Of a stretch of DNA of 64,000 nt, positions 1 through 64,000 are shown one piece after another; position 1 is the stretch's first letter, and each line of letters begins with the position of its first letter. The position numbers were made by a program, and so were the translations under genes. The notes under the pieces were generated by a model that was not told the DNA's origin, searched no databases, and saw only the letters and a program-made list of their open reading frames with translations. The stretch comes from a virus, in the IMG/VR virus record IMGVR_UViG_3300045988_155520, positions 224,001 to 288,000 of that record; one strand, 5' to 3'.

Positions 1-776
1 TCCTCATAACTTTCTTTGTCATTATCATATATCTCTTCCTTTTTGTAAGCACATTCCAAATCATACTTGCTTGTGTTGAGAAATGACATAGAACACTCGT
101 CATTATCATAAATGATTTGAATGTTATTCTCATTGAGTTTATCCTTCATCTTCATAAACTCATCAACAAGTTCCTTCTGCTCGTCTGTTAGCGAAAGTGC
201 CTTGAGAATACCCTCCTTAATAGTTTCAGTTCCGTTCTCTGATACTTTAATATCATTCCAAGCCAAAGCCTCCTCCCTTGTCTTGTAAATACCCTTGAAA
301 GCGTTATCATACTTTCCATTCTCTCCATATATAATAGGTGCACCTATGTGTACCTCCTCAACATCACCATTTGCAAACTTGTAAGATACAAAATCATAGA
401 AATTAGTACCGCCATTATTAACAAGTTGTGCAGGCAATTCACGTACCGATGTTAAACCATTCAAGAAGTCTACAAGTGACAACTCCTCCTCGATACGGAT
501 ATCCTTCTCATAGTCCTCTACAGAATTGTAAGCGACAAAATTTTTCATTATCTTGCCTTCAAAAGGTTTCTGTGACACTTCAAAGAAAGTAACACCATTT
601 TTATTTTTGGAAATTACTTTCTCCTCACTTCCCTTTGATGTGACCATGTAAAGAATAACACCGCTTAATGTATCAACACTATGAAACTTGATAGAACACA
701 ATGTAAGAACATTGTTAATCATTACATACGCATCAACATTTGAAGATGTAATCACACGAATAGTTAAATTTTCCAT
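1..776 (-). CDS. hypothetical protein, C-terminus beyond left edge
   Basis: ATG at 776 (MENLTIRVITSSNVDAYV...). Minus-strand frame stays open to position 1 by hand translation. Absent from the ORF track because it runs off the edge. Promoter 815-846 lies just upstream. Confidence 0.7.
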   Translation of the reverse strand, partial: MENLTIRVITSSNVDAYVMINNVLTLCSIKFHSVDTLSGVILYMVTSKGSEEKVISKNKNGVTFFEVSQKPFEGKIMKNFVAYNSVEDYEKDIRIEEELSLVDFLNGLTSVRELPAQLVNNGGTNFYDFVSYKFANGDVEEVHIGAPIIYGENGKYDNAFKGIYKTREEALAWNDIKVSENGTETIKEGILKALSLTDEQKELVDEFMKMKDKLNENNIQIIYDNDECSMSFLNTSKYDLECAYKKEEIYDNDKESYE

Positions 777-814
777 AATTCTTAATTTGTTTGTTTATTA
801 CTGAATTGTGAGTG

Positions 815-846
815 CAAAGGTAAGCAATTATTTTTATACTACCAAA
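815..846 (-). promoter_or_regulatory. Bacteroidota-type promoter
   Basis: On the minus strand: -7 TACCTTTG (815-822), -33 TTTG (843-846), 20-nt spacer. ATG at 776. Confidence 0.75.
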
Positions 847-870
847 TATTTCCTTACTTTAAACTTTTAT

Positions 871-1512
871 TTAACACTTATCTTCCAAACAATCTATTAG
901 GTGTTGTAATAAATTGTATGTTCCCTCTATACTAAGCGCACCTAAAGGGAAAGTCTGTGTATTTGCTTTCAACATAACACGTTTATCTTCCACGCTTATG
1001 CTTTTAAAACTTTCTTCATTTGTAGCTATGCAAGTGTGGAACATATCGCAATCTTCAAAGATAAAAGTTCTCTCGTCCTCGTCTGAAAGAAGTTCGATAA
1101 ACTTTTTTTCAATATCCTTACGTAACTTGTAAATTTTATCATCAAAATACAAGAAATTTTGACAATAATACTCAATAGCAAGATACACTGCGTTATCGGT
1201 ATGGTAATAACAATCATTGCGACTAATATATCCTTCTTTGTCTACAAATACATGAGAAGACAAATCGGTAGTATTAACTACCTTGATGTATATATCGTCC
1301 TTAGTTAATAAATCGCCACGAACTAACTTAATATCAGTTACCTCTGTGTCGTAAACTTCTCCCTGCTTATTTGCAAGAAGAACGCATGGTGTATCGGTAT
1401 CTCTACCATAATTTGCATTATCTGTAATTGATATGTGGGTAATTTCATTATCCAACATCAACTTAATAGCTGTTTCTCTGTTTCTTTCTAAAACAGAATT
1501 TAATGATTCCAT
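871..1512 (-). CDS. hypothetical protein
   Basis: 213-aa ORF with its own promoter at 1559-1590. Overlapping plus-strand and other-frame ORFs look spurious. Confidence 0.8.
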   Translation of the reverse strand: MESLNSVLERNRETAIKLMLDNEITHISITDNANYGRDTDTPCVLLANKQGEVYDTEVTDIKLVRGDLLTKDDIYIKVVNTTDLSSHVFVDKEGYISRNDCYYHTDNAVYLAIEYYCQNFLYFDDKIYKLRKDIEKKFIELLSDEDERTFIFEDCDMFHTCIATNEESFKSISVEDKRVMLKANTQTFPLGALSIEGTYNLLQHLIDCLEDKC

Positions 1513-1558
1513 AACTCTAAATGTTTTGTTTAATTGTTTGTTTATTGATTTACGTTTG

Positions 1559-1590
1559 CAAAGATACTAACTTAATTGCAAACTGCCAAA
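1559..1590 (-). promoter_or_regulatory. Bacteroidota-type promoter
   Basis: -7 TATCTTTG (1559-1566), -33 TTTG (1587-1590), 20-nt spacer. Confidence 0.75.
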
Positions 1591-1764
1591 CATATTTCTG
1601 ATTTTAACACTTATTTAACATATCACTTTATAGGTTATATATTATATACGCACACACAATATATTATATAATCTCAAATAAGACGTTTTAAGACGTGAGA
1701 ATTACTCACGACTTGTAATTTATCATCGTATAACTTATAAAGTATTAGAATGAAAATAAACCAC

Positions 1765-1810
1765 ACATAAAAGGAAATCTATCACTACTTATCACAAGCA
1801 ATGATAGATT
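1765..1810 (-). terminator. hairpin terminator with conserved loop
   Basis: Stem AATCTATCA (1776-1784) pairs with TGATAGATT (1802-1810). On the minus strand a T-rich tract (TCCTTTTAT) follows. The loop ACTTATCACAAGCA is shared with 3126-3160. Confidence 0.55.
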
Positions 1811-1821
1811 AATAAAAAAAA

Positions 1822-2010
1822 CAAACTAAATTATAACCTATTCCGATAGTTGTTCGTTAACAAATCCTAACAAAAACGTCAGCTTTGTTACTAATCATCT
1901 GTAAGCATTTCAACCTACAGCGGAGCTATCTTTCATCGCCCGTATTAAGATGTTACGGGCACCATTAAGGTCTCTGTGAACCCTATTCCTTCATATTATC
2001 TATTTTATCC
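1822..2010 (-). ncRNA. orphan TnpB 3'-end / omega-RNA-like scaffold copy plus 21-nt flank
   Basis: 1843 to about 2010 aligns base for base with 21650 to about 21815, the 3' end of tnpB plus 67 nt downstream. It retains hairpin GCCCGTA (1938-1944) / TACGGGC (1954-1960). The coding frame is broken by a 1-nt deletion upstream of the HRDLNGARNI codons. Homology ends at 1843, followed in minus sense by the 21 nt AATAGGTTATAATTTAGTTTG and then T8 (1814-1821). Confidence 0.55.
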
Positions 2011-2077
2011 TTCCACTCATCGTAACTATGTGACGTTATAATCATGATTATAACTACCACCAAAATATAAATCATCA

Positions 2078-2440
2078 TCATTCTTTTGTCCGTGCATAAG
2101 TTCCTACAAGTTCGTCCAAAATAGCTATCCAATCTCCATAGTGAAAATCAGAACAATATTTTAAATCTTCTGTGAACTCTTCATTGTTAGCAATGTAAGT
2201 AATATCAATTGTTTCCGTTTCGTCATTTACAGACAATTCTTTTACATTGATATCCAACAATGAGTTATCCGACCACCCATCAAAATCAGGTGCCAAAGTT
2301 GAATAGATAACTTCCACTTTACCCCCACATGATATAACAATATCACGCATAACATTCAATACTTCCTCCGCACTCTTTTCTAAATTCTCTCGTGCTGACA
2401 TTGAAAGTTCCGAAAACTTTAATTTAAATGATTTATCCAT
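2078..2440 (-). CDS. hypothetical protein
   Basis: 120-aa ORF with promoter 2471-2502. Confidence 0.8.
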   Translation of the reverse strand: MDKSFKLKFSELSMSARENLEKSAEEVLNVMRDIVISCGGKVEVIYSTLAPDFDGWSDNSLLDINVKELSVNDETETIDITYIANNEEFTEDLKYCSDFHYGDWIAILDELVGTYARTKE

Positions 2441-2470
2441 AATTCTTTATATTTAATTTGTTTACGCTTG

Positions 2471-2502
2471 CAAAGTTAAGAAAATAAATTGAACTATCCA
2501 AA
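2471..2502 (-). promoter_or_regulatory. Bacteroidota-type promoter
   Basis: -7 TAACTTTG (2471-2478), -33 TTTG (2499-2502), 20-nt spacer. Confidence 0.75.
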
Positions 2503-2596
2503 TATTTTATACTAATAAAAGTTAATAGTCTATTAAATTAAAAGTAGTATGTCAACCATATTAGTTAAAACACACTACTTGAAAAAAAATATTGAA

Positions 2597-2926
2597 CTAT
2601 TTTTTGAAACTTTCTCCGATTGCATTAATAACATCATCACTTACATTTAATTCAGATGATATATATAGACGCTTATATCTCTCATTGTCATTCATAACAA
2701 ACATAAGTTTGATGATTTTTCCTTTATAATCTAAATACCAAATATGAGGTGACAAAACAGATTTACTATCGGTTTTTAATATAGTAGATACGTCCTTGCG
2801 TGTTAAGTCCACGTCAATAATAGTCCTATCAAAAAGAGTTTTAAAAAACTCACTAATCTTATTAGATTCATTTTTTGAATAAGACTTTAAATCTTTTATC
2901 TTATTATTTAAATTAATTGCATTCAT
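2597..2926 (-). CDS. hypothetical protein
   Basis: 109-aa ORF with promoter 2957-2988. Confidence 0.8.
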   Translation of the reverse strand: MNAINLNNKIKDLKSYSKNESNKISEFFKTLFDRTIIDVDLTRKDVSTILKTDSKSVLSPHIWYLDYKGKIIKLMFVMNDNERYKRLYISSELNVSDDVINAIGESFKK

Positions 2927-2956
2927 AATTTCTATTTGTTTATTGATTTACGACTA

Positions 2957-2988
2957 CAAAGATAATTATTTAATTTGATATATCCAAA
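2957..2988 (-). promoter_or_regulatory. Bacteroidota-type promoter
   Basis: -7 TATCTTTG (2957-2964), -33 TTTG (2985-2988), 20-nt spacer. Confidence 0.75.
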
Positions 2989-3115
2989 TAGATTTTATAT
3001 TTTAATATTAATTTAACACTTGATAGAATATTTGCTTTGTAAGACGTTAAAACAAACTATCTATATAAGTTATCAGATAAAACAAAAGAACTCTTTAGAA
3101 ACGAAATAAAGTGCA

Positions 3116-3160
3116 TAAAACAAAAAATCTACCATGACTTATCACAAGCAATGGTAGATT
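3116..3160 (-). terminator. hairpin terminator with conserved loop
   Basis: Stem AATCTACCAT (3126-3135) pairs with ATGGTAGATT (3151-3160). On the minus strand TTTTTTGTTTT follows. The loop matches the 1776-1810 hairpin and the stem differs by compensatory changes. Confidence 0.7.
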
Positions 3161-3212
3161 ATGAAAAACATTGACTAACTAACCAACTAAATTATTTTCT
3201 ATTGTATTTTTT

Positions 3213-3563
3213 TTAATCAAAATATATCCTATCAACTAAAGACAAAACGTCTTCCATGTGCATAGCATCAATATTTACCCACTTATCACACTTCTGTCCA
3301 TTTTCGACAACAACATGACCTTCAAAACTTGTAAAGTAATCAGTTTTATTGCTTCTTACTTTGTCGATATATAATAGCGAACAAGTTTTATTAATAGCTG
3401 TGCCTTGTAAAAGATAACACTTGAAAGGGTAGTTATTATTCAACACAGAAACACCTTCTTGTCCATACTTTTCAATTTCAGTTTTAACTTCATCAAAACA
3501 TTCACGATAGTAATTAGAAATATCGTCTAAATATCCCTTGATAATAGCTTGATTGTTTGTCAT
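3213..3563 (-). CDS. hypothetical protein (tandem paralog of 3569-3922)
   Basis: 116-aa ORF. Shares the C-terminal pattern CDKWVNIDAM.. / CDEWIAINDF.. with its neighbour. Confidence 0.8.
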   Translation of the reverse strand: MTNNQAIIKGYLDDISNYYRECFDEVKTEIEKYGQEGVSVLNNNYPFKCYLLQGTAINKTCSLLYIDKVRSNKTDYFTSFEGHVVVENGQKCDKWVNIDAMHMEDVLSLVDRIYFD

Positions 3564-3568
3564 AACGT

Positions 3569-3922
3569 TTACTTGCTTTGTTCAAATTTAATACAACCAA
3601 TAATACCAAATGCTGTTTCAATGTCAAAATCATTGATTGCTATCCACTCATCGCACACTTCATGGTTATTAGTTACCACGTGTACTTCAAGTATCGGTTC
3701 GGGCAATACACTATCAGCGACACGAATAGCGTTAATCTCGTAACGTACAGATTCGCAATCATCGTAAACAGCGTCCGCAACATAATTCTCATCGTCCCAA
3801 ACAACAGGTAAACCCTTCTCTCCAAATGGTTTCAAATAATTTACAACATAAGCAATTGTCATGTTATATCGGTTATATGTTTCATACATTAACCTATCAA
3901 ATTCTTTTTGAAATTCTTTCAT
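3569..3922 (-). CDS. hypothetical protein (tandem paralog of 3213-3563)
   Basis: 117-aa ORF separated from its paralog by a 5-nt gap. Confidence 0.8.
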   Translation of the reverse strand: MKEFQKEFDRLMYETYNRYNMTIAYVVNYLKPFGEKGLPVVWDDENYVADAVYDDCESVRYEINAIRVADSVLPEPILEVHVVTNNHEVCDEWIAINDFDIETAFGIIGCIKFEQSK

Positions 3923-3946
3923 AATTCTAAATGATTATTAGTTTGT

Positions 3947-4120
3947 TTATTCAATTTCAATATCGGTAAATTCAGTGTCAACTACTCTCATACCTTCAAT
4001 CTCATCAGCTGTTACTGAATAAGTACATTCTGTACCAAATGTATCTAATAACTCTTCTTCTGTCATGTTTTCGTCATGTTCAACCAAAACACTAATTGTT
4101 AATTGTAGTCTTGTTTTCAT
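3947..4120 (-). CDS. small acidic hypothetical protein (57 aa)
   Basis: Hand-translated MKTRLQLTISVLVEHDENMTEEELLDTF...EIE. ATG lies 42 nt downstream of the -7 box at 4162-4169. Below the ORF-track size cutoff. Confidence 0.6.
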   Translation of the reverse strand: MKTRLQLTISVLVEHDENMTEEELLDTFGTECTYSVTADEIEGMRVVDTEFTDIEIE

Positions 4121-4161
4121 AATTCCTTTTTGTTTGTTTGTTTGTTAATTGATTTGTAGTG

Positions 4162-4193
4162 CAAAGGTAATGAAATAAATTGAAACTACAAAA
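4162..4193 (-). promoter_or_regulatory. Bacteroidota-type promoter
   Basis: -7 TACCTTTG (4162-4169), -33 TTTG (4189-4192), 19-nt spacer. Confidence 0.75.
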
Positions 4194-4213
4194 TATTCCA
4201 TTACTATTAACAT

Positions 4214-4531
4214 TTATTTAACACTAATAAAGTTTTTGTTCTTATTGAATTGATTAAAAACATCAACACAAATTGTCATTTCGCTATATACGTTGTCTAC
4301 ATACATAGTCCTTGCCCATTCTTTTGCCTCCTCTAAAGTTGGAAAACTATTAGTAGGTGTCCTATCATCATATTCCCTATAGAAATCATAACAAGTTTTA
4401 TTTAAGTAAGAAGATTTACTAATTTTGCATATTCCTTCACTTGTTACGGCTAATAAATCACCTTCCATTTCAAACCATTCAAGACAAACAGACTTGGCTG
4501 CAATCTGACTTATGTTAATCTCTTTTTCCAT
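4214..4531 (-). CDS. hypothetical protein
   Basis: 105-aa ORF, last gene of the unit driven from promoter 5458-5489. Confidence 0.8.
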   Translation of the reverse strand: MEKEINISQIAAKSVCLEWFEMEGDLLAVTSEGICKISKSSYLNKTCYDFYREYDDRTPTNSFPTLEEAKEWARTMYVDNVYSEMTICVDVFNQFNKNKNFISVK

Positions 4532-4541
4532 AGGTAATTTA

Positions 4542-4790
4542 TTATAAATTCATTTCATATACTGCCTTCATGTTTCCTATCTTATTAATCTCAACATGAC
4601 AAGATTTATCAGACTTCTTACAATAGTAAACGTCCTCCGCTATTGAAGATGCACAATTTTCCAAATAACTCTTATCATTATTGAATGTAAGAAATTTTCT
4701 CGCAAGTTCCAAACCGCTATAAGTGCCGTTCTCTATTTCCTTTGCGTGTTCTCTAATTGATAGAATAGGGTTTATATATACATTATTCAT
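4542..4790 (-). CDS. hypothetical protein
   Basis: 82-aa ORF tightly packed with its neighbours. Confidence 0.75.
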   Translation of the reverse strand: MNNVYINPILSIREHAKEIENGTYSGLELARKFLTFNNDKSYLENCASSIAEDVYYCKKSDKSCHVEINKIGNMKAVYEMNL

Positions 4791-4823
4791 ATTTCTAAAT
4801 TTAATATATGTTAAAAAAATATG

Positions 4824-5426
4824 TTAACAATCTCCAATCATAGGAGGACATATTAAATCAAATAATTGTTCCTCAACAACCTTCTTGAAAATATGATATA
4901 ACATAATTTGGTCTTTTAATCGTAATTGATTTATATATATCCATTTGTCACTAACCTTATCATAGAACCTTATTGAACCATTATCACATACAACCTTTGT
5001 AAAAGTGAAATGTCCATTTACATTTGGTATGGTACGAACATTCTCATTAGCAATAATTTCATTATTATTTAAAGCTAAGAAAGTTGCAAACTTGTCAATT
5101 ATTTTCTGAGACAAATCACTTTCTTCCTCGCTTAATTCATAAATTGTTTCAGTCAATGAAATAGCCTTATAGATATGATTTAAACCATGTTCACTTGATA
5201 AATCAGACATAGGGATAAATTTATTATCCAAACAATCAAGTCTATTAACGCAATGGAAATAAATATCGCCCTTACTAAGTACAATGTTGCATACATCATA
5301 CTCTTCAATATCTTTTCTAACAATAGGACAATTATTAACGAATGAAATATTATTACGATATTTCTTTTGCATATACATACGCAAATTATTTACATCACTC
5401 TCGCTAAATTTTAATAATTTACTCAT
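4824..5426 (-). CDS. hypothetical protein
   Basis: 200-aa ORF with promoter 5458-5489. Confidence 0.8.
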   Translation of the reverse strand: MSKLLKFSESDVNNLRMYMQKKYRNNISFVNNCPIVRKDIEEYDVCNIVLSKGDIYFHCVNRLDCLDNKFIPMSDLSSEHGLNHIYKAISLTETIYELSEEESDLSQKIIDKFATFLALNNNEIIANENVRTIPNVNGHFTFTKVVCDNGSIRFYDKVSDKWIYINQLRLKDQIMLYHIFKKVVEEQLFDLICPPMIGDC

Positions 5427-5457
5427 AATTCTTAATTTGTTTTATTGATTTACAATG

Positions 5458-5489
5458 CAAAAGTAGGAAATTAATTTGATATACACAAA
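5458..5489 (-). promoter_or_regulatory. Bacteroidota-type promoter
   Basis: -7 TACTTTTG (5458-5465), -33 TTTG (5486-5489), 20-nt spacer. Confidence 0.75.
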
Positions 5490-5520
5490 TAATCCCTTAC
5501 TTTTAACTAAAATTTAACGT

Positions 5521-6171
5521 TTACATACTAATATAAAGGTTTTTATTCTCACCACCTTCTGTGAGGATATAGAAGTGTCTACATATCGTAATTTTATCTT
5601 CAAAGGTAAGTTCATTGAAGTTGATATATGTTTCACTTGCATTGTCATATGCAAACATTTCCCCTTCTTTAAATTTAATTTCGGTAAATTCATACCAAAG
5701 TTTCCCAAACTCATCATCAAAACCTTTTTTAATAAAACATGGTTCTAACTCGTTGTCAGTATCGGAAATTACATTACCAAACATTTCAAACATTCGTAAG
5801 AAATTATTTTCCAAAGCCGTTGTAATGAATTTAAAATTACGGAATACCATAGAAAGTGTATCATCTGTAAAGCCTATATGTTCATAAATAATAAGTTCTC
5901 CTTCATTATAGGAACTTAAAACATTTTCAATAGGTAATGAACAAATTTCACCATGTTCTGTTGTACCACTAACCATTAACTTATTGTTAATAAGTGTTAA
6001 TTCCTTAACATCTAAAGTAACAATAGAATTTGTATCTTCTTTGTCCTTGCTTGGAATAACAAATTTAACTTGTGGATATGGTGCCGTCAAAAAATATGTT
6101 GAATTATTCTTTTTCAACATAGAAATTACTTCATTTCTCTTTCTCTCTACTAAATTTGTATAAGCACTCAT
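5521..6171 (-). CDS. hypothetical protein
   Basis: 216-aa ORF with promoter 6213-6244. The overlapping 5514-5720 and 5615-5887 ORFs look spurious. Confidence 0.8.
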   Translation of the reverse strand: MSAYTNLVERKRNEVISMLKKNNSTYFLTAPYPQVKFVIPSKDKEDTNSIVTLDVKELTLINNKLMVSGTTEHGEICSLPIENVLSSYNEGELIIYEHIGFTDDTLSMVFRNFKFITTALENNFLRMFEMFGNVISDTDNELEPCFIKKGFDDEFGKLWYEFTEIKFKEGEMFAYDNASETYINFNELTFEDKITICRHFYILTEGGENKNLYISM

Positions 6172-6212
6172 AATTCTTATATTTTAATTTGTTTATAATT
6201 GAATTGTGGGTG

Positions 6213-6244
6213 CAAAGATAAAAAAATAACTTGAATTATACAAA
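6213..6244 (-). promoter_or_regulatory. Bacteroidota-type promoter
   Basis: -7 TATCTTTG (6213-6220), -33 TTTG (6241-6244), 20-nt spacer. Confidence 0.75.
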
Positions 6245-6262
6245 TAATCCAAGTTAATAAAA

Positions 6263-6361
6263 GTTAATTACCTTGCGGTAAAGTGTTACAAACATCACAA
6301 AAATTGGTGCGATAGTAATAGATACGTTGTGATTACCTTTCGGTATTATATTACAAACATC
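6263..6361. repeat. about 95-bp intergenic element with two TTACC-N4-GGTAA palindromes 65 bp apart (copy 1 of 2)
   Basis: ATTACCTTGCGGTAAAGTGTTACAAACATC (6267-6296) and ATTACCTTTCGGTATTATATTACAAACATC (6332-6361). The same architecture and spacing recur at 61734-61832. Confidence 0.7.
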
Positions 6362-6366
6362 TTTAT

Positions 6367-6531
6367 TTATTTTCTCTTTGGTTTATTCTTTTTCCTTCTA
6401 TTACGCTTATTGCTGTACGGTGTTGACCCACTTCTATTTTTACCTTCCGACTTAAATTTCCTAAGCATATAATCATGCAAATAGTCAGTAGTTGGTTTTA
6501 ACTCCCAAGCAATACTTCTAAAATCTTCCAT
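6367..6531 (-). CDS. small basic hypothetical protein (54 aa)
   Basis: Hand-translated MEDFRSIAWELKPTTDYLHDYMLRKFKSEGKNRSGSTPYSNKRNRRKKNKPKRK. Promoter 6560-6591 lies directly upstream. Confidence 0.55.
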   Translation of the reverse strand: MEDFRSIAWELKPTTDYLHDYMLRKFKSEGKNRSGSTPYSNKRNRRKKNKPKRK

Positions 6532-6559
6532 ATTTTCTAAATGTTTTGATAATTTGCCA

Positions 6560-6591
6560 CAAAGATAGATAATATTTTTAACATAACCAAA
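6560..6591 (-). promoter_or_regulatory. Bacteroidota-type promoter
   Basis: -7 TATCTTTG (6560-6567), -33 TTTG (6588-6591), 20-nt spacer. Confidence 0.7.
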
Positions 6592-6638
6592 TAATACATA
6601 GCATTTAACTATAATTTAACATCCTATGTACTACTTTG

Positions 6639-6652
6639 TACTTATTTAAGTA
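6639..6652. repeat. TACTTA-N2-TAAGTA palindrome, copy 1 of 6
   Basis: The sequence is gTACTTATTTAAGTAtg. It overlaps the stop codon of 6646-7398. Confidence 0.8.
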
Positions 6653-7398
6653 TGACTCTCTATGTTATTATACATTTCTTCTACATATTTAATAACTCTT
6701 TCGTACTCTTGTCCGCTTAACTTACTATCTTCATAAGCCTTCTTGATAAGTTCCTCACTTGTACCATAGAAACAACCTACCTTCCACTTCTTATTTGAAC
6801 GTGTATAAACAAAGTAACGACCACTACTCCATGTATTCTTTCCAACATAGTAGTCAGTAATTGATTTTATTTCAGCGTCTCCACATATATGAATGTTCCC
6901 GTATATTTCAGTGTAACCATGAACTTTAACATTATCATAAATTTGTACATCATTGAATATATAAGCATTTCCATAAATATATGCACATCCAAATACCTTT
7001 ACATTGTTATAAATTTGTGCGTTATTAGAAATTCTTGCATTATCAAAAATGTGTGCATTATCATATACTGAAACATCATTTTGTAAAATTGCGCAATCTT
7101 GTATTTTTGAATTACCTCCTACTTCTGCATTGTCAGTAACAATAGCATATCCAAATACCTTCGCATTGCCACAAACTATAGCTTTTCCACTGACATGAGC
7201 ATTCTGAAATACCATTGCTTCATCATACACCCAACATGTTCCTCTTTGAGATAGATTTTCTTCTTTCTCAATCCATCCCCCTAAATCACCCTTCTTGATT
7301 TGATAAAAATCTCTTAGTGCTTCTATTCTATAAAGGGTAATGCCATTGAACTCCTTTGAAATATCAGTTCTAATTTTATACTTGTTTATCGCATTCAT
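6646..7398 (-). CDS. beta-helix / bactofilin-like repeat protein
   Basis: 250 aa. Long run of short repeats of the form NAxVxGxAxV (NAKVFGYAIVTDNAEVGGNSKIQDCAILQNDVSVYDNAHIFDNARISNNAQIYNNVKVFG...). N-terminus is paralogous to 7429-7872. Confidence 0.6.
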   Translation of the reverse strand: MNAINKYKIRTDISKEFNGITLYRIEALRDFYQIKKGDLGGWIEKEENLSQRGTCWVYDEAMVFQNAHVSGKAIVCGNAKVFGYAIVTDNAEVGGNSKIQDCAILQNDVSVYDNAHIFDNARISNNAQIYNNVKVFGCAYIYGNAYIFNDVQIYDNVKVHGYTEIYGNIHICGDAEIKSITDYYVGKNTWSSGRYFVYTRSNKKWKVGCFYGTSEELIKKAYEDSKLSGQEYERVIKYVEEMYNNIESHT

Positions 7399-7408
7399 GT
7401 TCTATTTG

Positions 7409-7422
7409 TACTTATTTAAGTA
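7409..7422. repeat. TACTTA-N2-TAAGTA palindrome, copy 2 of 6
   Basis: The sequence is gTACTTATTTAAGTAtg, in the 30-nt gap between the two beta-helix paralogs. Confidence 0.8.
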
Positions 7423-7428
7423 TGGTTA

Positions 7429-7872
7429 TTATACTAATTCAGTATGTTCTAAAATATCATTTCCTCCAACTCTTGCAAAACCTGCAATTTTAGAATGACC
7501 TAAAACTTTAGCATTATGACATACCCATGCATCTCCGTACACTTCTGCGTAATCAAATACTTCTGCGTTATCACTTATATACGCATTTTCACATAGATTA
7601 GCATTACCATATACTCGGACCTCATTAAACAATCTTGCTTTATCACGAACTTTAGCATTGTCAAATACTTTGGCATTCTCACGGACGAAGGCATTACCAT
7701 ATACCCAACAGTCGCCTTCTTGAGATAGATTTTCCCCTTTCTCAATCCAACCACCAATATCTCCCTTTTTTACATCACTAAAGTCCTTTAACGCTTCAAT
7801 ACGATAAAGGGTAATACCACCATCAAGTTTTAATGACATATCTTCTCTAATTCTGTATTTCTTTTCTTCCAT
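7429..7872 (-). CDS. beta-helix / bactofilin-like repeat protein (shorter paralog)
   Basis: The track ORF 7429-7899 starts at a TTG inside the promoter. The first ATG (MEEKKYRIRED...) is at 7872 and matches the paralog start MNAINKYKIRTD. Repeats of the form NAKVFDNAKVRDKARLFNEVRVYGNA. Confidence 0.6.
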   Translation of the reverse strand: MEEKKYRIREDMSLKLDGGITLYRIEALKDFSDVKKGDIGGWIEKGENLSQEGDCWVYGNAFVRENAKVFDNAKVRDKARLFNEVRVYGNANLCENAYISDNAEVFDYAEVYGDAWVCHNAKVLGHSKIAGFARVGGNDILEHTELV

Positions 7873-7896
7873 AATTTCATTTATAATTGAATGATA

Positions 7897-7928
7897 CAAA
7901 ATTACAAAGAAAAAATCAATTATCCAAA
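7897..7928 (-). promoter_or_regulatory. Bacteroidota-type promoter
   Basis: -7 TAATTTTG (7897-7904), -33 TTTG (7925-7928), 20-nt spacer. Confidence 0.65.
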
Positions 7929-8147
7929 TTAATTAATTATGTTTAACAAACTTATTTATTTTCGTTTTAAGAAGCTTTATTCAACCAAACATATAAATTT
8001 ATAGTCTACATTCCGAAATACTCTCACAGGTGCTTAAAATAGTAAAATCTTTAAATATGTACGCATGTGTATATTATGCCAACACTTATATAGAACTTGT
8101 GTAACTGTTAAAAAATACTTATCATATAAAATTAATGGACCAAATAT

Positions 8148-8178
8148 TTTGTCAATTAAAAGAAATGTCTTACCTTTG
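8148..8178 (+). promoter_or_regulatory. Bacteroidota-type promoter (plus strand)
   Basis: -33 TTTG (8148-8151), -7 TACCTTTG (8171-8178), 19-nt spacer. It lies inside the track ORF 8135-8590, so that ORF's first 46 codons are probably not translated. Confidence 0.65.
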
Positions 8179-8259
8179 CATTGTGATTGAGAAAAACAGG
8201 TACTCTTTCACATATCCGACAGGAATGGTTCCTTTCTGGATACATACACACACTACCTG

Positions 8260-8273
8260 TACTTATTTAAGTA
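8260..8273. repeat. TACTTA-N2-TAAGTA palindrome, copy 3 of 6
   Basis: The sequence is gTACTTATTTAAGTAtg. The trailing ATG is the candidate start at 8273. Confidence 0.8.
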
Positions 8274-8590
8274 TGATAAATCGTTGTAAATCAACAAAGG
8301 TGTCTTATATTCAGTCACCTGAAAATATTGATAATGTAGAACTTAATGGAGATTATAAGCAGGAGGTTTATATTGATTTAACCAAGGAACAACTGGAAGC
8401 TTACAACCTTCATGTCAGAGAGTTCGAAAAAGAAAAATTGAACGGGTTGGATACTCATTCAATATTAAAGGAAGGTGTCAATAATTTGGATTCAAATGGA
8501 CTCCTTCAGATATTGTTCTATTTCAATGTTGAAACCGATGAACAATTCAAAGTATATAGAAATACAATTGTTCAAGTAAGTGTTTCTTAA
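8273..8590 (+). CDS. hypothetical protein
   Basis: Downstream part of track ORF 8135-8590. This ATG (MINRCKSTKVSYIQ...) lies downstream of the promoter at 8148-8178, but ATG 8225 (M31) is the first ATG after it, so start choice is uncertain. Confidence 0.5.
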   Translation: MINRCKSTKVSYIQSPENIDNVELNGDYKQEVYIDLTKEQLEAYNLHVREFEKEKLNGLDTHSILKEGVNNLDSNGLLQILFYFNVETDEQFKVYRNTIVQVSVS

Positions 8591-8759
8591 AAGGAGGTAT
8601 TAGGTTAATAAAGATTTTGAATGAAGTTTTTTCATAGTTTAAAATTAAGTTATTATTTATTATAGTGGAGTGCACGATGAAGGACTAAAGCGTTAGAACA
8701 CCCACGTGCACAGAAGCTATAAAACGTTATTAAACCACTTTTACAGGGGTATTAAAGTG

Positions 8760-8773
8760 TACTTATTTAAGTC
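8760..8773. repeat. TACTTA-N2-TAAGTA palindrome, copy 4 of 6 (imperfect)
   Basis: The sequence is gTACTTATTTAAGTC, with the last base diverged. Confidence 0.6.
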
Positions 8774-8974
8774 AGACACAGAAAGCATCATCACATTGTA
8801 CGATGCTAATTATTAAAAATGACTCACTTTAATTCCTGAAATATATCCAACATAAACAAGAAGTATCTCGAAATAGGTCGCATGATACGCAGATTAAACA
8901 TGGATGATGTGTCAAGTAATCCTTTACAGATGGTACATTATATGGTATATTATACCAAGGGTGTGAATTATATA

Positions 8975-9300
8975 TAAACATATAAATATATATTCTTCTC
9001 TACTACTCTGATGATTACTATCAACAAATACATATAATATAAGGTTATACAGAACAGACATGCAAGCAGAGATAATGTATACATACTATATATGATACGA
9101 TAATGATATAAGATACTACATCCATCATAACATGATACATATATCTTCTGTTCCAAATTAGAACACATGCTTATATGATAAGATACAAATACGATTAATA
9201 ATAGGATATAAAGATTATATATACTATCAAGATGAGAATAATAGATACAATATAAAGAAGAAAAGATATAAAAAGTATATGCAATAAAGATATAAATAAT
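8975..9300. repeat. purine-rich low-complexity region with AGATA(T/C)A-type motifs
   Basis: Plus strand is A/G-rich with many GATAYA / AGATATA units (gatacgataatgatataagatac, ggatataaagatta, agatacaatataaag, aagatataaaaag, aaagatataaata). No credible ORF. Confidence 0.6.
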
Positions 9301-9334
9301 AAGCCTTCAATCTACAGAATTTTTGAGGCGTATG

Positions 9335-9348
9335 TACTTAATTAAGTA
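9335..9348. repeat. TACTTA-N2-TAAGTA palindrome, copy 5 of 6
   Basis: TACTTAATTAAGTA is a perfect 14-bp palindrome, flanked as tatg...tatg. Confidence 0.8.
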
Positions 9349-9404
9349 TGGACTTTATGTAAAAGAAAAATATAACCACTATATAAAACGAGAATGTAAA
9401 TGCT

Positions 9405-9440
9405 AAGGGGTGTCCTAATTACGGAACATCCCTTCTTTTA
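9405..9440 (+). terminator. rho-independent-like terminator (plus strand)
   Basis: Stem AAGGGGTGT(CC) at 9405-9415 pairs with (GG)AACATCCCTT at 9423-9434, about 9 bp including one G-T. Followed by CTTTTATTAT. Confidence 0.5.
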
Positions 9441-9486
9441 TTATATCAATTTTCTTATTATAATATGATGCAGTACGTGCCAGTAT

Positions 9487-9542
9487 GGGTGGGCAGGTAG
9501 GCGGTTGTGTACCATAATGTGTACACGAGGTGGGTGGGATGG
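9487..9542 (+). other. G-rich island with internal hairpin (G-quadruplex candidate)
   Basis: The sequence is GGGTGGGCAGGTAGGCGGTT-GTGTAC-cataatgt-GTACAC-GAGGTGGGTGGGATGG. Two GGGTGGG pairs flank a 6-bp hairpin. The composition stands out against surrounding AT-rich DNA. Confidence 0.4.
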
Positions 9543-9689
9543 TAGATAGAAAACTTGCATAAATATTGCATATGAGTTAAACACTATGAAAGACATTTAA
9601 ACAATAATTTACAAATTATAGATTGTTAAATGAATTAACATAATGTATCTTTTATCCTTCTTTTTCTACGTAATTTTTGGGCAAGTATG

Positions 9690-9703
9690 TACTTATATAA
9701 GTA
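9690..9703. repeat. TACTTA-N2-TAAGTA palindrome, copy 6 of 6
   Basis: TACTTATATAAGTA is a perfect 14-bp palindrome, preceded by tatg. Confidence 0.8.
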
Positions 9704-9889
9704 TAACTTATTGATTATCAAGTAATATACAGTTTTCTGTATATTGTTAATTAGTGTTTATGTATATAGTAGTCTGTTTATCATAATAATATGTTATCTA
9801 ATATAATAATCTAAATCAAATAGTTCAATTAACAAATCTAAACCATATTCATGCATAAAACAAAATCCTTTCATTCCTCTAATATATTA

Positions 9890-9931
9890 ACTAAAAACCG
9901 CACAATGGGAGTAACAACAACCACTGTGCGG
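9890..9931 (-). terminator. rho-independent-like terminator (minus strand)
   Basis: Stem CCGCACAATGG (9898-9908) pairs with CCACTGTGCGG (9921-9931) with one mismatch. On the minus strand TTTTT (9893-9897) follows. Confidence 0.6.
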
Positions 9932-10040
9932 AACAACAAAATAAAACAATAAAAAATTAAAATTATACAGATTAATTAAATTTCAACTATTGTCAACAAA
10001 ATTCCAATACCTAATGACAAAATAGATAAAAGCATCATGT

Positions 10041-10154
10041 TTAGGAAAAAATTCTTTGCATCATCTGTATCCATTCCTGTTCTAATATATATCCCATCAA
10101 TGAAAATGCCATTAAACAACATAATAAAGCACAAAAAATAAATAACAAATTCAT
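10041..10154 (-). CDS. small hydrophobic peptide (37 aa)
   Basis: Hand-translated MNLLFIFCALLCCLMAFSLMGYILEQEWIQMMQRIFS. ATG lies 27 nt downstream of the canonical promoter at 10181-10212. Confidence 0.45.
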   Translation of the reverse strand: MNLLFIFCALLCCLMAFSLMGYILEQEWIQMMQRIFS

Positions 10155-10180
10155 AATGTATATCTTTTTAAAACTGTTTG

Positions 10181-10212
10181 CAAAGATAAAGAATAAATCT
10201 TGTTGTACCAAA
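10181..10212 (-). promoter_or_regulatory. Bacteroidota-type promoter
   Basis: -7 TATCTTTG (10181-10188), -33 TTTG (10209-10212), 20-nt spacer. Divergent from the plus-strand block promoter. Confidence 0.7.
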
Positions 10213-10273
10213 TAAACAGAATAATATTATTAACTTTTAACACAAAATTGTTGGATATATGAAAATTATAATA

Positions 10274-10281
10274 TAACTTTG
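10274..10281 (+). promoter_or_regulatory. -7 box of the plus-strand block promoter
   Basis: TAACTTTG lies 30 nt upstream of ATG 10311. No clean -33 TTTG (ATTG at 10247-10250). Confidence 0.5.
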
Positions 10282-10310
10282 CACCATATTAAAATAAAAA
10301 GAATAAATAT

Positions 10311-10676
10311 ATGGATATAAACGAAAAAGCAAGAGAATACGCTAATAAAAGATTTAAAGATAAAACTGGAGAATCTAACTTTATCAATCTTGATAAAAAG
10401 ATATTCACATATAATGATATCAAAAATGCTTTCATTAAAGGTTTTGAATGCATCAATCAAAATGTAAAGATTCAATGGCACGAAGAACCATATTGTTTCA
10501 AAGCCGATTTGCCTTTCATTAATATGATTATTAAAAAGGAAACAAATAATCAATATGTAGGATATATTAATAAAGAAAGAATCAATCTACCAAATTATAT
10601 TGATGAAACAAATATAAATGAAGTAATGAGATTTATGTCCGATAGAATTATTACTAATGTAAGAGATTATGAATAA
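10311..10676 (+). CDS. hypothetical protein (DIK-AF-G...W family)
   Basis: 121 aa. The motif YNDIKNAFIKGFECINQNVKIQWHEE resembles FDDIKAAFNAGSESVIESASKLEWKE in 51046-51435 and 50448-50813. Confidence 0.8.
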   Translation: MDINEKAREYANKRFKDKTGESNFINLDKKIFTYNDIKNAFIKGFECINQNVKIQWHEEPYCFKADLPFINMIIKKETNNQYVGYINKERINLPNYIDETNINEVMRFMSDRIITNVRDYE

Positions 10677-11073
10677 AGAACAACTTAAAATTGATGATTA
10701 TACTTCTTTCATAAAGAGATTAAATAATATAAAATCATTGGAAGAAACTTTAAAAGAAAAATTTTCAGATGACAAAATCCAAATAAAAGATGTTATTGAA
10801 TATTGTCAAATAAGTTATTGTTTAGGTGTTAGTGATGCAAAAGAAAGATTAAAAGATTTGGAATGGGATACTAACAATACCGCATACGGATATAAAGTTA
10901 AATATGAAATATATCCATCAGATTTTGGTGGTATTTATCAACTCTTTATTAATAACAATAAATATGGTAATTTCAATAACCTCAATGAAGCAAGAGAGAA
11001 AGCGCAAGAACATTACAAGTCAAGATTAAATGAATTATTCTATGGATATGAAATTGAAGGAAAACAATTATAA
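10669..11073 (+). CDS. hypothetical protein (LEW...EA+..A..Y family)
   Basis: 134 aa. The motif DLEWDTNNTAYGYKV...LNEAREKAQEHYKSRL is paralogous to the next gene. Confidence 0.8.
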   Translation: MNKEQLKIDDYTSFIKRLNNIKSLEETLKEKFSDDKIQIKDVIEYCQISYCLGVSDAKERLKDLEWDTNNTAYGYKVKYEIYPSDFGGIYQLFINNNKYGNFNNLNEAREKAQEHYKSRLNELFYGYEIEGKQL

Positions 11074-11422
11074 ATCTATCTTAGAACGCATTAATCACTA
11101 CGTAAGGCGCAAAAGTAACTTCGGTGATACATTACCAACCAAAGATGCTTTATTCGCCTTAGAGATAACGTATGGGGCTGCAATCAACGATATTATTGAT
11201 AGAATAAGTAAGTTAGAATGGAATGAAGATAATATAGCTTACGGGTTTAATAATAAATTCCACGTCAACATTAATGCAGACACTATGCATCCAGAACTCT
11301 ATATTAATGACGCAATCCAAGCTGAATACATTACAGTAGACGGAGCAAAAGAAGCAGCACTGGCATATAATACTGATAAGATAAGAGAAGAACTTGATAT
11401 TGTAAGTAAAGAAAATGGATAA
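11048..11422 (+). CDS. hypothetical protein (paralog of 10669-11073)
   Basis: The track ORF starts at 11030. ATG 11048 (MKLKENNYKSILERINH) parallels the paralog N-terminus. Carries KLEWNEDNIAYGFNN...GAKEAALAYNTDKI. Confidence 0.75.
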   Translation: MKLKENNYKSILERINHYVRRKSNFGDTLPTKDALFALEITYGAAINDIIDRISKLEWNEDNIAYGFNNKFHVNINADTMHPELYINDAIQAEYITVDGAKEAALAYNTDKIREELDIVSKENG

Positions 11423-11990
11423 GGATTTATTAACACCCGAAAGTAAAATGGAATTACGAAAAGGGGATTTCATTGTAAACACAGTTAATGACGATATTGT
11501 TATTGTTAAAGAGCCTGTAGATTTTGGAATAATATCAAAAGCATATAATAATTGTCAAGATAGTTCCATTATTGCCCGAGAGTTTATTTTAGGTGAAAAG
11601 TTTATATGTAATATAGGAACTTGGAGAAAAGCTACTCACGAAGAAAAGAATGAGTTTATTCAGGAACTTAAAGAACATGGTCATGAATGGGTTGAAGATG
11701 CAAAAGAATTATATTATGGTGGTAAAAGAACACCGATAGATTTTGAAAATAATCCTCCAAATAAAAATGATATCATTGTAAGAAGTGATGGTTTGATATA
11801 CGCAGAGTATCATCAAATGAATAGTACCAAAAATATATTCTTTGGAAAACTATGTATCTTTAGTGATAGAATGTATTTGGATGATTTGGTTATCATTGAT
11901 GATATGGCTTATACAGATGATTTGGAGTGGTATCATGCAAATGATAGAGAAATAGCAGTATTTAACAAATTACTTAAAACAAAGAAATAA
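11415..11990 (+). CDS. modular repeat protein, 2 modules
   Basis: 191 aa. Module is KGDFIV...about 55 aa...WRKATHEEKNEFIQELKEHGHEW. The same module recurs in 11992-14341 and in minus-strand genes 28361, 33086 and 35910. Confidence 0.8.
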   Translation: MDKDLLTPESKMELRKGDFIVNTVNDDIVIVKEPVDFGIISKAYNNCQDSSIIAREFILGEKFICNIGTWRKATHEEKNEFIQELKEHGHEWVEDAKELYYGGKRTPIDFENNPPNKNDIIVRSDGLIYAEYHQMNSTKNIFFGKLCIFSDRMYLDDLVIIDDMAYTDDLEWYHANDREIAVFNKLLKTKK

Positions 11991-11991
11991 A

Positions 11992-13467
11992 ATGGATAAA
12001 ATTCAAAAATTCGAATCAGGCACTTATATCACTAATGGAGAAATGAGTGGTATAGTTAAATGTTACTCAGCTGATATGTTTTATTTTCATAATAGATTCC
12101 CAGAAGAAGGAGGGAGTATATTTTTATACATAGCTTTTCTTAATGCAGATGATAAGCATACTATTCTCAAAGAAACGAAAACTTTTAATGATGGCTCATT
12201 CCGTGAAATGAATGATTCTGAAATTAATGAATTTAATCAAATGCTCTTGAAAAACGGATATATATGGGACGATGATTCTATGAAAGTCATTAAAATGGAA
12301 GCAACAGTCTCATCGGTTAATCAAGAAAATAAAACTGAAGAAATGAAAGAAACTAAACCAAAGTTCAAGACAGGTGATTTCCTTACAAGTATTGACGGAG
12401 TCGAAACATTTATCTTCATGAGATACGAAGAAGATGAATGGTTGTTAGGATGGAATATAGTATACGGTATAGACGAATGTTGTAATAAGTGTGAGGTGCA
12501 AAGATTTAATCCTGCACATCCTTGGCAATATTCAACCGATTATGAGAAACAACAATTTCTCTACAGACTAAGAGGCACATGTTATGTTTGGCATGATGAT
12601 GTAAAAGAAATGCGTAAGGAATATGAGTTAGATGATGATAAACTCAAATGTGGTGACGTTATTTATTTCAGAGATGGAGAAACTGTTATCTTCAAGGGAA
12701 TAACTGCTGATAAACTCAAGATGAGAGTATGGCATGCACCTACAGATGGTAACGTCTTAACTGAGTATAATAGATTTATTCCTTGGAAATATGCTACAGC
12801 TAATCAACAAGATTATATTCGTGATATATTAAAATTAAATGGATATGTATGGGATAAGGATGAAAATAACTTCTTCTCACACCCAAGAATGATAACTACT
12901 AATATTAGTGATAATTCCATTTCAATTCCAAATGAAATTCAACCTATCAATATTCCAGACGGATATATAGCAACTATTGAGAATGGAAAGATTTATTTCA
13001 CCAAAGAGTTTAAGGATGGTGATTTTATTAAAACGAAAACTGACTGTGCAATAGCAATCTTTAAAGAAATATCAGATGGAGGAGAGATTATTGGATACGC
13101 TGAATATTTTACTAAGAGTGACGGTTTTCTTATGGCAGAGGATGTTATCGGACACCATTTAAATCAATGGACAAAAGCTACAGATGAAGATATACAATTG
13201 TTCAAAGATAAATTGGCAGAACAGAATTATAAGTGGAATGAGGAATTAAAGCAACTTGTAGATTTATGCTGGATGCCTGAAATTGGAGAAACGTATTACT
13301 TTATTAATAGATATTTTAAGGTGATTAAAGCAAGAAATATTAATAGTAAAGCACAGCGAAAATATATATCATTACATAATTGTTTTAAGACAGAAGAAGA
13401 TGCAACGGAACTCTTAAAGGAACTGAAGCAAATGTTTGTAAACTATAATAAACAAAAATATGAATAA
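11992..13467 (+). CDS. modular repeat protein, about 5 modules
   Basis: 491 aa. Repeated units (F/Y)..GD(F/V)I... then (W/F).(K/Y)(A/S)T..(E/Q)...F...L...GY.W(D/N/H). Examples: FREMNDSEINEFNQMLLKNGYIWDD, WQYSTDYEKQQFLYRLRGTCYVWHD, WKYATANQQDYIRDILKLNGYVWDK, WTKATDEDIQLFKDKLAEQNYKWNE. Confidence 0.85.
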   Translation: MDKIQKFESGTYITNGEMSGIVKCYSADMFYFHNRFPEEGGSIFLYIAFLNADDKHTILKETKTFNDGSFREMNDSEINEFNQMLLKNGYIWDDDSMKVIKMEATVSSVNQENKTEEMKETKPKFKTGDFLTSIDGVETFIFMRYEEDEWLLGWNIVYGIDECCNKCEVQRFNPAHPWQYSTDYEKQQFLYRLRGTCYVWHDDVKEMRKEYELDDDKLKCGDVIYFRDGETVIFKGITADKLKMRVWHAPTDGNVLTEYNRFIPWKYATANQQDYIRDILKLNGYVWDKDENNFFSHPRMITTNISDNSISIPNEIQPINIPDGYIATIENGKIYFTKEFKDGDFIKTKTDCAIAIFKEISDGGEIIGYAEYFTKSDGFLMAEDVIGHHLNQWTKATDEDIQLFKDKLAEQNYKWNEELKQLVDLCWMPEIGETYYFINRYFKVIKARNINSKAQRKYISLHNCFKTEEDATELLKELKQMFVNYNKQKYE

Positions 13468-14341
13468 TGTTTTTAAGAACGGAGATATTATTACCAGTGT
13501 AAACACCACTGGTATCTTCAAAGATTATGATAAATCTACAGATAAGATAACGTTCTGGGTAGAAATTACATGGTCTGTTGACCCTACTGTTGAAATAAAT
13601 GCTGTTGCTACGGGTATTGAATACTTTACCAAAGCAACTCCAAGAAAAGAAATAGAAGCCGTTAATTTCTTAAATAAAGAGGGATATATATGGGATGATA
13701 AAAATGGTGTGTTAATAGATACCTATGCAAATCTTACTTATGATATCATCAAAAAGCATTTACTTGAAAATAGTTGGTATACAAATGATGAAACTGGTGA
13801 ATGTTTCCTAATGAGAGATTATATTTCTAAAAAGGATGGGGTTATCGGGACATACGCATTCATTGATAAAGATAATTTCATCCATATTGATGAAAATGTT
13901 TTTAAAATAGATGGCAATTGGAGATGTGTAAGAAGAAGTGAAGAGGAACATCTATTTGATAGATTAAGTCGAGTGGGCTATCTTTGGAATGATGTAACGG
14001 ATGAATTGGTCTATGTTGGTAAATATAATCTATCAAGCAAAGAAAAGGATAGATTAACAAAAGGAGATTTTATTGTTGATGAAACAAAAAATGAAATATT
14101 CATTTTAAAAGAACAAGATTATTTTATAACAGTTAGTGTCAAAAATTACACGCCTTATTATAAAACATGGGCTTCAATGAAACTTGGTAAACCAAAAAGT
14201 ATCTCTGTAACTAATGAGAAATATCCAATGTATTCAACACTAAGATACGCAACATTACCAGAAATAAATGATTTCCTCCAAGTTCTTAAAGATAATGGTT
14301 ATACTTGGAATAATAAAACAAAACAATTAATAGAAGAATAA
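13460..14341 (+). CDS. modular repeat protein, about 3 modules
   Basis: 293 aa of the same module family: FTKATPRKEIEAVNFLNKEGYIWDD, RRSEEEHLFDRLSRVGYLWND, LRYATLPEINDFLQVLKDNGYTWNN. Confidence 0.85.
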   Translation: MNNVFKNGDIITSVNTTGIFKDYDKSTDKITFWVEITWSVDPTVEINAVATGIEYFTKATPRKEIEAVNFLNKEGYIWDDKNGVLIDTYANLTYDIIKKHLLENSWYTNDETGECFLMRDYISKKDGVIGTYAFIDKDNFIHIDENVFKIDGNWRCVRRSEEEHLFDRLSRVGYLWNDVTDELVYVGKYNLSSKEKDRLTKGDFIVDETKNEIFILKEQDYFITVSVKNYTPYYKTWASMKLGKPKSISVTNEKYPMYSTLRYATLPEINDFLQVLKDNGYTWNNKTKQLIEE

Positions 14342-14344
14342 AAT

Positions 14345-14752
14345 ATGAATACAAGACAAAACGTATATATAGGATTATTATCCTTTACACTCTTTAATTT
14401 GTCAGCATATCAATTTTTGACATTAAACGATTATTTGAATTATTATTATTTAGTTTTTGTGTTCTTCTTTATTAATCAATCATTCATTGTAATGAATATA
14501 TTTGATATAATAACATTTGATGAAGAAAAAGATATAAAAGAAATCATTCAAAAAAATATTCAACTATATAGTATAGGGCAAGTAATTCTTATCACAGCAA
14601 TAAACATTATAATGATTGTCTTAGGATTTAACATACTATATGGAATCATCAACATAGGAACATATTATATCCTACTATATATCTTATATAAAATATCAAA
14701 GAATGTAATTACAAATTCAAAATCACAACATATTAAGAGAAAAACTATATAA
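14345..14752 (+). CDS. multi-pass membrane protein
   Basis: 135 aa with three or four hydrophobic segments (IGLLSFTLFNL, YYYLVFVFFFINQSFIVMNIF, VILITAINIIMIVLGFNILYGIINIGTYYILLYILY). Confidence 0.75.
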   Translation: MNTRQNVYIGLLSFTLFNLSAYQFLTLNDYLNYYYLVFVFFFINQSFIVMNIFDIITFDEEKDIKEIIQKNIQLYSIGQVILITAINIIMIVLGFNILYGIINIGTYYILLYILYKISKNVITNSKSQHIKRKTI

Positions 14753-14847
14753 AGAATACATAATACTAATATTTATAGGTAAGCAAATATATAATATACT
14801 GCTTGCCTATTTTTTTATAACTAATAAATTCAACAAAAAACAAAGTA

Positions 14848-15117
14848 ATGCGGATGAAAAAGACGTACTACCGAAAAACACCACCTAAAAAGTTTGAACC
14901 AGATAAATGCCACTGGACAAGAACTGACAAAAATAGATGGAAAAGTAAAGTCACTTACGAAACAGAAGACGATGCCGAAGAATGGCTTAAACAGCACCCT
15001 AAACTAATACAACAAGGAATGGTATCATATGTCTGCCCCATATGCAATAAATGGCACTGTGGACATAATACAATAGATAAAGACACAAAACAACTACTTA
15101 AAAATAATTTTAACTAA
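14848..15117 (+). CDS. small Cys/His protein, putative zinc-binding
   Basis: 89 aa. Basic N-terminus, C-terminal YVCPICNKWHCGHN. Followed by terminator 15133-15170. Confidence 0.7.
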   Translation: MRMKKTYYRKTPPKKFEPDKCHWTRTDKNRWKSKVTYETEDDAEEWLKQHPKLIQQGMVSYVCPICNKWHCGHNTIDKDTKQLLKNNFN

Positions 15118-15132
15118 TATAAAAACAATAAT

Positions 15133-15170
15133 CCCTCAATAGATAATAATATGCCTATTGAGGGGTTTTA
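15133..15170 (+). terminator. rho-independent-like terminator ending the plus-strand block
   Basis: Perfect 10-bp stem CCCTCAATAG (15133-15142) / CTATTGAGGG (15155-15164), followed by GTTTTAATG. Confidence 0.75.
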
Positions 15171-15180
15171 ATGTTATTTG

Positions 15181-15337
15181 TGACGTTTATATTGAGGTCC
15201 TGTAGTATATTCAGGATTATAAGGACAAACACCGCCAGCGCCCTTGCGATTAATCAAATCGTCAATAGTCTTAGCATCATGTTCGCATCCAACTTATATC
15301 ACACTGCATAATGGTCTTATATAATTAATCTTTTTCA
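15181..15337 (-). pseudogene. small ORF interrupted by an in-frame TAA
   Basis: Hand-translated MKKINYIRPLCSVI-TAA-VGCEHDAKTIDDLINRKGAGGVCPYNPEYTTGPQYKRHK-TAA. The stop at 15293-15295 is in frame. No canonical promoter seen. Confidence 0.3.
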
Positions 15338-15461
15338 TATTCAATATAAAAATCATCATAATAACAAATGTGTGTCTACCTATCACAGGCAAACACACAT
15401 CATATCTAATTATTAAAATCTAAACAAACTAAAATTTATATTTAAGTAATTATGAATCTCT

Positions 15462-15738
15462 TTAAAAGCGAGAGGGGATGCTGACCGCAGCAATCTCACT
15501 AAAAGGTCACGACATCGACCCTCTCACGCACCAAACTGAGCTGGATTATGGAATCGAACCACTCCTCTGTATTGGAAAAACACAGCGTGCACCATTACAC
15601 CTTATCCGCATATAAAATAGGAAGCAAAGTTGTTTAAATAAACCAATATTATATTCTGTATTAATACTGCTGTACGCTTCCACTAAGTATATATAAGTCT
15701 GAGTATGGAACTCAGAGGAGAATAAGACTTCTCTAAAT
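15462..15738 (-). ncRNA. promoter-driven noncoding transcript, about 275 nt, structured
   Basis: Canonical promoter 15746-15777 with no ORF longer than about 20 codons downstream. Contains hairpins GAGAA/UUCUC, CUGAGU/ACUCAG and GGAAGC/GCUUCC, a tRNA-like module (15545-15612), and a 9-bp GC-rich closing stem (GCG..AGAGGG / CCCUCUCGC, 15468-15533) followed by UUUU. Confidence 0.55.
15545..15612 (-). ncRNA. tRNA-like element, not a canonical tRNA
   Basis: Minus sense: GCGGATAAG-GTGT-AATGGT-GCAC-G-CTGTGT-TTTTCCA-ATACAG-AGGA-GTGG-TTCGATT-CCAT-AATCCAGC. Has a textbook T-loop (GGTTCGATTCC), a D-arm with GG, and a 6-bp anticodon-like helix with 7-nt loop UUUUCCA. The acceptor pairs only with a bulge (GC-GGAT / ATCC-A-GC) and the 49-65 pair is A-A. 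Confidence 0.35.
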
Positions 15739-15745
15739 CACAATG

Positions 15746-15777
15746 CAAAGATACTACTTTTATTTTAAACTGCCAAA
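15746..15777 (-). promoter_or_regulatory. Bacteroidota-type promoter of the ncRNA locus
   Basis: -7 TATCTTTG (15746-15753), -33 TTTG (15774-15777), 20-nt spacer. Confidence 0.7.
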
Positions 15778-15952
15778 TAAAATCATATAATTTTATATAC
15801 ATTAACTAAATTGATAAATAAGATAATTAATATAAACACTATTTAATACTATATTCCCAATTTTTTAAATTTTCAAAATTTTATAAAAAATTTTATTTTT
15901 TTTGTAAAAATGGACACCAAACAGTCCTTCCTGCACGTTTTCATCAATTTTC

Positions 15953-16167
15953 CTCCCTTGCAGTTACACTCCCTCGCAGACATACCTCAAAAGTCCTCCC
16001 TTGCAGTATATCTCTCCGAAAGTGTCCATTCAAGTTCCATTCCTTCCCCATTCCTCCCTTTCCCTACAAACTATATCATTCCACTATTCTCCCTTGCAGT
16101 TACACTTTCTTACAGTTGTCACTCATTCACATTTCCACTTGCTGTATATCTCCCTTTGCTGTTATAC
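15953..16167 (+). repeat. 17-bp iteron-like direct repeats in a pyrimidine-only strand
   Basis: CTCCCTTGCAGTTACAC at 15953 and 16089. Variants CTCCCTCGCAGACATAC (15969), CTCCCTTGCAGTATATC (15996), TCCACTTGCTGTATATC (16134), TCCCTTTGCTGTTATAC (16151). Three pairs are directly tandem with a 17-bp period. The plus strand is almost free of purine runs. Confidence 0.65.
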
Positions 16168-16541
16168 TTCTTTCCTATATATAATGACATATATAAAATC
16201 ATATATATTATTTCTATAATTTTATCTTATAATATCTCTATATCTCTATTCTTCTATAATATTTCAATATATCTATGTTTTTCTTTAATATTATATTTTC
16301 ATATCATGTATATATTTATCTATATTTCAATAACTCTATATTTCAGATAAGGATATTTCTATATAATATTATTTTTATCCTATCTTATTTCTTATTATAT
16401 CTCTATATAGTTAAAATTATTTCATAGTATATTTTTTCTTTCTTTTTATAGTTGGAAGGTAAGGATTTGTATTATGTACATATATGTTTATTTATAGTGG
16501 ATATATTAGTATTATATAGTTTATTCTTTCAATACTTTATT

Positions 16542-16772
16542 TTATCTATCTTTAGTTTCTTTATTCTTTCCAATTTGTTTTATTTCATCAAGTCGTTTTC
16601 TTCCTTCGTTTAAGACCTTATAATATGCCATAATTTCTTTATAAGACTTTTCATATTGTTCTTTGTTTTTAATATATTCCTTTTTGCTTTCTCTATAATC
16701 TCTTTCAGCGTTTGGACTAAGAAAAATGGGAGAATCATCATCTTTAAAATATCTTTCTTTAATATCTTTCAT
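16542..16772 (-). CDS. hypothetical protein, Lys/Glu-rich
   Basis: 76-aa ORF, the last gene of the long minus-strand block. Confidence 0.7.
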   Translation of the reverse strand: MKDIKERYFKDDDSPIFLSPNAERDYRESKKEYIKNKEQYEKSYKEIMAYYKVLNEGRKRLDEIKQIGKNKETKDR

Positions 16773-16820
16773 ACTTGATTTATTTTTATTTCAATTAAAT
16801 AAGTTATCTTCTTACATTTG

Positions 16821-16828
16821 CAAATATA
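16821..16828 (-). promoter_or_regulatory. -7 box
   Basis: TATATTTG on the minus strand, 49 nt upstream of ATG 16772. The -33 is only CTTG. Confidence 0.45.
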
Positions 16829-16896
16829 CATATAATATTTTATATTGGCAAGGATTTTTGTTTTATTATTAGATAGTTTGGTGATATATATATATA

Positions 16897-16941
16897 TAAA
16901 GAAAAGAGAGAACATGAATTATATTATATTCACATTCTCTC
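16897..16941 (-). terminator. rho-independent-like terminator
   Basis: Stem GAGAGAACATGAAT (16906-16919) pairs with ATTCACATTCTCTC (16928-16941): 12 of 14 bp. On the minus strand TTTTCTTTAT follows. Confidence 0.6.
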
Positions 16942-16985
16942 CTATATTAGAATAAGTATTTTCTTACATTATTTACTTTATTCAA

Positions 16986-17610
16986 TTACAAATGGTCAAA
17001 TCTTAAATGCAGACCTTTTGTTCGTTTCTCTGGTTCATGGTTATCCATATATTTAGAAAAATCTCTATGAACTTTACTTAACACATCTACTGTAGGGTGG
17101 TCAGGATTCGCTCTATTAACTCTTAATAAAATTGGATTATTATTACTATCAAAATAACAAGCAATCTCTCCTACGAAATCTCTCACATCGCTATCCTTTC
17201 TTTTTAGACCTGTTAATGTAAATTTGGTCACTAATCTACCGTCTTCTATCAAATCAAGAGAATCTGGCGTAATTGTTAAATTACATAAAAATAATGAAAT
17301 TTCATTATAAGTTAATCCTCGAATGCTTTCAATATTTTTAGAGTTATAGAATCCTTCACCTCTTATTGTTTCGTCATTAGACATGTCTTGTACAGTTGTC
17401 TTCACAGGTATATCTTCATTAGTAATATAGTTTCCATTTGAACCATTAATTAAAGAAGATTCAGAATAAGTATAGAACTTAAAATTTATATAGAATAGCT
17501 TATCTACTCCCCCCATTTTCTTTAACAAGTGCGACACGTAGTTGATTTAAATTCGTTTCTTTATCCTTGTTAAATTCTGTCATTGAATTAAAGATATTAA
17601 TGTATTTCAT
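16986..17610 (-). CDS. hypothetical protein, reading frame split at a G6 run
   Basis: ATG 17610 opens MKYINIFNSMTEFNKDKETNLNQLRVALVKENGGSR-stop (TAA right after the run). The 183-aa track ORF (16986-17537) continues in the +1 frame from the same G6 (C6 on plus, 17509-17514). Losing one G gives ...VKENGGVDKLFYINFKF... C-terminal GLKRKDSDVRDFVGEIACYFD is paralogous to 17647-17937. Confidence 0.55.
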
Positions 17611-17641
17611 AATATTTGTTTATATTTTTTTAATGTTATTT

Positions 17642-17649
17642 CAAATTTA
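17642..17649 (-). promoter_or_regulatory. candidate -7 box
   Basis: TAAATTTG on the minus strand, 32 nt upstream of ATG 17610. It overlaps the stop of the upstream gene. Confidence 0.35.
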
Positions 17650-17937
17650 GAACTTTGATACTGATTTATATAATTTAGTTCTGTAATCAGGCAGATATGT
17701 ATCATTATATTTGGAAAATGAATCTATTTCTACCCTCCCCCCTTGTGCCTTTTTAAGAACAAATGGTTGTTTATTTTTATCGCAATAACAAGCAATTTGA
17801 CCTATATAATCTCTTTGACCATTATCTTTTCTTTTTAGACCGTCAAATGAAAAGATTGTTGTTAATTTTTCTTCTTGATTATATTGAAGAACAAATATAT
17901 TTCCATTAGCATCAACAAATGTTGTTATTTGTTCCAC
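17647..17937 (-). CDS. hypothetical protein, possibly 5'-truncated paralog of 16986-17610
   Basis: 96 aa from a GTG start. The frame is open upstream to TAA near 17994 and encodes a further motif copy (VVFNFDGLRSKEDKSIRDC) without any ATG. Contains FSFDGLKRKDNGQRDYIGQIACYCD and an in-frame G6 (17737-17742). Confidence 0.5.
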   Translation of the reverse strand: MEQITTFVDANGNIFVLQYNQEEKLTTIFSFDGLKRKDNGQRDYIGQIACYCDKNKQPFVLKKAQGGRVEIDSFSKYNDTYLPDYRTKLYKSVSKF

Positions 17938-18091
17938 ACAATCTCTTATACTCTTATCTTCCTTACTTCTAAGTCCATCAAAATTAAATACAACTTATCT
18001 AACAGATTTGTGTTATAAGTGGTTACAAGCGATTCTAAAGTATATCTATCAAGAATATTAGAATATATATAAAAAGTTAGGTATATTATAA

Positions 18092-18127
18092 ATAAAAACT
18101 GGAGAGAACTTGATTATTCTCTCCAGT
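18092..18127 (-). terminator. rho-independent-like terminator
   Basis: Perfect 11-bp stem ACTGGAGAGAA (18098-18108) / TTCTCTCCAGT (18117-18127). On the minus strand TTTTTATTT follows. Confidence 0.75.
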
Positions 18128-18138
18128 TTACCTATTAA

Positions 18139-18573
18139 TTAGTGATAATATTTTTTCAATCCTGTAAGAAGATAATGTATTGTATCAGTTATCAGGCATG
18201 TATTTCTTTGCAAATAAATATCAATATATTCATTCAGTGGCATTATGGGATACTCCATTTGCCACCTTTTAAGAAGATGCCATGTGAAGTCTGCCAATGC
18301 AAAATTTTCAGAAGATGTTTTTGAAAAAACGAAATTAACGTTTAACCATTCCAATGCTTGAAATGCTACATCAAAATATTTACTGACTTGTATCCATAAT
18401 TCTTCACTAACAAAGCAATCGACCTTACGTTTAATCTTTGCATCTCCATAATGCACGGATACAATAATTTTACCAACATCGTCTTTGATATCTGATAGTT
18501 TATATGTGAAGCGAGTTGGTAAATTTGGAACTTCTTCATGTCCTGTTATTGCAAATGTAAATTTACGTTTCAT
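18139..18573 (-). CDS. hypothetical protein
   Basis: 144-aa ORF whose start overlaps the stop of the upstream gene. Confidence 0.8.
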   Translation of the reverse strand: MKRKFTFAITGHEEVPNLPTRFTYKLSDIKDDVGKIIVSVHYGDAKIKRKVDCFVSEELWIQVSKYFDVAFQALEWLNVNFVFSKTSSENFALADFTWHLLKRWQMEYPIMPLNEYIDIYLQRNTCLITDTIHYLLTGLKKYYH

Positions 18574-19370
18574 TATATTGTTTTTGCTGTTTGAATTAAA
18601 TCATATATTGCAGAAAAACTGTGTTCCAATTCTTTTTCAATTAAATACATTGAATCATCAATACTAACTGATTCCCAACACATATAATAAGACTTCTCCA
18701 AACCTACTTTTAATGCTGCTCTAAAGAAATCATAAAAAGCTGACATTTCGCTATTTTTTGTCTTGTGAAAAATTTTAAAAGACTTTGTATGTCTTTCTTT
18801 ATCGTCAGAGTCTTTCAATACATATACATAATTAACATTTACAAAATTATCTTCTGAATAAAATGAACATGTAAGAAATCTTATGGTAAAGAACTTCATA
18901 TCACTAACATTTTCATCTACCGTAATTCCAATTGTATACGGAGATAAAGTTGATGAGTCTTCGTCTTCGTCCTCTTCCATTATCTTTTCTTCTAAGATGC
19001 GTGCATATTCTTTAAAGAAAGCGGACTCAAATTCTTGTTGAATAAAATAGTGGAAAAGAAAATCTTCATCACGTTTGAAATGAGGTAATAATGCTTTAAT
19101 ATTTTTTTCAACTTCTTTAGCAACACTTTCAAAAGATGGAAGAATAATATTATAAGCCATTTCTGATTGATTTTCAAATACTTTAACTTCTTCCTTTTCT
19201 AACAAATCTTCTTGTGTATATTCATCAGCAGTCCATGTATAGCCGACTTCAATACACTTCTTAGCTGGATTCAAGAAGCACATCATTTTATTCACATACA
19301 TATCTCCAAGATAAATTCCATCTTGAAAGAGGCATGCATTGATAGGATATTTTTCATTTTTTCCTTCCAT
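18573..19370 (-). CDS. hypothetical protein (tandem paralog family)
   Basis: 265 aa. The N-terminus MEGKNEKYPINACLFQDGIYLGDMYVNKMMC parallels MKEKEINYPTNIQVFKDGLNLGDLCLTKMNC of 19387-20172. Confidence 0.85.
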   Translation of the reverse strand: MEGKNEKYPINACLFQDGIYLGDMYVNKMMCFLNPAKKCIEVGYTWTADEYTQEDLLEKEEVKVFENQSEMAYNIILPSFESVAKEVEKNIKALLPHFKRDEDFLFHYFIQQEFESAFFKEYARILEEKIMEEDEDEDSSTLSPYTIGITVDENVSDMKFFTIRFLTCSFYSEDNFVNVNYVYVLKDSDDKERHTKSFKIFHKTKNSEMSAFYDFFRAALKVGLEKSYYMCWESVSIDDSMYLIEKELEHSFSAIYDLIQTAKTI

Positions 19371-19386
19371 ATTATTTACAATTTAA

Positions 19387-20172
19387 TTATTTACTTAATT
19401 CTTTGAAGACTTGAATATGTGCGTAAGTAACTAAGAAACTTTTATTAAGTTCTTCTGTTATTGCGTCTTCTTCACTACAATATTGTCTAACATAATTCCA
19501 TTCATGTTTAGCATTATTTAGACCAGCAAATACAGCTAATTTAAAAATTGGATAATAGTCTATGATATCTCCAACATTATTATCTTTAAGAACTCTAAGT
19601 GTCGTTGAATATATAAAATCAGTAGAATACTCACCTGTATATTTGTATCTATATTTTACTAATAGAGTATTACTTAACGCATCAAAAAAACAACTTAAAT
19701 GAATGATTGAAATTTTTTCAAAATCCACCTTGTTATCTTCGTTAATAACATCGAGTACTATAGAATCTTCATCTATATTTTCAGTTACATTTTCTTTTTG
19801 AATGTGTGCAATAGTTTTATAGAAACACTGTTCAAAAGTTTCTTTAATTGTACATAAAGCTATGTCGACATCCATATCCACACCTTTAAGAGAAATACTT
19901 TTCATAATCATTAAGCCTTCCGCTTCTTTAACAGCATTTTCAAAAATCGCTAAAATTATTTCAAATGTATCTTCGTCTTCATCTTTTAGAATATGGAAAG
20001 TTTCAGTCCATTTGGAATTGTCATCTTTATAATTATATTTCATCTTAAGTACTATACGCTTAAGTGGGATATCAATTTTACAGTTCATTTTTGTGAGACA
20101 TAAATCCCCCAAATTTAAACCATCTTTAAACACTTGAATATTTGTTGGATAGTTTATTTCTTTTTCCTTCAT
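19387..20172 (-). CDS. hypothetical protein (tandem paralog family)
   Basis: 261 aa, a clear paralog of 18573-19370. Confidence 0.85.
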   Translation of the reverse strand: MKEKEINYPTNIQVFKDGLNLGDLCLTKMNCKIDIPLKRIVLKMKYNYKDDNSKWTETFHILKDEDEDTFEIILAIFENAVKEAEGLMIMKSISLKGVDMDVDIALCTIKETFEQCFYKTIAHIQKENVTENIDEDSIVLDVINEDNKVDFEKISIIHLSCFFDALSNTLLVKYRYKYTGEYSTDFIYSTTLRVLKDNNVGDIIDYYPIFKLAVFAGLNNAKHEWNYVRQYCSEEDAITEELNKSFLVTYAHIQVFKELSK

Positions 20173-21002
20173 AAGTTTTGATAAACTAATTTTATTTGTG
20201 AAACAATATTTTTTATATATTCTTTATTAACATTCTTTTCATCAAAGTTTTCTTCAGAAATAATAGAAGGAATTTTCTTAAATAAATCCAAAGCATAGAT
20301 TGATTTCATACCAACTGGATATCGTAAAATATAGTCATTGAATTTTTGTAAAAGAAAATTTATTTTATCTTCGTCCTCTATCCATTGTTCAGTAGTATAT
20401 TCCCATAAAGTATATGTATAAACTTCTTTGTAGATTGTATCATCTTCCGATGTAGTTGTGATACGCAATACGACCGTTCCATTATCTTCATCAATTGGCT
20501 CGTAAGTATAAGATACTTGGATAACATCTTCAGAACAATATTTCCATTTACATCTATCAACATAATATGTAAATTGTTTAACAAGACTCATTTTCTTATA
20601 AACAGATTTAAATAATTCACCCTCGTTATAGTTGGTAAGTATAAATGCTTTATAAGCCAATGCAAGTTTATCTTCAAATATTTGTTTAATTGTTTTTTCA
20701 ACAACGTTAATATCTGTTACATTTTTTAATGATTTTATGCAAACTTTTTTAGCATCATCAAGAACATAAGGAAGATAAGAAGTTGTATTATAACTATCTC
20801 CAATAGTATATTCAACAAATATCATTTCGTCTACGACTTTCACTTCTTCTCCATTAATATCACTGTATTCATAAATTAGATGATATGTGTTATATGCCAT
20901 GCTTGATTCACATTTCATTGAATGAATGGTAATGGAACCAAATTGACTTGGCTCTGTAATTAGTTGTACTACATTCGGGCTTATTCTGTTTGAAATTTCC
21001 AT
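20169..21002 (-). CDS. hypothetical protein
   Basis: 277 aa with a 4-nt start/stop overlap to its neighbour. Similar size and composition to the two downstream genes. Confidence 0.85.
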   Translation of the reverse strand: MEISNRISPNVVQLITEPSQFGSITIHSMKCESSMAYNTYHLIYEYSDINGEEVKVVDEMIFVEYTIGDSYNTTSYLPYVLDDAKKVCIKSLKNVTDINVVEKTIKQIFEDKLALAYKAFILTNYNEGELFKSVYKKMSLVKQFTYYVDRCKWKYCSEDVIQVSYTYEPIDEDNGTVVLRITTTSEDDTIYKEVYTYTLWEYTTEQWIEDEDKINFLLQKFNDYILRYPVGMKSIYALDLFKKIPSIISEENFDEKNVNKEYIKNIVSQIKLVYQNL

Positions 21003-21016
21003 ATTCTTTTATATTA

Positions 21017-21493
21017 TTACATATCTCTTTCACTAAAATAGTTTATCATTTCATCATATAGGGCAAGTTGCATTTCCGTGCAAGGAATAGATAACAGAGT
21101 AAACTTTCGAAAAAGAAATAAATCTTCGCTAAAAGAATTACAAGATATGTCCCAATTAAAGAATATATTGACAGCAAAATGTAATAAATCTGACAAATCA
21201 TTGATGTTAATCTTAGTTTTATTACAAAGATAAAAGTTATCAATACAGTCGAGTAAAAGAGGAAGTTTATCCTCTATTTCAATCCAGAGATATAGATTCA
21301 ATTCATCAATAACTTCTTCATTGATAGTAGACATTTCATCATCTTTAGAAAATGAATCCACACGCATAACAACGTTACCATACTCTTCAATAACGTCAGA
21401 AAGTTCGATATAACAACTAATCATTTTAATATCATTATGACCATCCATTGTTACACCATAAGAAAAATTATTTATATCTTTACAATAGTCCAT
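21017..21493 (-). CDS. hypothetical protein
   Basis: The track ORF extends to 21670, but promoter 21517-21548 lies inside that extension. First ATG after the promoter is 21493 (MDYCKDINNFSYG...). Confidence 0.75.
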   Translation of the reverse strand: MDYCKDINNFSYGVTMDGHNDIKMISCYIELSDVIEEYGNVVMRVDSFSKDDEMSTINEEVIDELNLYLWIEIEDKLPLLLDCIDNFYLCNKTKININDLSDLLHFAVNIFFNWDISCNSFSEDLFLFRKFTLLSIPCTEMQLALYDEMINYFSERDM

Positions 21494-21516
21494 ATCATGT
21501 ATATTTTTATTTGGTG

Positions 21517-21548
21517 CAAAGATAGCAAAAAATACTTTACCATACAAA
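21517..21548 (-). promoter_or_regulatory. Bacteroidota-type promoter
   Basis: -7 TATCTTTG (21517-21524), -33 TTTG (21545-21548), 20-nt spacer. Confidence 0.7.
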
Positions 21549-21626
21549 TAATAAAAGTTAAAAAAACAAAAGAGAGAAGCGACATTATTCATCACTTCTC
21601 TCTTTAATTTATAAAAAATATTTTTT

Positions 21627-21815
21627 GAATAACATGTTTCGTGAATACGCCGATAGTTGTTCGTTAACAAATCCTAACAATAGTGTCAGCCTTGTTACTA
21701 ATCATCCACAGGTATCTCAACCTGCAGCGGAGCTATCTCTCATCGCCCGTATTAAGATGTTACGGGCACCATTAAGGTCTCTATGGACCTTAATTCCATC
21801 ATACATAAACCACTC
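21627..21815 (-). ncRNA. omega-RNA-like 3' tail of tnpB (scaffold 21650 to about 21815, candidate guide 21627-21649)
   Basis: Block duplicated at 1843 to about 2010. Hairpins GCCCGTA (21745-21751) / TACGGGC (21761-21767) and CAGG (21709-21712) / CCTG (21721-24). Conservation ends abruptly at 21650. Confidence 0.5.
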
Positions 21816-23066
21816 TTTTCCACCCAAGTTAGTCATTAACTCACCAGTAAAGCTATTGGTCTTGCTTGTGTATGACTCATTTTGTTCTACATACGCCACA
21901 CCGCACTCCTTGCACTTTTGCTTCAATCTCTCCTTAAACTCAAAGAATCGAAGGGATAGCATAGAGCGTACAATACTCTTACGTAGCTTCCTACCTTTCT
22001 TCGTCATTCCTTTTACCTCGAAAGGAGGGAATACTACGACAGAAAAATTGTGCACAAGGTAGTTTATACACTGCCAGTGCAATTCATCAACCAAGTCTTG
22101 TATTCTGTGGTACGTCCTATTAAGCGTGCGCTTCAGTTTACCTTTCTTCTTCTTATCCTTTGTTAATGCCAACCTGCTTAGCAGGTGGTCACGCTTAAGG
22201 TTAAGTGTTAGTATTCTGTCAAAGGCGTGTACACCAAGCCATCCAAATCGTCCATCTTCACTGAAGTAGGTAAGGAAATTCCTAACCCCAGGGTCTAAGG
22301 CAACAATACCACCTTGGCTTTCGGTCGGCATGGTTGTTATCTTCTGAGGTACGGAAAGATACCATCTTCCGTGGTCATAAATGAGACGACAATCACAGAT
22401 GTCATTTTTAAAAAACTCTCTTTCAGAGAACTTGAGTTTACCACTGATAGTGCGGTAAATTCCACTTGTTGACACAGCGGATTTAGGAATGTAACAACTC
22501 TGAACAGGGTTTTTACGAGTCTTATAATGCAACTTAAATGGTTTACCAGACTTCTTTGTTTTATTGCAGTTTGTCCACCATGAAGTGTAAGCGTCCTTTA
22601 CTGCAATCTTCTTTATCTGATATGGCACAGATTTAATATAGCTTTCAGTAAATTCAGCTAAGATTGTAGTACTCATTTTCATCCACCCTTTAATTTCAAT
22701 TTCTTTGCCGTTAAAGTGTTTAATGCAAGTATTGTACACCTTTCTTTCAACGCCAAACCACTGCTTAAAGAGTTGCTTTTGCTGTTGTGATGGATAAATC
22801 CTTATCCGTCTTGCCTTCGTCACTATAGTTCCTGGGTCTATGCATTCTTTATGTAAATGTATAAAGAGTTGCAAATAAGTATTCTGTGGGTTATTATTCT
22901 TAGATGTGACTTGTTTTGTAGAAAACCATGGTTTAACATTCATTGCACAGGAAGTGTTATCACATTCTGACATAGCACATTCTATGTCTTTGTGTGACAA
23001 CAAGTGTGAACTAATGCTTTTACATAAATCATCATAAAAAGTCTTATGGTCTTCCTGTACAGTCAT
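21650..23066 (-). mobile_element. TnpB-only IS200/IS605-superfamily-like element; left-end boundary unresolved
   Basis: tnpB without a tnpA. The right-end position is inferred from the homology break with the orphan copy. No terminal structures identified upstream of 23066. Confidence 0.35.
21717..23066 (-). CDS. tnpB: TnpB-family RuvC nuclease lacking the zinc ribbon
   Basis: 449 aa. Motifs: RIRIYPSQQQKQLFKQWFGVERKVYN, GIVALDPGVRNF (RuvC-I D), VVFPPFEVKGM (RuvC-II E), NESYTSKT, VHRDLNGARNILIRA (RuvC-III D). No Cys between YTSKT and HRD. The first about 95 residues are an extension carrying 5 Cys and 5 His within the first 75 residues. Confidence 0.85.
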   Translation of the reverse strand: MTVQEDHKTFYDDLCKSISSHLLSHKDIECAMSECDNTSCAMNVKPWFSTKQVTSKNNNPQNTYLQLFIHLHKECIDPGTIVTKARRIRIYPSQQQKQLFKQWFGVERKVYNTCIKHFNGKEIEIKGWMKMSTTILAEFTESYIKSVPYQIKKIAVKDAYTSWWTNCNKTKKSGKPFKLHYKTRKNPVQSCYIPKSAVSTSGIYRTISGKLKFSEREFFKNDICDCRLIYDHGRWYLSVPQKITTMPTESQGGIVALDPGVRNFLTYFSEDGRFGWLGVHAFDRILTLNLKRDHLLSRLALTKDKKKKGKLKRTLNRTYHRIQDLVDELHWQCINYLVHNFSVVVFPPFEVKGMTKKGRKLRKSIVRSMLSLRFFEFKERLKQKCKECGVAYVEQNESYTSKTNSFTGELMTNLGGKEWFMYDGIKVHRDLNGARNILIRAMRDSSAAG

Positions 23067-23323
23067 TATTTTTTATTTCTCTATTTAAAATATAATAAAA
23101 CCATAGGCTTTATCAAGTTATTATAAAAAATTATTAGTAACTGAAGAATAGTTAATACGCCTCAATTTTATATATTTTTGTATTTATATATGTATATTAT
23201 AATATATTGATTATCAGATAGTTACAATATCTAAATAATTAACATTTATGATAACAGAACTTAATGAGGGCCGTGCGTTGATACGTATGTTTATTTGCTA
23301 AAATATCACATCATTTCATGTAT

Positions 23324-24991
23324 CTATCCAAATATTTCTCTAATATCCATTGGTGTAATGGTTGTAAATTCATTGAGTTTCTCGAAGTCCTTTAATGAAA
23401 CATTAGAGAAAAACCCTTTATTTTGTTTGAGAGCTATACCATGTGTTTTACACATAATCAAGTATACACATTCTTCAGGAACATCTTTCGATGGTGTAAC
23501 ATAGAAAGTCTCTTCTATTGGAAGCTGAGTTAGTAGCCCAAATTTTTCAGAAATAACAAACATTCCATCTTCATCTTGAATTAAGTATAAGGTTTGTTCA
23601 CCTTCTCCTATCTTGCTAATGATGTCTGCCCAATATATATAAATTTCACATGTATCTGTATTTATTACAGAAATTTGATTATCTTTAAAACAAACCAACC
23701 TACCATATTGGTATACACATTTATCCACAGACTCATCAAACATGACCTTATTAGTTTTTTTATCTATTACTTGTTTATCTCCATCATCATCAGTCAGTAT
23801 AAGAATATTTTGATAGTTATCTAATTCCCTAATAGAAATCTCTTTTAACTTTTCCAAGGTCTTTGCGTTATAAATTCCGCCACCATCTTCTTCTTCATCA
23901 GTATTGGCGACAAATAAAAGACCATTATTTTCAATTGTGTCTATCCATTCATCACCGAAAGCTGCCTCGTGAATTAAACCATTCCTATCAATTAGAGCAC
24001 AAATTTCATATCCTTCATCAGTTTCACCTTGATAGACAACATAGTTTTTACTGTTGAAACAAACATTATCGTTAAAGTTGTAACCATAAATGTACAAATT
24101 GCCAGTTGTTTTATTCTGACACAATTTAAAACCATAATTCAAATTATCATCCAAAACTTCCACACCTTCAGGAATTAAACTCTGAATATCATCTGGATTA
24201 AATATACTATATATATCAGTTCCAATTAATTTAGAAAGTTGTTCTGGAGTCATTACAGAGTCGTTACCTCCGTTGTCATGATTCCATCTACAGGTTACTG
24301 TATTTACAGAACCATCATGTCTAAAAGATAGGGCAATCATCGAAAGTCCATATTCATCCAATGGACAATTTGGGCCTACCTTTCTTGGAACATTTTCAAA
24401 ACCTTCTTTTAATAAGAAATAAAACAAACCCTTACCTATACCGACATAATTAATGAAATCCTGTGAACGGTGAGTTACACACCATGTGGTGTAATCGCTA
24501 TATTCAGATGCCTCTGAAAACGATGGGATTGGAACAATTGTATAGCCATTATTATGTCCATTACTCTGTCCATAATGTGCGGTATTTTCTCTATTAGCCT
24601 TATCCGCTTGATGAACATAGCCTTCAAAATTTCTAAAAAACTCATCCAATGGCATACCATTAAGATTCTGGTCAAGATTTAGTTCCTTAGATTTGGCTGC
24701 TGCAACACTAATAAATTTGTTAAGTTTTAATAATGTGTCAGCATTTATTGATTTAGGATTCTGTAATAAAAATCTTACAACCGCTGGAAACAAATGAAAG
24801 TTTTCTTTACGTACACTTGGTATGTCATGCAATACTTTCTCTGTAAACTCTTTATCATTTGTATTTGGGGATAGTTCTCTAACCATTTTTCTTGCAAGGG
24901 ATTGGTTCTTTGAAGCACGGTTCTCAGTAATTAAACGACTTCTTTTAAATAAACTTGCGAACTGGTTTTTGTCTATAATAATTCTTCTCAT
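23324..24991 (-). CDS. hypothetical protein (shares a domain with 25564-26577)
   Basis: 555 aa. Shared block GPNCPLDEYGLSMIALSFRHDGSVNTVTCRWNHDNGGNDSVMTPEQLSKLIGTDIYS. The C-terminal half is repeat-rich. Confidence 0.85.
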   Translation of the reverse strand: MRRIIIDKNQFASLFKRSRLITENRASKNQSLARKMVRELSPNTNDKEFTEKVLHDIPSVRKENFHLFPAVVRFLLQNPKSINADTLLKLNKFISVAAAKSKELNLDQNLNGMPLDEFFRNFEGYVHQADKANRENTAHYGQSNGHNNGYTIVPIPSFSEASEYSDYTTWCVTHRSQDFINYVGIGKGLFYFLLKEGFENVPRKVGPNCPLDEYGLSMIALSFRHDGSVNTVTCRWNHDNGGNDSVMTPEQLSKLIGTDIYSIFNPDDIQSLIPEGVEVLDDNLNYGFKLCQNKTTGNLYIYGYNFNDNVCFNSKNYVVYQGETDEGYEICALIDRNGLIHEAAFGDEWIDTIENNGLLFVANTDEEEDGGGIYNAKTLEKLKEISIRELDNYQNILILTDDDGDKQVIDKKTNKVMFDESVDKCVYQYGRLVCFKDNQISVINTDTCEIYIYWADIISKIGEGEQTLYLIQDEDGMFVISEKFGLLTQLPIEETFYVTPSKDVPEECVYLIMCKTHGIALKQNKGFFSNVSLKDFEKLNEFTTITPMDIREIFG

Positions 24992-25041
24992 TATTTTAAT
25001 ATTAATATATAAAAATAAATATTAAATTTAACATTAAAAGC

Positions 25042-25077
25042 AAAAAAAAAACTTGACAGAAATACATCTATCAAGTT
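25042..25077 (-). terminator. rho-independent-like terminator
   Basis: Stem AACTTGA (25050-25056) / TCAAGTT (25071-25077). On the minus strand T10 follows. Confidence 0.7.
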
Positions 25078-25102
25078 ATGTGATTTTAACAACTTTCTTA
25101 GT

Positions 25103-25489
25103 TTAATTAGAGGTTGCTCTCTTCATTCTGCAACTCAAAGTGCCTAAATAGTTATGCATGGCTTGAAGTTGTTCATTCAATAGGTTCCTATCAGTTTCTT
25201 CTAAAGAAGCAAATGAATCTGAATCTATGAATTTTTCCAATTTTTCAATACGTTCATCCAATTCATCCAGTTCTAATTTCATTCTATCAATGAATGAATC
25301 AGCTAATGCGAAGTTCTCTTCAAAAAATGATTTTGGAGTCCAAGTAAGCTCACCATAATGATTTTCCACTAAATAACCATCCATTTCTTCATCACAATCC
25401 ATGTTGAATGGAAGTACGCCATCGGGTACATCTTTTAATTTCATAGGCTCAGCCATACAACAAGTTGTCTTTGATAAATATTTCTTCAT
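25103..25489 (-). CDS. hypothetical protein (paralog of 27537-27866)
   Basis: 128 aa. TTCCMAEPMKLKD and ERIEKLEKFIDSDSF match TTYCMDEAMKSND and ERLEKLEKFIDPDSL. Confidence 0.8.
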   Translation of the reverse strand: MKKYLSKTTCCMAEPMKLKDVPDGVLPFNMDCDEEMDGYLVENHYGELTWTPKSFFEENFALADSFIDRMKLELDELDERIEKLEKFIDSDSFASLEETDRNLLNEQLQAMHNYLGTLSCRMKRATSN

Positions 25490-25512
25490 AACATATATTT
25501 TTTAATACTCTG

Positions 25513-25544
25513 CAAAGATATAGAAAAAATATAATATCTCAAAA
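25513..25544 (-). promoter_or_regulatory. Bacteroidota-type promoter
   Basis: -7 TATCTTTG (25513-25520), -33 TTTG (25540-25543), 19-nt spacer. Confidence 0.7.
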
Positions 25545-25563
25545 TTTCAATATATAAAATATG

Positions 25564-26577
25564 TTAAAAATCTATTATTGATTCATGACCTAATTCTTTT
25601 CCTGTTTTCGCATCAAATTTAACTATGACTCTTCCAAGTTCGATATAAAGAACGTTATCTTTAATATAAGCATTTCGTATAGTTCTTGATTGAGAAACAA
25701 AGGATAAACCATTTATAGTTGCACATACATCGTAAGAATTATCAGTATGTAAAACTATAACATCTTTACCTGCGAAGTATTTTTTAACCGAATTACTTTT
25801 ATCTGTTACCAAATAATCATTTGCTTGCTTATCATAGACCAATTTAAAACCGTCTTTTAAGTTCTTTACCAACTTCAAACTATCTGTATGTTGTTCGTTA
25901 TCTCTTAAATCGTGTTTAATCTCTCTGGTTAAGTCTATTACTACATCTCTACCAAAATCAAATTGTTTATTCAATACTATTGCATCACGTCCATGAAAAT
26001 ATTCTACATCTTCTAAGAATTTATCAGTTACCAAATAATCATTCTTAGATTTATCATAGAATAGCATTAATCTATCTGCTATTTTCTTAATATATCTCCA
26101 ATCTTTAGGATAAGAAATATTGTTATACACGGTGTTTTTTGTTACAGAGTATATATCAGTACCTATAAGGTGAGAAAGCTGCTTAGAAGACATTATATTG
26201 TCATTTCCGTCATTCTTATGACCCCACCTGCTTGTAACACTATTAATTTCACCATCTTTTCTAAATGACACTGCTATCATTGATAAACCGTATTCATCCA
26301 ATGGTGCGTTATCTCCCTCCTCTTCTGGTATTGAAGCAAATTCTTTCTTTAATATAAAATAGAAATAACCACCATTACGTATAAATTTCAGGAATGTATT
26401 TTTATCTTTGGTAAAGTTCCAATTTGCATAATTAGAATATGTATTTGCTTCCTCAAACGTTCTTATCAAAGCAAGCATGTGACCGTTAAATTCACCATAA
26501 GGACCTCTTTCTTCATTCATAATCTTCAGAACTATATTCTTAAATTGTTGCTCATTAATACGTACTAATCTTCTCAT
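25564..26577 (-). CDS. hypothetical protein (shares a domain with 23324-24991)
   Basis: 337 aa. Carries GDNAPLDEYGLSMIAVSFRKDGEINSVTSRWGHKNDGNDNIMSSKQLSHLIGTDIYS. Internal repeat of the form YDK..NDYLVTDK. Confidence 0.85.
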   Translation of the reverse strand: MRRLVRINEQQFKNIVLKIMNEERGPYGEFNGHMLALIRTFEEANTYSNYANWNFTKDKNTFLKFIRNGGYFYFILKKEFASIPEEEGDNAPLDEYGLSMIAVSFRKDGEINSVTSRWGHKNDGNDNIMSSKQLSHLIGTDIYSVTKNTVYNNISYPKDWRYIKKIADRLMLFYDKSKNDYLVTDKFLEDVEYFHGRDAIVLNKQFDFGRDVVIDLTREIKHDLRDNEQHTDSLKLVKNLKDGFKLVYDKQANDYLVTDKSNSVKKYFAGKDVIVLHTDNSYDVCATINGLSFVSQSRTIRNAYIKDNVLYIELGRVIVKFDAKTGKELGHESIIDF

Positions 26578-26706
26578 TAATTTATCTTTTATTTATAAAT
26601 ACCATAATTAACACAAAAGATAATATAGATAAAAATATAACAAATAAATATATATTATATAATCAAAGTATTATTTATTATAATAATAACAAATATTTTT
26701 TAATCT

Positions 26707-27485
26707 ATGAGTACATATTTAAAAATCTTTGATGATAACGACCAAAGACTGAATTATGAGTTTGGAGACACTTATGTAAAACCTTATGTGTCAGTAATAA
26801 ATGAAGAAAATGGGGGGGGGTAGTAGACCCTCACTACAATGTACCAGATGATATTTTGAGTATCGTTACAAAGTTTGATAAATCTATTGCATATCTAACA
26901 GGTGAAGGAGAAATAACTAAACAAAAATTACCTGATGCACCTATAATAAAAGCTATATTAACTAATAGATGTACTGGTATAGGTCCGTCAGCATTTAAAC
27001 ATAATATCTTACAGAAAATTACTATTTCCAATACGGTAACTTCAATAGGTAGTAATGCTTTTGAAGATTGCTACGGATTAGAAAATATTTCATTACCACA
27101 ATCATTAAAAACGATAGGAGATAAAGCTTTTAGTGGCTGTTGGGCAACAAATCTTGCAATACCAGATGGTGCTAAAACCATTGGGAATGATGCTATAAAT
27201 AACTGTCCAAAATTGGAGACCTTAGTATTACCAGCATCATTAGAAAATATAGGAAATAACTTAAACTTTGAAAACTGTCGGAAGCTATCTCAAATTGTTT
27301 TATATGGAAGTGTTTCCAGATTAAATGACGACTTTAAAGAATTTTTGAGCAGTAATAATGAGTTTAAAAATCAAAATAGAACATATGGAAGTCTAAGCAT
27401 AACTGTAGAAGCATCTATTGCAGCAGAATATGAAGACTTTAAAAATAGGATAAATGGTAATTTCAACATTAATATAATGTATTAA
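26707..27485 (+). CDS. BspA-type leucine-rich repeat protein, frame split at a G9 run
   Basis: LRR units such as IGSNAFEDCYGLENISLPQSLKTIGDKAFSGC...IPDGAKTIGNDAINNCPKLETLVLPASLENIG. The LRR frame has no ATG (track start is TTG 26856). An ATG frame from 26707 ends at TAG 26821-26823, right after G9 (26812-26820). It is the only plus-strand gene inside the minus block and has its own terminator. Confidence 0.65.
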
Positions 27486-27494
27486 AACAAAAAT

Positions 27495-27531
27495 ACGAGC
27501 TGTGAAACAAAATCATTAGCTCGTCTTTTTG
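27495..27531. terminator. bidirectional hairpin terminator
   Basis: Stem ACGAGCT (27495-27501) / AGCTCGT (27518-27524) with T-runs on both strands. It sits between convergent genes. Confidence 0.7.
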
Positions 27532-27536
27532 TTAGT

Positions 27537-27866
27537 CTACAAATTATCTTTTCTACCATTATTCGGGTTATGAACGTCGTTCTTTGTTACAGAACAACCA
27601 TTAGATTGAGTTGGTTCACCAGGAGTAAATCTACCTCCTGTTATTGAACCACCACAAAACATATCACACATTTCTATATATTCATCTACAGTCATCAACG
27701 AATCAGGGTCAATAAACTTTTCCAGTTTTTCAAGACGTTCATTGATTTTTCTTAATTCATTGATTTTTGCATCGTAATCAAAACTATCATTAGATTTCAT
27801 AGCTTCGTCCATACAATAAGTTGTCTGTGAAACTTTTTTTTCTATTTTAACCATAATATTTAACAC
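27537..27866 (-). CDS. hypothetical protein (paralog of 25103-25489)
   Basis: 109 aa. Overlaps the 3' end of the Panacea-like gene by 20 nt. Confidence 0.75.
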   Translation of the reverse strand: MLNIMVKIEKKVSQTTYCMDEAMKSNDSFDYDAKINELRKINERLEKLEKFIDPDSLMTVDEYIEMCDMFCGGSITGGRFTPGEPTQSNGCSVTKNDVHNPNNGRKDNL

Positions 27867-28368
27867 TATTTCTTATCATTTTTGTTGGAATTATTATATT
27901 AAAATTACCATTTGTTAAAGCAACGTCATAACAAATTTTCCAACAAGACCATTTCTGAACAATATCTACCAATTTAGTAGGTTGATAATATAGGATGTTT
28001 GGATTTTTTTCAAGTAATAAATTTATTGCTTCATCGACCACTTGTTTACTATCATTATCTAAATCAATACTAACACTATCGTTCTTTATGTTACAGGAGG
28101 AATTGGTAATAGAGTATTTTGATAAGATATCTGCTGCAATAAATTCACAAACATCTTCTTCTACTGGACCAAATGGTTTTGCTACAAACTTATTGAAAAT
28201 TTCTGTTAGTTGTTTATTCTCATCTGTTGAAAACAAACCAACAGTTAAAAACAATAATCTAATTAACTTAGGTGCAGTAAATGTATCTGTTTTATTATTG
28301 TTTTTACGTATTAATGCATCTACAAAATATTCAAAAAATAAACTTTTAGCTTTCATACTCTTATTCAT
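27847..28368 (-). CDS. Panacea/DUF4065-like (SocA-type antitoxin-like) protein
   Basis: 173 aa. FTAPKLIRLLFLTVGLF...FVAKPFGPVEEDVCEF resembles the DUF4065 pattern (T.LKLQKLLY...AW.YGPV...Y). This is from memory, not a search. Confidence 0.45.
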   Translation of the reverse strand: MNKSMKAKSLFFEYFVDALIRKNNNKTDTFTAPKLIRLLFLTVGLFSTDENKQLTEIFNKFVAKPFGPVEEDVCEFIAADILSKYSITNSSCNIKNDSVSIDLDNDSKQVVDEAINLLLEKNPNILYYQPTKLVDIVQKWSCWKICYDVALTNGNFNIIIPTKMIRNSVKYYG

Positions 28369-28960
28369 TTTTATGCATATTCAGATGATAATTTTCTTTT
28401 AATTCTTCATATCTGTCAAGAATGAGTTTCTTATCATCTTCAGTAAGTTTTTCAGCTTCTTCTTTTGTTTGAAAGTAGTTTCCTGCGAGCCATGCCAAAC
28501 TATTACTATGGATTATATCTTCAATAGATTCTTTTACTGTATTTTCTTCCAAATTATAATAGAAGAATCGTTCATTGTCATTTGCATCAAATTGATATCG
28601 TTTTAGATAACTATTCCAAGATACGTTCTTAAATTTTCTACATATGTTTTGTAAGTAGACGTAATGGTCAAAATATCCCTTTTCCCACTTATATTCTTCA
28701 GTATTATCAATTTCTACTGTGGTATCGAATTTAATTCCTTCTGAAGGTGAAAAATAACAAAAAACTTTAGCTTTAGTTTCTGTAATATACTCATTAAATA
28801 ATGCATAAATAGTTTCGTCTCTATTTTGCATTCTCATAATATCTTCTTTTTCAAACTTAGGATATTCAATCTGTTCGAAAGAGACTACACCATCTTCAAT
28901 AACTGGTTTGTAACCATCTGGAATATCTATGCGGTCACATTCGTCAAAAATAATTTTCAT
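28361..28960 (-). CDS. hypothetical protein (DIPDGY-type N-terminus family)
   Basis: 199 aa. The N-terminus IDIPDGYKPVIEDGVVSFEQ parallels 33086-33655 and 36167-36469. The C-terminal YFQTKEEAEKL resembles YFRTKDLAELY. Confidence 0.8.
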   Translation of the reverse strand: MKIIFDECDRIDIPDGYKPVIEDGVVSFEQIEYPKFEKEDIMRMQNRDETIYALFNEYITETKAKVFCYFSPSEGIKFDTTVEIDNTEEYKWEKGYFDHYVYLQNICRKFKNVSWNSYLKRYQFDANDNERFFYYNLEENTVKESIEDIIHSNSLAWLAGNYFQTKEEAEKLTEDDKKLILDRYEELKENYHLNMHKNE

Positions 28961-28981
28961 ATTCTTAAAATTACTAAATTA

Positions 28982-29185
28982 TTAATAAACATCATTTAAA
29001 AATTTATAAACTGCGAATACACATAATGGGAATAATGATGATATAACGTACATTATTCGAACAAAAACAATACCATAAAAATCAGAACTTATCCATTCCA
29101 AATTCCATAGAATAATAGCAAAGATAATGTACAGTGAGGTAAAACTTGTAATCGTAATGCAAGCTACTTTTGAAAACTTCTTCAT
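28982..29185 (-). CDS. small membrane protein
   Basis: 67 aa with two hydrophobic segments. Confidence 0.65.
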   Translation of the reverse strand: MKKFSKVACITITSFTSLYIIFAIILWNLEWISSDFYGIVFVRIMYVISSLFPLCVFAVYKFLNDVY

Positions 29186-29197
29186 ATTATTTTTTTT

Positions 29198-29794
29198 TTA
29201 AAATTTATCTCTCACATCAGTTTCTTGAACTATTCCATCTTTAACAGTATAATATGTGTCTGGTTTATACATTTTACCATCAACAACATACATTAATTCT
29301 CGTTCAGTTTCAAATGTATTATTTTCTTTATTATATCTTACGTCAGAAATGTTAACGATAGTTCCGACCGAAGCTATAACTATATCTCCGAAGCCATGGG
29401 CATAAATAGTACATTTTTCACCATCACATCTAACTTGATTTCCATTTCCTAAAGTATGGATTTTACAATCATTACCATGGTTTATTATAGTTGGAGAATC
29501 AGCATGAACAATAATAGAACAATTGTTGCCATAGTTTTCAATGTATCCACCTCTCTTCATCAACGATATTTTACAATGTTTACCACTATTAACGACATTT
29601 GTATTACAACCATTACAATACATATCAACTAAATCACCAGTATTATATATCTTAGCCAAGCTACCAGTTCCTAATATCGTTGTATATGAAGCATCATTTG
29701 TAATTTCAGTTTTGATTCTATTGTAAAACAATGTTTTATTTTCACAATGATTAACAAATGATTCATCGCTGAAAGGGATTTTCGTTATGTCCAT
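29198..29794 (-). CDS. Gly/Asn/Cys-rich repeat protein (paralog of 54829-55575)
   Basis: 198 aa. Repeats such as NSGKHCKI, NYGNNCSI, NHGNDCKI, GNGNQVRCDGEKCTI. The C-terminal VVDGKMYKPDTYYTVKDGIVQE matches VKVDGKIIKPNTFYILKDDKIVE. Confidence 0.75.
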   Translation of the reverse strand: MDITKIPFSDESFVNHCENKTLFYNRIKTEITNDASYTTILGTGSLAKIYNTGDLVDMYCNGCNTNVVNSGKHCKISLMKRGGYIENYGNNCSIIVHADSPTIINHGNDCKIHTLGNGNQVRCDGEKCTIYAHGFGDIVIASVGTIVNISDVRYNKENNTFETERELMYVVDGKMYKPDTYYTVKDGIVQETDVRDKF

Positions 29795-29817
29795 ATATTC
29801 TCTTATTAATTACACTG

Positions 29818-29849
29818 CAAAGATAATAAAACTATTCAATACAACAAAA
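29818..29849 (-). promoter_or_regulatory. Bacteroidota-type promoter
   Basis: -7 TATCTTTG (29818-29825), -33 TTTG (29845-29848), 19-nt spacer. Confidence 0.7.
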
Positions 29850-29861
29850 TAAAAATAGTTA

Positions 29862-29897
29862 AAAAAATAAAAGTGGAATACAAAAACATATTCCACT
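29862..29897 (-). terminator. rho-independent-like terminator
   Basis: Stem AGTGGAATA (29872-29880) / TATTCCACT (29889-29897). On the minus strand TTTTATTTTTTT follows. Confidence 0.7.
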
Positions 29898-29905
29898 AAT
29901 CCTAT

Positions 29906-30154
29906 TCACCAAGAAATACGGAGATATACACTTCCGTTAAAACCTTGACTTTCTTCAGCTACAGAAAAACCACTTTTCACCAACTCAGAACATATATAAT
30001 CATTCCATAAATCTCTATCATAAATATACGTTTCCCGTACACCCAAAAGAGCGTCGTGTTTTAATATATCGTTAAGTTTTTCAATTCTCTTAATATTGCC
30101 TTCAGTATCTTTTGAAAATTCAATTAATTCATTTGGAGATATAAAATTTACCAT
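29906..30154 (-). CDS. hypothetical protein (tandem paralog)
   Basis: 82 aa. Close to 30195-30443: P.ELI..S......IEK.ND.L......RE..IY...LWND...SEL...GF...EE. Confidence 0.8.
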   Translation of the reverse strand: MVNFISPNELIEFSKDTEGNIKRIEKLNDILKHDALLGVRETYIYDRDLWNDYICSELVKSGFSVAEESQGFNGSVYLRISW

Positions 30155-30194
30155 AACTATATATTTTTTTATAAATTATCAGACTACTATTAGT

Positions 30195-30443
30195 TCACCA
30201 AGAAATATAAAGAGAAGGGTCTTCGAAAAATCCCTCTTTCTCTTCAGTAATTGTAAAACCATTTTGAGATAATTCAGAAAGAATTTCATCATTCCATAAC
30301 TCTTTCTCATAAATAAAAATTTCTCGTTTACCATCACTTGCAGCTTCTATTAACATATCGTTAATTTTCTCAATTTTTTCTGCATTATTTTTTCTATTTT
30401 CAGAAATCTTAATTAATTCATCTGGTGTTGAAAATTTTGTCAT
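30195..30443 (-). CDS. hypothetical protein (tandem paralog)
   Basis: 82 aa, a paralog of 29906-30154. Confidence 0.8.
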   Translation of the reverse strand: MTKFSTPDELIKISENRKNNAEKIEKINDMLIEAASDGKREIFIYEKELWNDEILSELSQNGFTITEEKEGFFEDPSLYISW

Positions 30444-30455
30444 AACTATATATTT

Positions 30456-31193
30456 TTATATTGTAAATAATTTCTCTATTGGTTTCTTTGTGATTGTTTG
30501 ATTTAAAGAACATAATACAGGTTTCTCCCATATACATTCAAAATCATCTGGCATATTGTATTCAGAAACAAAAACTTTATATCCATCTTTACTACGCTCT
30601 CGACACCATTGATAGAATGCCTCGTAATCGAATGTTTTTGAAGTACTGTACTGTTTTACGCCTTTATATGGAATATCGCAATACACAATACATTTATCGG
30701 TTGGTGGAAGTATGAATTTATCATAATTCTCACAAGAGAAAACTATATCTTTAATTGCAGGTAATTGATTCATTACGTTTCTAATTGATTCAGAAATGTA
30801 ATCTCGTGGTTTACCATTACTTCCTTGCACATTATGACCACTATATCCACCAGCAAAGAAACGACCGTTAAAACTTGCCATATGACCTATCCAACCTAAT
30901 TCTGCTTTAGTGAAAGTTGAATAATCACATTTATTATATGCCTCACGTGCTTTGTTATAAAGTTCTCTTTCAATTGTAGTTTCTCCAACCCATTCATTTT
31001 GGAGAGCTTTCCACATTTCAATTAAGAACTCATTATTATCATTGGATAATCTGATAAAGTCACGAGGAACTTTATCTATTAAATTACAGCCACCACAAAA
31101 TAGGTCAACAAAATAATCACCTTTATTTAGCTTACCTGTCATAAGTGGTATAATCTCACTTGCCGTTCTATTTTTTGAACCTTGATATTTCAT
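30456..31193 (-). CDS. DNA N6-adenine methyltransferase, Dam/D12 class
   Basis: 245 aa. Motifs MKYQGSKNR, VDLFCGGCNL (SAM-binding FxGxG-like) and YCDIPYKG (DPPY-type catalytic motif). Confidence 0.8.
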   Translation of the reverse strand: MKYQGSKNRTASEIIPLMTGKLNKGDYFVDLFCGGCNLIDKVPRDFIRLSNDNNEFLIEMWKALQNEWVGETTIERELYNKAREAYNKCDYSTFTKAELGWIGHMASFNGRFFAGGYSGHNVQGSNGKPRDYISESIRNVMNQLPAIKDIVFSCENYDKFILPPTDKCIVYCDIPYKGVKQYSTSKTFDYEAFYQWCRERSKDGYKVFVSEYNMPDDFECIWEKPVLCSLNQTITKKPIEKLFTI

Positions 31194-31200
31194 GAACTAT

Positions 31201-31527
31201 TTAAACTTTTAATCCTATAGCTTCAAACCAATTCCATATTTTGATATATTTATCAGTATCATATTGAAAGCTACCAGTAACAAAATAATTAATTGGCATC
31301 ATAATAAACATTATTAATATTAGGATTATAGCCAATGGCATAGTTAATCTCAAAAGGGCAGGAACTTTCTTCTTATGGACCATGAAAAATCTCACATTAG
31401 ATTGAGAAAATCTTCTATATAGTTCATCACGTGATAGGTCTTTAAGTTCTGGAAAAATCTTATCAAAATCTGGAATATAGTTCATACTTCCAAATGATGT
31501 TACATTTTCTAATTTTGTAAAAATCAT
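31201..31527 (-). CDS. membrane protein
   Basis: 108 aa with hydrophobic core VPALLRLTMPLAIILILIMFIMMPINYFV. Confidence 0.7.
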   Translation of the reverse strand: MIFTKLENVTSFGSMNYIPDFDKIFPELKDLSRDELYRRFSQSNVRFFMVHKKKVPALLRLTMPLAIILILIMFIMMPINYFVTGSFQYDTDKYIKIWNWFEAIGLKV

Positions 31528-31537
31528 ATTTATCTAT

Positions 31538-31966
31538 TTATTTTATCTCAAAGAAATCAAAAGAAAATCTATATTTAAAGAAACGTGAAAGATATTCATC
31601 TAACATTTCAGTAAAAAAATAATTATAAAAATATAGCTTCTTATTATTTTGCGTCGATGATATTGTTAAAACGTCGCATTTTTTGCCACGTTTCATGTTT
31701 TTTGCAATAACATCTTGTAAAATTAAGTCATCACTACAGAAATCTATAGTTTTACAGTTTACTCGTAAAATATTCGTTCCATCTATTTTTAGAATATTCG
31801 CAATGTTTGATAAATCATCTGTTAAATCTAAAATATTATTTTCAACATAAAAATTTTTAGACAAACCAAAATGGTCATATTTATTATCTGTTAATTTCTT
31901 TATCTCGTAAGATAATTTAACTTCTTCAATTTCATATTCTAAATCGTAAAGTTTTATTCGTAACAT
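31538..31966 (-). CDS. hypothetical protein
   Basis: 142 aa. Start overlaps the stop of the upstream methyltransferase gene by 13 nt. Confidence 0.75.
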   Translation of the reverse strand: MLRIKLYDLEYEIEEVKLSYEIKKLTDNKYDHFGLSKNFYVENNILDLTDDLSNIANILKIDGTNILRVNCKTIDFCSDDLILQDVIAKNMKRGKKCDVLTISSTQNNKKLYFYNYFFTEMLDEYLSRFFKYRFSFDFFEIK

Positions 31967-32997
31967 ATTTCTGTTCTAAATAAATTATTACTATTATCTT
32001 CAACTATATTTAATATGGTACCAAAGTTAATTTTACTTTCTTGCTTGGTAACTACACCAACGTCATAAGTTGAATTATGATGTTTAACACTTAATCCAGC
32101 ATCTTGTCTATCCTTAATAAACGCCTTGTGAGAGTCTATTCTATTCTCTATGATAGAATTTAAGTCTGTCTTAACAAAGTCTCTCAGATTGCTTTTAATT
32201 ACGTTCTCAAACGTTTTATCTATCTCATATCCGACAGAATTTCTTCCTGTTAACATGGCAGCTTTCATTGTTGTGCCAGTTCCAAGAAAAGGGTCAAGGA
32301 CTTTATCACCTATTACAGAAAACATATTAATTAAGCGATATGGTATCTCCACAGGATATGATGCTGTTCGTTCTCTTCCACAAGATACTTTTAGTTTCTG
32401 AGAATCACCATGAACATTCCATATATTAGTGAACCATTTATTCCTTTCTTCCCAAAAGAAAGCACTTCTCGCACGCAGTTCTTTATCAGATTCAGTTAAA
32501 AACTTTCTTCTATCTCCTTTCCGTAAAATTAAAATCCACTCGTGTTCCAAAGTTACATAAGCACCACATGACAACATGCCACTTCCCATAAACTTATTGG
32601 GAGAATTAGTTTGTTTTAGCCACATTAAATTAGGAAGTGTAACAAACCCCAACTCAGTACATTTATTAATAATTCTTGCAGCATTATTATACAATGCAAA
32701 ATTTCCATTAATTGTTCGTGTTGCATCACCAATATTAATACACATGTAGCACCCATCTTTGAGTACTCGGTAACATTCAGACCATACACAATCTAATTGC
32801 TGGTGCATTAATTCAAAAGCATCAATTGGTCTATCTTTAAGAGAAGTTTCTATTTCAGTATTACCTGCAATAAATAATTCATCCCACATCTCAATCATAG
32901 GATATGGGGGTGATGTTACAACAAGTTCGATAGAATTATCTTCTAATTCTTGCATATCACAAGAAGAACCTATATGGTATTTATGTTCTGTAATCAT
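31954..32997 (-). CDS. DNA methyltransferase, beta class (N4-C / N6-A, ParB-less)
   Basis: 347 aa. Motif IV VVTSPPYP comes before motif I LDPFLGTGTTMKAA, the circular order typical of PF01555-type enzymes. Confidence 0.85.
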   Translation of the reverse strand: MITEHKYHIGSSCDMQELEDNSIELVVTSPPYPMIEMWDELFIAGNTEIETSLKDRPIDAFELMHQQLDCVWSECYRVLKDGCYMCINIGDATRTINGNFALYNNAARIINKCTELGFVTLPNLMWLKQTNSPNKFMGSGMLSCGAYVTLEHEWILILRKGDRRKFLTESDKELRARSAFFWEERNKWFTNIWNVHGDSQKLKVSCGRERTASYPVEIPYRLINMFSVIGDKVLDPFLGTGTTMKAAMLTGRNSVGYEIDKTFENVIKSNLRDFVKTDLNSIIENRIDSHKAFIKDRQDAGLSVKHHNSTYDVGVVTKQESKINFGTILNIVEDNSNNLFRTEICYE

Positions 32998-33016
32998 TCA
33001 ATAATAATTTCTGTTG

Positions 33017-33048
33017 CAAAGATACAAAAATAAAATCAATTAAACAAA
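33017..33048 (-). promoter_or_regulatory. Bacteroidota-type promoter
   Basis: -7 TATCTTTG (33017-33024), -33 TTTG (33045-33048), 20-nt spacer. Confidence 0.7.
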
Positions 33049-33083
33049 AAAAAGAGACAACAAATTTTGTTGTCTCTTTTTTA
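33045..33083. terminator. bidirectional hairpin terminator
   Basis: Near-perfect 12-bp palindrome AGAGACAACAAA / TTTGTTGTCTCT (33053-33077), flanked by A8 and T6. Confidence 0.75.
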
Positions 33084-33085
33084 TA

Positions 33086-33655
33086 TTATTCTTTTATTTC
33101 TTCATGAAATTTTCGTAATATTGACTTCAATTCCAACTTGTATAGTTCTGCTAAATCTTTTGTTCTAAAATAATTTCCTGATTCATAAAGTTCTCTATCA
33201 GGCAAGCTACCTGTTTCAGTCATTGATACCACTTTCATTCTTGAATTAAGATAGAAATATTTTTCATTCTGTTTAGCTCTCCATGTGATATATTCAAGTT
33301 TATAAACTTCTTTATTCCATTTCAAATTTTGACGTTTTAATTTTTCAAAGAATGTACATTGTTCTTCTATTGTAGCATGACGGAACATACTTGAGTCACA
33401 ATTTAATCTTCCATTTCTTTCTATAGTTTCATCAATATGCATCAAAATATGATAATGATAGCATCCTTCTTTATCTTTTTCACCATTATAAATAAACATA
33501 ATGTTAGGTTCATTAGTATGATATCTATCAACTATTAAAACATCACCATTTTTTAAAAAAGGTTGTTTCTTAAATGTAATATAAGTATCTTTGATGATTG
33601 GCTTTAAATATGGTGGCACGTTAATTGTATCACCATCTTGTATTGTTATTTCCAT
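33086..33655 (-). CDS. hypothetical protein (intact member of the DIPDGY / W..AT.EE family)
   Basis: 189 aa. TINVPPYLKPIIKDTYITFKK, FRHATIEEQCTFFEKLKRQNLKWN, YFRTKDLAELY. Confidence 0.85.
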   Translation of the reverse strand: MEITIQDGDTINVPPYLKPIIKDTYITFKKQPFLKNGDVLIVDRYHTNEPNIMFIYNGEKDKEGCYHYHILMHIDETIERNGRLNCDSSMFRHATIEEQCTFFEKLKRQNLKWNKEVYKLEYITWRAKQNEKYFYLNSRMKVVSMTETGSLPDRELYESGNYFRTKDLAELYKLELKSILRKFHEEIKE

Positions 33656-33676
33656 AACTAAATTTAAATATATTAT

Positions 33677-33796
33677 TTATAAATTATCTTCATACCAGTG
33701 ACAACCACATCCATTAGAGTGTGTTGTAATGTGTTCGTCTGCCTTATTAAAAGTTCTCTTAAACTTGTTTACAAAGTTATAAAATATTTTCTTCAT
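33677..33796 (-). CDS. small hypothetical protein (39 aa)
   Basis: Hand-translated MKKIFYNFVNKFKRTFNKADEHITTHSNGCGCHWYEDNL. It fills the gap between two genes. Confidence 0.4.
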   Translation of the reverse strand: MKKIFYNFVNKFKRTFNKADEHITTHSNGCGCHWYEDNL

Positions 33797-33802
33797 GATA
33801 AA

Positions 33803-34294
33803 CTAATCAAAAGAGTTTTTTACTAAATCTTCGATAGCATTACTATCACAATGCCAGTTTTTTATAAAACCATTTTCGTCTACTGACATTATAATATAAT
33901 CACCATAACCTTCATCTTCTGGATAAAGAACATAAGGAACATAACTTTCTACTGAAACCATTACATTATTATCTTTATCCAGTAATGTGTACTCTCCTTC
34001 ATCACACACCTTGTAATGAACAAAAGCAGATACACCTTGTTCCCAATTGATAATTTGTCCAGTATTGATATCAATAATTGGTTGCCATCTATAATGGTCA
34101 GAATAAATATTACTTGTCGGTTTATCTTTTACTTTTACAGCACAAGGCATTTTTGGAACACCTACACCTTCAGTTTCATAAAAATCAATATCTTCTTCAC
34201 CATTGACATCACTATCATTCCAATAACGTACACCAGCATCTACTTTTAAATAATGTACATCCAATTTCTTTTTTACAGTTAATTCTACTTCCAT
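33803..34294 (-). CDS. hypothetical protein
   Basis: 163-aa ORF. Confidence 0.8.
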   Translation of the reverse strand: MEVELTVKKKLDVHYLKVDAGVRYWNDSDVNGEEDIDFYETEGVGVPKMPCAVKVKDKPTSNIYSDHYRWQPIIDINTGQIINWEQGVSAFVHYKVCDEGEYTLLDKDNNVMVSVESYVPYVLYPEDEGYGDYIIMSVDENGFIKNWHCDSNAIEDLVKNSFD

Positions 34295-34305
34295 ATTATT
34301 TATTT

Positions 34306-35832
34306 TTATTTAAAAAACTTAGCGAACTCTTCTCCACCGTACTCATCAGCAGTTAATTTTATAATCTCTCTAATGGTGTACTTTTCCTTATGAGGAGTCA
34401 GCAATCTATTCTCAATAAAGTCTCTTGTACCAGTTGAACATGCGCCAGTAATAGACCTATATGCAACGATTGCTTCCTCAAAAGACAACGTATCATCCAG
34501 TGACAAATTCTTATAATCTGATGTATCTCTATCATTTATCTTATATATAAGGTCAGATTTAGCTTCTGCAAGAGTTGCCCCATGTGACCAATGACCTTCA
34601 CCATCAGTGATAAGATAAAGTGGATTATTTTCTTGCCCAAGTTTATGTACTTTATATACATTACCATGGTGAGAATCAATTACTGAGAAAATACCGTCAG
34701 CATTAATATACCTCACGCCATCTTTCTCCCATAAAGGAACCATATTTTTAATATCATGTATTTTCTTTTCCTGTTCTGGAGAAAGGACTCTATTAACTTG
34801 TGAAACATCTACAATTTCTGGATTATCTATTAAAACACAATCTACAACTGTTAAGTTATCTGGTAGTTCTATTATATCTGAACGATTTAGTTCAAGATAA
34901 TCACCGACAGTTAAGTTGTTAGGTAATTTTTTAATACGACTATTAACCAAAATAAGGCTATCAGTAACAGTTAAATTATCAGGTAGATGCAAATCATTCG
35001 TATGACATAGGTCTATGTCACCATTAACTTTCAAATTATCAGGAAGCGTTGTAATAGGAGTCTCACGAAGCGTAATAGAACCATTAACAACTAAGTTATC
35101 AGGAAGTTCTGTAATATTAGTATAACTTAGGTCCATACCTTCTCCAACTATTATGTTATTAGGTAACTTGGCTATATTTGTGTGATATGCACTGAGATAA
35201 CTACCAACTATCAAATTATCAGGAAGTTTTGTGATATCTGTATTACTTATATTAAGATATCCTCCGACTGTTAAGTTTTTTGGTAATTCTTTAATAGCAC
35301 TATAACTTAAACCAAGGTCTCCAAAAACGGTCAGGTTTTCTGGTAAACTGTTAATATCCGTATATTCCAAGTGAATACTTCTACCAACTGTTAGGTTATC
35401 AGGTAGTTTTGTGATATTACTGTAATCCAAACATAGAGAACCATTAACTATTAAGTTATTAGGTAACTCTGCTATAAACGTATTAATCAAAAATAAATCT
35501 CCGCCAACTTTTAAATTTTCTGGCAATTTTGTGACACCAGTACGGCATAATGATAAAAATCCACCAACTGTTAAATTATTTGGTAATTCTATAATATATG
35601 AATCAGTTAAGTCAAGAAAACCATTAACGGTTAAATTGTCTGGTAACTGACTAATATACTTATTACCAACCAAATCAAGATTTCCGTCATAATAAAACTT
35701 TCCCTCCTTAACTGAAAGTTCACACCAAGTTTCTTTATAGAATTTATCTATTATTTCTTTTTCTCTTTTAGTCATACGTTTTTTCTTTAAAAAATTCGCA
35801 TTTGGTATAAGGGCATTCTTTGAATTGTTCAT
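34306..35832 (-). CDS. LPxNLTV leucine-rich-repeat protein with conserved C-terminal domain
   Basis: 508 aa. About 13 tandem 23-aa units (LPDNLTVGGYLNISNTDITK...). C-terminal about 160 aa (WEKDGVRYINADGIFSVIDSHHGNVYKVHK...GEEFAKFFK) shared with 46974-48443. The true start may be MTKREKEIIDKF at 35775. Confidence 0.85.
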   Translation of the reverse strand: MNNSKNALIPNANFLKKKRMTKREKEIIDKFYKETWCELSVKEGKFYYDGNLDLVGNKYISQLPDNLTVNGFLDLTDSYIIELPNNLTVGGFLSLCRTGVTKLPENLKVGGDLFLINTFIAELPNNLIVNGSLCLDYSNITKLPDNLTVGRSIHLEYTDINSLPENLTVFGDLGLSYSAIKELPKNLTVGGYLNISNTDITKLPDNLIVGSYLSAYHTNIAKLPNNIIVGEGMDLSYTNITELPDNLVVNGSITLRETPITTLPDNLKVNGDIDLCHTNDLHLPDNLTVTDSLILVNSRIKKLPNNLTVGDYLELNRSDIIELPDNLTVVDCVLIDNPEIVDVSQVNRVLSPEQEKKIHDIKNMVPLWEKDGVRYINADGIFSVIDSHHGNVYKVHKLGQENNPLYLITDGEGHWSHGATLAEAKSDLIYKINDRDTSDYKNLSLDDTLSFEEAIVAYRSITGACSTGTRDFIENRLLTPHKEKYTIREIIKLTADEYGGEEFAKFFK

Positions 35833-35909
35833 TCAAATATTTCCAACAATTAACGGTAACTATTCCATCACTACACTGATAGATAGGATGTGTACAATAC
35901 TTAGGTATT

Positions 35910-36469
35910 TCACGCTCCGATTTCATAATGATAATTTTCAAGTGCTTCTTTAATTCTATTTCTCGCTTCTGTGGCTTGTTCATGAGTGCGAAATTGATTA
36001 AAGAAATTGTATCTTTCATTACTCGTGAACAATAAATCTTCTCTATTTTTTTCACTACCAATCATACCAGTAGCTGTAATAAAATAGTAAAATTCGTTTA
36101 CCATTGGTCTCCACCTTGTTTCTTCCACTTTCTTCTCCTCTGCATTCCATTTATATCCTTGCTTTTTCATCTTGTCAAAGAGTAATTGCTTTTCTTCTTC
36201 GGTAGCGTAGGATAAACTACTACCGCTCCACCTATTGCTTGGAGAGTCGCTGACAGAAATCTGATTGTATAATAGTATGAGTGGAACCCCCCTTTATCCG
36301 TACTTTTGTAAATAAAAGCATTATACCTTTTCCCATTTCCAACAGATACGAGAATGTCCCCGTCCTTAAACTCTTGACCTTTCTCAAAAACCACACTCCC
36401 GTCCTTAACGATTGCCTTGCAACCCTCAGGAATAGTGATAGAATCACCACATTTATATATTACTTCCAT
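35910..36469 (-). pseudogene. DIPDGY / W..AT.EE family gene split into two ORFs (36167-36469 and 35910-36170)
   Basis: The upstream ORF gives the family N-terminus SITIPEGCKAIVKDGSVVFEK...FIYKSTDKGG. The -1 frame opens exactly at G6 (36287-36292) and gives ...NRWSGSSLSYATEEEKQLLFDKMKKQGYKWN..., the family C-terminus. The intact paralog 33086-33655 has both in one frame. Confidence 0.6.
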
Positions 36470-36481
36470 AGTTTGTCTGTT

Positions 36482-36853
36482 TTAACCAATTAATTTAATA
36501 TGTTTAATCCCTTTCTCTTTCAGCTCAGCCAATATCATCTTCACTAAGTCGTAATACTTTCGATTCTGAAAAACAATATTAAGAGCATCTTCTGCATCGT
36601 TATGATATTCTTGAACATAATTTGTGATTGCTTCCTCAAAAGCGTAGTTATCGACTCCTTCGTAGTAGTCGCTGAAATCAATAATTGATGTCAGCTCACA
36701 GCACTCTTCATGCCCTTTGAAAGACCATACTTCACCGCTATAGTCTCGGATAAACTGCTTTCGGTACTTTTGCCCTTTGCGGATTTTGCGGCCACATAAG
36801 TCGCAAACATAGTCCTTACGTGCGATAGGCTTAGATTCATCTATTAACTCCAT
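36482..36853 (-). CDS. Cys/His small protein (paralog of 44780-45145)
   Basis: 123 aa. YVCDLCGRKIRKGQKYRKQ...HEECCEL versus HFCELCCCKINIGQKYKKV...HTECYEL. Confidence 0.8.
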   Translation of the reverse strand: MELIDESKPIARKDYVCDLCGRKIRKGQKYRKQFIRDYSGEVWSFKGHEECCELTSIIDFSDYYEGVDNYAFEEAITNYVQEYHNDAEDALNIVFQNRKYYDLVKMILAELKEKGIKHIKLIG

Positions 36854-36856
36854 ACG

Positions 36857-37531
36857 CTAATTAATTAATTCTAACTTAACACTGCATTCACAATTTAAAT
36901 CAGGTAACTTAGCCATAATGATAACACGTACATCCTTGTTTATAATAAACTCACTTGCAGCATAAGGGGCATTATGAACCATCTTAACAGTATCTACCTT
37001 AAAGTACTCCATTACAGACTTTAGAAATTTAAGACGATTAGCAAAGATATGGGCATTTCCGACTTCTATAACACTATCTTCTTCTATAATCTTCTTGCCT
37101 GTTTTCTTTGTTTTGCAAGGTTCAATTTCTCCAGTGCCATAGCATATAGGGCAATCCATCAAGCGTTCATGAGTCTCTCCGTGATTATCTTTGTATTCCC
37201 AATATACTTCACCTTTTCCATCACACTCTTCACATTCCACAGCACCCTCTACTACAATTTCTTCATCAAGCATAGGGCACAATTCAAATGCTTTATTTAA
37301 CGCCTCCATGGTTATTGTCTTTTCACAAGGGAACTCTAACTCAGGAAGAAGGTAATTCTCTTTAGGATATTCTTTGGTAAGAATTTCTGGATTAATTCCA
37401 ATAAATACTTTACCGTCAGTACTCCACACCTCATTGTATTCTGTGTTAAGAAATGGGGCACGTAACAAAGAAATACTATAAAATTCATCGCAGAACAAGT
37501 TTAACAGTTCTAATTCATTCTTGATTTCCAT
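36857..37531 (-). CDS. hypothetical protein with DnaJ-type CxxCxGxG zinc-finger pair
   Basis: 224 aa. Motifs CEECDGKGEV and CPICYGTGEI. Confidence 0.75.
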   Translation of the reverse strand: MEIKNELELLNLFCDEFYSISLLRAPFLNTEYNEVWSTDGKVFIGINPEILTKEYPKENYLLPELEFPCEKTITMEALNKAFELCPMLDEEIVVEGAVECEECDGKGEVYWEYKDNHGETHERLMDCPICYGTGEIEPCKTKKTGKKIIEEDSVIEVGNAHIFANRLKFLKSVMEYFKVDTVKMVHNAPYAASEFIINKDVRVIIMAKLPDLNCECSVKLELIN

Positions 37532-37544
37532 AATTCATTTACTT

Positions 37545-38186
37545 TTAATCTACTAATTCAAAACTGTATGTTACTACCCATGGGTTACTCCCCCATGTGC
37601 CTTTGCCACTGATTTTGTCAATTAATGATATAAAGGCTTCATGTGGGGTATCAAATAGAAGTAATCCGTTTTTATGTACATAATAACCCCACAGACTATC
37701 ATCAGAACATACTTCATCACGATAACGATGATATCCAATACCTTCATGACGACACTCTCCTTCAGAAATATCCTGCAACCTTTCTATCTTCACATCAGTA
37801 ATTCTGATGTGGTGGGGCATCAAGTTGGCTCTGACAAACATTTTATTCGTCCACCCAGCCTTATATTCTCTATTTATAGAACCATCTACATTGATTATAA
37901 TATCGCTGTACTCCGCCATACATTCGATAATATTCTTGTATGGCTGTGCAATCGCAACTATATCACCAACTTCATAATGAGGTTTCCAGCTGCCTAATAC
38001 GCATCCATTTTCATCAACCAAATCCACGCATTGTGTACCTGCATTATTAGTAAGCACATTGAAACTATACACTGCTTTACCATTACAAGTTTTAGGTACT
38101 TTCAACAACCGCCTTGTCATTGTCTTTGTGCCTGTAAGCACTGCCTGTGTGAGGCAGTACTTATCTGAAAACATTATCTTCATCAT
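37545..38186 (-). CDS. ASCH-domain-like protein
   Basis: 213 aa. LTQAVLTGTKTMTRR, HYEVGDIVAIAQPY, HHIRITDVKIERLQDISEGECRHEGI. Paralog of 41983-42588. Confidence 0.6.
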   Translation of the reverse strand: MMKIMFSDKYCLTQAVLTGTKTMTRRLLKVPKTCNGKAVYSFNVLTNNAGTQCVDLVDENGCVLGSWKPHYEVGDIVAIAQPYKNIIECMAEYSDIIINVDGSINREYKAGWTNKMFVRANLMPHHIRITDVKIERLQDISEGECRHEGIGYHRYRDEVCSDDSLWGYYVHKNGLLLFDTPHEAFISLIDKISGKGTWGSNPWVVTYSFELVD

Positions 38187-38189
38187 ACG

Positions 38190-38891
38190 CTAATCAAAAA
38201 GTTCTAAACCTTCTGCAAAATCTGTTCTAAAAGTATAACGTGAGTAATCTTCATTAATCTTTTCAACAGAATGCAGCCAACAGCCTTTGTAAGTATTTCT
38301 ATATGTTTTATCGTCAGGAATCCAAATTAATGTATTGTATTTGTTACTTATTATTGTTTCTTTTAATGATGTTAATGCTATAAAAGAAATTTCTCTTTTT
38401 CCTTCATATTCAGTATGCAATGCGTGGCTTCTTAATGAATTTGTATGTAGTTTAACATCACATTCTTTAATTTCTATATCAAAAAATGGTAAAGATGTAT
38501 ATTTCTGAAAAGGTGAATCATCCTTTTTAATTAGAGAGTATCCACATATATCTTTGTCCCAATATTCTTTTTCACCAAATTCATCAACATATATAACAGA
38601 ATATTCTGGATAACCATGTTCTTTGAGATAATCTTTCAAATGATTATATGCAGTTATTTTAGAATCAATCCAGCCTTTGCTATAAGTGTTAGGATAATCT
38701 TTATTAGTAAACCAATGTCCATCATCTTCATGGATATCAGTAATTACATCTTTATGAAGAACAAAAGCACCACAACCCCAGAGAGCAATGATTGTTTCCT
38801 TGTCATACACGTCAATCTCTCGGATTTCTTCTTCTCTTTGCTGATTATAATTTTCATTCAAATAATCAACTACTTTATTTAAATCAAACAT
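38190..38891 (-). CDS. hypothetical protein
   Basis: 233-aa ORF. Confidence 0.85.
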   Translation of the reverse strand: MFDLNKVVDYLNENYNQQREEEIREIDVYDKETIIALWGCGAFVLHKDVITDIHEDDGHWFTNKDYPNTYSKGWIDSKITAYNHLKDYLKEHGYPEYSVIYVDEFGEKEYWDKDICGYSLIKKDDSPFQKYTSLPFFDIEIKECDVKLHTNSLRSHALHTEYEGKREISFIALTSLKETIISNKYNTLIWIPDDKTYRNTYKGCWLHSVEKINEDYSRYTFRTDFAEGLELFD

Positions 38892-38892
38892 A

Positions 38893-39264
38893 TTATTTTG
38901 TATTAAAATTTGTTCCTAATTCAAGTGCTGCGTTTAAACATTCATTCAACTTTTCTACGAAATATTCTTCTGTTATTTTTGTGTAAGTGGATAACAGGAA
39001 ATCAATAGTAAAACTACATCCATAATCAAAAGAAACTTCTTCATGTTCAATATCAGTAAATACAGTCATATATTTAACGTATCTTCCGTCTATTTCAACT
39101 ATGCGGATAAATGTAGAGTTATATTCGAAACAATCTCCGACTTTCACATTCTTTTCTAATACTGTAGTAAGTTTATCTATTTCATCTCGTAATTTATTTT
39201 CTTCTTGAATAGTTTTTTGAAGCTGGTTCTTCAAACTCTTTATTTTCTGCTCTGTATCATTCAT
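38893..39264 (-). CDS. hypothetical protein, N-terminal coiled coil
   Basis: 123-aa ORF. Confidence 0.8.
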   Translation of the reverse strand: MNDTEQKIKSLKNQLQKTIQEENKLRDEIDKLTTVLEKNVKVGDCFEYNSTFIRIVEIDGRYVKYMTVFTDIEHEEVSFDYGCSFTIDFLLSTYTKITEEYFVEKLNECLNAALELGTNFNTK

Positions 39265-39328
39265 AATTTTATCTTTTTAAATCTATAATATAAAGTTAAA
39301 GAAAATATATTATTTTGCGTTTATAAAA

Positions 39329-39454
39329 TTATCTATCAGTACTTCTGTTTTTAATATCTTTATCATAATCCAAATAACTGGAAAACATTCCATTTTTAAT
39401 AATATCGAAAAGTTGTTTCTTTATAATTTTCTCTTTTTGTTTCGTATAATTCAT
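39329..39454 (-). CDS. small hypothetical protein (41 aa)
   Basis: Hand-translated MNYTKQKEKIIKKQLFDIIKNGMFSSYLDYDKDIKNRSTDR. ATG lies 28 nt downstream of the -7 box of promoter 39482-39513. Confidence 0.5.
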   Translation of the reverse strand: MNYTKQKEKIIKKQLFDIIKNGMFSSYLDYDKDIKNRSTDR

Positions 39455-39481
39455 AATTTTCTTGTTTTAAATTATATTCTA

Positions 39482-39513
39482 CAAAGTTATAAAAAATATA
39501 TCATATAATCAAA
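39482..39513 (-). promoter_or_regulatory. Bacteroidota-type promoter
   Basis: -7 TAACTTTG (39482-39489), -33 TTTG (39510-39513), 20-nt spacer. Confidence 0.65.
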
Positions 39514-39575
39514 TTTTATATAATAAAAAAAGTTAATTCGCAAGAATTTTCATCAAACGAATTAACTATAGTATT

Positions 39576-39950
39576 TTAATCTACTTCTAATGATAGATTA
39601 TATTTTTCAACAAATTCAGTAAGTATCTTTTTAATTTTCTCTCCAAATTCTCTCTGAAAAACCTTAGCATCCGAAAATGAACGTGGACGGTTATCGTAAC
39701 ATTCATATAGTAATCCACGTAGATTGTCTATTTTATTGACATCTTGAATGAAATATTCCAAATTGAAAGTATCAAATGCTTCTTCTCTTAATTTATCTGC
39801 TAAAAAACGTGTATAACCATTAGGAATAATAGAAACATGTATTTCAGATAGCCATTCTTTCTTTTCGGAATTAAATTCTTTAAGATAATATTCTATGTCA
39901 AACATAGTATATTTCTCTCCGTTGGTGTTATATTTTATATAATATATCAT
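39576..39950 (-). CDS. hypothetical protein (tandem paralog)
   Basis: 124 aa. The C-terminus EFVEKYNLSLEVD matches KFVEKYNLILKQ of the neighbour. Confidence 0.8.
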   Translation of the reverse strand: MIYYIKYNTNGEKYTMFDIEYYLKEFNSEKKEWLSEIHVSIIPNGYTRFLADKLREEAFDTFNLEYFIQDVNKIDNLRGLLYECYDNRPRSFSDAKVFQREFGEKIKKILTEFVEKYNLSLEVD

Positions 39951-39957
39951 AATCTCC

Positions 39958-40320
39958 TTATTGTTTTAGAATCAAATTATATTTCTCAACAAATTTCTGA
40001 ACAATATCATTTATCTCTTTATTTATCGCTTCATAGTGTTCTCGAGTTTCTTTAATACGAATAGAATCAACAAAATGTTCTTTACTAATATGTTCTCTAA
40101 TCATTTCAATATCAAGACAATCTTTTGCAAAATCTTGATAGACAAAATTTGCTTCATCTTTTTTCTTCTGCAAGAAATGAATAATACCTGTTGAATAAGT
40201 CGTGACATTTACCTCGTTCTGGTCATATATCTTATTTTTAAAATTTGTTACAACTTCAATACTAAACATTGGATAAAGCCAATTCTGTGATGTATCTTTT
40301 GATGAAATTTCAAATACCAT
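39958..40320 (-). CDS. hypothetical protein (tandem paralog)
   Basis: 120 aa. Confidence 0.8.
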   Translation of the reverse strand: MVFEISSKDTSQNWLYPMFSIEVVTNFKNKIYDQNEVNVTTYSTGIIHFLQKKKDEANFVYQDFAKDCLDIEMIREHISKEHFVDSIRIKETREHYEAINKEINDIVQKFVEKYNLILKQ

Positions 40321-40588
40321 AACTTTTTATTTTATTAATTAAACCATTAAAATCTTCACAATCACTCAAACAAGTATCACATTCAATATTATTGAAATGT
40401 GTATTCTTAAACTCTTCAAGAAGATTAATTACATATTCTTTGCTAATTGTATCTTTCAAATCTTCTTTAGTCAATATCGTCATATTAACATCCACATCAC
40501 CCATTGTTTCAAGGGCAGCCTGCATTTCTTCAACACATTTATTTAACTTCATATATGTTATATTTTTATTTATCGTGAATATTTCCAA
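40310..40588 (-). CDS. hypothetical protein
   Basis: 92 aa, overlapping both neighbours. Confidence 0.7.
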   Translation of the reverse strand: MEIFTINKNITYMKLNKCVEEMQAALETMGDVDVNMTILTKEDLKDTISKEYVINLLEEFKNTHFNNIECDTCLSDCEDFNGLINKIKSYGI

Positions 40589-40925
40589 CGACTACCATTT
40601 TACTATTTAATAGCATTGGTGTTTTACGTGTAGAAGAACCAGAATGATATCCAACATTGAAACATCCATCAGAGAAAACAACGGTTGATTCTTTATTACC
40701 ATGATATCCTGTATGTCTAACAATGTCATTTTCAAAAATAGGTTGTTTATTTTTATCATATACACCACTAAAGTAACAAATTGTTTTACTATCTAATCTT
40801 GTTAAATCGACTTCATAATCTGTTAAATAATAAACAATGGAGAAATGTTTTGATAAATCTAATTCACAATTTACCCATTCTCCTGTATCTTTTGTTTTCG
40901 CTTTGAAAAGTATTGTTCTAATCAT
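40566..40925 (-). CDS. YopX-family protein
   Basis: 119 aa. ILFKAKTKDTGEWV, YFSGVYDKNKQPIFENDIV, VVGNIHD. Confidence 0.7.
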   Translation of the reverse strand: MIRTILFKAKTKDTGEWVNCELDLSKHFSIVYYLTDYEVDLTRLDSKTICYFSGVYDKNKQPIFENDIVRHTGYHGNKESTVVFSDGCFNVGYHSGSSTRKTPMLLNSKMVVVGNIHDK

Positions 40926-40932
40926 ATATCAA

Positions 40933-41754
40933 TTATTTAGCTTCTTCCACAAATTTAACAACATCATCAACATAATTCTCTGACATCTCAATAATGTTAA
41001 CATGACTACATTTTGAAAGTTTATAAATCAAAATTGGATTATGAATGACTGCAATTATTTGCGTATTTTCTTTCTTATGCGTTAGAATGTCGTATATTTC
41101 TTTAACTCTATTTATATCAAGATTCCTATCTGGTTCATCCATTAATACAGTAAATTCAAAATCTGCAGGATTATCATATTGAAATGAATTTTCTTTATAA
41201 TATTGAAGTAACTGTTTTGCTTTATCTTGATGAGGTAAGAAATCACTATTAGCTATTTCTTTTAGTTTCTTAAATGGAAATTCCAAATTTGTTTTAGAGT
41301 CAAACATCGTTTTGAAAAGCATATCTATCCCAGAAGAAATACCTTCTCCTGTAGAACAATGAAGATTATTAAAGTATGTCTGGAATTTAACATGGTTTTG
41401 AAGGAAATTCTCTCTTTTTTCAAGAGTTTTGTATTCCAACATGTTAAATACAACACCTTGATAATCGCTAATGATTTTAACTCCATCGCAAATTTTATCA
41501 CCACTTCCATACTTAGTCAACAAATCACTAAATTCCAAGTTTCCAGATGGACAAGTAGAAGTCATATCATTTAAACATAGAGTATATCTACGGATTAGAT
41601 TTAACAGAGTTGTCTTTCCACAACCATTGAGTCCAACTACTACATTAATACCAGATTTGAAAGAAACCGACTTGTTCTTATTGAAGAAATCAATGTCTCC
41701 TAAATAACTAATAGGTGAATTATTAATGTCGGTAAAATCAATACGCTTAATCAT
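40933..41754 (-). CDS. P-loop ATPase (ABC/AAA_15-like)
   Basis: 273 aa. Walker A GLNGCGKTTLLNLI, Walker B VLMDEPDRNLD, and a His-loop-like IAVIHNP. Confidence 0.75.
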   Translation of the reverse strand: MIKRIDFTDINNSPISYLGDIDFFNKNKSVSFKSGINVVVGLNGCGKTTLLNLIRRYTLCLNDMTSTCPSGNLEFSDLLTKYGSGDKICDGVKIISDYQGVVFNMLEYKTLEKRENFLQNHVKFQTYFNNLHCSTGEGISSGIDMLFKTMFDSKTNLEFPFKKLKEIANSDFLPHQDKAKQLLQYYKENSFQYDNPADFEFTVLMDEPDRNLDINRVKEIYDILTHKKENTQIIAVIHNPILIYKLSKCSHVNIIEMSENYVDDVVKFVEEAK

Positions 41755-41784
41755 ATCTTTATCTTAATTATTTAATTGATGATG

Positions 41785-41816
41785 CAAAGATAATAAAAAC
41801 AAATGGTATTACAAAA
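41785..41816 (-). promoter_or_regulatory. Bacteroidota-type promoter
   Basis: -7 TATCTTTG (41785-41792), -33 TTTG (41812-41815), 19-nt spacer. Confidence 0.7.
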
Positions 41817-41834
41817 TTATTTATGTTAATAAAA

Positions 41835-41862
41835 CAAAAAAGCAGACAAATAAATGTCTGCT
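41835..41862 (-). terminator. rho-independent-like terminator
   Basis: Stem AGCAGACA (41841-41848) / TGTCTGCT (41855-41862). On the minus strand TTTTTTGTTTT follows. Confidence 0.7.
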
Positions 41863-41870
41863 TTAATATG

Positions 41871-41981
41871 TTAAGATTTATTATTCTTTCGCACTTCTTC
41901 TGTTCCATAGAAATATTCCATATCTTCATCGAGTCCTGCCATTAACCATTTCCTACGACGTTGTGATTTTGTTAATCCCAT
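41871..41981 (-). CDS. small hypothetical protein (36 aa)
   Basis: Hand-translated MGLTKSQRRRKWLMAGLDEDMEYFYGTEEVRKNNKS. ATG lies 1 nt after the ASCH gene stop. Confidence 0.4.
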   Translation of the reverse strand: MGLTKSQRRRKWLMAGLDEDMEYFYGTEEVRKNNKS

Positions 41982-41982
41982 A

Positions 41983-42588
41983 CTAATCCACTAATTCAAA
42001 TGTATATGCTGCAACTAAAGGATTCTTATCCCAATCACCTTTCTTTCCTACCTTATCAATTAAAAAGGCAAATGCATCACGTGGCATAAGAAATGGTTTA
42101 GAATAATCATTTGGTAGAAAATAATCAAAACAAAATTCTTCAATTCCTTCTCTTAATGCATCTTCTTCAGAAATATCCTGCAAACGTTCTATCTTAATAT
42201 CCGTAATTCTGATATGGTGTGGGAGCAAATCAGCTTTTACGAACATCTTGTTATTCCATCCAGCAGTATTCTCATATTCTTTTTTGAATTGCTCTGCAGC
42301 ATCTTTGTCTTCCATTTCTGCATATATGGTTTTGTAGCTTTGTGCAATAGCCACGATGTCACCTACTTTGTAGTGTGGAATTAAATCACCAATAATGTCT
42401 CCATTCTCATTGTAAAGGGTAAATATCCATCGACCTTTATCGTCAAAGCCTCCCTCAATGTTATAGATTTCGTCAAACATACGAGCATCTGGTTCAAATC
42501 GTGCAAAACTACGTCTTGTCATTGTCTTATTTCCTGCAAGGACTTCTTGCGTAAGACTATATTTATCATTAAATAATATTTTTCTCAT
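41983..42588 (-). CDS. ASCH-domain-like protein
   Basis: 201 aa. LTQEVLAGNKTMTRR, HYKVGDIVAIAQSY, HHIRITDIKIERLQDISEEDALREGI. Confidence 0.6.
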   Translation of the reverse strand: MRKILFNDKYSLTQEVLAGNKTMTRRSFARFEPDARMFDEIYNIEGGFDDKGRWIFTLYNENGDIIGDLIPHYKVGDIVAIAQSYKTIYAEMEDKDAAEQFKKEYENTAGWNNKMFVKADLLPHHIRITDIKIERLQDISEEDALREGIEEFCFDYFLPNDYSKPFLMPRDAFAFLIDKVGKKGDWDKNPLVAAYTFELVD

Positions 42589-42598
42589 ATATCATTCA

Positions 42599-43132
42599 TT
42601 AAAAGTAATCAGGATTATCTGTAACATTTCCTATGATTTCAACGCCAAGAATTGTATCATCAAGTGTATATCCATTGGTATCGAAATAAGAATTGTTCTC
42701 TATATTTTGTTTTATTTCATTAATTTCATCTTCATATAAACCACAATCTGATATTGGTATTGGATAACAAGTTTCATTATCTAAACAAAAACCATCAAAA
42801 ATATATTCTACAGGTAATTCTAACTTTACAATCTTACCAGAATAACCCTGTAAAGCAAGGTCGCAATCTGGATTAATGCAATAACTATCTATCTTATAAC
42901 ATCTTAAGACATCTCCTTCGAAAATTTTTTCATCATTTTTATCCATTAACCCTGTATATTGTCCTATTGATGAAATATCTGTAATTGGGTAACAATGTTT
43001 ATCATTAGTTATAATGAAATCATTGTATTTGGAATTAAAGAATGGATTTGTTGGTTTTTTATCAAAATGTACATAATGACCATAACGCCAGACACCAGCA
43101 CACTTTGCTCTAAATATAACTTCTCGTTTCAT
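42599..43132 (-). CDS. YopX-family protein
   Basis: 177 aa. VIFRAKCAGVWRYG, IGQYTGLMDKNDEKIFEGDVL, IIGNVTDNPDY. Confidence 0.75.
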   Translation of the reverse strand: MKREVIFRAKCAGVWRYGHYVHFDKKPTNPFFNSKYNDFIITNDKHCYPITDISSIGQYTGLMDKNDEKIFEGDVLRCYKIDSYCINPDCDLALQGYSGKIVKLELPVEYIFDGFCLDNETCYPIPISDCGLYEDEINEIKQNIENNSYFDTNGYTLDDTILGVEIIGNVTDNPDYF

Positions 43133-43146
43133 AAGTTCTACATTTA

Positions 43147-43458
43147 TTAGTATTCTTTCAGTTTTCTTATTAATGTATCAGCAAGTGTCACAGAATATAT
43201 TGCAACATCTTCTGCACTTGGATTCGGATTTACTCCTTCCACAATAGGTGCTGTCAAAATGCTATTCATTGCGATTTTTGCTAATTCGTACCTTCGTTGT
43301 TCCCAATCAACAGTACTTTCCATAAATTCAAGTTCTCTCTTATGATAGCTTTCTTCCTTGTCCTTACACCACCAATAAGTGTCGTCAACGTCAGGATTAG
43401 GGTGAACAGCAAACTTTACATCTACTATCTCGCCCGTGTCTTTTACTTTTGCTTTCAT
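43147..43458 (-). CDS. hypothetical protein
   Basis: 103 aa. The C-terminus YELAKIAMNSIL...VTLADTLIRKLKE resembles 46744-46953. Confidence 0.8.
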   Translation of the reverse strand: MKAKVKDTGEIVDVKFAVHPNPDVDDTYWWCKDKEESYHKRELEFMESTVDWEQRRYELAKIAMNSILTAPIVEGVNPNPSAEDVAIYSVTLADTLIRKLKEY

Positions 43459-43628
43459 TGTTTACCTCCTTTCCTCAAATTCTGTAACCGTTTACCATCC
43501 ATAGGGCAATATTCTCCAACAGGACTGCCACCATCTTTCAATCCAAAGCAACAAGACTGATTATCAATACGGTCATTGCCTGGCATAGGGTTGTAACAGT
43601 ATTCACACTTTAGACATCTACGCTTCAT
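43455..43628 (-). CDS. small Cys-rich protein (57 aa)
   Basis: Hand-translated MKRRCLKCEYCYNPMPGNDRIDNQSCCFGLKDGGSPVGEYCPMDGKRLQNLRKGGKQ. Its stop overlaps the next start (ATGA) and its start overlaps the upstream stop. Confidence 0.5.
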   Translation of the reverse strand: MKRRCLKCEYCYNPMPGNDRIDNQSCCFGLKDGGSPVGEYCPMDGKRLQNLRKGGKQ

Positions 43629-44082
43629 TGAGTCCTCCTTTCACCATTTCGGGGTTATCTGTTACGTTGCCAATCAACTCACCTTGCAATATCTCGTCAT
43701 CTATCGCAATGGTAAATCCATCTGCACGCTTGAATACCCACCCATAAGTGGTATAAACATCAGTTATCTTTCTACGATGCTCCATATGGGTACATTCTTC
43801 TTCTGCTCGTCCAAAAACGACTTCACCGATAGACCCACGTGGAGTTTTGATTATATCCCCCTCAAATATTTTAACTCCGTTCTTGTCTTTCAAACCTGTG
43901 TACTGACCGATGGATTCTGGATTGACGGTATAAAGATTATATGCCTCTTTCCACGACTTAGGCACACAGACGCAGATACAAGGTACATTAGTAGGTGCTG
44001 TTAGTCCATAATTGAACAAATATCCATAAAGCCACTCACCTGTACCGATAGACTTGCCTCTGAATAATATTTCACGTTTCAT
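43618..44082 (-). CDS. YopX-family protein
   Basis: 154 aa. ILFRGKSIGTGEWLYG, IGQYTGLKDKNGVKIFEGDII, LIGNVTDNPEMV. Confidence 0.8.
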   Translation of the reverse strand: MKREILFRGKSIGTGEWLYGYLFNYGLTAPTNVPCICVCVPKSWKEAYNLYTVNPESIGQYTGLKDKNGVKIFEGDIIKTPRGSIGEVVFGRAEEECTHMEHRRKITDVYTTYGWVFKRADGFTIAIDDEILQGELIGNVTDNPEMVKGGLNEA

Positions 44083-44342
44083 GACTTCTCTAATGTTTCT
44101 ATTGCTCTATCAATTTCTTTTATAAGACGGTCCAATTGAAACTTACATTTATCTTCTTTAGTTATCATAAATGATTTTTGTGGTCCATCAATTAAATCTT
44201 TAACTAATGAAAAATATTGTTTATTTAATGTAATTTGATATTTAAATCTATCATCTATATGTTTATGAAAATGTAAAATTGCTATAATGTTACCAACACA
44301 CAATATGAATATAACAGCTATAAATCCCAAAAATAATTCCAT
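44079..44342 (-). CDS. membrane-anchored hypothetical protein
   Basis: 87 aa with an N-terminal TM segment LFLGFIAVIFILCVGNIIAIL. Confidence 0.7.
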   Translation of the reverse strand: MELFLGFIAVIFILCVGNIIAILHFHKHIDDRFKYQITLNKQYFSLVKDLIDGPQKSFMITKEDKCKFQLDRLIKEIDRAIETLEKS

Positions 44343-44355
44343 ACGTAATAATATA

Positions 44356-44505
44356 TTATTCTTCTATTTTAATTGGGTTTCCATAACCATCCATTGCACC
44401 TAAAACTACTAAACAACCATTTTCTAATTTGAAACCAGCTTTAAGGTGTCCATCAAAATCAACCTCGATATAACCATTTCTGTTTGAATAATGTCTTTTC
44501 TTCAT
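44356..44505 (-). CDS. small hypothetical protein (49 aa)
   Basis: Hand-translated MKKRHYSNRNGYIEVDFDGHLKAGFKLENGCLVVLGAMDGYGNPIKIEE. Confidence 0.45.
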   Translation of the reverse strand: MKKRHYSNRNGYIEVDFDGHLKAGFKLENGCLVVLGAMDGYGNPIKIEE

Positions 44506-44516
44506 AATTGTTAATA

Positions 44517-44774
44517 TTAATAAGTTTCAAAATTAGCAGGTTCAATAAAACCATCCTGTTCCATTATTTGCAATGCTTCTGAAATCATCAAATATAGACC
44601 ATGATAAAATAGAATGAAATCCATATCATCATTTAAATCTATTACAGGACGATATTCAAAATTCTTATAAACAAACATATTATTTAATTCATCAAGACTA
44701 TTATAAGCTGAACAGAATTTCTTATGTGTCTCTTTAATTTTCTTTTTCAGATTTTCATTCTTCTTTTTATCCAT
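44517..44774 (-). CDS. hypothetical protein
   Basis: 85 aa. The C-terminus EALQIMEQDGFIEPANF resembles 50810-51049 and 54482-54823. Confidence 0.75.
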   Translation of the reverse strand: MDKKKNENLKKKIKETHKKFCSAYNSLDELNNMFVYKNFEYRPVIDLNDDMDFILFYHGLYLMISEALQIMEQDGFIEPANFETY

Positions 44775-44779
44775 ATTTT

Positions 44780-45145
44780 TTAATATTCTATATTTGTTAT
44801 ATTCTTTTCTTTTATTTCACCTAATACTTTCTTAACTGTATCATATTTTGACAAATTCTTCCAATCATCTTCTATAACACCAGTTGTTTCATCACGGTGA
44901 TGTTCATCTATATAATCATATATGAAGCAATCAAACGCATCTGATAAAACTTGAGGGTCTTCTTCAGTCCAATGTATACGTGAGAATAACTCATAACACT
45001 CAGTATGATATGAGTTACTATCAATTCCATACTCATTGGCATCTGTTACTTTTTTATACTTTTGTCCTATATTAATTTTGCAACAACATAGTTCACAGAA
45101 ATGTTCCTTGCGTGCAGTAAGAACTTTGGAAGAAATATAACTCAT
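44780..45145 (-). CDS. Cys/His small protein (paralog of 36482-36853)
   Basis: 121 aa. Confidence 0.8.
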   Translation of the reverse strand: MSYISSKVLTARKEHFCELCCCKINIGQKYKKVTDANEYGIDSNSYHTECYELFSRIHWTEEDPQVLSDAFDCFIYDYIDEHHRDETTGVIEDDWKNLSKYDTVKKVLGEIKEKNITNIEY

Positions 45146-45154
45146 ACTACAATA

Positions 45155-45544
45155 TTATTTAATTAATTCTGGATTTTCAAAAACATTACCAATGATGCTA
45201 CGTGTTTCATTTTCACGTATACCAAACAGATTATGGTCAAATTTATTGCCTGAAATGATGAAAATGTCTTTTGAATATACTATTACACCAATTTCATATT
45301 CAATTTCTCCATTTGGAAAATTAAATAATTTAATCTTGGTAATATCTCCTTCGAACATTTTCTTACCATTCCCATCTTTAGCACCTGTATATTGACCGAT
45401 GCTATCACTATCAACTCTTGTGAATGACATAATATCATCTTCAATTTTTCTAATAGCATAACCATTAGAAAGATGAATAAGGTCGCCATAAACCCACTCA
45501 TTTTTGATATTATCAAACCCACGAAACAGTATTTCTCTTTCCAT
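45155..45544 (-). CDS. YopX-family protein
   Basis: 129 aa. ILFRGFDNIKNEWVYG, IGQYTGAKDGNGKKMFEGDI, IIGNVFENPELI. Confidence 0.8.
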   Translation of the reverse strand: MEREILFRGFDNIKNEWVYGDLIHLSNGYAIRKIEDDIMSFTRVDSDSIGQYTGAKDGNGKKMFEGDITKIKLFNFPNGEIEYEIGVIVYSKDIFIISGNKFDHNLFGIRENETRSIIGNVFENPELIK

Positions 45545-45561
45545 ATACTAAATGATTATTG

Positions 45562-46011
45562 TTATTTGAAAAGATTATGAACTATCATAGCACCAGCAAG
45601 TGCCCATCCGCTAAGTGCTATACCATATAGAATATATTTAGCAAAACGGAATAACTTTATTTCTTTGTCTACTTCTTTAAGAAATTCATCAGTTGGTCCA
45701 TATTTCTTTTCGTATTGTTCACGGACAAACTTTTCGGCTAAAGAATTAATACGTTTTCTATTTTCTTCTGAAATTATAGGTTTAAATCCATGCTGTTTAC
45801 CTAAAGCATTTTCAAAACAGATAGAATCAACTCGATATCTTTTATATACACCATCATAATCTTTCCATTGTTGAGTAATAATACTTTCGCAAACACCACG
45901 TTCCTGATAGTATTTCTCAGCCAATTCTTTGATTTGAGAATCAGTTACGGATGCTTTCTCTTTAAGCTCGTCATATTCTGTTTCATTTAATTGAACAATT
46001 CTTTTTTCCAT
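45562..46011 (-). CDS. C-terminally membrane-anchored hypothetical protein
   Basis: 149 aa. C-terminal segment YILYGIALSGWALAGAMIVHNLF. Confidence 0.8.
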   Translation of the reverse strand: MEKRIVQLNETEYDELKEKASVTDSQIKELAEKYYQERGVCESIITQQWKDYDGVYKRYRVDSICFENALGKQHGFKPIISEENRKRINSLAEKFVREQYEKKYGPTDEFLKEVDKEIKLFRFAKYILYGIALSGWALAGAMIVHNLFK

Positions 46012-46015
46012 AAGA

Positions 46016-46189
46016 TTATTCTATTTTAAGTTCTTTAAAAACACCTACTATTTTATCATCTAATAAACCGCCAAATCCATTACAGATGAATTGACATTTG
46101 TTGAAAATATTACGCAAATCACAGTCAGAGCAATCTTCTGATTCGTTTGTGTAAATGTACTGTTTATCGTTAATTGTTATGCTATTCAT
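46016..46189 (-). CDS. small Cys-containing hypothetical protein
   Basis: The track ORF runs to 46246, overlapping the upstream gene. ATG 46189 (MNSITINDKQYIY...) lies 5 nt after that gene's stop. Confidence 0.6.
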   Translation of the reverse strand: MNSITINDKQYIYTNESEDCSDCDLRNIFNKCQFICNGFGGLLDDKIVGVFKELKIE

Positions 46190-46193
46190 TTTT

Positions 46194-46412
46194 TTAATAT
46201 GTTTCTTTAAAGGATGGTAAATCTGATAAATCAATCCAATATTCAACTTTTAATATTTTATCAAAACGAGAATAATTATCAAGAAATTCTAAAGTTCTTT
46301 TATTAAACCACGCAACAAAATATTCATCATTATGATAACATAGATAATCTCCATTTTCTTTAGGATAATCAAATAAATTTACATCATGCCATTTAAGTTC
46401 TTTCTTTTTCAT
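46194..46412 (-). CDS. DUF551-like protein
   Basis: 72 aa. LKWHDVNLFDYPKENGDYLC...VEYWIDLSDLP. ATG lies only 4 nt from the -7 box, so the mRNA is leaderless or nearly so. Confidence 0.65.
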   Translation of the reverse strand: MKKKELKWHDVNLFDYPKENGDYLCYHNDEYFVAWFNKRTLEFLDNYSRFDKILKVEYWIDLSDLPSFKETY

Positions 46413-46416
46413 AACG

Positions 46417-46448
46417 CAAAGATAAGAAATAATTTATTAATATCCAAA
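46417..46448 (-). promoter_or_regulatory. Bacteroidota-type promoter abutting a start codon
   Basis: -7 TATCTTTG (46417-46424), -33 TTTG (46445-46448), 20-nt spacer. ATG at 46412. Confidence 0.65.
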
Positions 46449-46485
46449 TATAAGAACTTATTTTAAAATTTATTAACTATATCAT

Positions 46486-46740
46486 TTATAAATTGAAATA
46501 ATCTTCGATAGGACTTGAAAGAAAATCCCAATTCTTATCGTCTGTTGTTATTTGAAATTCAAGTAATGGACAATTATCATAATCATAAAAATCGAATTTC
46601 TCATTAAAATCTATTAAGCAGTTGTAATTATCTTCTTGAAATTCTTTATTCCATTCATCGCCAGGATACATCGGAGAGCGATAATATTCTTTAATAACTT
46701 TATTATTATCTCCTAATTCTACTAATCTGAATCTTGCCAT
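46486..46740 (-). CDS. hypothetical protein
   Basis: 84-aa ORF. Confidence 0.75.
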   Translation of the reverse strand: MARFRLVELGDNNKVIKEYYRSPMYPGDEWNKEFQEDNYNCLIDFNEKFDFYDYDNCPLLEFQITTDDKNWDFLSSPIEDYFNL

Positions 46741-46743
46741 AAT

Positions 46744-46953
46744 TTAATCTTCTTCTTTTGTTAATTCTTCAATCAGCGCATCAGCAAAAGCCACTGCAAA
46801 GCGAGCCAAAGATTTTGGTATAGTTCTTTTCTCATTTTCTGTATATGGTGCAGTTGATAAAATATAATCTAAATTGTCGTCGTTTGATAATGATGATGTC
46901 ATTATATCTTTAGCAATTTCATAACGTCTATTCAGTAAATAAGATGATGTCAT
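46744..46953 (-). CDS. hypothetical protein
   Basis: 69-aa ORF. Confidence 0.7.
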   Translation of the reverse strand: MTSSYLLNRRYEIAKDIMTSSLSNDDNLDYILSTAPYTENEKRTIPKSLARFAVAFADALIEELTKEED

Positions 46954-46973
46954 ACTTTTATTTTTTTAAATTA

Positions 46974-48443
46974 TTATTTCTTTTTATTCTTCTTAAAGAA
47001 CTTTGCAAACTTCTCCCCACCATACTCACCAGTAGTTAAATCTATAATCTCCCTAATGGTGTACTTGTCTTTATGGGGGTCTGGTAGTCGGCTCTCAATG
47101 AAGTATCTTGTACCGACTGAACATGCACCAGTAATAATACGATATGCAGCGATAGCTTCTTCATAAGATAAAGTATCGTCCAATGACAATTTTTCATAAT
47201 CCGAGGTGTCCCTATTGCTTAACTTATATATAAGGTCGGCTTTAGCTTCTGCAAGAGTCTTACCATGCGCCCAATTGTTATCGCCATCTGTGACAAGGTA
47301 AAAAGGTTTATCTTCTTCTCCAATTTTATGTACTTTGTATACATTGCCATGGTGAGAATCAATAACTGAGAAAATTCCATCAGCTTTAATATATCTCACA
47401 CCATTTCTCTCCCAGAAAAGAGCCATATTTTCTAAATCATGAATCTTTTTCTGCTGTTCTCGAGAAAGAGTCGTATTTACTTCTACGTTATCTGTAATAC
47501 TTGTATCTCTTATATCAATAACTCCATCAACTGTAAGGCTATCTGGTAATGAGGTGATACCCGTACCTCTTAGGTCAAGAGAGTCACCCACTGTAAGATT
47601 GTCAGGTAGAGACTTAATGGGTGTATTGCTTAAGTCAAGATATCCACCAACCGTTAGATTATTAGGTAAAGATACAATATTTGTATCACTTAAATCAATT
47701 TCCCCTCCAACTATTAAGTTGTCTGGTATCTCTGTAATAAGTGATTTAGATAAATTAAGCCATGACCTAACGGTTAAGTTGTTAGGAATCTTTTTAAGTT
47801 TAGTATTCATTAAACTAAGATAACCATTAACAGACAAATTATCTGGAAGAGTTTCAATAGGGGTGTTGTTTAAATGCAGATTTCCGTTAACTATTAAAGA
47901 ATTATGTAGCTCTGTGATATCTGTATTTTGCAAATATAGACTATTACCCACCTTTAAGTTATCAGGTAACTTTTTTATAGGTGTACAACTTAAAACAAGA
48001 CTTTTACCAACTATTAAGTTGTCAGGAAGTTCCCTGATAGATGAGTCAGTTAGAATTAAATCTTTATCAACTGTCAAGTTATATGGTAATTTCGTAATCT
48101 TTGTCCCCACCAAACTTAAATTTCCTCTTACATTTAAATTATCAGGGAGTTTCGTGATAAGTGTGTAGTCCAAAATTATACTATCTCCTACTTTTAAACT
48201 ATCTGGAATCTCGGTGATTTGTGTAAATAATAAAAAGAGAGTTTCTGAAACGGTTAAATTATTTGGTAACTTGTCGATATTTGTTTCAGATAAATTAAGA
48301 GAACCATTCACAGTAAGGTTATCAGGTAACTCTGTAATACTTGTGTTCATTAAGTTAAGATAACCGTCATAAAATAACTTCCCATCCTTAATGGTCAGTT
48401 TATAACCTGTTTCTTCCTTGAACTTTTCTATTATTTCATTCAT
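46974..48443 (-). CDS. LPxNLTV leucine-rich-repeat protein with conserved C-terminal domain
   Basis: 489 aa with about 13 repeats. The C-terminal domain matches 34306-35832 at both protein and nucleotide level. Confidence 0.9.
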   Translation of the reverse strand: MNEIIEKFKEETGYKLTIKDGKLFYDGYLNLMNTSITELPDNLTVNGSLNLSETNIDKLPNNLTVSETLFLLFTQITEIPDSLKVGDSIILDYTLITKLPDNLNVRGNLSLVGTKITKLPYNLTVDKDLILTDSSIRELPDNLIVGKSLVLSCTPIKKLPDNLKVGNSLYLQNTDITELHNSLIVNGNLHLNNTPIETLPDNLSVNGYLSLMNTKLKKIPNNLTVRSWLNLSKSLITEIPDNLIVGGEIDLSDTNIVSLPNNLTVGGYLDLSNTPIKSLPDNLTVGDSLDLRGTGITSLPDSLTVDGVIDIRDTSITDNVEVNTTLSREQQKKIHDLENMALFWERNGVRYIKADGIFSVIDSHHGNVYKVHKIGEEDKPFYLVTDGDNNWAHGKTLAEAKADLIYKLSNRDTSDYEKLSLDDTLSYEEAIAAYRIITGACSVGTRYFIESRLPDPHKDKYTIREIIDLTTGEYGGEKFAKFFKKNKKK

Positions 48444-48447
48444 TATC

Positions 48448-48669
48448 CTACTTATTATGTTCTTTTTGCAACTGTTTCATTCTTTCCATCAAACCATTTC
48501 TTCTTTTATCTTCTTCGTCCATTCTTTGCTTTATAATTGTTTCAAAAGAATTTCTCTCTTTTTTTGTATATCTGATGTGATTATACACATGAATAAACAA
48601 AAACGCAATTATCGCTAATATTAATGGCGAAAATACAATTAAAAAAAGTAAATTATAACTGATATACAT
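48448..48669 (-). CDS. N-terminally membrane-anchored small protein
   Basis: 73 aa. Hydrophobic segment LLFLIVFSPLILAIIAFLFIHV. Confidence 0.7.
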   Translation of the reverse strand: MYISYNLLFLIVFSPLILAIIAFLFIHVYNHIRYTKKERNSFETIIKQRMDEEDKRRNGLMERMKQLQKEHNK

Positions 48670-48670
48670 A

Positions 48671-49054
48671 TTATTCTTTATTATTAGGTATACTTGGTAT
48701 TTCCATCCAATATTCTATTTCAGTTCCAGATTCCCAACAGTCTTTCCCATTAAAATAATCTATCCAGCAACTATCCTCTTTTCCATCTGAAGCTAAAAGA
48801 GGTTTATTGTAAAGACGTTCTGGTGGATAACCATCAGTAGGAACATAATTCCAAGGACTTGGCTCCTCTAATTTATATTGCTCTTTAAATATATTTTTAC
48901 TAATATCACTTAAATAAGGTTCTGCTTCATATACCACTTTACCATCTCCCAAAGGTTTAGGTCCGCATACTCTTGTTTCATTTATATAGCAAGACTTGCC
49001 TTCTACACTTTGAACTATTGTTATTTTTACTCTATAATCATTATTTTTATCCAT
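48671..49054 (-). CDS. DUF551-like protein
   Basis: 127 aa, ending in EYWMEIPSIP. Confidence 0.65.
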   Translation of the reverse strand: MDKNNDYRVKITIVQSVEGKSCYINETRVCGPKPLGDGKVVYEAEPYLSDISKNIFKEQYKLEEPSPWNYVPTDGYPPERLYNKPLLASDGKEDSCWIDYFNGKDCWESGTEIEYWMEIPSIPNNKE

Positions 49055-49068
49055 ACTAATATATTTCT

Positions 49069-49422
49069 TTATTCTGTTGGTAATTTAGGAATTTCCATCC
49101 AATAATCTACGTCGTAAATATCAAGATATGGTGCAAACCCATCATCAAAGTGCAGAGTTTTGTCATCAAACATAAAACCTTTAAAAATATCTCCTTGATA
49201 ACTAAATAAACAATCCTTTGCCTCTTGTGGTAAATCACCAACTTTAACAGAGTGCCAATGAGTTACGGGATATTGCTTGTAAAACTGCAACATATCTCGA
49301 CACTTATATTTAATTGTAGCAATATTGTGAGATACATTACCAGATGTTGTTTTCTCACATATCTCTGAGATATTTTCTAAAATTCCGATAAACATCTCAT
49401 CTATTTCTTTTTGTGTCGTCAT
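49069..49422 (-). CDS. DUF551-like protein
   Basis: 117 aa. HWHSVKVGDLPQEAKD...VDYWMEIPKLP. Close paralog of 49461-49814. Confidence 0.7.
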   Translation of the reverse strand: MTTQKEIDEMFIGILENISEICEKTTSGNVSHNIATIKYKCRDMLQFYKQYPVTHWHSVKVGDLPQEAKDCLFSYQGDIFKGFMFDDKTLHFDDGFAPYLDIYDVDYWMEIPKLPTE

Positions 49423-49460
49423 AACTTTAATTTAATTCTGTATGGTTTCATAATCTTCTT

Positions 49461-49814
49461 TTATTTTGTTGGTGACTTAGGTATCTCTATCCAATAATCG
49501 ACATCATAAATACAAAGTGTAGAGTCATCTTTACCATCTAAAGATAGAGTTTTATCCCATTCCATAAAACCCTGTGCGCAAGTCCCTTGATAGACGAATA
49601 TGTAATCCTTAGCTACTTTCGGAAAATCTCCGTCAGCAACAGAGTGCCAAGGTCTTGCAGGACATTGATTGTAAAAATTCATTATCTCTCCACATTGACG
49701 TTTAATAGTGGTGATACTGTTAGATTCATTGCCAGATGTTGTAGTATTACAAGTATACAATATACTTACTATTGCAGAAATAAATGCTTCATTTAATTTT
49801 TCTTGTGGTGTCAT
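49461..49814 (-). CDS. DUF551-like protein
   Basis: 117 aa. PWHSVADGDFPKVAKD...VDYWIEIPKSP. Confidence 0.7.
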   Translation of the reverse strand: MTPQEKLNEAFISAIVSILYTCNTTTSGNESNSITTIKRQCGEIMNFYNQCPARPWHSVADGDFPKVAKDYIFVYQGTCAQGFMEWDKTLSLDGKDDSTLCIYDVDYWIEIPKSPTK

Positions 49815-50077
49815 AATTTCAACTTTTTATTAATAAGTTCTTGAATTTCTTTCTCTGACTTAAAGTAGGGCATTTCCCCATTGAGTTGTGTGATAGCTGT
49901 CTTTGTTGCTAAGTTCCAAACTTGAATTATAAATGAAGATGATGGATGTTCGTCTGCATACTTTGCACCCTCAACAAATCCACGCCAAACATCATCAATG
50001 TTACAGTTAGCAAAAGCATCATATTGAGCATATTCAGAAGCTCTTCCTTCAATTTCTTCTTCTCTATTCATAATCAA
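49811..50077 (-). CDS. hypothetical protein
   Basis: 88-aa ORF with a 4-nt overlap to its neighbour. Confidence 0.75.
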   Translation of the reverse strand: MIMNREEEIEGRASEYAQYDAFANCNIDDVWRGFVEGAKYADEHPSSSFIIQVWNLATKTAITQLNGEMPYFKSEKEIQELINKKLKL

Positions 50078-50267
50078 TATATTCGTTTAATATTTCTCCG
50101 TGTTTAGTCGAATATGAAGTTTCATAATCCCTCATATAAGGTTGATACACATCTATTCTACCTAATAATTGTGTGTGTACATATCGCAACCACTTTGTAT
50201 TAAGAGATGCAACATTTCTGTATTTTTTACAAGCCTTTTTTATCTTGCGTGGAATAAATTTACTCAT
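50064..50267 (-). CDS. basic hypothetical protein
   Basis: The track ORF starts at TTG 50294. The first ATG (MSKFIPRKIKKACKKYRN...) is at 50267. Confidence 0.6.
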   Translation of the reverse strand: MSKFIPRKIKKACKKYRNVASLNTKWLRYVHTQLLGRIDVYQPYMRDYETSYSTKHGEILNEYIDYE

Positions 50268-50343
50268 AACCTTATTTTTTTTACGATAAAACAACTATTT
50301 CTTTATAGTATAGCGATTTACATTCTACATTTTTAAAACTTCT

Positions 50344-50451
50344 TTAACCCTCGTAGTAATATCTATCATCACCATTTTGAATGAGGACTTCTATATTACC
50401 AGACTTTTCGTATATTTTTTGGAGTTCTTTTTGTAATTCTAATATTGTCAT
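50344..50451 (-). CDS. small hypothetical protein (35 aa)
   Basis: Hand-translated MTILELQKELQKIYEKSGNIEVLIQNGDDRYYYEG. ATGA overlap with the upstream stop. Confidence 0.4.
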   Translation of the reverse strand: MTILELQKELQKIYEKSGNIEVLIQNGDDRYYYEG

Positions 50452-50813
50452 AATTCTAAGGCTTTTTTAATATATTGTTTATAATGTTCGTTGGCTGCCT
50501 GCTTGGCATCTGAAAGTGAAATATAACAACTAATAAAATAGCCATTACTGAATAAATGAAATTTGTTGTCAACAAATTCTATCCTGTAGAACCATTCAAA
50601 AACTGTTACGGAAAGGTATGGTCCATCTTTGTAAACTCTTTTCCATTTCAATTCTGGTACATTCTCTATTACACTCTCACGTCCAGCATTGAAAGCTGCT
50701 TTAATGTCGCTTTCTTGATACAAAGGCATATTAGGAAAATTGTCATTCTTGAAGCTTATTGCGTTCTCTCTTGCCTTTGTGATATATTTTTCTGCTAAAT
50801 CTTTCTGTATCAT
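50448..50813 (-). CDS. hypothetical protein (DIKAAFNAG...W family)
   Basis: 121 aa. DIKAAFNAGRESVIENVPELKWK...SLSDAKQAANEHYKQYIKKAL. Confidence 0.8.
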   Translation of the reverse strand: MIQKDLAEKYITKARENAISFKNDNFPNMPLYQESDIKAAFNAGRESVIENVPELKWKRVYKDGPYLSVTVFEWFYRIEFVDNKFHLFSNGYFISCYISLSDAKQAANEHYKQYIKKALEL

Positions 50814-51049
50814 ACTCTAAAATCATTTTTACTTATGTACCCCACATTCTCCATTATTTCGACGGCTTCCTTGATATCAATTTCACTTCCCTGATACACA
50901 ACAATTATCTCACACCCACCACACATTGTTACAATTGGCGTTTCATTTTGGAAATCTCTGAACACCAATTCTTTTTCGATATTTTGCAAAGCGCCAGAAA
51001 GTTCACTTTCTATCTTTTCTGCTATTTCCACAAGTTTTCTTAAATTCAT
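50810..51049 (-). CDS. hypothetical protein
   Basis: 79 aa. Paralogous to 54482-54823 (LVF+DF..E.P.V...G....). Confidence 0.75.
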   Translation of the reverse strand: MNLRKLVEIAEKIESELSGALQNIEKELVFRDFQNETPIVTMCGGCEIIVVYQGSEIDIKEAVEIMENVGYISKNDFRV

Positions 51050-51435
51050 AAACCTAATACTTTTTTAATTCTTTCCTCATAAACTTTAACTGCATAAGAT
51101 TTTGCCTCTTCAATAGAATTAAAACATCCTTTTCCCAATCCATTACTCAAAAGTTCTATCTTTTTAGAGGGAGACCACTTTCTAATTAAAAAATTGTCCA
51201 ATGGTTTATCTGCTTTGCAAACTTCAAGATATATTCCACAATCTTCGTAGAAACCTATTTCTTTCCATTCTAATTTGGATGCACTCTCTATTACACTCTC
51301 ACTCCCTGCATTGAAAGCTGCTTTAATATCGTCAAATGTAAAACATCTGTTGTCTTCAAAAATAAGGTCGCTATCTCCATTTGCACATTCATACTCTTTG
51401 ATAGCGTACTCTTCTGCTAAATCTTTCTTTTTCAT
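51046..51435 (-). CDS. hypothetical protein (DIKAAFNAG...W family)
   Basis: 129 aa. Confidence 0.8.
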   Translation of the reverse strand: MKKKDLAEEYAIKEYECANGDSDLIFEDNRCFTFDDIKAAFNAGSESVIESASKLEWKEIGFYEDCGIYLEVCKADKPLDNFLIRKWSPSKKIELLSNGLGKGCFNSIEEAKSYAVKVYEERIKKVLGL

Positions 51436-51947
51436 TTTATTTTCTTATTACCAATTGGATAGTTTCTCATACATCCAATATGCGCTACTTTTAATTTTTC
51501 TTCTAAGAATAGTTTACGACTTTTGGGATTACTTGAGTAAGAGAAATTACCTTTTAAAATATGTTCCTCCCCATTATATACTTTCCCATCGTCAGTGAAT
51601 CCAAAAACAAAATATGGCTTCCCATTAAATGTTACATCTTTACAATGTTCATTATTATAATCAATACATTCTTTTAGAATTGACTTAGGTACAAAATATC
51701 CAAATCTTGATACACGTTCATCTGTATCGTGGTAGTTCTTTTTCTTAAAATCTGCTTTGAAATCTTCAAACGAACGTTTTATTTCCACTTCTGTAAGATA
51801 ACCATTTTTGTCAATACTAACAAAATCCGCTTCATGATTGAGTAATCCCCATGATAAGTTTGGAACCATTATGTTAGTTCTAACACCACCTAAAAAAATC
51901 ACAAGTATATTCTCAATTTCTTTAACAGACAAATTTGTTGCAACCAT
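51432..51947 (-). CDS. PD-(D/E)xK nuclease-like (MmcB-like) protein
   Basis: 171 aa. HEADFVSIDKNGYLTEVEIKRS fits the D...E.K arrangement. The family assignment is from memory. Confidence 0.4.
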   Translation of the reverse strand: MVATNLSVKEIENILVIFLGGVRTNIMVPNLSWGLLNHEADFVSIDKNGYLTEVEIKRSFEDFKADFKKKNYHDTDERVSRFGYFVPKSILKECIDYNNEHCKDVTFNGKPYFVFGFTDDGKVYNGEEHILKGNFSYSSNPKSRKLFLEEKLKVAHIGCMRNYPIGNKKIK

Positions 51948-51961
51948 AAGTTATATTTTCT

Positions 51962-52153
51962 TTAATTCATTCTTTTTGGCAACCAATAAGGTTCGTTTTC
52001 TTTTTCCGCAGCTGAAATTACCGAACATAGATACCTAAATCTATCAATGGAAATACTTTCATCATCTATAAGTTTACATAATTTTTCTGAGTGAAAAGAA
52101 TTAAAACTGTCTTCTGTAAAAATTTTCCGTTTTTTATTTGAATCGTTTGTCAT
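51962..52153 (-). CDS. hypothetical protein
   Basis: 63-aa ORF. Confidence 0.65.
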   Translation of the reverse strand: MTNDSNKKRKIFTEDSFNSFHSEKLCKLIDDESISIDRFRYLCSVISAAEKENEPYWLPKRMN

Positions 52154-52156
52154 AAC

Positions 52157-52315
52157 TTATACTTTTATATTCACTAATATTCGAGATTCACCCAGATTGT
52201 CTTCTACAAACTTTTCTACATCACCGCTTTCAAGTGCTTTCTTAGCAAAGTTGAGACCACAACCATATTTTTCTCTTATTTTAGTAATCTCTTGTAGTTC
52301 TTTCTTGGAAAGCAT
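52157..52315 (-). CDS. small protein with EF-Ts N-terminal (UBA-like) resemblance
   Basis: Hand-translated MLSKKELQEITKIREKYGCGLNFAKKALESGDVEKFVEDNLGESRILVNIKV. Compare the EF-Ts pattern VKELRE.TGAG...CKKAL.E..GD.EKA. Confidence 0.4.
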   Translation of the reverse strand: MLSKKELQEITKIREKYGCGLNFAKKALESGDVEKFVEDNLGESRILVNIKV

Positions 52316-52318
52316 AAT

Positions 52319-52618
52319 TTATGCATTAAATTTGAAATTTAACAACACTTCATACAAAGCATTATCATCAATATCCGCTTCGTAAAACTCGAAATGAACA
52401 GGAGTGTCATCGTCATAATTATATTCACCACCTTTCCATCCTGTACAAGTTTTTCTTGTTGCATCTTCCAAAAGGGATAAAGTTTCCTCTTTAGTACCAT
52501 TTGTGGCTGGTGTGAAAGCAATTTCGCTATAATTTCCTCTCCAAGAAAAGAAATCTTTTAAAAAGAATTTTGGCTCTTCAGTATACTTAAAATACTCTTT
52601 TAAATCAAAAATTGTCAT
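52319..52618 (-). CDS. hypothetical protein
   Basis: 99-aa ORF with promoter 52647-52678. Confidence 0.8.
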   Translation of the reverse strand: MTIFDLKEYFKYTEEPKFFLKDFFSWRGNYSEIAFTPATNGTKEETLSLLEDATRKTCTGWKGGEYNYDDDTPVHFEFYEADIDDNALYEVLLNFKFNA

Positions 52619-52646
52619 AATTAGATGTGTATTGGTTTATATGACA

Positions 52647-52678
52647 CAAAGGTATAAAAATAAAATAGAAAAACCAAA
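52647..52678 (-). promoter_or_regulatory. Bacteroidota-type promoter
   Basis: -7 TACCTTTG (52647-52654), -33 TTTG (52675-52678), 20-nt spacer. Confidence 0.7.
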
Positions 52679-52738
52679 TATAAAACTGTTTTTAACATAA
52701 TTTTAACAGTGATATATTTGGTTGTTAAATGTAATTAA

Positions 52739-53041
52739 CTATACATTATTGTTCAAATCTTTTTCTTTTTCTTGAACTTTCTTGATATCTTCTACAAGTT
52801 GTTCCATTGTTTCTTTACAATCAATATGTGTATACCTTGTAACGTGGCACATACTATTCTCTTCTAAGTTCCACTTATTATCTTCGGTCACAAAACCTAC
52901 TTGGTATGAATACCGATAACCAAATGCTGCATCAAGATTTAATGTTTGACACAAATACAATTTTGGTAATCCATAAAGATTAGTTCTCTGTGGTGGGATT
53001 CCTGTACTCCACTTCTCTGGTTCAAAATTTGGTTTAAACAT
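52739..53041 (-). CDS. hypothetical protein
   Basis: 100-aa ORF. Confidence 0.75.
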   Translation of the reverse strand: MFKPNFEPEKWSTGIPPQRTNLYGLPKLYLCQTLNLDAAFGYRYSYQVGFVTEDNKWNLEENSMCHVTRYTHIDCKETMEQLVEDIKKVQEKEKDLNNNV

Positions 53042-53062
53042 AATGAATAATATTTTTATTGA

Positions 53063-53476
53063 TTATTGTAGAAGACTAACATTTTCATCATCATAGAATA
53101 CTGCTTCTTTTATTTTTTTTATATAATCTTCATCAGCCACTTCCATGGCATCACTATACAATTCCATATTTGCTTTTACAAATTGATTCTCGAAATATAA
53201 CGTATAATCATCTGTAGCATTCCAATGCATAATAGAATATGCACCAAATGGAGTTATCGCATAATATTCTTCTTTATAATCTTTTGAAATATCATTTCTA
53301 CATCCTTGAATCCATTTTAGTTTAGGTAACTTAAATAGCATATATTCATAGCCACGATTAAACATATATTCAAGATGACGATAAATAAAGAAAGGCAAAG
53401 TAGATTTATCTTCAAAAATAAATCCTTTCTCTTTAATATCATTATAACACTTCTTAAGATATTCTAATTTATTCAT
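53063..53476 (-). CDS. hypothetical protein
   Basis: 137-aa ORF. LPKLKWIQ...SDAMEVADEDYIKKIKE resembles the DIKAAF..W family C-terminal half. Confidence 0.8.
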   Translation of the reverse strand: MNKLEYLKKCYNDIKEKGFIFEDKSTLPFFIYRHLEYMFNRGYEYMLFKLPKLKWIQGCRNDISKDYKEEYYAITPFGAYSIMHWNATDDYTLYFENQFVKANMELYSDAMEVADEDYIKKIKEAVFYDDENVSLLQ

Positions 53477-53505
53477 AATTTTTGATTTATATTGTTGAAT
53501 TAATA

Positions 53506-54480
53506 CTATTTGTTAACGAAATCATGTAGCAAAGCATTTCCACATGTAATTCTATCTTCATCTTCTTCTAATGATGGAATAAACACAATAACATCCCATC
53601 CTGCATCTAAAAGAGGTTTTTCAAATTGACGGTAAACATCATATTTATAGTACCCCATTTGTGTCTGAAGATTAAAATCCTTTGCTTCGTTCGTTTCATG
53701 GATAGGAGTAATTTTTACAATGAATTTATCTTTATCAAACAGATTAGATAGAACAACTGGGTCGAGTTTTGTCTCAGCTGTTACTGGGAAATTCAATGTG
53801 TATTTACGCCCAACAGGCATAGGTAATCTATCGGCTATCTTAGAAATAGTAATAAGTGAACAAGAACGATTTCTAAATAAAGTATTTCGTTGATTATTGC
53901 TTGTAGAATTAATTGACAACTGTAGTCCTGCTTCACCTAAATATGTGTCATTCTTAATAGCACAAAAATCATTCAGAATTGAAGTTAAATCATCTTTTTT
54001 TGCTTTTGGTAGCATTGTCGTAAATACAGGATGAATAACATCAGCTTTCATACTATTTGAAACAGTATTTTGTAACTTATTATCGAGAAAAGATAAAACT
54101 CGAGAAGCATTAAAAGAAGGTTCCCCCATTCTTGCCAAATGGAGGTTGAAACGTTTAGTATATTGACAACCACTATTTCTGATAGCATGTGCAACTTGGA
54201 ACCATAAGTCCTCCATACTTGCATCACCATTGTAACCTACTTTAGGGCAATCACAGAACATACAGCGCATAGGGCATCCTTTTTGGGTAGAAATTGTAAC
54301 AACCATTTTGTCACTCAAATCTACATCATGATGCTTTACACCATTAATTTCTTTATTAAGTCCTAAGAAATCAGCTTTGATGTTATTCTCTTTGCCATAG
54401 TCTCCGACATAAAGCCATTCTAAGCGATTAACATCATCACTAAAAATACATCCTGTTCTTGTTTTAAATTCTTTAATCAT
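53506..54480 (-). CDS. radical SAM enzyme, RlmN/Cfr-like core
   Basis: 324 aa. ISTQKGCPMRCMFCDCP (CX3CX2C), LARMGEPSFN (compare GMGEPLLN), LQLSINS, VKITPIH, and C-terminal DRITCGNAL (compare AACGQL). Confidence 0.7.
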   Translation of the reverse strand: MIKEFKTRTGCIFSDDVNRLEWLYVGDYGKENNIKADFLGLNKEINGVKHHDVDLSDKMVVTISTQKGCPMRCMFCDCPKVGYNGDASMEDLWFQVAHAIRNSGCQYTKRFNLHLARMGEPSFNASRVLSFLDNKLQNTVSNSMKADVIHPVFTTMLPKAKKDDLTSILNDFCAIKNDTYLGEAGLQLSINSTSNNQRNTLFRNRSCSLITISKIADRLPMPVGRKYTLNFPVTAETKLDPVVLSNLFDKDKFIVKITPIHETNEAKDFNLQTQMGYYKYDVYRQFEKPLLDAGWDVIVFIPSLEEDEDRITCGNALLHDFVNK

Positions 54481-54481
54481 A

Positions 54482-54823
54482 CTATTTCTTGATTACAATG
54501 TTTTTACAAAGTTCTTGAAGAGTTAATAAATCTTTCTCTTTATATTCACCCTTCATAATTTTGCTACAGATAACTGGTACAAAACATGCTGGAGTGATGT
54601 AACCTATTTTATCCATTATAACAGCAGCATATTCAATAGGTAATTCTCTCTCATTATCATCTAATAAATAAATCGAATAGCCATCACCATATTGTTCAAC
54701 TGTGGGTAGTTCATCTTCAAAATCTTTGAAAACAAGACTTTCTTCAATTTCTTTCAAGGTTTGATTAACAATAGAAAAATTCTCTCTGACTTTACTTACC
54801 AATTTATCTATTTTTTCTTTCAT
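54482..54823 (-). CDS. hypothetical protein
   Basis: 113 aa, paralog of 50810-51049. Confidence 0.8.
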   Translation of the reverse strand: MKEKIDKLVSKVRENFSIVNQTLKEIEESLVFKDFEDELPTVEQYGDGYSIYLLDDNERELPIEYAAVIMDKIGYITPACFVPVICSKIMKGEYKEKDLLTLQELCKNIVIKK

Positions 54824-54828
54824 ATCCT

Positions 54829-55575
54829 TTACTCTTTAAATTCTACTATTTTATCATCTTTTAAAATGTAAAATGTATTTGGTTTAATAATTTTCCCATC
54901 TACTTTTACAACTTTAATATTTTTGATAGGGCTAATTTCTTTTCTTCTCTTTTCTCTTTCAGTTAAAACTAACCAGCAACCAACTTCTCCTCTTGCTGCA
55001 CAATCAACTCCAGTAGTAATGGCAACGGATTCTCCTCCTTCTACGATAGCTTTTGATTTATGAAAACTTGCTACGGATGTTGAACAATCTCCACTATTTG
55101 AAGCAATACTACCATATCCTGTAACGACTGACAAAGACCAAATTCCATGATTAGATGCTTCTGAGTAATCTGCAGTTGTGCAACTAATTGCCAAATAACC
55201 ATTATTTCTAGACGAACTTTCTATGGCTGTAGATGATGAAATGCTTCTATCTCCTTTTACTTTACATTCTGAACGACTACCAGTTATAGAACCTATTGTT
55301 GCATATCCAGATGTTAGAACTTTTGAATACGCACCAGAAGAAACACTCACAGAAGACCTACCATTAGTTATTGACCAAGATTTATGCCCTAATGTGGCGG
55401 AAATAGAAAAATCACCACAACTACAAGACCAAGATTTTCCACCTGTATTGACAGATATTGACTCTCTCGAATAATTTACTGCTGTAGAATCATAGAAATA
55501 GTTATATGCTATAGAGTGATACTTTTTATTCTCTACATCCAAAAATCTCTCAGTATTTATTTTTTCTTTTTCCAT
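54829..55575 (-). CDS. Ser/Gly-rich repeat protein (paralog of 29198-29794)
   Basis: The track ORF starts at TTG 55584; the first ATG is at 55575. Repeats of the form S.S.G..S.A..S/TG. The C-terminus is VKVDGKIIKPNTFYILKDDKIVEFKE. Confidence 0.75.
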   Translation of the reverse strand: MEKEKINTERFLDVENKKYHSIAYNYFYDSTAVNYSRESISVNTGGKSWSCSCGDFSISATLGHKSWSITNGRSSVSVSSGAYSKVLTSGYATIGSITGSRSECKVKGDRSISSSTAIESSSRNNGYLAISCTTADYSEASNHGIWSLSVVTGYGSIASNSGDCSTSVASFHKSKAIVEGGESVAITTGVDCAARGEVGCWLVLTEREKRRKEISPIKNIKVVKVDGKIIKPNTFYILKDDKIVEFKE

Positions 55576-55580
55576 ATCTA

Positions 55581-55733
55581 TCAAACATTCTTAATGAATA
55601 AATCACATTCGTTTATATAATCATTTGGTACATACATCATGACCATTCCTTGAGGTAGTTCTTTTGTGAATCGCTTACAACTTTTGCAAGTACTTAACTT
55701 TCCCCCTTTACAATATGTGAAATCTAAATTCAT
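55581..55733 (-). CDS. small Cys-containing protein (50 aa)
   Basis: Hand-translated MNLDFTYCKGGKLSTCKSCKRFTKELPQGMVMMYVPNDYINECDLFIKNV. Promoter 55759-55790 lies upstream. Confidence 0.5.
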   Translation of the reverse strand: MNLDFTYCKGGKLSTCKSCKRFTKELPQGMVMMYVPNDYINECDLFIKNV

Positions 55734-55758
55734 AAGTCCAATTCATTTATTAACGTCA

Positions 55759-55790
55759 CAAAGGTATGCAAAAAACGTGGATTATACAAA
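55759..55790 (-). promoter_or_regulatory. Bacteroidota-type promoter overlapping a terminator hairpin
   Basis: -7 TACCTTTG (55759-55766), -33 TTTG (55787-55790, in the hairpin loop), 20-nt spacer. Confidence 0.65.
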
Positions 55791-55801
55791 TAATCCACGT
55801 T
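55768..55801 (-). terminator. rho-independent terminator after the tnpB-like gene
   Basis: Perfect 12-bp stem AACGTGGATTAT (55774-55785) / ATAATCCACGTT (55790-55801) with a 4-nt loop. On the minus strand T6 follows. Confidence 0.8.
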
Positions 55802-55859
55802 AATTTTTATTAATTAATCAAATAATCCTGCCCGAAGAATTAAACATTTCAAAAAGTCG

Positions 55860-57479
55860 TCATACACTTCCAATACATTCACGACCTACCTTTGGTAGGC
55901 TTCTTCGAAACGATAACAATACTTCTTTCACTTTCTCACGTCTAAGTAACCTTGGCTCAAAAGCACCATTATCAAGCTGTTTTAAGAGTTTATCTCGTAA
56001 CACGGTTACAAGAACTCTATTTTTTATATTTTTTGCAGCATTAAAGTCTGCATTATCTTTATGCCCACATTCAACACATTCAAATGTTTCTTGATTTGGT
56101 CTATTACCATCTTCAATGCAGCCACATACAGGACACATCTTTGATGTATAACTTGCTTGAACAGTTGAAACTGCGATGTCATACTTCCTTGCAATATGTT
56201 CCACCTCTTGTTTCAAACTACTTAAACCAAGAAAGCTAACCTTTCGGTTGTAATTTATATCTTTATTGTCACCATCTTTGACGTAACACTTTCCAAATCC
56301 ATTATTAAGATTTTCCATTACAATGTGACCAGTTCCTTTAATTTTTTCATTCTTACACATAGTAGCTATGGTTTGCTGTTCATTCTTAATAATTTTCTCC
56401 TTTAACTTGTTAAGTTTACGTTGTTTGCGTTTGCCTACCTTATATTCTTTATTTTTCCCTTTAAATCTATCAATCTCAAGAGATAACTTGCAAAAATCAT
56501 TAACTAATTTTCTATCATAGTCATAAGTGGTTTCATCTGATAAGCAGAACAAATTGTGTTTGCAATTAACATCTATGCCAATAGTCTGTCCATTTGGTTC
56601 TGGGATATACCTTTCACCATCTTTACATATGTTTACATTCACTTGATGCTTCTTTTCATCGAATGTAAGAGTATATACATAATCAGGAGTGTTCTTTCTA
56701 TAATCCTTCATACTTCCGTGCCATCCTTTATTAAAGGTAACTGGTATGTCAAATGATTTCCTACTGAGCCCACTAAGACTTATGAATGAATTGATAACTG
56801 ACCCAAACCTGCGATTATAATCAATTATCTTTTTCTTTCTACATCTACCACGAAAGGTTAATGACCTGAACTCTATAGGATTGTTGGCATATTTGTCAAT
56901 AATACGTTTTCTCTTTGATAATGCAAGTGCATATAACCTTTCAAAACCGAATTTATCACAACATCTTATTATATTGTTATAGAAGTCACGTTTATTAGCA
57001 TCACATTTGTCAACGTTAGATTTGATATAAGCAATAGTACCTTCATTTCCATACCTTGCAAGGTAAGTAAGACAATTGGATAAAGATGTGTGTTTCTTAT
57101 CAACAATTACTTTTTTCAAGTCACCCTTTTTATTATTCTTTGTATCACGTTTATAACATTCAAAACCTTTGAATACAGATATTTCAAAGACAAGCTTACG
57201 TTGTATTGCATCAAATTTATTCTGATAACAAGTAAATACTTGTGTATAAATTTGCGTATCAAAGGAACTTGGTACCGAACCTTTGAATTTTGTTCTCATT
57301 TCTTTTGCAAATTGGAACTTTGTATAATCAAGATAGTGCAATAAGTTTTCATTTACATGTTGTGATACTATGTTTTTATGTTTTTGAATAAGTACAGCAA
57401 AGTTATGTAACTCGTCATATTTCTGACGAGTTAAATCCTTTGAATGGAATACCTTTGTGTACTTACTCTGTATAATCAT
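55860..57479 (-). CDS. tnpB: TnpB/Cas12-like RuvC nuclease with intact zinc ribbon
   Basis: 539 aa. TIGIDVNCKHNLF (RuvC-I D), GHIVMENLNNGFGK (RuvC-II E), SYTSKMCPVCGC...FECVECGHKDNADFNAAKNIKNR (CxxC..CxxC plus RuvC-III D). Confidence 0.85.
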   Translation of the reverse strand: MIIQSKYTKVFHSKDLTRQKYDELHNFAVLIQKHKNIVSQHVNENLLHYLDYTKFQFAKEMRTKFKGSVPSSFDTQIYTQVFTCYQNKFDAIQRKLVFEISVFKGFECYKRDTKNNKKGDLKKVIVDKKHTSLSNCLTYLARYGNEGTIAYIKSNVDKCDANKRDFYNNIIRCCDKFGFERLYALALSKRKRIIDKYANNPIEFRSLTFRGRCRKKKIIDYNRRFGSVINSFISLSGLSRKSFDIPVTFNKGWHGSMKDYRKNTPDYVYTLTFDEKKHQVNVNICKDGERYIPEPNGQTIGIDVNCKHNLFCLSDETTYDYDRKLVNDFCKLSLEIDRFKGKNKEYKVGKRKQRKLNKLKEKIIKNEQQTIATMCKNEKIKGTGHIVMENLNNGFGKCYVKDGDNKDINYNRKVSFLGLSSLKQEVEHIARKYDIAVSTVQASYTSKMCPVCGCIEDGNRPNQETFECVECGHKDNADFNAAKNIKNRVLVTVLRDKLLKQLDNGAFEPRLLRREKVKEVLLSFRRSLPKVGRECIGSV

Positions 57480-57536
57480 ACCATTTAAAATTTATTTAAT
57501 TTTGAATAATTTTAAATATAAAAGATTATATTTTAT

Positions 57537-57698
57537 TTATATGTTTAACCCTGCACCATATAAAAGTCCTATGAATATAATTGTTGACACTAAATTATAC
57601 CAAAAATTAAATTTAATTGGTCTTGTTTGGTTGTGCCATGCTAAACTAATTCCTAATCGCATCATTATCAATGCTAAAATAATAATTTTACAAATCAT
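57537..57698 (-). CDS. small membrane protein (53 aa)
   Basis: Hand-translated MICKIIILALIMMRLGISLAWHNQTRPIKFNFWYNLVSTIIFIGLLYGAGLNI. ATG lies 5 nt after the upstream stop codon. Confidence 0.5.
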   Translation of the reverse strand: MICKIIILALIMMRLGISLAWHNQTRPIKFNFWYNLVSTIIFIGLLYGAGLNI

Positions 57699-57703
57699 AA
57701 CTT

Positions 57704-59851
57704 TTAATTTTTAAATTTATCATACAAATCAATGATACTCATTTCTCCATCGTCTTCTTCCTCAAGGAAATTAACGAAATTCTTTTCCATATCATTACGG
57801 CATATTTTTTCATTAAATAGAGTACCGTCACGCTTACACTTTCTGAATATCTGAGTAATACGTCTAAGGTTCTTTACCATAAGATAATAATTGAACTTTA
57901 CTTTAAATTTGAATCCAGTAGCATCTGTGACTACAACGCCTTCTACCGTATTATTAGTGCCTATATTAGTTCGTAAATAATCCCATAACTCATCATTAGT
58001 ATTAATAATAAATTCGTCTGGCATTCTAAAAGATGTATTTTCTCTTAAGAAATTCTTGAACTTATCTGACTCTTCGGTATATTTTTCACCAAGATTAAGC
58101 ACATTATGGATAATATCCAACAATACTACATCTTCCTTATCATATCTAATAATATGTGGGTCTTCTGTAGGACTAATCACTTCAAACACAGCCGAAGCAT
58201 TCTCTTTCTTAAGAATATTCTTCAACAGGTCTTTATCGTGCTTACTAACAGTTTCGTTAAAAATACGTTCAAAACGTTCAGCAAAAGGACCACTATCGGT
58301 TGTCTTAGATGCAAATACTAACTGATTGTCAACTACTGACATAATACCAAGATATCCATTCTCCTTTATCGTTACTTTTACAGGGAACTTAAGAGTTTCT
58401 TCAAGTTTCTTTCTCTTAGTTGACTTATGTTCGTCAATATTAAAGAACTTGTCATAAGAACGCATCTTTACTTCTCCTGTATTCTTATCAACGAATAAAC
58501 CACGTGCCTTGATAGTAGCAAAGTTCCATTTCTTTCCAATAAATGCATTACGATTAAAGTTGATAGAGTACATATTATGCTTACAACCCTTTACATTAAC
58601 AAGACGACTGTTCATTATCTTCTTAACTTCTGGGTCATCAACCTTATATACTACTTGCTGAAAAGCGTTCATATTCTCAATACTAAACACTTTATTCTCG
58701 TAATTTAATATAGCAGCATATTCTGGAGTTATAGAGAAAACTTTTAAGTTTCCACCAAACTCAACACTATCTTCAAGACAAATGGAATGGTCTGTAGACA
58801 GAGTGTTACGATGACCATGTATCTGTATAAAGTCCTGACACTTTCCAAGTAGATAATTATCTTCATAAATTTTATCTACTTCCATATCATATCCGCCAAC
58901 ACCCTTAATCATATCGTTTGTTGGAATCGTAGTAAGGTTTGGAACAGATGTAAGACCGCCATGTGTTATCAAGTATTTCTGACCGCAGTATGTGAAAGCA
59001 AAGCACTGACGCATACGATAGTAAATCTTCTTTAACTCCTTGCGGACCTGTTCTAAAGGATAAACCTTGGTTATCTCATCAAGTGTCATCTTGAAGTATT
59101 CTGAAGTTATCTCCTCACCGTTAATCAAACGCCAGATATGCTTCTCGTGATTTCCTTCAAGAAGGACCACGTTGTCATCATTATAATGTGACAATAGGAA
59201 CTCATACACTTCTTTATTTTCGATACCACGGTCGAAATAATCACCAACGAATACATATAACACGTCTGGGTTTAAAGAGCCACCAATGGCTTCTAAAAGG
59301 CATGTATGACAACCATGTACATCACCAATAATCTTTACTTCTTTATATTCGGAAGCATCGGTAATGTAATAATTGAGAATATCTTCTACATTAGTAATTT
59401 CCTTAAAACGATTGGATAATTTATTTTCTTGAAGTATACTGTATGCACGACGAATATCAGCATCTGGAACACGTCTAACTGTGTCACGTAGTAAATTACG
59501 TTCCAAACATTCTTCCAAGGTTGCTTCAACGTTATGCTGATAACAATTATAACGATACTTGTCAGCTAATTCTACATACTTAGATACAGCCTTGGATGTC
59601 TTATGAGTAGCATCAATCACTGTGAAATCACCATTACGCATACGATTCTCAAGCATAGTATGTAATGTGTCCCATACCATTTTATCGGAACGTGCGCTAA
59701 TAGTCATGTCTCCTTCCTCATTCATCTTTGGAGAATGAAACATTAAACGTATATCATCGGCTGATAATGTATAATTAGTAAGACCATTTTCCTTAATGAA
59801 AGTAGACTTACCACTGCCCATACAACCTCTTAGAATTAGTAAAGTACGCAT
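57704..59851 (-). CDS. polynucleotide kinase - metallophosphatase - RNA ligase-like fusion (Pnkp-like RNA repair enzyme)
   Basis: 715 aa. Walker A LILRGCMGSGKSTF. Calcineurin-type motifs IGDVHGC, GDYFDRG, LEGNHE, ITHGG, IHGHRN. C-terminal nucleotidyltransferase-like TIKENGYLG (KxxG), EGVVV, KFKVKFNYY. Confidence 0.7.
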   Translation of the reverse strand: MRTLLILRGCMGSGKSTFIKENGLTNYTLSADDIRLMFHSPKMNEEGDMTISARSDKMVWDTLHTMLENRMRNGDFTVIDATHKTSKAVSKYVELADKYRYNCYQHNVEATLEECLERNLLRDTVRRVPDADIRRAYSILQENKLSNRFKEITNVEDILNYYITDASEYKEVKIIGDVHGCHTCLLEAIGGSLNPDVLYVFVGDYFDRGIENKEVYEFLLSHYNDDNVVLLEGNHEKHIWRLINGEEITSEYFKMTLDEITKVYPLEQVRKELKKIYYRMRQCFAFTYCGQKYLITHGGLTSVPNLTTIPTNDMIKGVGGYDMEVDKIYEDNYLLGKCQDFIQIHGHRNTLSTDHSICLEDSVEFGGNLKVFSITPEYAAILNYENKVFSIENMNAFQQVVYKVDDPEVKKIMNSRLVNVKGCKHNMYSINFNRNAFIGKKWNFATIKARGLFVDKNTGEVKMRSYDKFFNIDEHKSTKRKKLEETLKFPVKVTIKENGYLGIMSVVDNQLVFASKTTDSGPFAERFERIFNETVSKHDKDLLKNILKKENASAVFEVISPTEDPHIIRYDKEDVVLLDIIHNVLNLGEKYTEESDKFKNFLRENTSFRMPDEFIINTNDELWDYLRTNIGTNNTVEGVVVTDATGFKFKVKFNYYLMVKNLRRITQIFRKCKRDGTLFNEKICRNDMEKNFVNFLEEEDDGEMSIIDLYDKFKN

Positions 59852-59881
59852 AATTTATTTTTTAATTGTTTATTATGTCTG

Positions 59882-59913
59882 CAAAGTTAATAAATTAATT
59901 TAATATTACAAAA
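59882..59913 (-). promoter_or_regulatory. Bacteroidota-type promoter
   Basis: -7 TAACTTTG (59882-59889), -33 TTTG (59909-59912), 19-nt spacer. No further -7 box seen before the terminator at 55768-55801. Confidence 0.7.
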
Positions 59914-59937
59914 TCAATTTAGTTAAATATATATAAA

Positions 59938-59972
59938 ACAAAAAATAATCCACCAAATGATTAGTGGATTAT
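59938..59972 (-). terminator. rho-independent-like terminator
   Basis: Stem ATAATCCAC (59945-59953) / GTGGATTAT (59964-59972). On the minus strand TTTTTTGTTTT follows. Confidence 0.7.
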
Positions 59973-59981
59973 TATCTATTT

Positions 59982-60512
59982 TCACGAAAATTCAGTACTG
60001 TATGAGAAACGAAGTCCATCGTTAACAAAACTATTATGGTAACTATAATCTCCGTTAGGATAATCTTTTTTCAAAAAGTTGATATAAGTATTTTTATTAC
60101 TATCTCTCCAATAATAATTAGTTGCATCATCCATCTCAACTATATCATTCTTTTTGCTGTCAACCATTTTCCAAAACTCATCAGGAGTAATAGTTGGAGT
60201 CATTGAATCCTCATAGTCTTCGTCTACAATTATATACTCATCTTGACGTATAAATTTATCAATACCTTCTCTTGTTAATGGAAAAGTATAGATAATTTCT
60301 ATACCACCTGTCTCATAATTAAATTGTACTTTGTAATTTGGATTAAAATCAAACTGCCACCCCAAAGAACTCTTACCTAAATGTATCAGATTATTATACA
60401 TATTATTAGTAAGAGTTCTTATCGTACTCACATCATCATTTTTTATTGCTTCTATAAGTTCTTCTTTTCGTACCTTAGAAGGAATCTTCTTCAAATAATA
60501 ATTTACACCCAT
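59982..60512 (-). CDS. hypothetical protein
   Basis: 176-aa ORF. Confidence 0.8.
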   Translation of the reverse strand: MGVNYYLKKIPSKVRKEELIEAIKNDDVSTIRTLTNNMYNNLIHLGKSSLGWQFDFNPNYKVQFNYETGGIEIIYTFPLTREGIDKFIRQDEYIIVDEDYEDSMTPTITPDEFWKMVDSKKNDIVEMDDATNYYWRDSNKNTYINFLKKDYPNGDYSYHNSFVNDGLRFSYSTEFS

Positions 60513-60515
60513 ATC

Positions 60516-60866
60516 TTATCTGATTAATATCTCGGTTTCACTATTTATCACTGGTCTATCAAAAAGATGCTCGGTGAACCATGATTCATAATATTCATCT
60601 ATATTACAATTTGGATTATTAAATTTCCAAGGAATTTTTTCTTCGTCTTCTTTGACACATTCATATTCTAACGTTTCAAAGTAATTGTTTCCTTGCCACA
60701 TAACTCTTTTCCCTTTTGGAAACCATGGTACAATATAGACAAAATGTTCTATTTCATCTTGGTCAAAAGGTTTTCTTCTTTCATCGAAAAGAGTAACTGT
60801 TATGTCTAAATTTAACAAACGTATTGAAAAATCTCTATTTATGGTTAAATCAACATTACTTTTCAT
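60516..60866 (-). CDS. hypothetical protein
   Basis: 116-aa ORF. Confidence 0.8.
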   Translation of the reverse strand: MKSNVDLTINRDFSIRLLNLDITVTLFDERRKPFDQDEIEHFVYIVPWFPKGKRVMWQGNNYFETLEYECVKEDEEKIPWKFNNPNCNIDEYYESWFTEHLFDRPVINSETEILIR

Positions 60867-61647
60867 TTTTACTGAAAATGGATTTTATACGGCCAAAGAA
60901 ACCTTTATTCTTTTTAAAATATTCATTTGATGATAAATCTCGATTGCTACTTAATGTAAAATGATTATTATTACGATGAATGTCATCAGGTGTATTGCTC
61001 TTGTTAGTTTCAGTATATTGTCTAAGAGTATTAATCAATTCATCTGTTGTAGCAGGCATTGTGATAGTTATTGCTGGGTCTTGATGCTTCTCAGCTTTAT
61101 ATTCGGCAACCAACTTGTCTAATGTAAGGTCACAAAATTCATCCTCCCAATCACCTAAATAATAGAATCTATCAGACACAACTTTTCTGTCGGTAAAAAC
61201 ACCAAAGAGAATAGGGTCTTTATCTCTACGTTCTTGTTGTACTTTTCTTTCTGTTGTACCAGTATAATCAGTAAATACTACATAGAACTTATCAAAGATA
61301 TCTTTTGTTTTTGCTACAACTTCCACTATTTCATCTGGTATTTCACGGGTGTAACTTTCTAAATCTTGAATTTTAACAACATCTTTTGTTACATTATCAA
61401 TATAATCTTCGATAACACTACGATAAATAAATTTATCAACGCCAATTTCCAACAACTTTTCTTCCTTCTGCATTACTTCTGCAAGGAACTTAAGTTTTTC
61501 CAAAGATTTAATTTGACCTGTCTTTTTATACTTTTCACTTAAAAAACAGATATTATTAAAAGATTGTTTTAAATTCTCGTTACTAATACTTTCTACATTA
61601 CTTTTTAGCTGTAAAAAGTAATCATGAGGTGTCAATTCTTTTTCCAT
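60856..61647 (-). CDS. hypothetical protein
   Basis: 263-aa ORF with a -7 box at 61674-61681. Confidence 0.85.
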   Translation of the reverse strand: MEKELTPHDYFLQLKSNVESISNENLKQSFNNICFLSEKYKKTGQIKSLEKLKFLAEVMQKEEKLLEIGVDKFIYRSVIEDYIDNVTKDVVKIQDLESYTREIPDEIVEVVAKTKDIFDKFYVVFTDYTGTTERKVQQERRDKDPILFGVFTDRKVVSDRFYYLGDWEDEFCDLTLDKLVAEYKAEKHQDPAITITMPATTDELINTLRQYTETNKSNTPDDIHRNNNHFTLSSNRDLSSNEYFKKNKGFFGRIKSIFSKNEK

Positions 61648-61673
61648 ATCATTTATATATTTAAATTATAGTG

Positions 61674-61681
61674 CAAAGATA
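61674..61681 (-). promoter_or_regulatory. -7 box
   Basis: TATCTTTG on the minus strand, 27 nt upstream of ATG 61647. No clean -33. Confidence 0.5.
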
Positions 61682-61733
61682 ACAAATTATGTTGAATATT
61701 GAGTATTTTTATAGTTAAAAATATATAATTTAA

Positions 61734-61832
61734 TGTGATTACCTTGCGGTATAACTTTACTAACATCCAGTTGACTACAAATTGAAGCCAAGTTACGTTG
61801 TAATTACCTTGCGGTATAATATTTATAACAGT
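61734..61832. repeat. about 95-bp intergenic element with two TTACC-N4-GGTAA palindromes 65 bp apart (copy 2 of 2)
   Basis: ATTACCTTGCGGTATAACTTTACTAACATC (61738-61767) and ATTACCTTGCGGTATAATATTTATAACA (61803-61830). The second unit is preceded by ACGTTGT, as in copy 1. Confidence 0.7.
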
Positions 61833-61919
61833 GGGTCTGTATAAGTGACTGATATATAAGTGTTTATATTGAAAATAAAATTCAAAAAACAGCCTTTATC
61901 AATCAGTTTTACATCTCTT

Positions 61920-63152
61920 CTATTCATTTTTATTTTTAAAATATTCTCTAAAATTGAAAGCGCAATGTTCGTCTGATGTATATTCCATTATATCTCCAAT
62001 TGTATATGTATCTTGGATTGGTTTTGGTAGAACTTTATAAAGAGTATTAAAAGTTTCAGTTGAACTTAAACCTGTGATGTTTTGAAAACACTCTGATATA
62101 TCTGAAATAGAAAGACGATTTGCTTGTGTATAATATTTGTAGTCGTGGACATATCTTCTCTTACGTACTTGGTTCAGATTGCTCTTCGCTTCTTCCATAG
62201 TTTCACCTTTTCCCCAATTATCATTTTCATCAGTTATAACAATGTATTCTTTATTATTGTAAAAATGTCTTACTTTAAACACATTATTATTTTGTTCAAT
62301 TATTTCACTGAAAAACCCATTATAATCATTATTAAAATATTCTTTTCCATTAATTTTCCATGTAACTCCTAAATCTTTTAATACCCACAATTCTCTATTT
62401 TCTCTACTAAAGTGTTCATATTGTGAATTACGTTTAGGTTTGAATAACCAAGGTTTATCTACAATCAATTTACGTGTTGGACACTTAAATAATGATAGGT
62501 CCCGTAAACTTTCGGGAGTTCCTTTTATAGAATCTATAGCAAGAAATTCTTCTGGGAAACGAATCCTATTATTAGGTAAAATTATATTTCTACAGATTAA
62601 TCCATTTTGTAACTCACTTATATTACTCTCTGATAAATCAATCGTATCGTACACAACTAAGTTTTCTGGAAGTTTATTCAAAGTCCCACTTTTTATAATT
62701 AGACTTCCTTTAATAATTAAATTTTTGGGTATTTCTTCAATAGATACATTATCAATAGATAAAGTTCCATTTATTTCGGTCCAGTCAGGTAATACTCTTA
62801 ATGGCAAAAATGATAAATTGACACTTCCGTTTAATTTTAAGTTTGTTGGTAATGAAGTTATATAACAATATGAAATAGTGGTAACTCCGTTAAATGTTGT
62901 ATGCTTACCAATCAATAGAATTTCACAACATTCAATACAAATATCATCTCTCACATATTGGTTATCTGGAAGAAATACTAATCGGCACAACTTGATAGTT
63001 AAACAACCATTGATAGTTAAGTTGTTCGGTAGCCAAACTTCATTTTTATGAGTAATCGTTATATCCCCATCACAAATGAAGCGTTCATCAATATATTGAA
63101 GTTCTTTATTATATTCTTCTTTGAATTTAAGTATAATTTCACTATTCGTCAT
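61920..63152 (-). CDS. LPxNL leucine-rich-repeat protein, divergent third family member
   Basis: 410 aa. LPNNLTINGCLTI, LPTNLKLNGSVNL, IPKNLIIKGSLII, LPENLVVYDTIDL. The C-terminal domain is distantly similar (NNVFKVRHF...NWGKGETMEEAKSNL). Confidence 0.85.
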   Translation of the reverse strand: MTNSEIILKFKEEYNKELQYIDERFICDGDITITHKNEVWLPNNLTINGCLTIKLCRLVFLPDNQYVRDDICIECCEILLIGKHTTFNGVTTISYCYITSLPTNLKLNGSVNLSFLPLRVLPDWTEINGTLSIDNVSIEEIPKNLIIKGSLIIKSGTLNKLPENLVVYDTIDLSESNISELQNGLICRNIILPNNRIRFPEEFLAIDSIKGTPESLRDLSLFKCPTRKLIVDKPWLFKPKRNSQYEHFSRENRELWVLKDLGVTWKINGKEYFNNDYNGFFSEIIEQNNNVFKVRHFYNNKEYIVITDENDNWGKGETMEEAKSNLNQVRKRRYVHDYKYYTQANRLSISDISECFQNITGLSSTETFNTLYKVLPKPIQDTYTIGDIMEYTSDEHCAFNFREYFKNKNE

Positions 63153-63157
63153 ACTCT

Positions 63158-63454
63158 TTAATATAAATCTTCAGAAAACAAACGTTTAACTTGCTCTCTT
63201 ATTTGACCTGACTCGTATGCCATTTTAGCTGCTTTCTCTCTATTTACAAAACGTCCACAAGATGTGATAAACCCTTGTATAGTTTTATATTCTTTCTCAT
63301 CATTTCTATGTTTATTATTAGTAGGAAAAACACCAATAATATTATAATGTCTGAAACCGCAGATAACAAACCCACTATCCACACCGTAAATTTCTTGATG
63401 TGGATAGCGCTTTCCGTCATCATACCAAATAGCAGCGCAAAGTATTGTCTCCAT
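63158..63454 (-). CDS. hypothetical protein
   Basis: 98-aa ORF. Confidence 0.8.
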   Translation of the reverse strand: METILCAAIWYDDGKRYPHQEIYGVDSGFVICGFRHYNIIGVFPTNNKHRNDEKEYKTIQGFITSCGRFVNREKAAKMAYESGQIREQVKRLFSEDLY

Positions 63455-63609
63455 TACAACAAGTTGTACGCTTTACATAAAATTTCTGCATCTTCTTTAT
63501 ACTGTTTTAGCACATCTTCAGGAATATCTATTGGGCTCTTACCTTTTCTAATTGCCCACGAACTCACAAAGTGTAAAGTTGCAATGAAAATTTGTTGTTC
63601 TTGTGTCAT
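63454..63609 (-). CDS. small hypothetical protein (51 aa)
   Basis: Hand-translated MTQEQQIFIATLHFVSSWAIRKGKSPIDIPEDVLKQYKEDAEILCKAYNLL. TAATG overlap with the next start. Confidence 0.5.
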   Translation of the reverse strand: MTQEQQIFIATLHFVSSWAIRKGKSPIDIPEDVLKQYKEDAEILCKAYNLL

Positions 63610-63630
63610 ATATTATCTTATTTTTATTTT

Positions 63631-63978
63631 TTAACATGTAAAATAAACGCAAAAGAATCTATCCATTCGAAGACCAGTATCTAATGGAAGAAGCAAATAT
63701 CCATAATAGCTATCTTCCCATTGAGTTCTTTGATATACTCCCATGCCATCTTGGTACTCGAAAAGTACATCCTCAAGTTTATCATTTGCTTCCAAATCTT
63801 TTTTTGAAATTCTAAAGCATAAACGATTATCCTTGATTACATGATTTACATTCACATATCCAAGAGAATAGAGGGTATCAATATTGTCAGAACTAATCAT
63901 GTCACATAAAGCCATGATATCGAATGTTATATGATGTTCTGAGAGAAATCGGATAACTTCCTTGTATACACCCATCAT
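63631..63978 (-). CDS. hypothetical protein
   Basis: 115-aa ORF. Confidence 0.8.
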   Translation of the reverse strand: MMGVYKEVIRFLSEHHITFDIMALCDMISSDNIDTLYSLGYVNVNHVIKDNRLCFRISKKDLEANDKLEDVLFEYQDGMGVYQRTQWEDSYYGYLLLPLDTGLRMDRFFCVYFTC

Positions 63979-64000
63979 GTCTTTTTCAGTACTGGTATAA

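Follow-up and report, generated by a model that had tools for sequence, protein, structure and literature searches.

A poly-G tract in a BspA-type LRR gene of an uncultured oral phage as a candidate contingency locus

The 64-kb window of phage DNA analysed here (the whole stretch from which the lines above are taken) contains an LRR gene that is broken into two overlapping reading frames at a run of nine Gs. Is the break an error of sequencing or assembly, the mark of a decaying gene, a site of recoded translation or transcription, or a tract at which changes in length switch the gene on and off? The first-pass annotation proposed the last of these, a hypermutable frame switch, and the comparison of tract lengths among relatives (G7 to G13), the presence of both frame states and the open LRR frame support its reading that the length of the run changes.

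The split gene and its predicted product

The frame opened by ATG 26707 (MSTYLKIFDDNDQRLNYEFGDTYVKPYVSVINEENGGG) closes at a TAG that directly abuts the 3' end of the G run (Table 1). The LRR frame follows TGA 26802-26804, is open from 26805 and has its first start codon at TTG 26856, from which 209 aa can be read to position 27485. On re-reading, the first-pass annotation was correct at every one of the bases that define this arrangement (ATG 26707, G9, TAG 26821-26823, the frame open from 26805, and TTG 26856). It had also held that one extra G fuses the two frames, which is borne out: a G10 tract gives a 259-aa protein that matches Pfam LRR_5 (PF13306) with E = 7e-29 (100.7 bits, cut-off 27.7), a G7 tract gives 258 aa, and the junction reads ...EENGGGVVDPHYN... 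In the restored gene, the G9 position corresponds to codons 36-38 of 259. The HMM of the conserved N-terminal module (N-module) matches positions 1-38 in one frame (stub match, E = 8.7e-23) and positions 37-53 in the other, which places the break exactly at the G tract. Recoding of the TAG as a way past the stub stop was considered and ruled out: the 0 frame meets a TGA a few codons on.

Table 1. Coordinates of the features discussed, in window numbering
Feature	Position	Strand	Description
Family-2 gene (non-LRR), broken at G tract	16986..17610	-	36-aa stub 17500-17610 and 183-aa ORF 16986-17537
Divergent spacer, AT-rich	26578..26706	.	separates a minus-strand 337-aa gene (start 26577) from the LRR gene; promoter for both presumed
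LRR gene, 5' part (stub)	26707..26823	+	38-codon ORF, the conserved N-terminal module; ends at TAG 26821-26823
LRR frame (-1 relative to stub)	26805..27485	+	N-module end VVDPHYNVPDDIL, BspA-type LRR_5 core and C-terminal tail
G9 homopolymer, putative switch	26812..26820	+	3k+1 lengths (7, 10, 13) predicted to give the full-length protein; G9 out of frame
Hairpin	27486..27533	.	core ACGAGCU...AGCUCGU, A-run before and U-run after; between two convergent genes

The claim that this is the only plus-strand gene in a block of minus-strand genes holds from about 16.5 to 63.3 kb. The neighbors of the gene include TnpB insertions and a gene with a crAss001_48 domain, and none of its neighbors in the window has a structural annotation. 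The upstream spacer is presumed to serve as promoter for both flanking genes; it contains a single weak sigma-70-like match (plus strand, 26608-26636), and the frequency of such matches is not above that in shuffled sequences. The first-pass annotation had further assigned the gene its own bidirectional terminator. A strong hairpin with flanking A- and T-runs is indeed present (-21.1 kcal/mol, z = -6.7, with equally good folds in 0 of 200 shuffles), but a simple consensus terminator scanner did not call it, probably owing to the long loop, and a function as bidirectional intrinsic terminator is probable. The orientation on the opposite strand, the separate spacer and hairpin, and the presence of one or two copies depending on the strain support a moron-like layout of the LRR gene.

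The intact protein, of 258-260 aa, consists of the conserved N-module (about 45 aa), a BspA-type LRR core and a conserved C-terminal tail. The AlphaFold model gives pLDDT >90 for the LRR core and about 30 for the N-module, and the Foldseek matches include PcpA, TpLRR and LRR proteins of Bacteroides (E = 1e-6). The assignment as a BspA-type LRR protein is based on a sequence score above the gathering cut-off together with a predicted LRR solenoid fold, both of which were found. By sequence and fold, the protein belongs to the same repeat family as the BspA/TpLRR proteins (PF13306; PDB 4cp6 PcpA, 6mlx TpLRR, 4fs7), from which it differs in being short (259 aa), in lacking a secretion signal and in having an N-module and C-tail of its own. 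Inspection of the N-terminus (MSTYLKIFDDNDQRLNYE) revealed no signal peptide, lipobox or anchor that would target the protein to a surface; the segment is hydrophilic, without a hydrophobic stretch.

The N-module, with the consensus M.xYLKxF...NYEFGxTYVxPYVSxIxEEN-GGG in the stub, heads the full-length homologs P0001-4, P0006 and P0238-240. Among 1.84 billion protein representatives it was found at the N-terminus in 8 of 12 matches (in 8/8 the Gly run occupies the same position, and three are stubs), and its combination with the C-tail occurs in only about eight clusters world-wide. A word-indexed search with the 71-aa N-terminus recovered one stub and nothing else. PHROGs, PADLOC and NCBIfam gave no function above threshold for the LRR protein, for the second protein family described below (family 2) or for the neighbors. 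BspA-type LRR proteins are encoded by many uncultured gut phages, and the neighbors of the gene in the related loci L069 and L081 are large proteins encoded on the same strand, one of them with a Fib_succ_major domain. For the LRR protein, host or surface binding is the most natural guess at a role, but no more than a guess.

Tract length and reading frame among relatives

A search with the hypothetical fusion protein retrieved an intact ortholog of 259 aa (P0001; 98% identity, 100% coverage), together with homologs of 254-291 aa at 36-47% identity, all with the motif ...ENGGGV... at the same position. The contigs that encode P0001 (L001-3) carry a G10 tract within flanks identical to those of the window. 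The strain with the intact 259-aa ORF is 97-99.5% identical to the window: there are 6 differences in 1300 flanking positions, and nucleotide identity is about 97% across the neighboring genes. Between the window and L001, G9/G10 is the only indel within a coding homopolymer; the other homopolymer differences are in A/T runs, apparently in spacers (the one at 33046 alone was checked against the ORF list). This comparison gives no sign of platform-wide homopolymer error. The G9 tract itself was reproduced by the megahit and Logan assemblies of run ERR589708 (recorded as 'human oral metagenome', PRJEB6997), which match the window at 100% identity across 6.6 kb.

We compiled the alleles into 15 haplotype groups (Table 2), merging identical re-assemblies of one sample (L001-3, L004-6 and others are identical); several loci are such re-assemblies, so that independent observations are fewer than loci. 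The groups divide into eight in frame and seven out of frame, and over all alleles about half are in frame. The lengths seen in DNA are G9, G10, G11 and G13, and G7 and G8 are implied by protein calls, which were read from members of two 90%-identity clusters. In a simulation with the standard context, the full ORF was obtained from lengths 4, 7, 10 and 13 only. Differences in length occur between close relatives: the 30-nt flanks are identical around G9 in the window, G10 in L001 and G13 in L084, and L004 has G11 where L049 and L071 have G10. Public runs that represent the other lengths are ERR7437646 (G10), ERR8475876 (G11) and ERR7474956 (G13), and the GOLT18 samples SAMN03845377, SAMN03845380 and SAMN03845383 share identical alleles.

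Table 2. Forms of the LRR tract in DNA and in protein calls
Form	Where found	Reading frame
G9	window/L082-83, L074-76, L081	out of frame
G10	L001-3, L007-9, L049, L069, L070, L071, L072-73	in frame
G10 with extra A	L067-68	out of frame
G10 with 1-nt deletion in preceding A-run	L077-80	out of frame
G11	L004-6, L059	out of frame
G13	L084	in frame
'ENGGVV'	cluster member	in frame, consistent with G7
'ENGGGGVV'	cluster member	in frame, G13
'MGGVV'	cluster member	out of frame, consistent with G8
'MGGGVV'	cluster member	out of frame, G11
205-aa and 209-aa restart calls	cluster members	consistent with length 3k
'AIKWGGVV'	one allele	frame apparently restored by a flanking deletion

None of the 14 alleles compared, whatever its frame state, interrupts the LRR frame downstream of the tract, where 216-259 open codons lead up to the natural stop; this fits poorly with a pseudogene, and every break lies at the tract or a few bases from it. 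Among these alleles, dN reaches 0.17 and dS 0.27, with dN/dS of 0.6-2.3 from small substitution counts, a range that by itself is no proof of purifying selection. The gene does not appear to be decaying, and the pattern fits a fast-evolving binding protein.

The tract is also unusual as DNA. As the first-pass annotation had noticed by eye, G/C runs of at least six are rare in the window (30% GC): a count gives exactly four, the G9 and three C6 runs, so that G9 is the only one longer than 6. Three of the four coincide with ORF breaks (26812, 17509-17514 and 36287-36292), the exception being the run at 17737. The sequence GGGGGGGGG occurs once in the window and in none of 100 dinucleotide-preserving shuffles. 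In the 20-kb loci of relatives, which do not span the window sites 17509, 17737 and 36287, G/C runs of at least six are found only at the LRR genes. GGG accounts for 7.9% of the Gly codons in the long ORFs of the window, which gives P(GGG)^3 of about 5e-4, and the only other Gly-Gly-Gly tripeptide in these ORFs is coded GGT GGC GGA. The one other Gly codon of the N-module is GGA or GGT depending on the allele, and the flanking codons vary synonymously, but the tract is pure G in every allele, including L069, with 36% protein identity and a different genomic neighborhood. A natural control is provided by a tract-less allele of the tandem paralog, which codes the loop as AAG GGT AAC GGT CAG and is intact in all its loci. 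Because GGG is rare, the flanking codons vary synonymously and the tract-less control uses GGT, the tract appears to be kept by selection on the DNA itself, against codon bias.

The LRR gene belongs to a set of five or more poly-G genes found in this lineage, namely two tandem LRR paralogs and a three-gene array of family 2. In many relatives, a second LRR gene with the same N-module and C-tail (LRR-A) lies just upstream; two allele contexts occur, one with a tract of G6, G7 or G8 and one with G8 or G10, and the gene is intact at G7 and G10 (226-227 aa) and broken at the other lengths. In the window, the family-2 gene is broken at a minus-strand G6 (plus-strand C6, 17509-17514), and G5 or G8 at this site would give 207-208 aa. 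Its homologs are either full-length ('VKENGGVDK', 'VKENGGGVDK') or shortened ('MGGVDK', 'MGGGVDK'), and the counterparts of the window gene in IMG/VR relatives have G7, G9, G10, G11 or G13. In 12 IMG/VR contigs, family 2 forms a tandem array of three paralogs, each with its own G7-G13 tract 23-44 codons into the gene, and the on and off states combine freely among contigs. The contigs L092 and L093/94 have identical flanks and differ at one family-2 tract, G11 versus G12. In the family-2 structural model (pLDDT 88), for which a Foldseek search of the PDB returned nothing at E <0.5, the Gly run lies in a β-hairpin loop (RVALV-KENGGGVD-KLFYI), a location that suggests that two to four glycines are tolerated. 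The N-modules of the LRR protein and family 2 align in register, with an hhalign probability of 41%.

A candidate length-dependent switch and its alternatives

Several features that define a contingency locus are found together here: a tract of at least seven within an ORF, a length that differs between close relatives with matching flanks, both frame states, and an ORF that is preserved in off alleles. We consider it likely, with a probability a little above three in four, that this is a contingency locus at which slipped-strand changes turn the LRR protein on and off, and that the window represents the off state. Slipped-strand mispairing during phage DNA replication would alter the number of Gs. 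Lengths of 3k+1 (G7, G10, G13) would encode -N-G(2-4)-V- and yield the full protein, the tract probably encoding a loop that tolerates two to four glycines, as judged from the family-2 model. At the other lengths, the N-module would end after 38-48 codons and the LRR part would either go untranslated or appear only in an N-truncated form, so that the window allele would be off (or low). The change in length would be reversible, and a single phage population may contain mixed expression states; different combinations of states are seen between contigs of different samples.

Long G runs (9-13) are error-prone in Illumina sequencing, and the true tract might be G10 everywhere, with all other lengths being homopolymer miscalls in short-read assemblies. 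Any single length call could be off by one, including the G9 of the window, which comes from one run (ERR589708), and the modal length is the in-frame G10. An artefact is nevertheless unlikely: the assemblers agree within each sample, the deviations span -3 to +3 and include the in-frame lengths G7 and G13, and the share of out-of-frame haplotype groups, about one half, is far larger than consensus errors would produce. Moreover, frame changes independent of the tract are found beside it (an added A in L067, a shortened A-run in L077 and, in P0135, a deletion that probably compensates), the window and L001 differ by no other frameshift in coding homopolymers, and four other genes display the same pattern. 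Decay of the gene is very improbable. It would make the LRR gene a dispensable moron, inactivated by a frameshift in this strain and on its way to loss, as might be suggested by its accessory character (a copy number of one or two depending on the strain, an orientation opposite to that of the surrounding genes, and adjoining TnpB insertions) and by dN/dS near or above 1. Against this, the 216-259 codons of the LRR frame contain neither a stop nor a further frameshift in any allele (at dN to 0.17 and dS to 0.27), the breaks are confined to the tract or its few neighboring bases, and the tract is retained family-wide instead of being swapped for preferred Gly codons.

Long homopolymers can also cause transcriptional slippage, and the full protein could be produced from the G9 allele by programmed recoding, that is, by RNA polymerase stuttering or by a -1 ribosomal slip on G_GGG_GGG before the TAG, the alternative that the first-pass annotation had raised. 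G GGG GGG is formally a slippery heptamer, which any long homopolymer trivially contains; a stop codon directly follows it, and a P-site -1 slip would yield exactly the G10 product. Recoding as the purpose of the tract is nonetheless very unlikely: the out-of-frame arrangement is not conserved, since 8 of the 15 groups have an intact frame and shifts of either sign occur among the off alleles, and there is no significant, potentially stimulatory RNA structure downstream (in the window, L004 and L069, z = -0.86, -0.47, +0.33 and -0.61). Off alleles are plausibly somewhat leaky, through -1 slips of the ribosome or stuttering of RNA polymerase on G9.

A broader version of the contingency-locus reading is unlikely. 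In this version, the N-module with the 'AAAATG(n)' tract would be a portable three-state switch cassette that has been placed on several unrelated families of binding domains. At n = 3k+1, the full protein would be made; at n = 3k+2, an ATG formed by AAT+G would be in frame and start an N-truncated MGGGVV... protein without the module; and at n = 3k, there would be no product. The embedded ATG would sit in an A-rich leader free of a Shine-Dalgarno motif, the usual type in this genome. Were the module to serve as an anchor or a targeting signal, directing the protein for instance to the virion or capsid, the tract would toggle the binding domain between attached, free and absent, and five or more such loci would result in a combinatorial phage population.

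The phage, its likely host and known switching systems

The phage origin of the locus is indicated by PHROG matches and IMG/VR relatives. The PHROG matches in the window include an RNA ligase/PNK, TnpB-type transposases and phrog_24834, and two DNA methyltransferases are also present; we found no structural genes and no tRNAs within the window. The contigs carrying these genes recur at 302-321 kb, which suggests a jumbo phage genome of about 310 kb; from the tongue dorsum, circular jumbo phages >300 kb have been reported (bioRxiv 10.1101/2020.07.06.186817).

A Shine-Dalgarno motif precedes 2% of 88 genes, compared to a background of 3.7%, and the leaders are A-rich. This combination is the pattern of Bacteroidota and argues against a Fusobacterium host, which had been considered because the best matches of the RNA ligase/PNK are in Fusobacterium phages (41% identity) and was set aside given the Shine-Dalgarno use of 2%. 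Together with the crAss001_48 domain of a neighbor and the Fib_succ_major domain of a neighbor in relatives, the scarcity of Shine-Dalgarno motifs makes a host in Bacteroidota plausible; the earlier description as a Bacteroidota phage stands as plausible on translation signals and neighbor domains. Searches for a host or relatives by other routes added little: the TnpB gene led to no confirmed relative in GTDB genomes, megablast of 25500-28500 against GenBank phages and a protein-pattern scan of IMG/VR with P0001 gave no match, the 15-mer GAAGAAAATGGGGGG hit 57 loci in IMG/VR of which only 2 are true relatives, and the left-flank 30-mer was found at a single locus in JGI metagenomes and nowhere in GTDB genomes.

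Sorensen and colleagues, in 2021, reportedly demonstrated by experiment both the receptor-binding role and the actual switching of such genes in Fletchervirus. The first-pass annotation had drawn this analogy with Campylobacter phages, and the comparative length data support it. PolyG tracts in receptor-binding protein genes of Fletchervirus (Campylobacter phages) are described in a recent preprint (bioRxiv 10.1101/2025.10.21.683753). In both cases, G runs are located in phage coding regions (about 7-11 there, 7-13 here), expression is or would be on or off depending on the frame, several genes per genome are involved, the proteins have a binding function there and a plausible one here, and a mixed phage population is expected. 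Unlike in Fletchervirus, for which there is experimental proof, the evidence here is comparative sequence only, and it comes from the human mouth and from a genome of about 310 kb with Bacteroidota-like translation signals. The targets here are BspA-type LRR proteins and a family that resembles no structure in the PDB. The genes of the two systems are unrelated in sequence: when the LRR protein was compared with 50,697 phage records by tblastn, only generic LRR matches at <40% identity were obtained, with no Campylobacter phage and no N-module match among them.

Reversible frameshifts by polymerase slippage at homopolymer SSRs in phage ORFs have been proposed to serve bet-hedging (Gomez, Barrick & Waters, bioRxiv 2025.10.21.683753); that study measured mutant frequencies and mostly concerns repeats of at least 6 bases in cultured phages, the T-even phages among them. 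Compared to those loci, the tracts described here are longer (up to G13), consist of G in a genome of 30% GC, are conserved across deep divergence and occupy one structural position in modular paralogous families, with support from natural alleles alone. PolyG tracts have also been noted in BPP-1 and PB1-like phages (bioRxiv 10.1101/2025.10.21.683753), and a late-2025 gut-phage paper still cites the Campylobacter case and no other. In bacteria, SSR phase variation affects surface proteins, for example those encoded by polyG genes of Campylobacter jejuni, as covered in two reviews (PMC11868660, PMC4235727). The locus described here resembles those genes in the homopolymer within the 5' coding region, the three-phase frame logic, the multi-locus 'phasome' and a tract kept despite codon bias; it differs in being viral and in encoding a protein in which inspection of the N-terminus revealed no signal peptide or anchor. 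Our literature search found no report of phage polyG switching in oral, jumbo or Bacteroidota phages, nor in LRR genes.

Experimental proof of homopolymer phase variation in phages comes essentially from the Campylobacter phages and the recent T-even preprint. The locus described here would extend this kind of variation to an uncultured phage of about 310 kb from the human mouth, with a likely Bacteroidota host, in which natural on and off alleles are found at five or more genes. It stands out by the length and conservation of the tract in an AT-rich genome, by the multi-gene layout with tandem paralogs, and by evidence from natural populations. For annotation, the split LRR and family-2 genes of this lineage should be labelled phase-variable, in place of pseudogene or assembly error, and the rare N-module and the PDB-unmatched family 2 become candidate host-interaction proteins.

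Frame changes at and beside the G tracts

The second gene with a G tract at a frame break belongs to a non-LRR family (family 2; ~205 aa), and a PDB fold search with a confident family-2 model returned no match. In the IMG/VR relatives, family 2 is present as three paralogues arranged in tandem; each carries its own tract (G7-G13) and is on or off independently of the others.

In the LRR gene, an ATG arises from an Asn codon, AAT, and the first G of the tract (window 26810-26812), and the same context recurs in the family-2 gene (17515-17517, minus strand). At tract lengths of 3k+2, gene callers place the start of an N-truncated ORF at this embedded ATG (MGGGVV..., MGGVDK...), and the leader preceding it is A-rich, as at the real starts of this genome. 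Initiation at the embedded ATG could constitute a third expression state at these lengths.

Changes beside the tract also affect the frame: in the related locus L067 (1830-1840), an extra A directly follows G10, and in L077 (4945-4965), the A-run ahead of the tract is shorter by 1 nt. To judge from its protein sequence, the relative P0135, which reads 'AIKWGGVV' at the tract position, probably represents a G9 allele that regained the frame through a flanking deletion. At the C6 run, adding one G (G7) would join the two ORFs into a product of 186 aa; as read in the window sequence, this run is possibly a third switch, or else a plain frameshift.

Features of the window discussed in this part
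Feature	Position	Strand	Remark
Family-2 gene	16986-17610	-	frame broken at G6 (17509-17514)
TnpB/IS605-type elements	21717-23066, 55860-57479, 60856-61647	-	Cas12f1-like TNB domain
555-aa protein	23324-24991	-	block common with 337-aa protein
337-aa protein	25564-26577	-	block common with 555-aa protein
82-aa paralogues, adjacent	29906-30154, 30195-30443	-	…PDELI.FS…IEK.ND.L…E..LWND.I.SEL...GF…
508-aa repeat protein	34306-35832	-	~14 tandem 'LPxNLxVxGxLxL' repeats
C6 run (minus strand: G6)	36287-36292		ORF break; fusion partners at G7: 100-aa ORF (36167-36469) and 86-aa ORF (35910-36170)
489-aa repeat protein	46974-48443	-	weak LRR_14 match
Pnkp-like RNA repair protein, 715 aa	57704-59851	-	polynucleotide kinase, phosphatase and RNA ligase fusion

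Paralogues, repeat proteins and mobile elements

The neighbouring 555-aa and 337-aa proteins have a conserved block in common (…PLDEYGLSMIA.SFR.DG..N.VT.RW.H.N.GND..M...QLS.LIGTDIYS…) and no match in Pfam, PHROG, PADLOC or NCBIfam; relatives carry three or four such paralogues side by side, and one or two copies of the 82-aa paralogue. Both repeat proteins lack a G tract, and the 508-aa protein matches the SlrP LRR effector below threshold. The TnpB/IS605-type elements vary in presence and position by strain (window versus the related contigs L004, L007 and L072), with some of the strain-variable insertions adjoining the LRR locus. The nearest phage homologues of the RNA repair fusion are found in Fusobacterium phages (41% identity).

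Genome type and habitat

The contigs encoding the related proteins P0122-P0135 and P0149-P0226 have lengths that cluster at 302-321 kb; among the contigs with these genes, one record carries the label human oral metagenome. A Shine-Dalgarno motif precedes only 2% of the 88 window genes, and no tRNA genes lie within these 64 kb. Together, these features point to a jumbo phage of the oral cavity whose translation signals resemble those of Bacteroidota.
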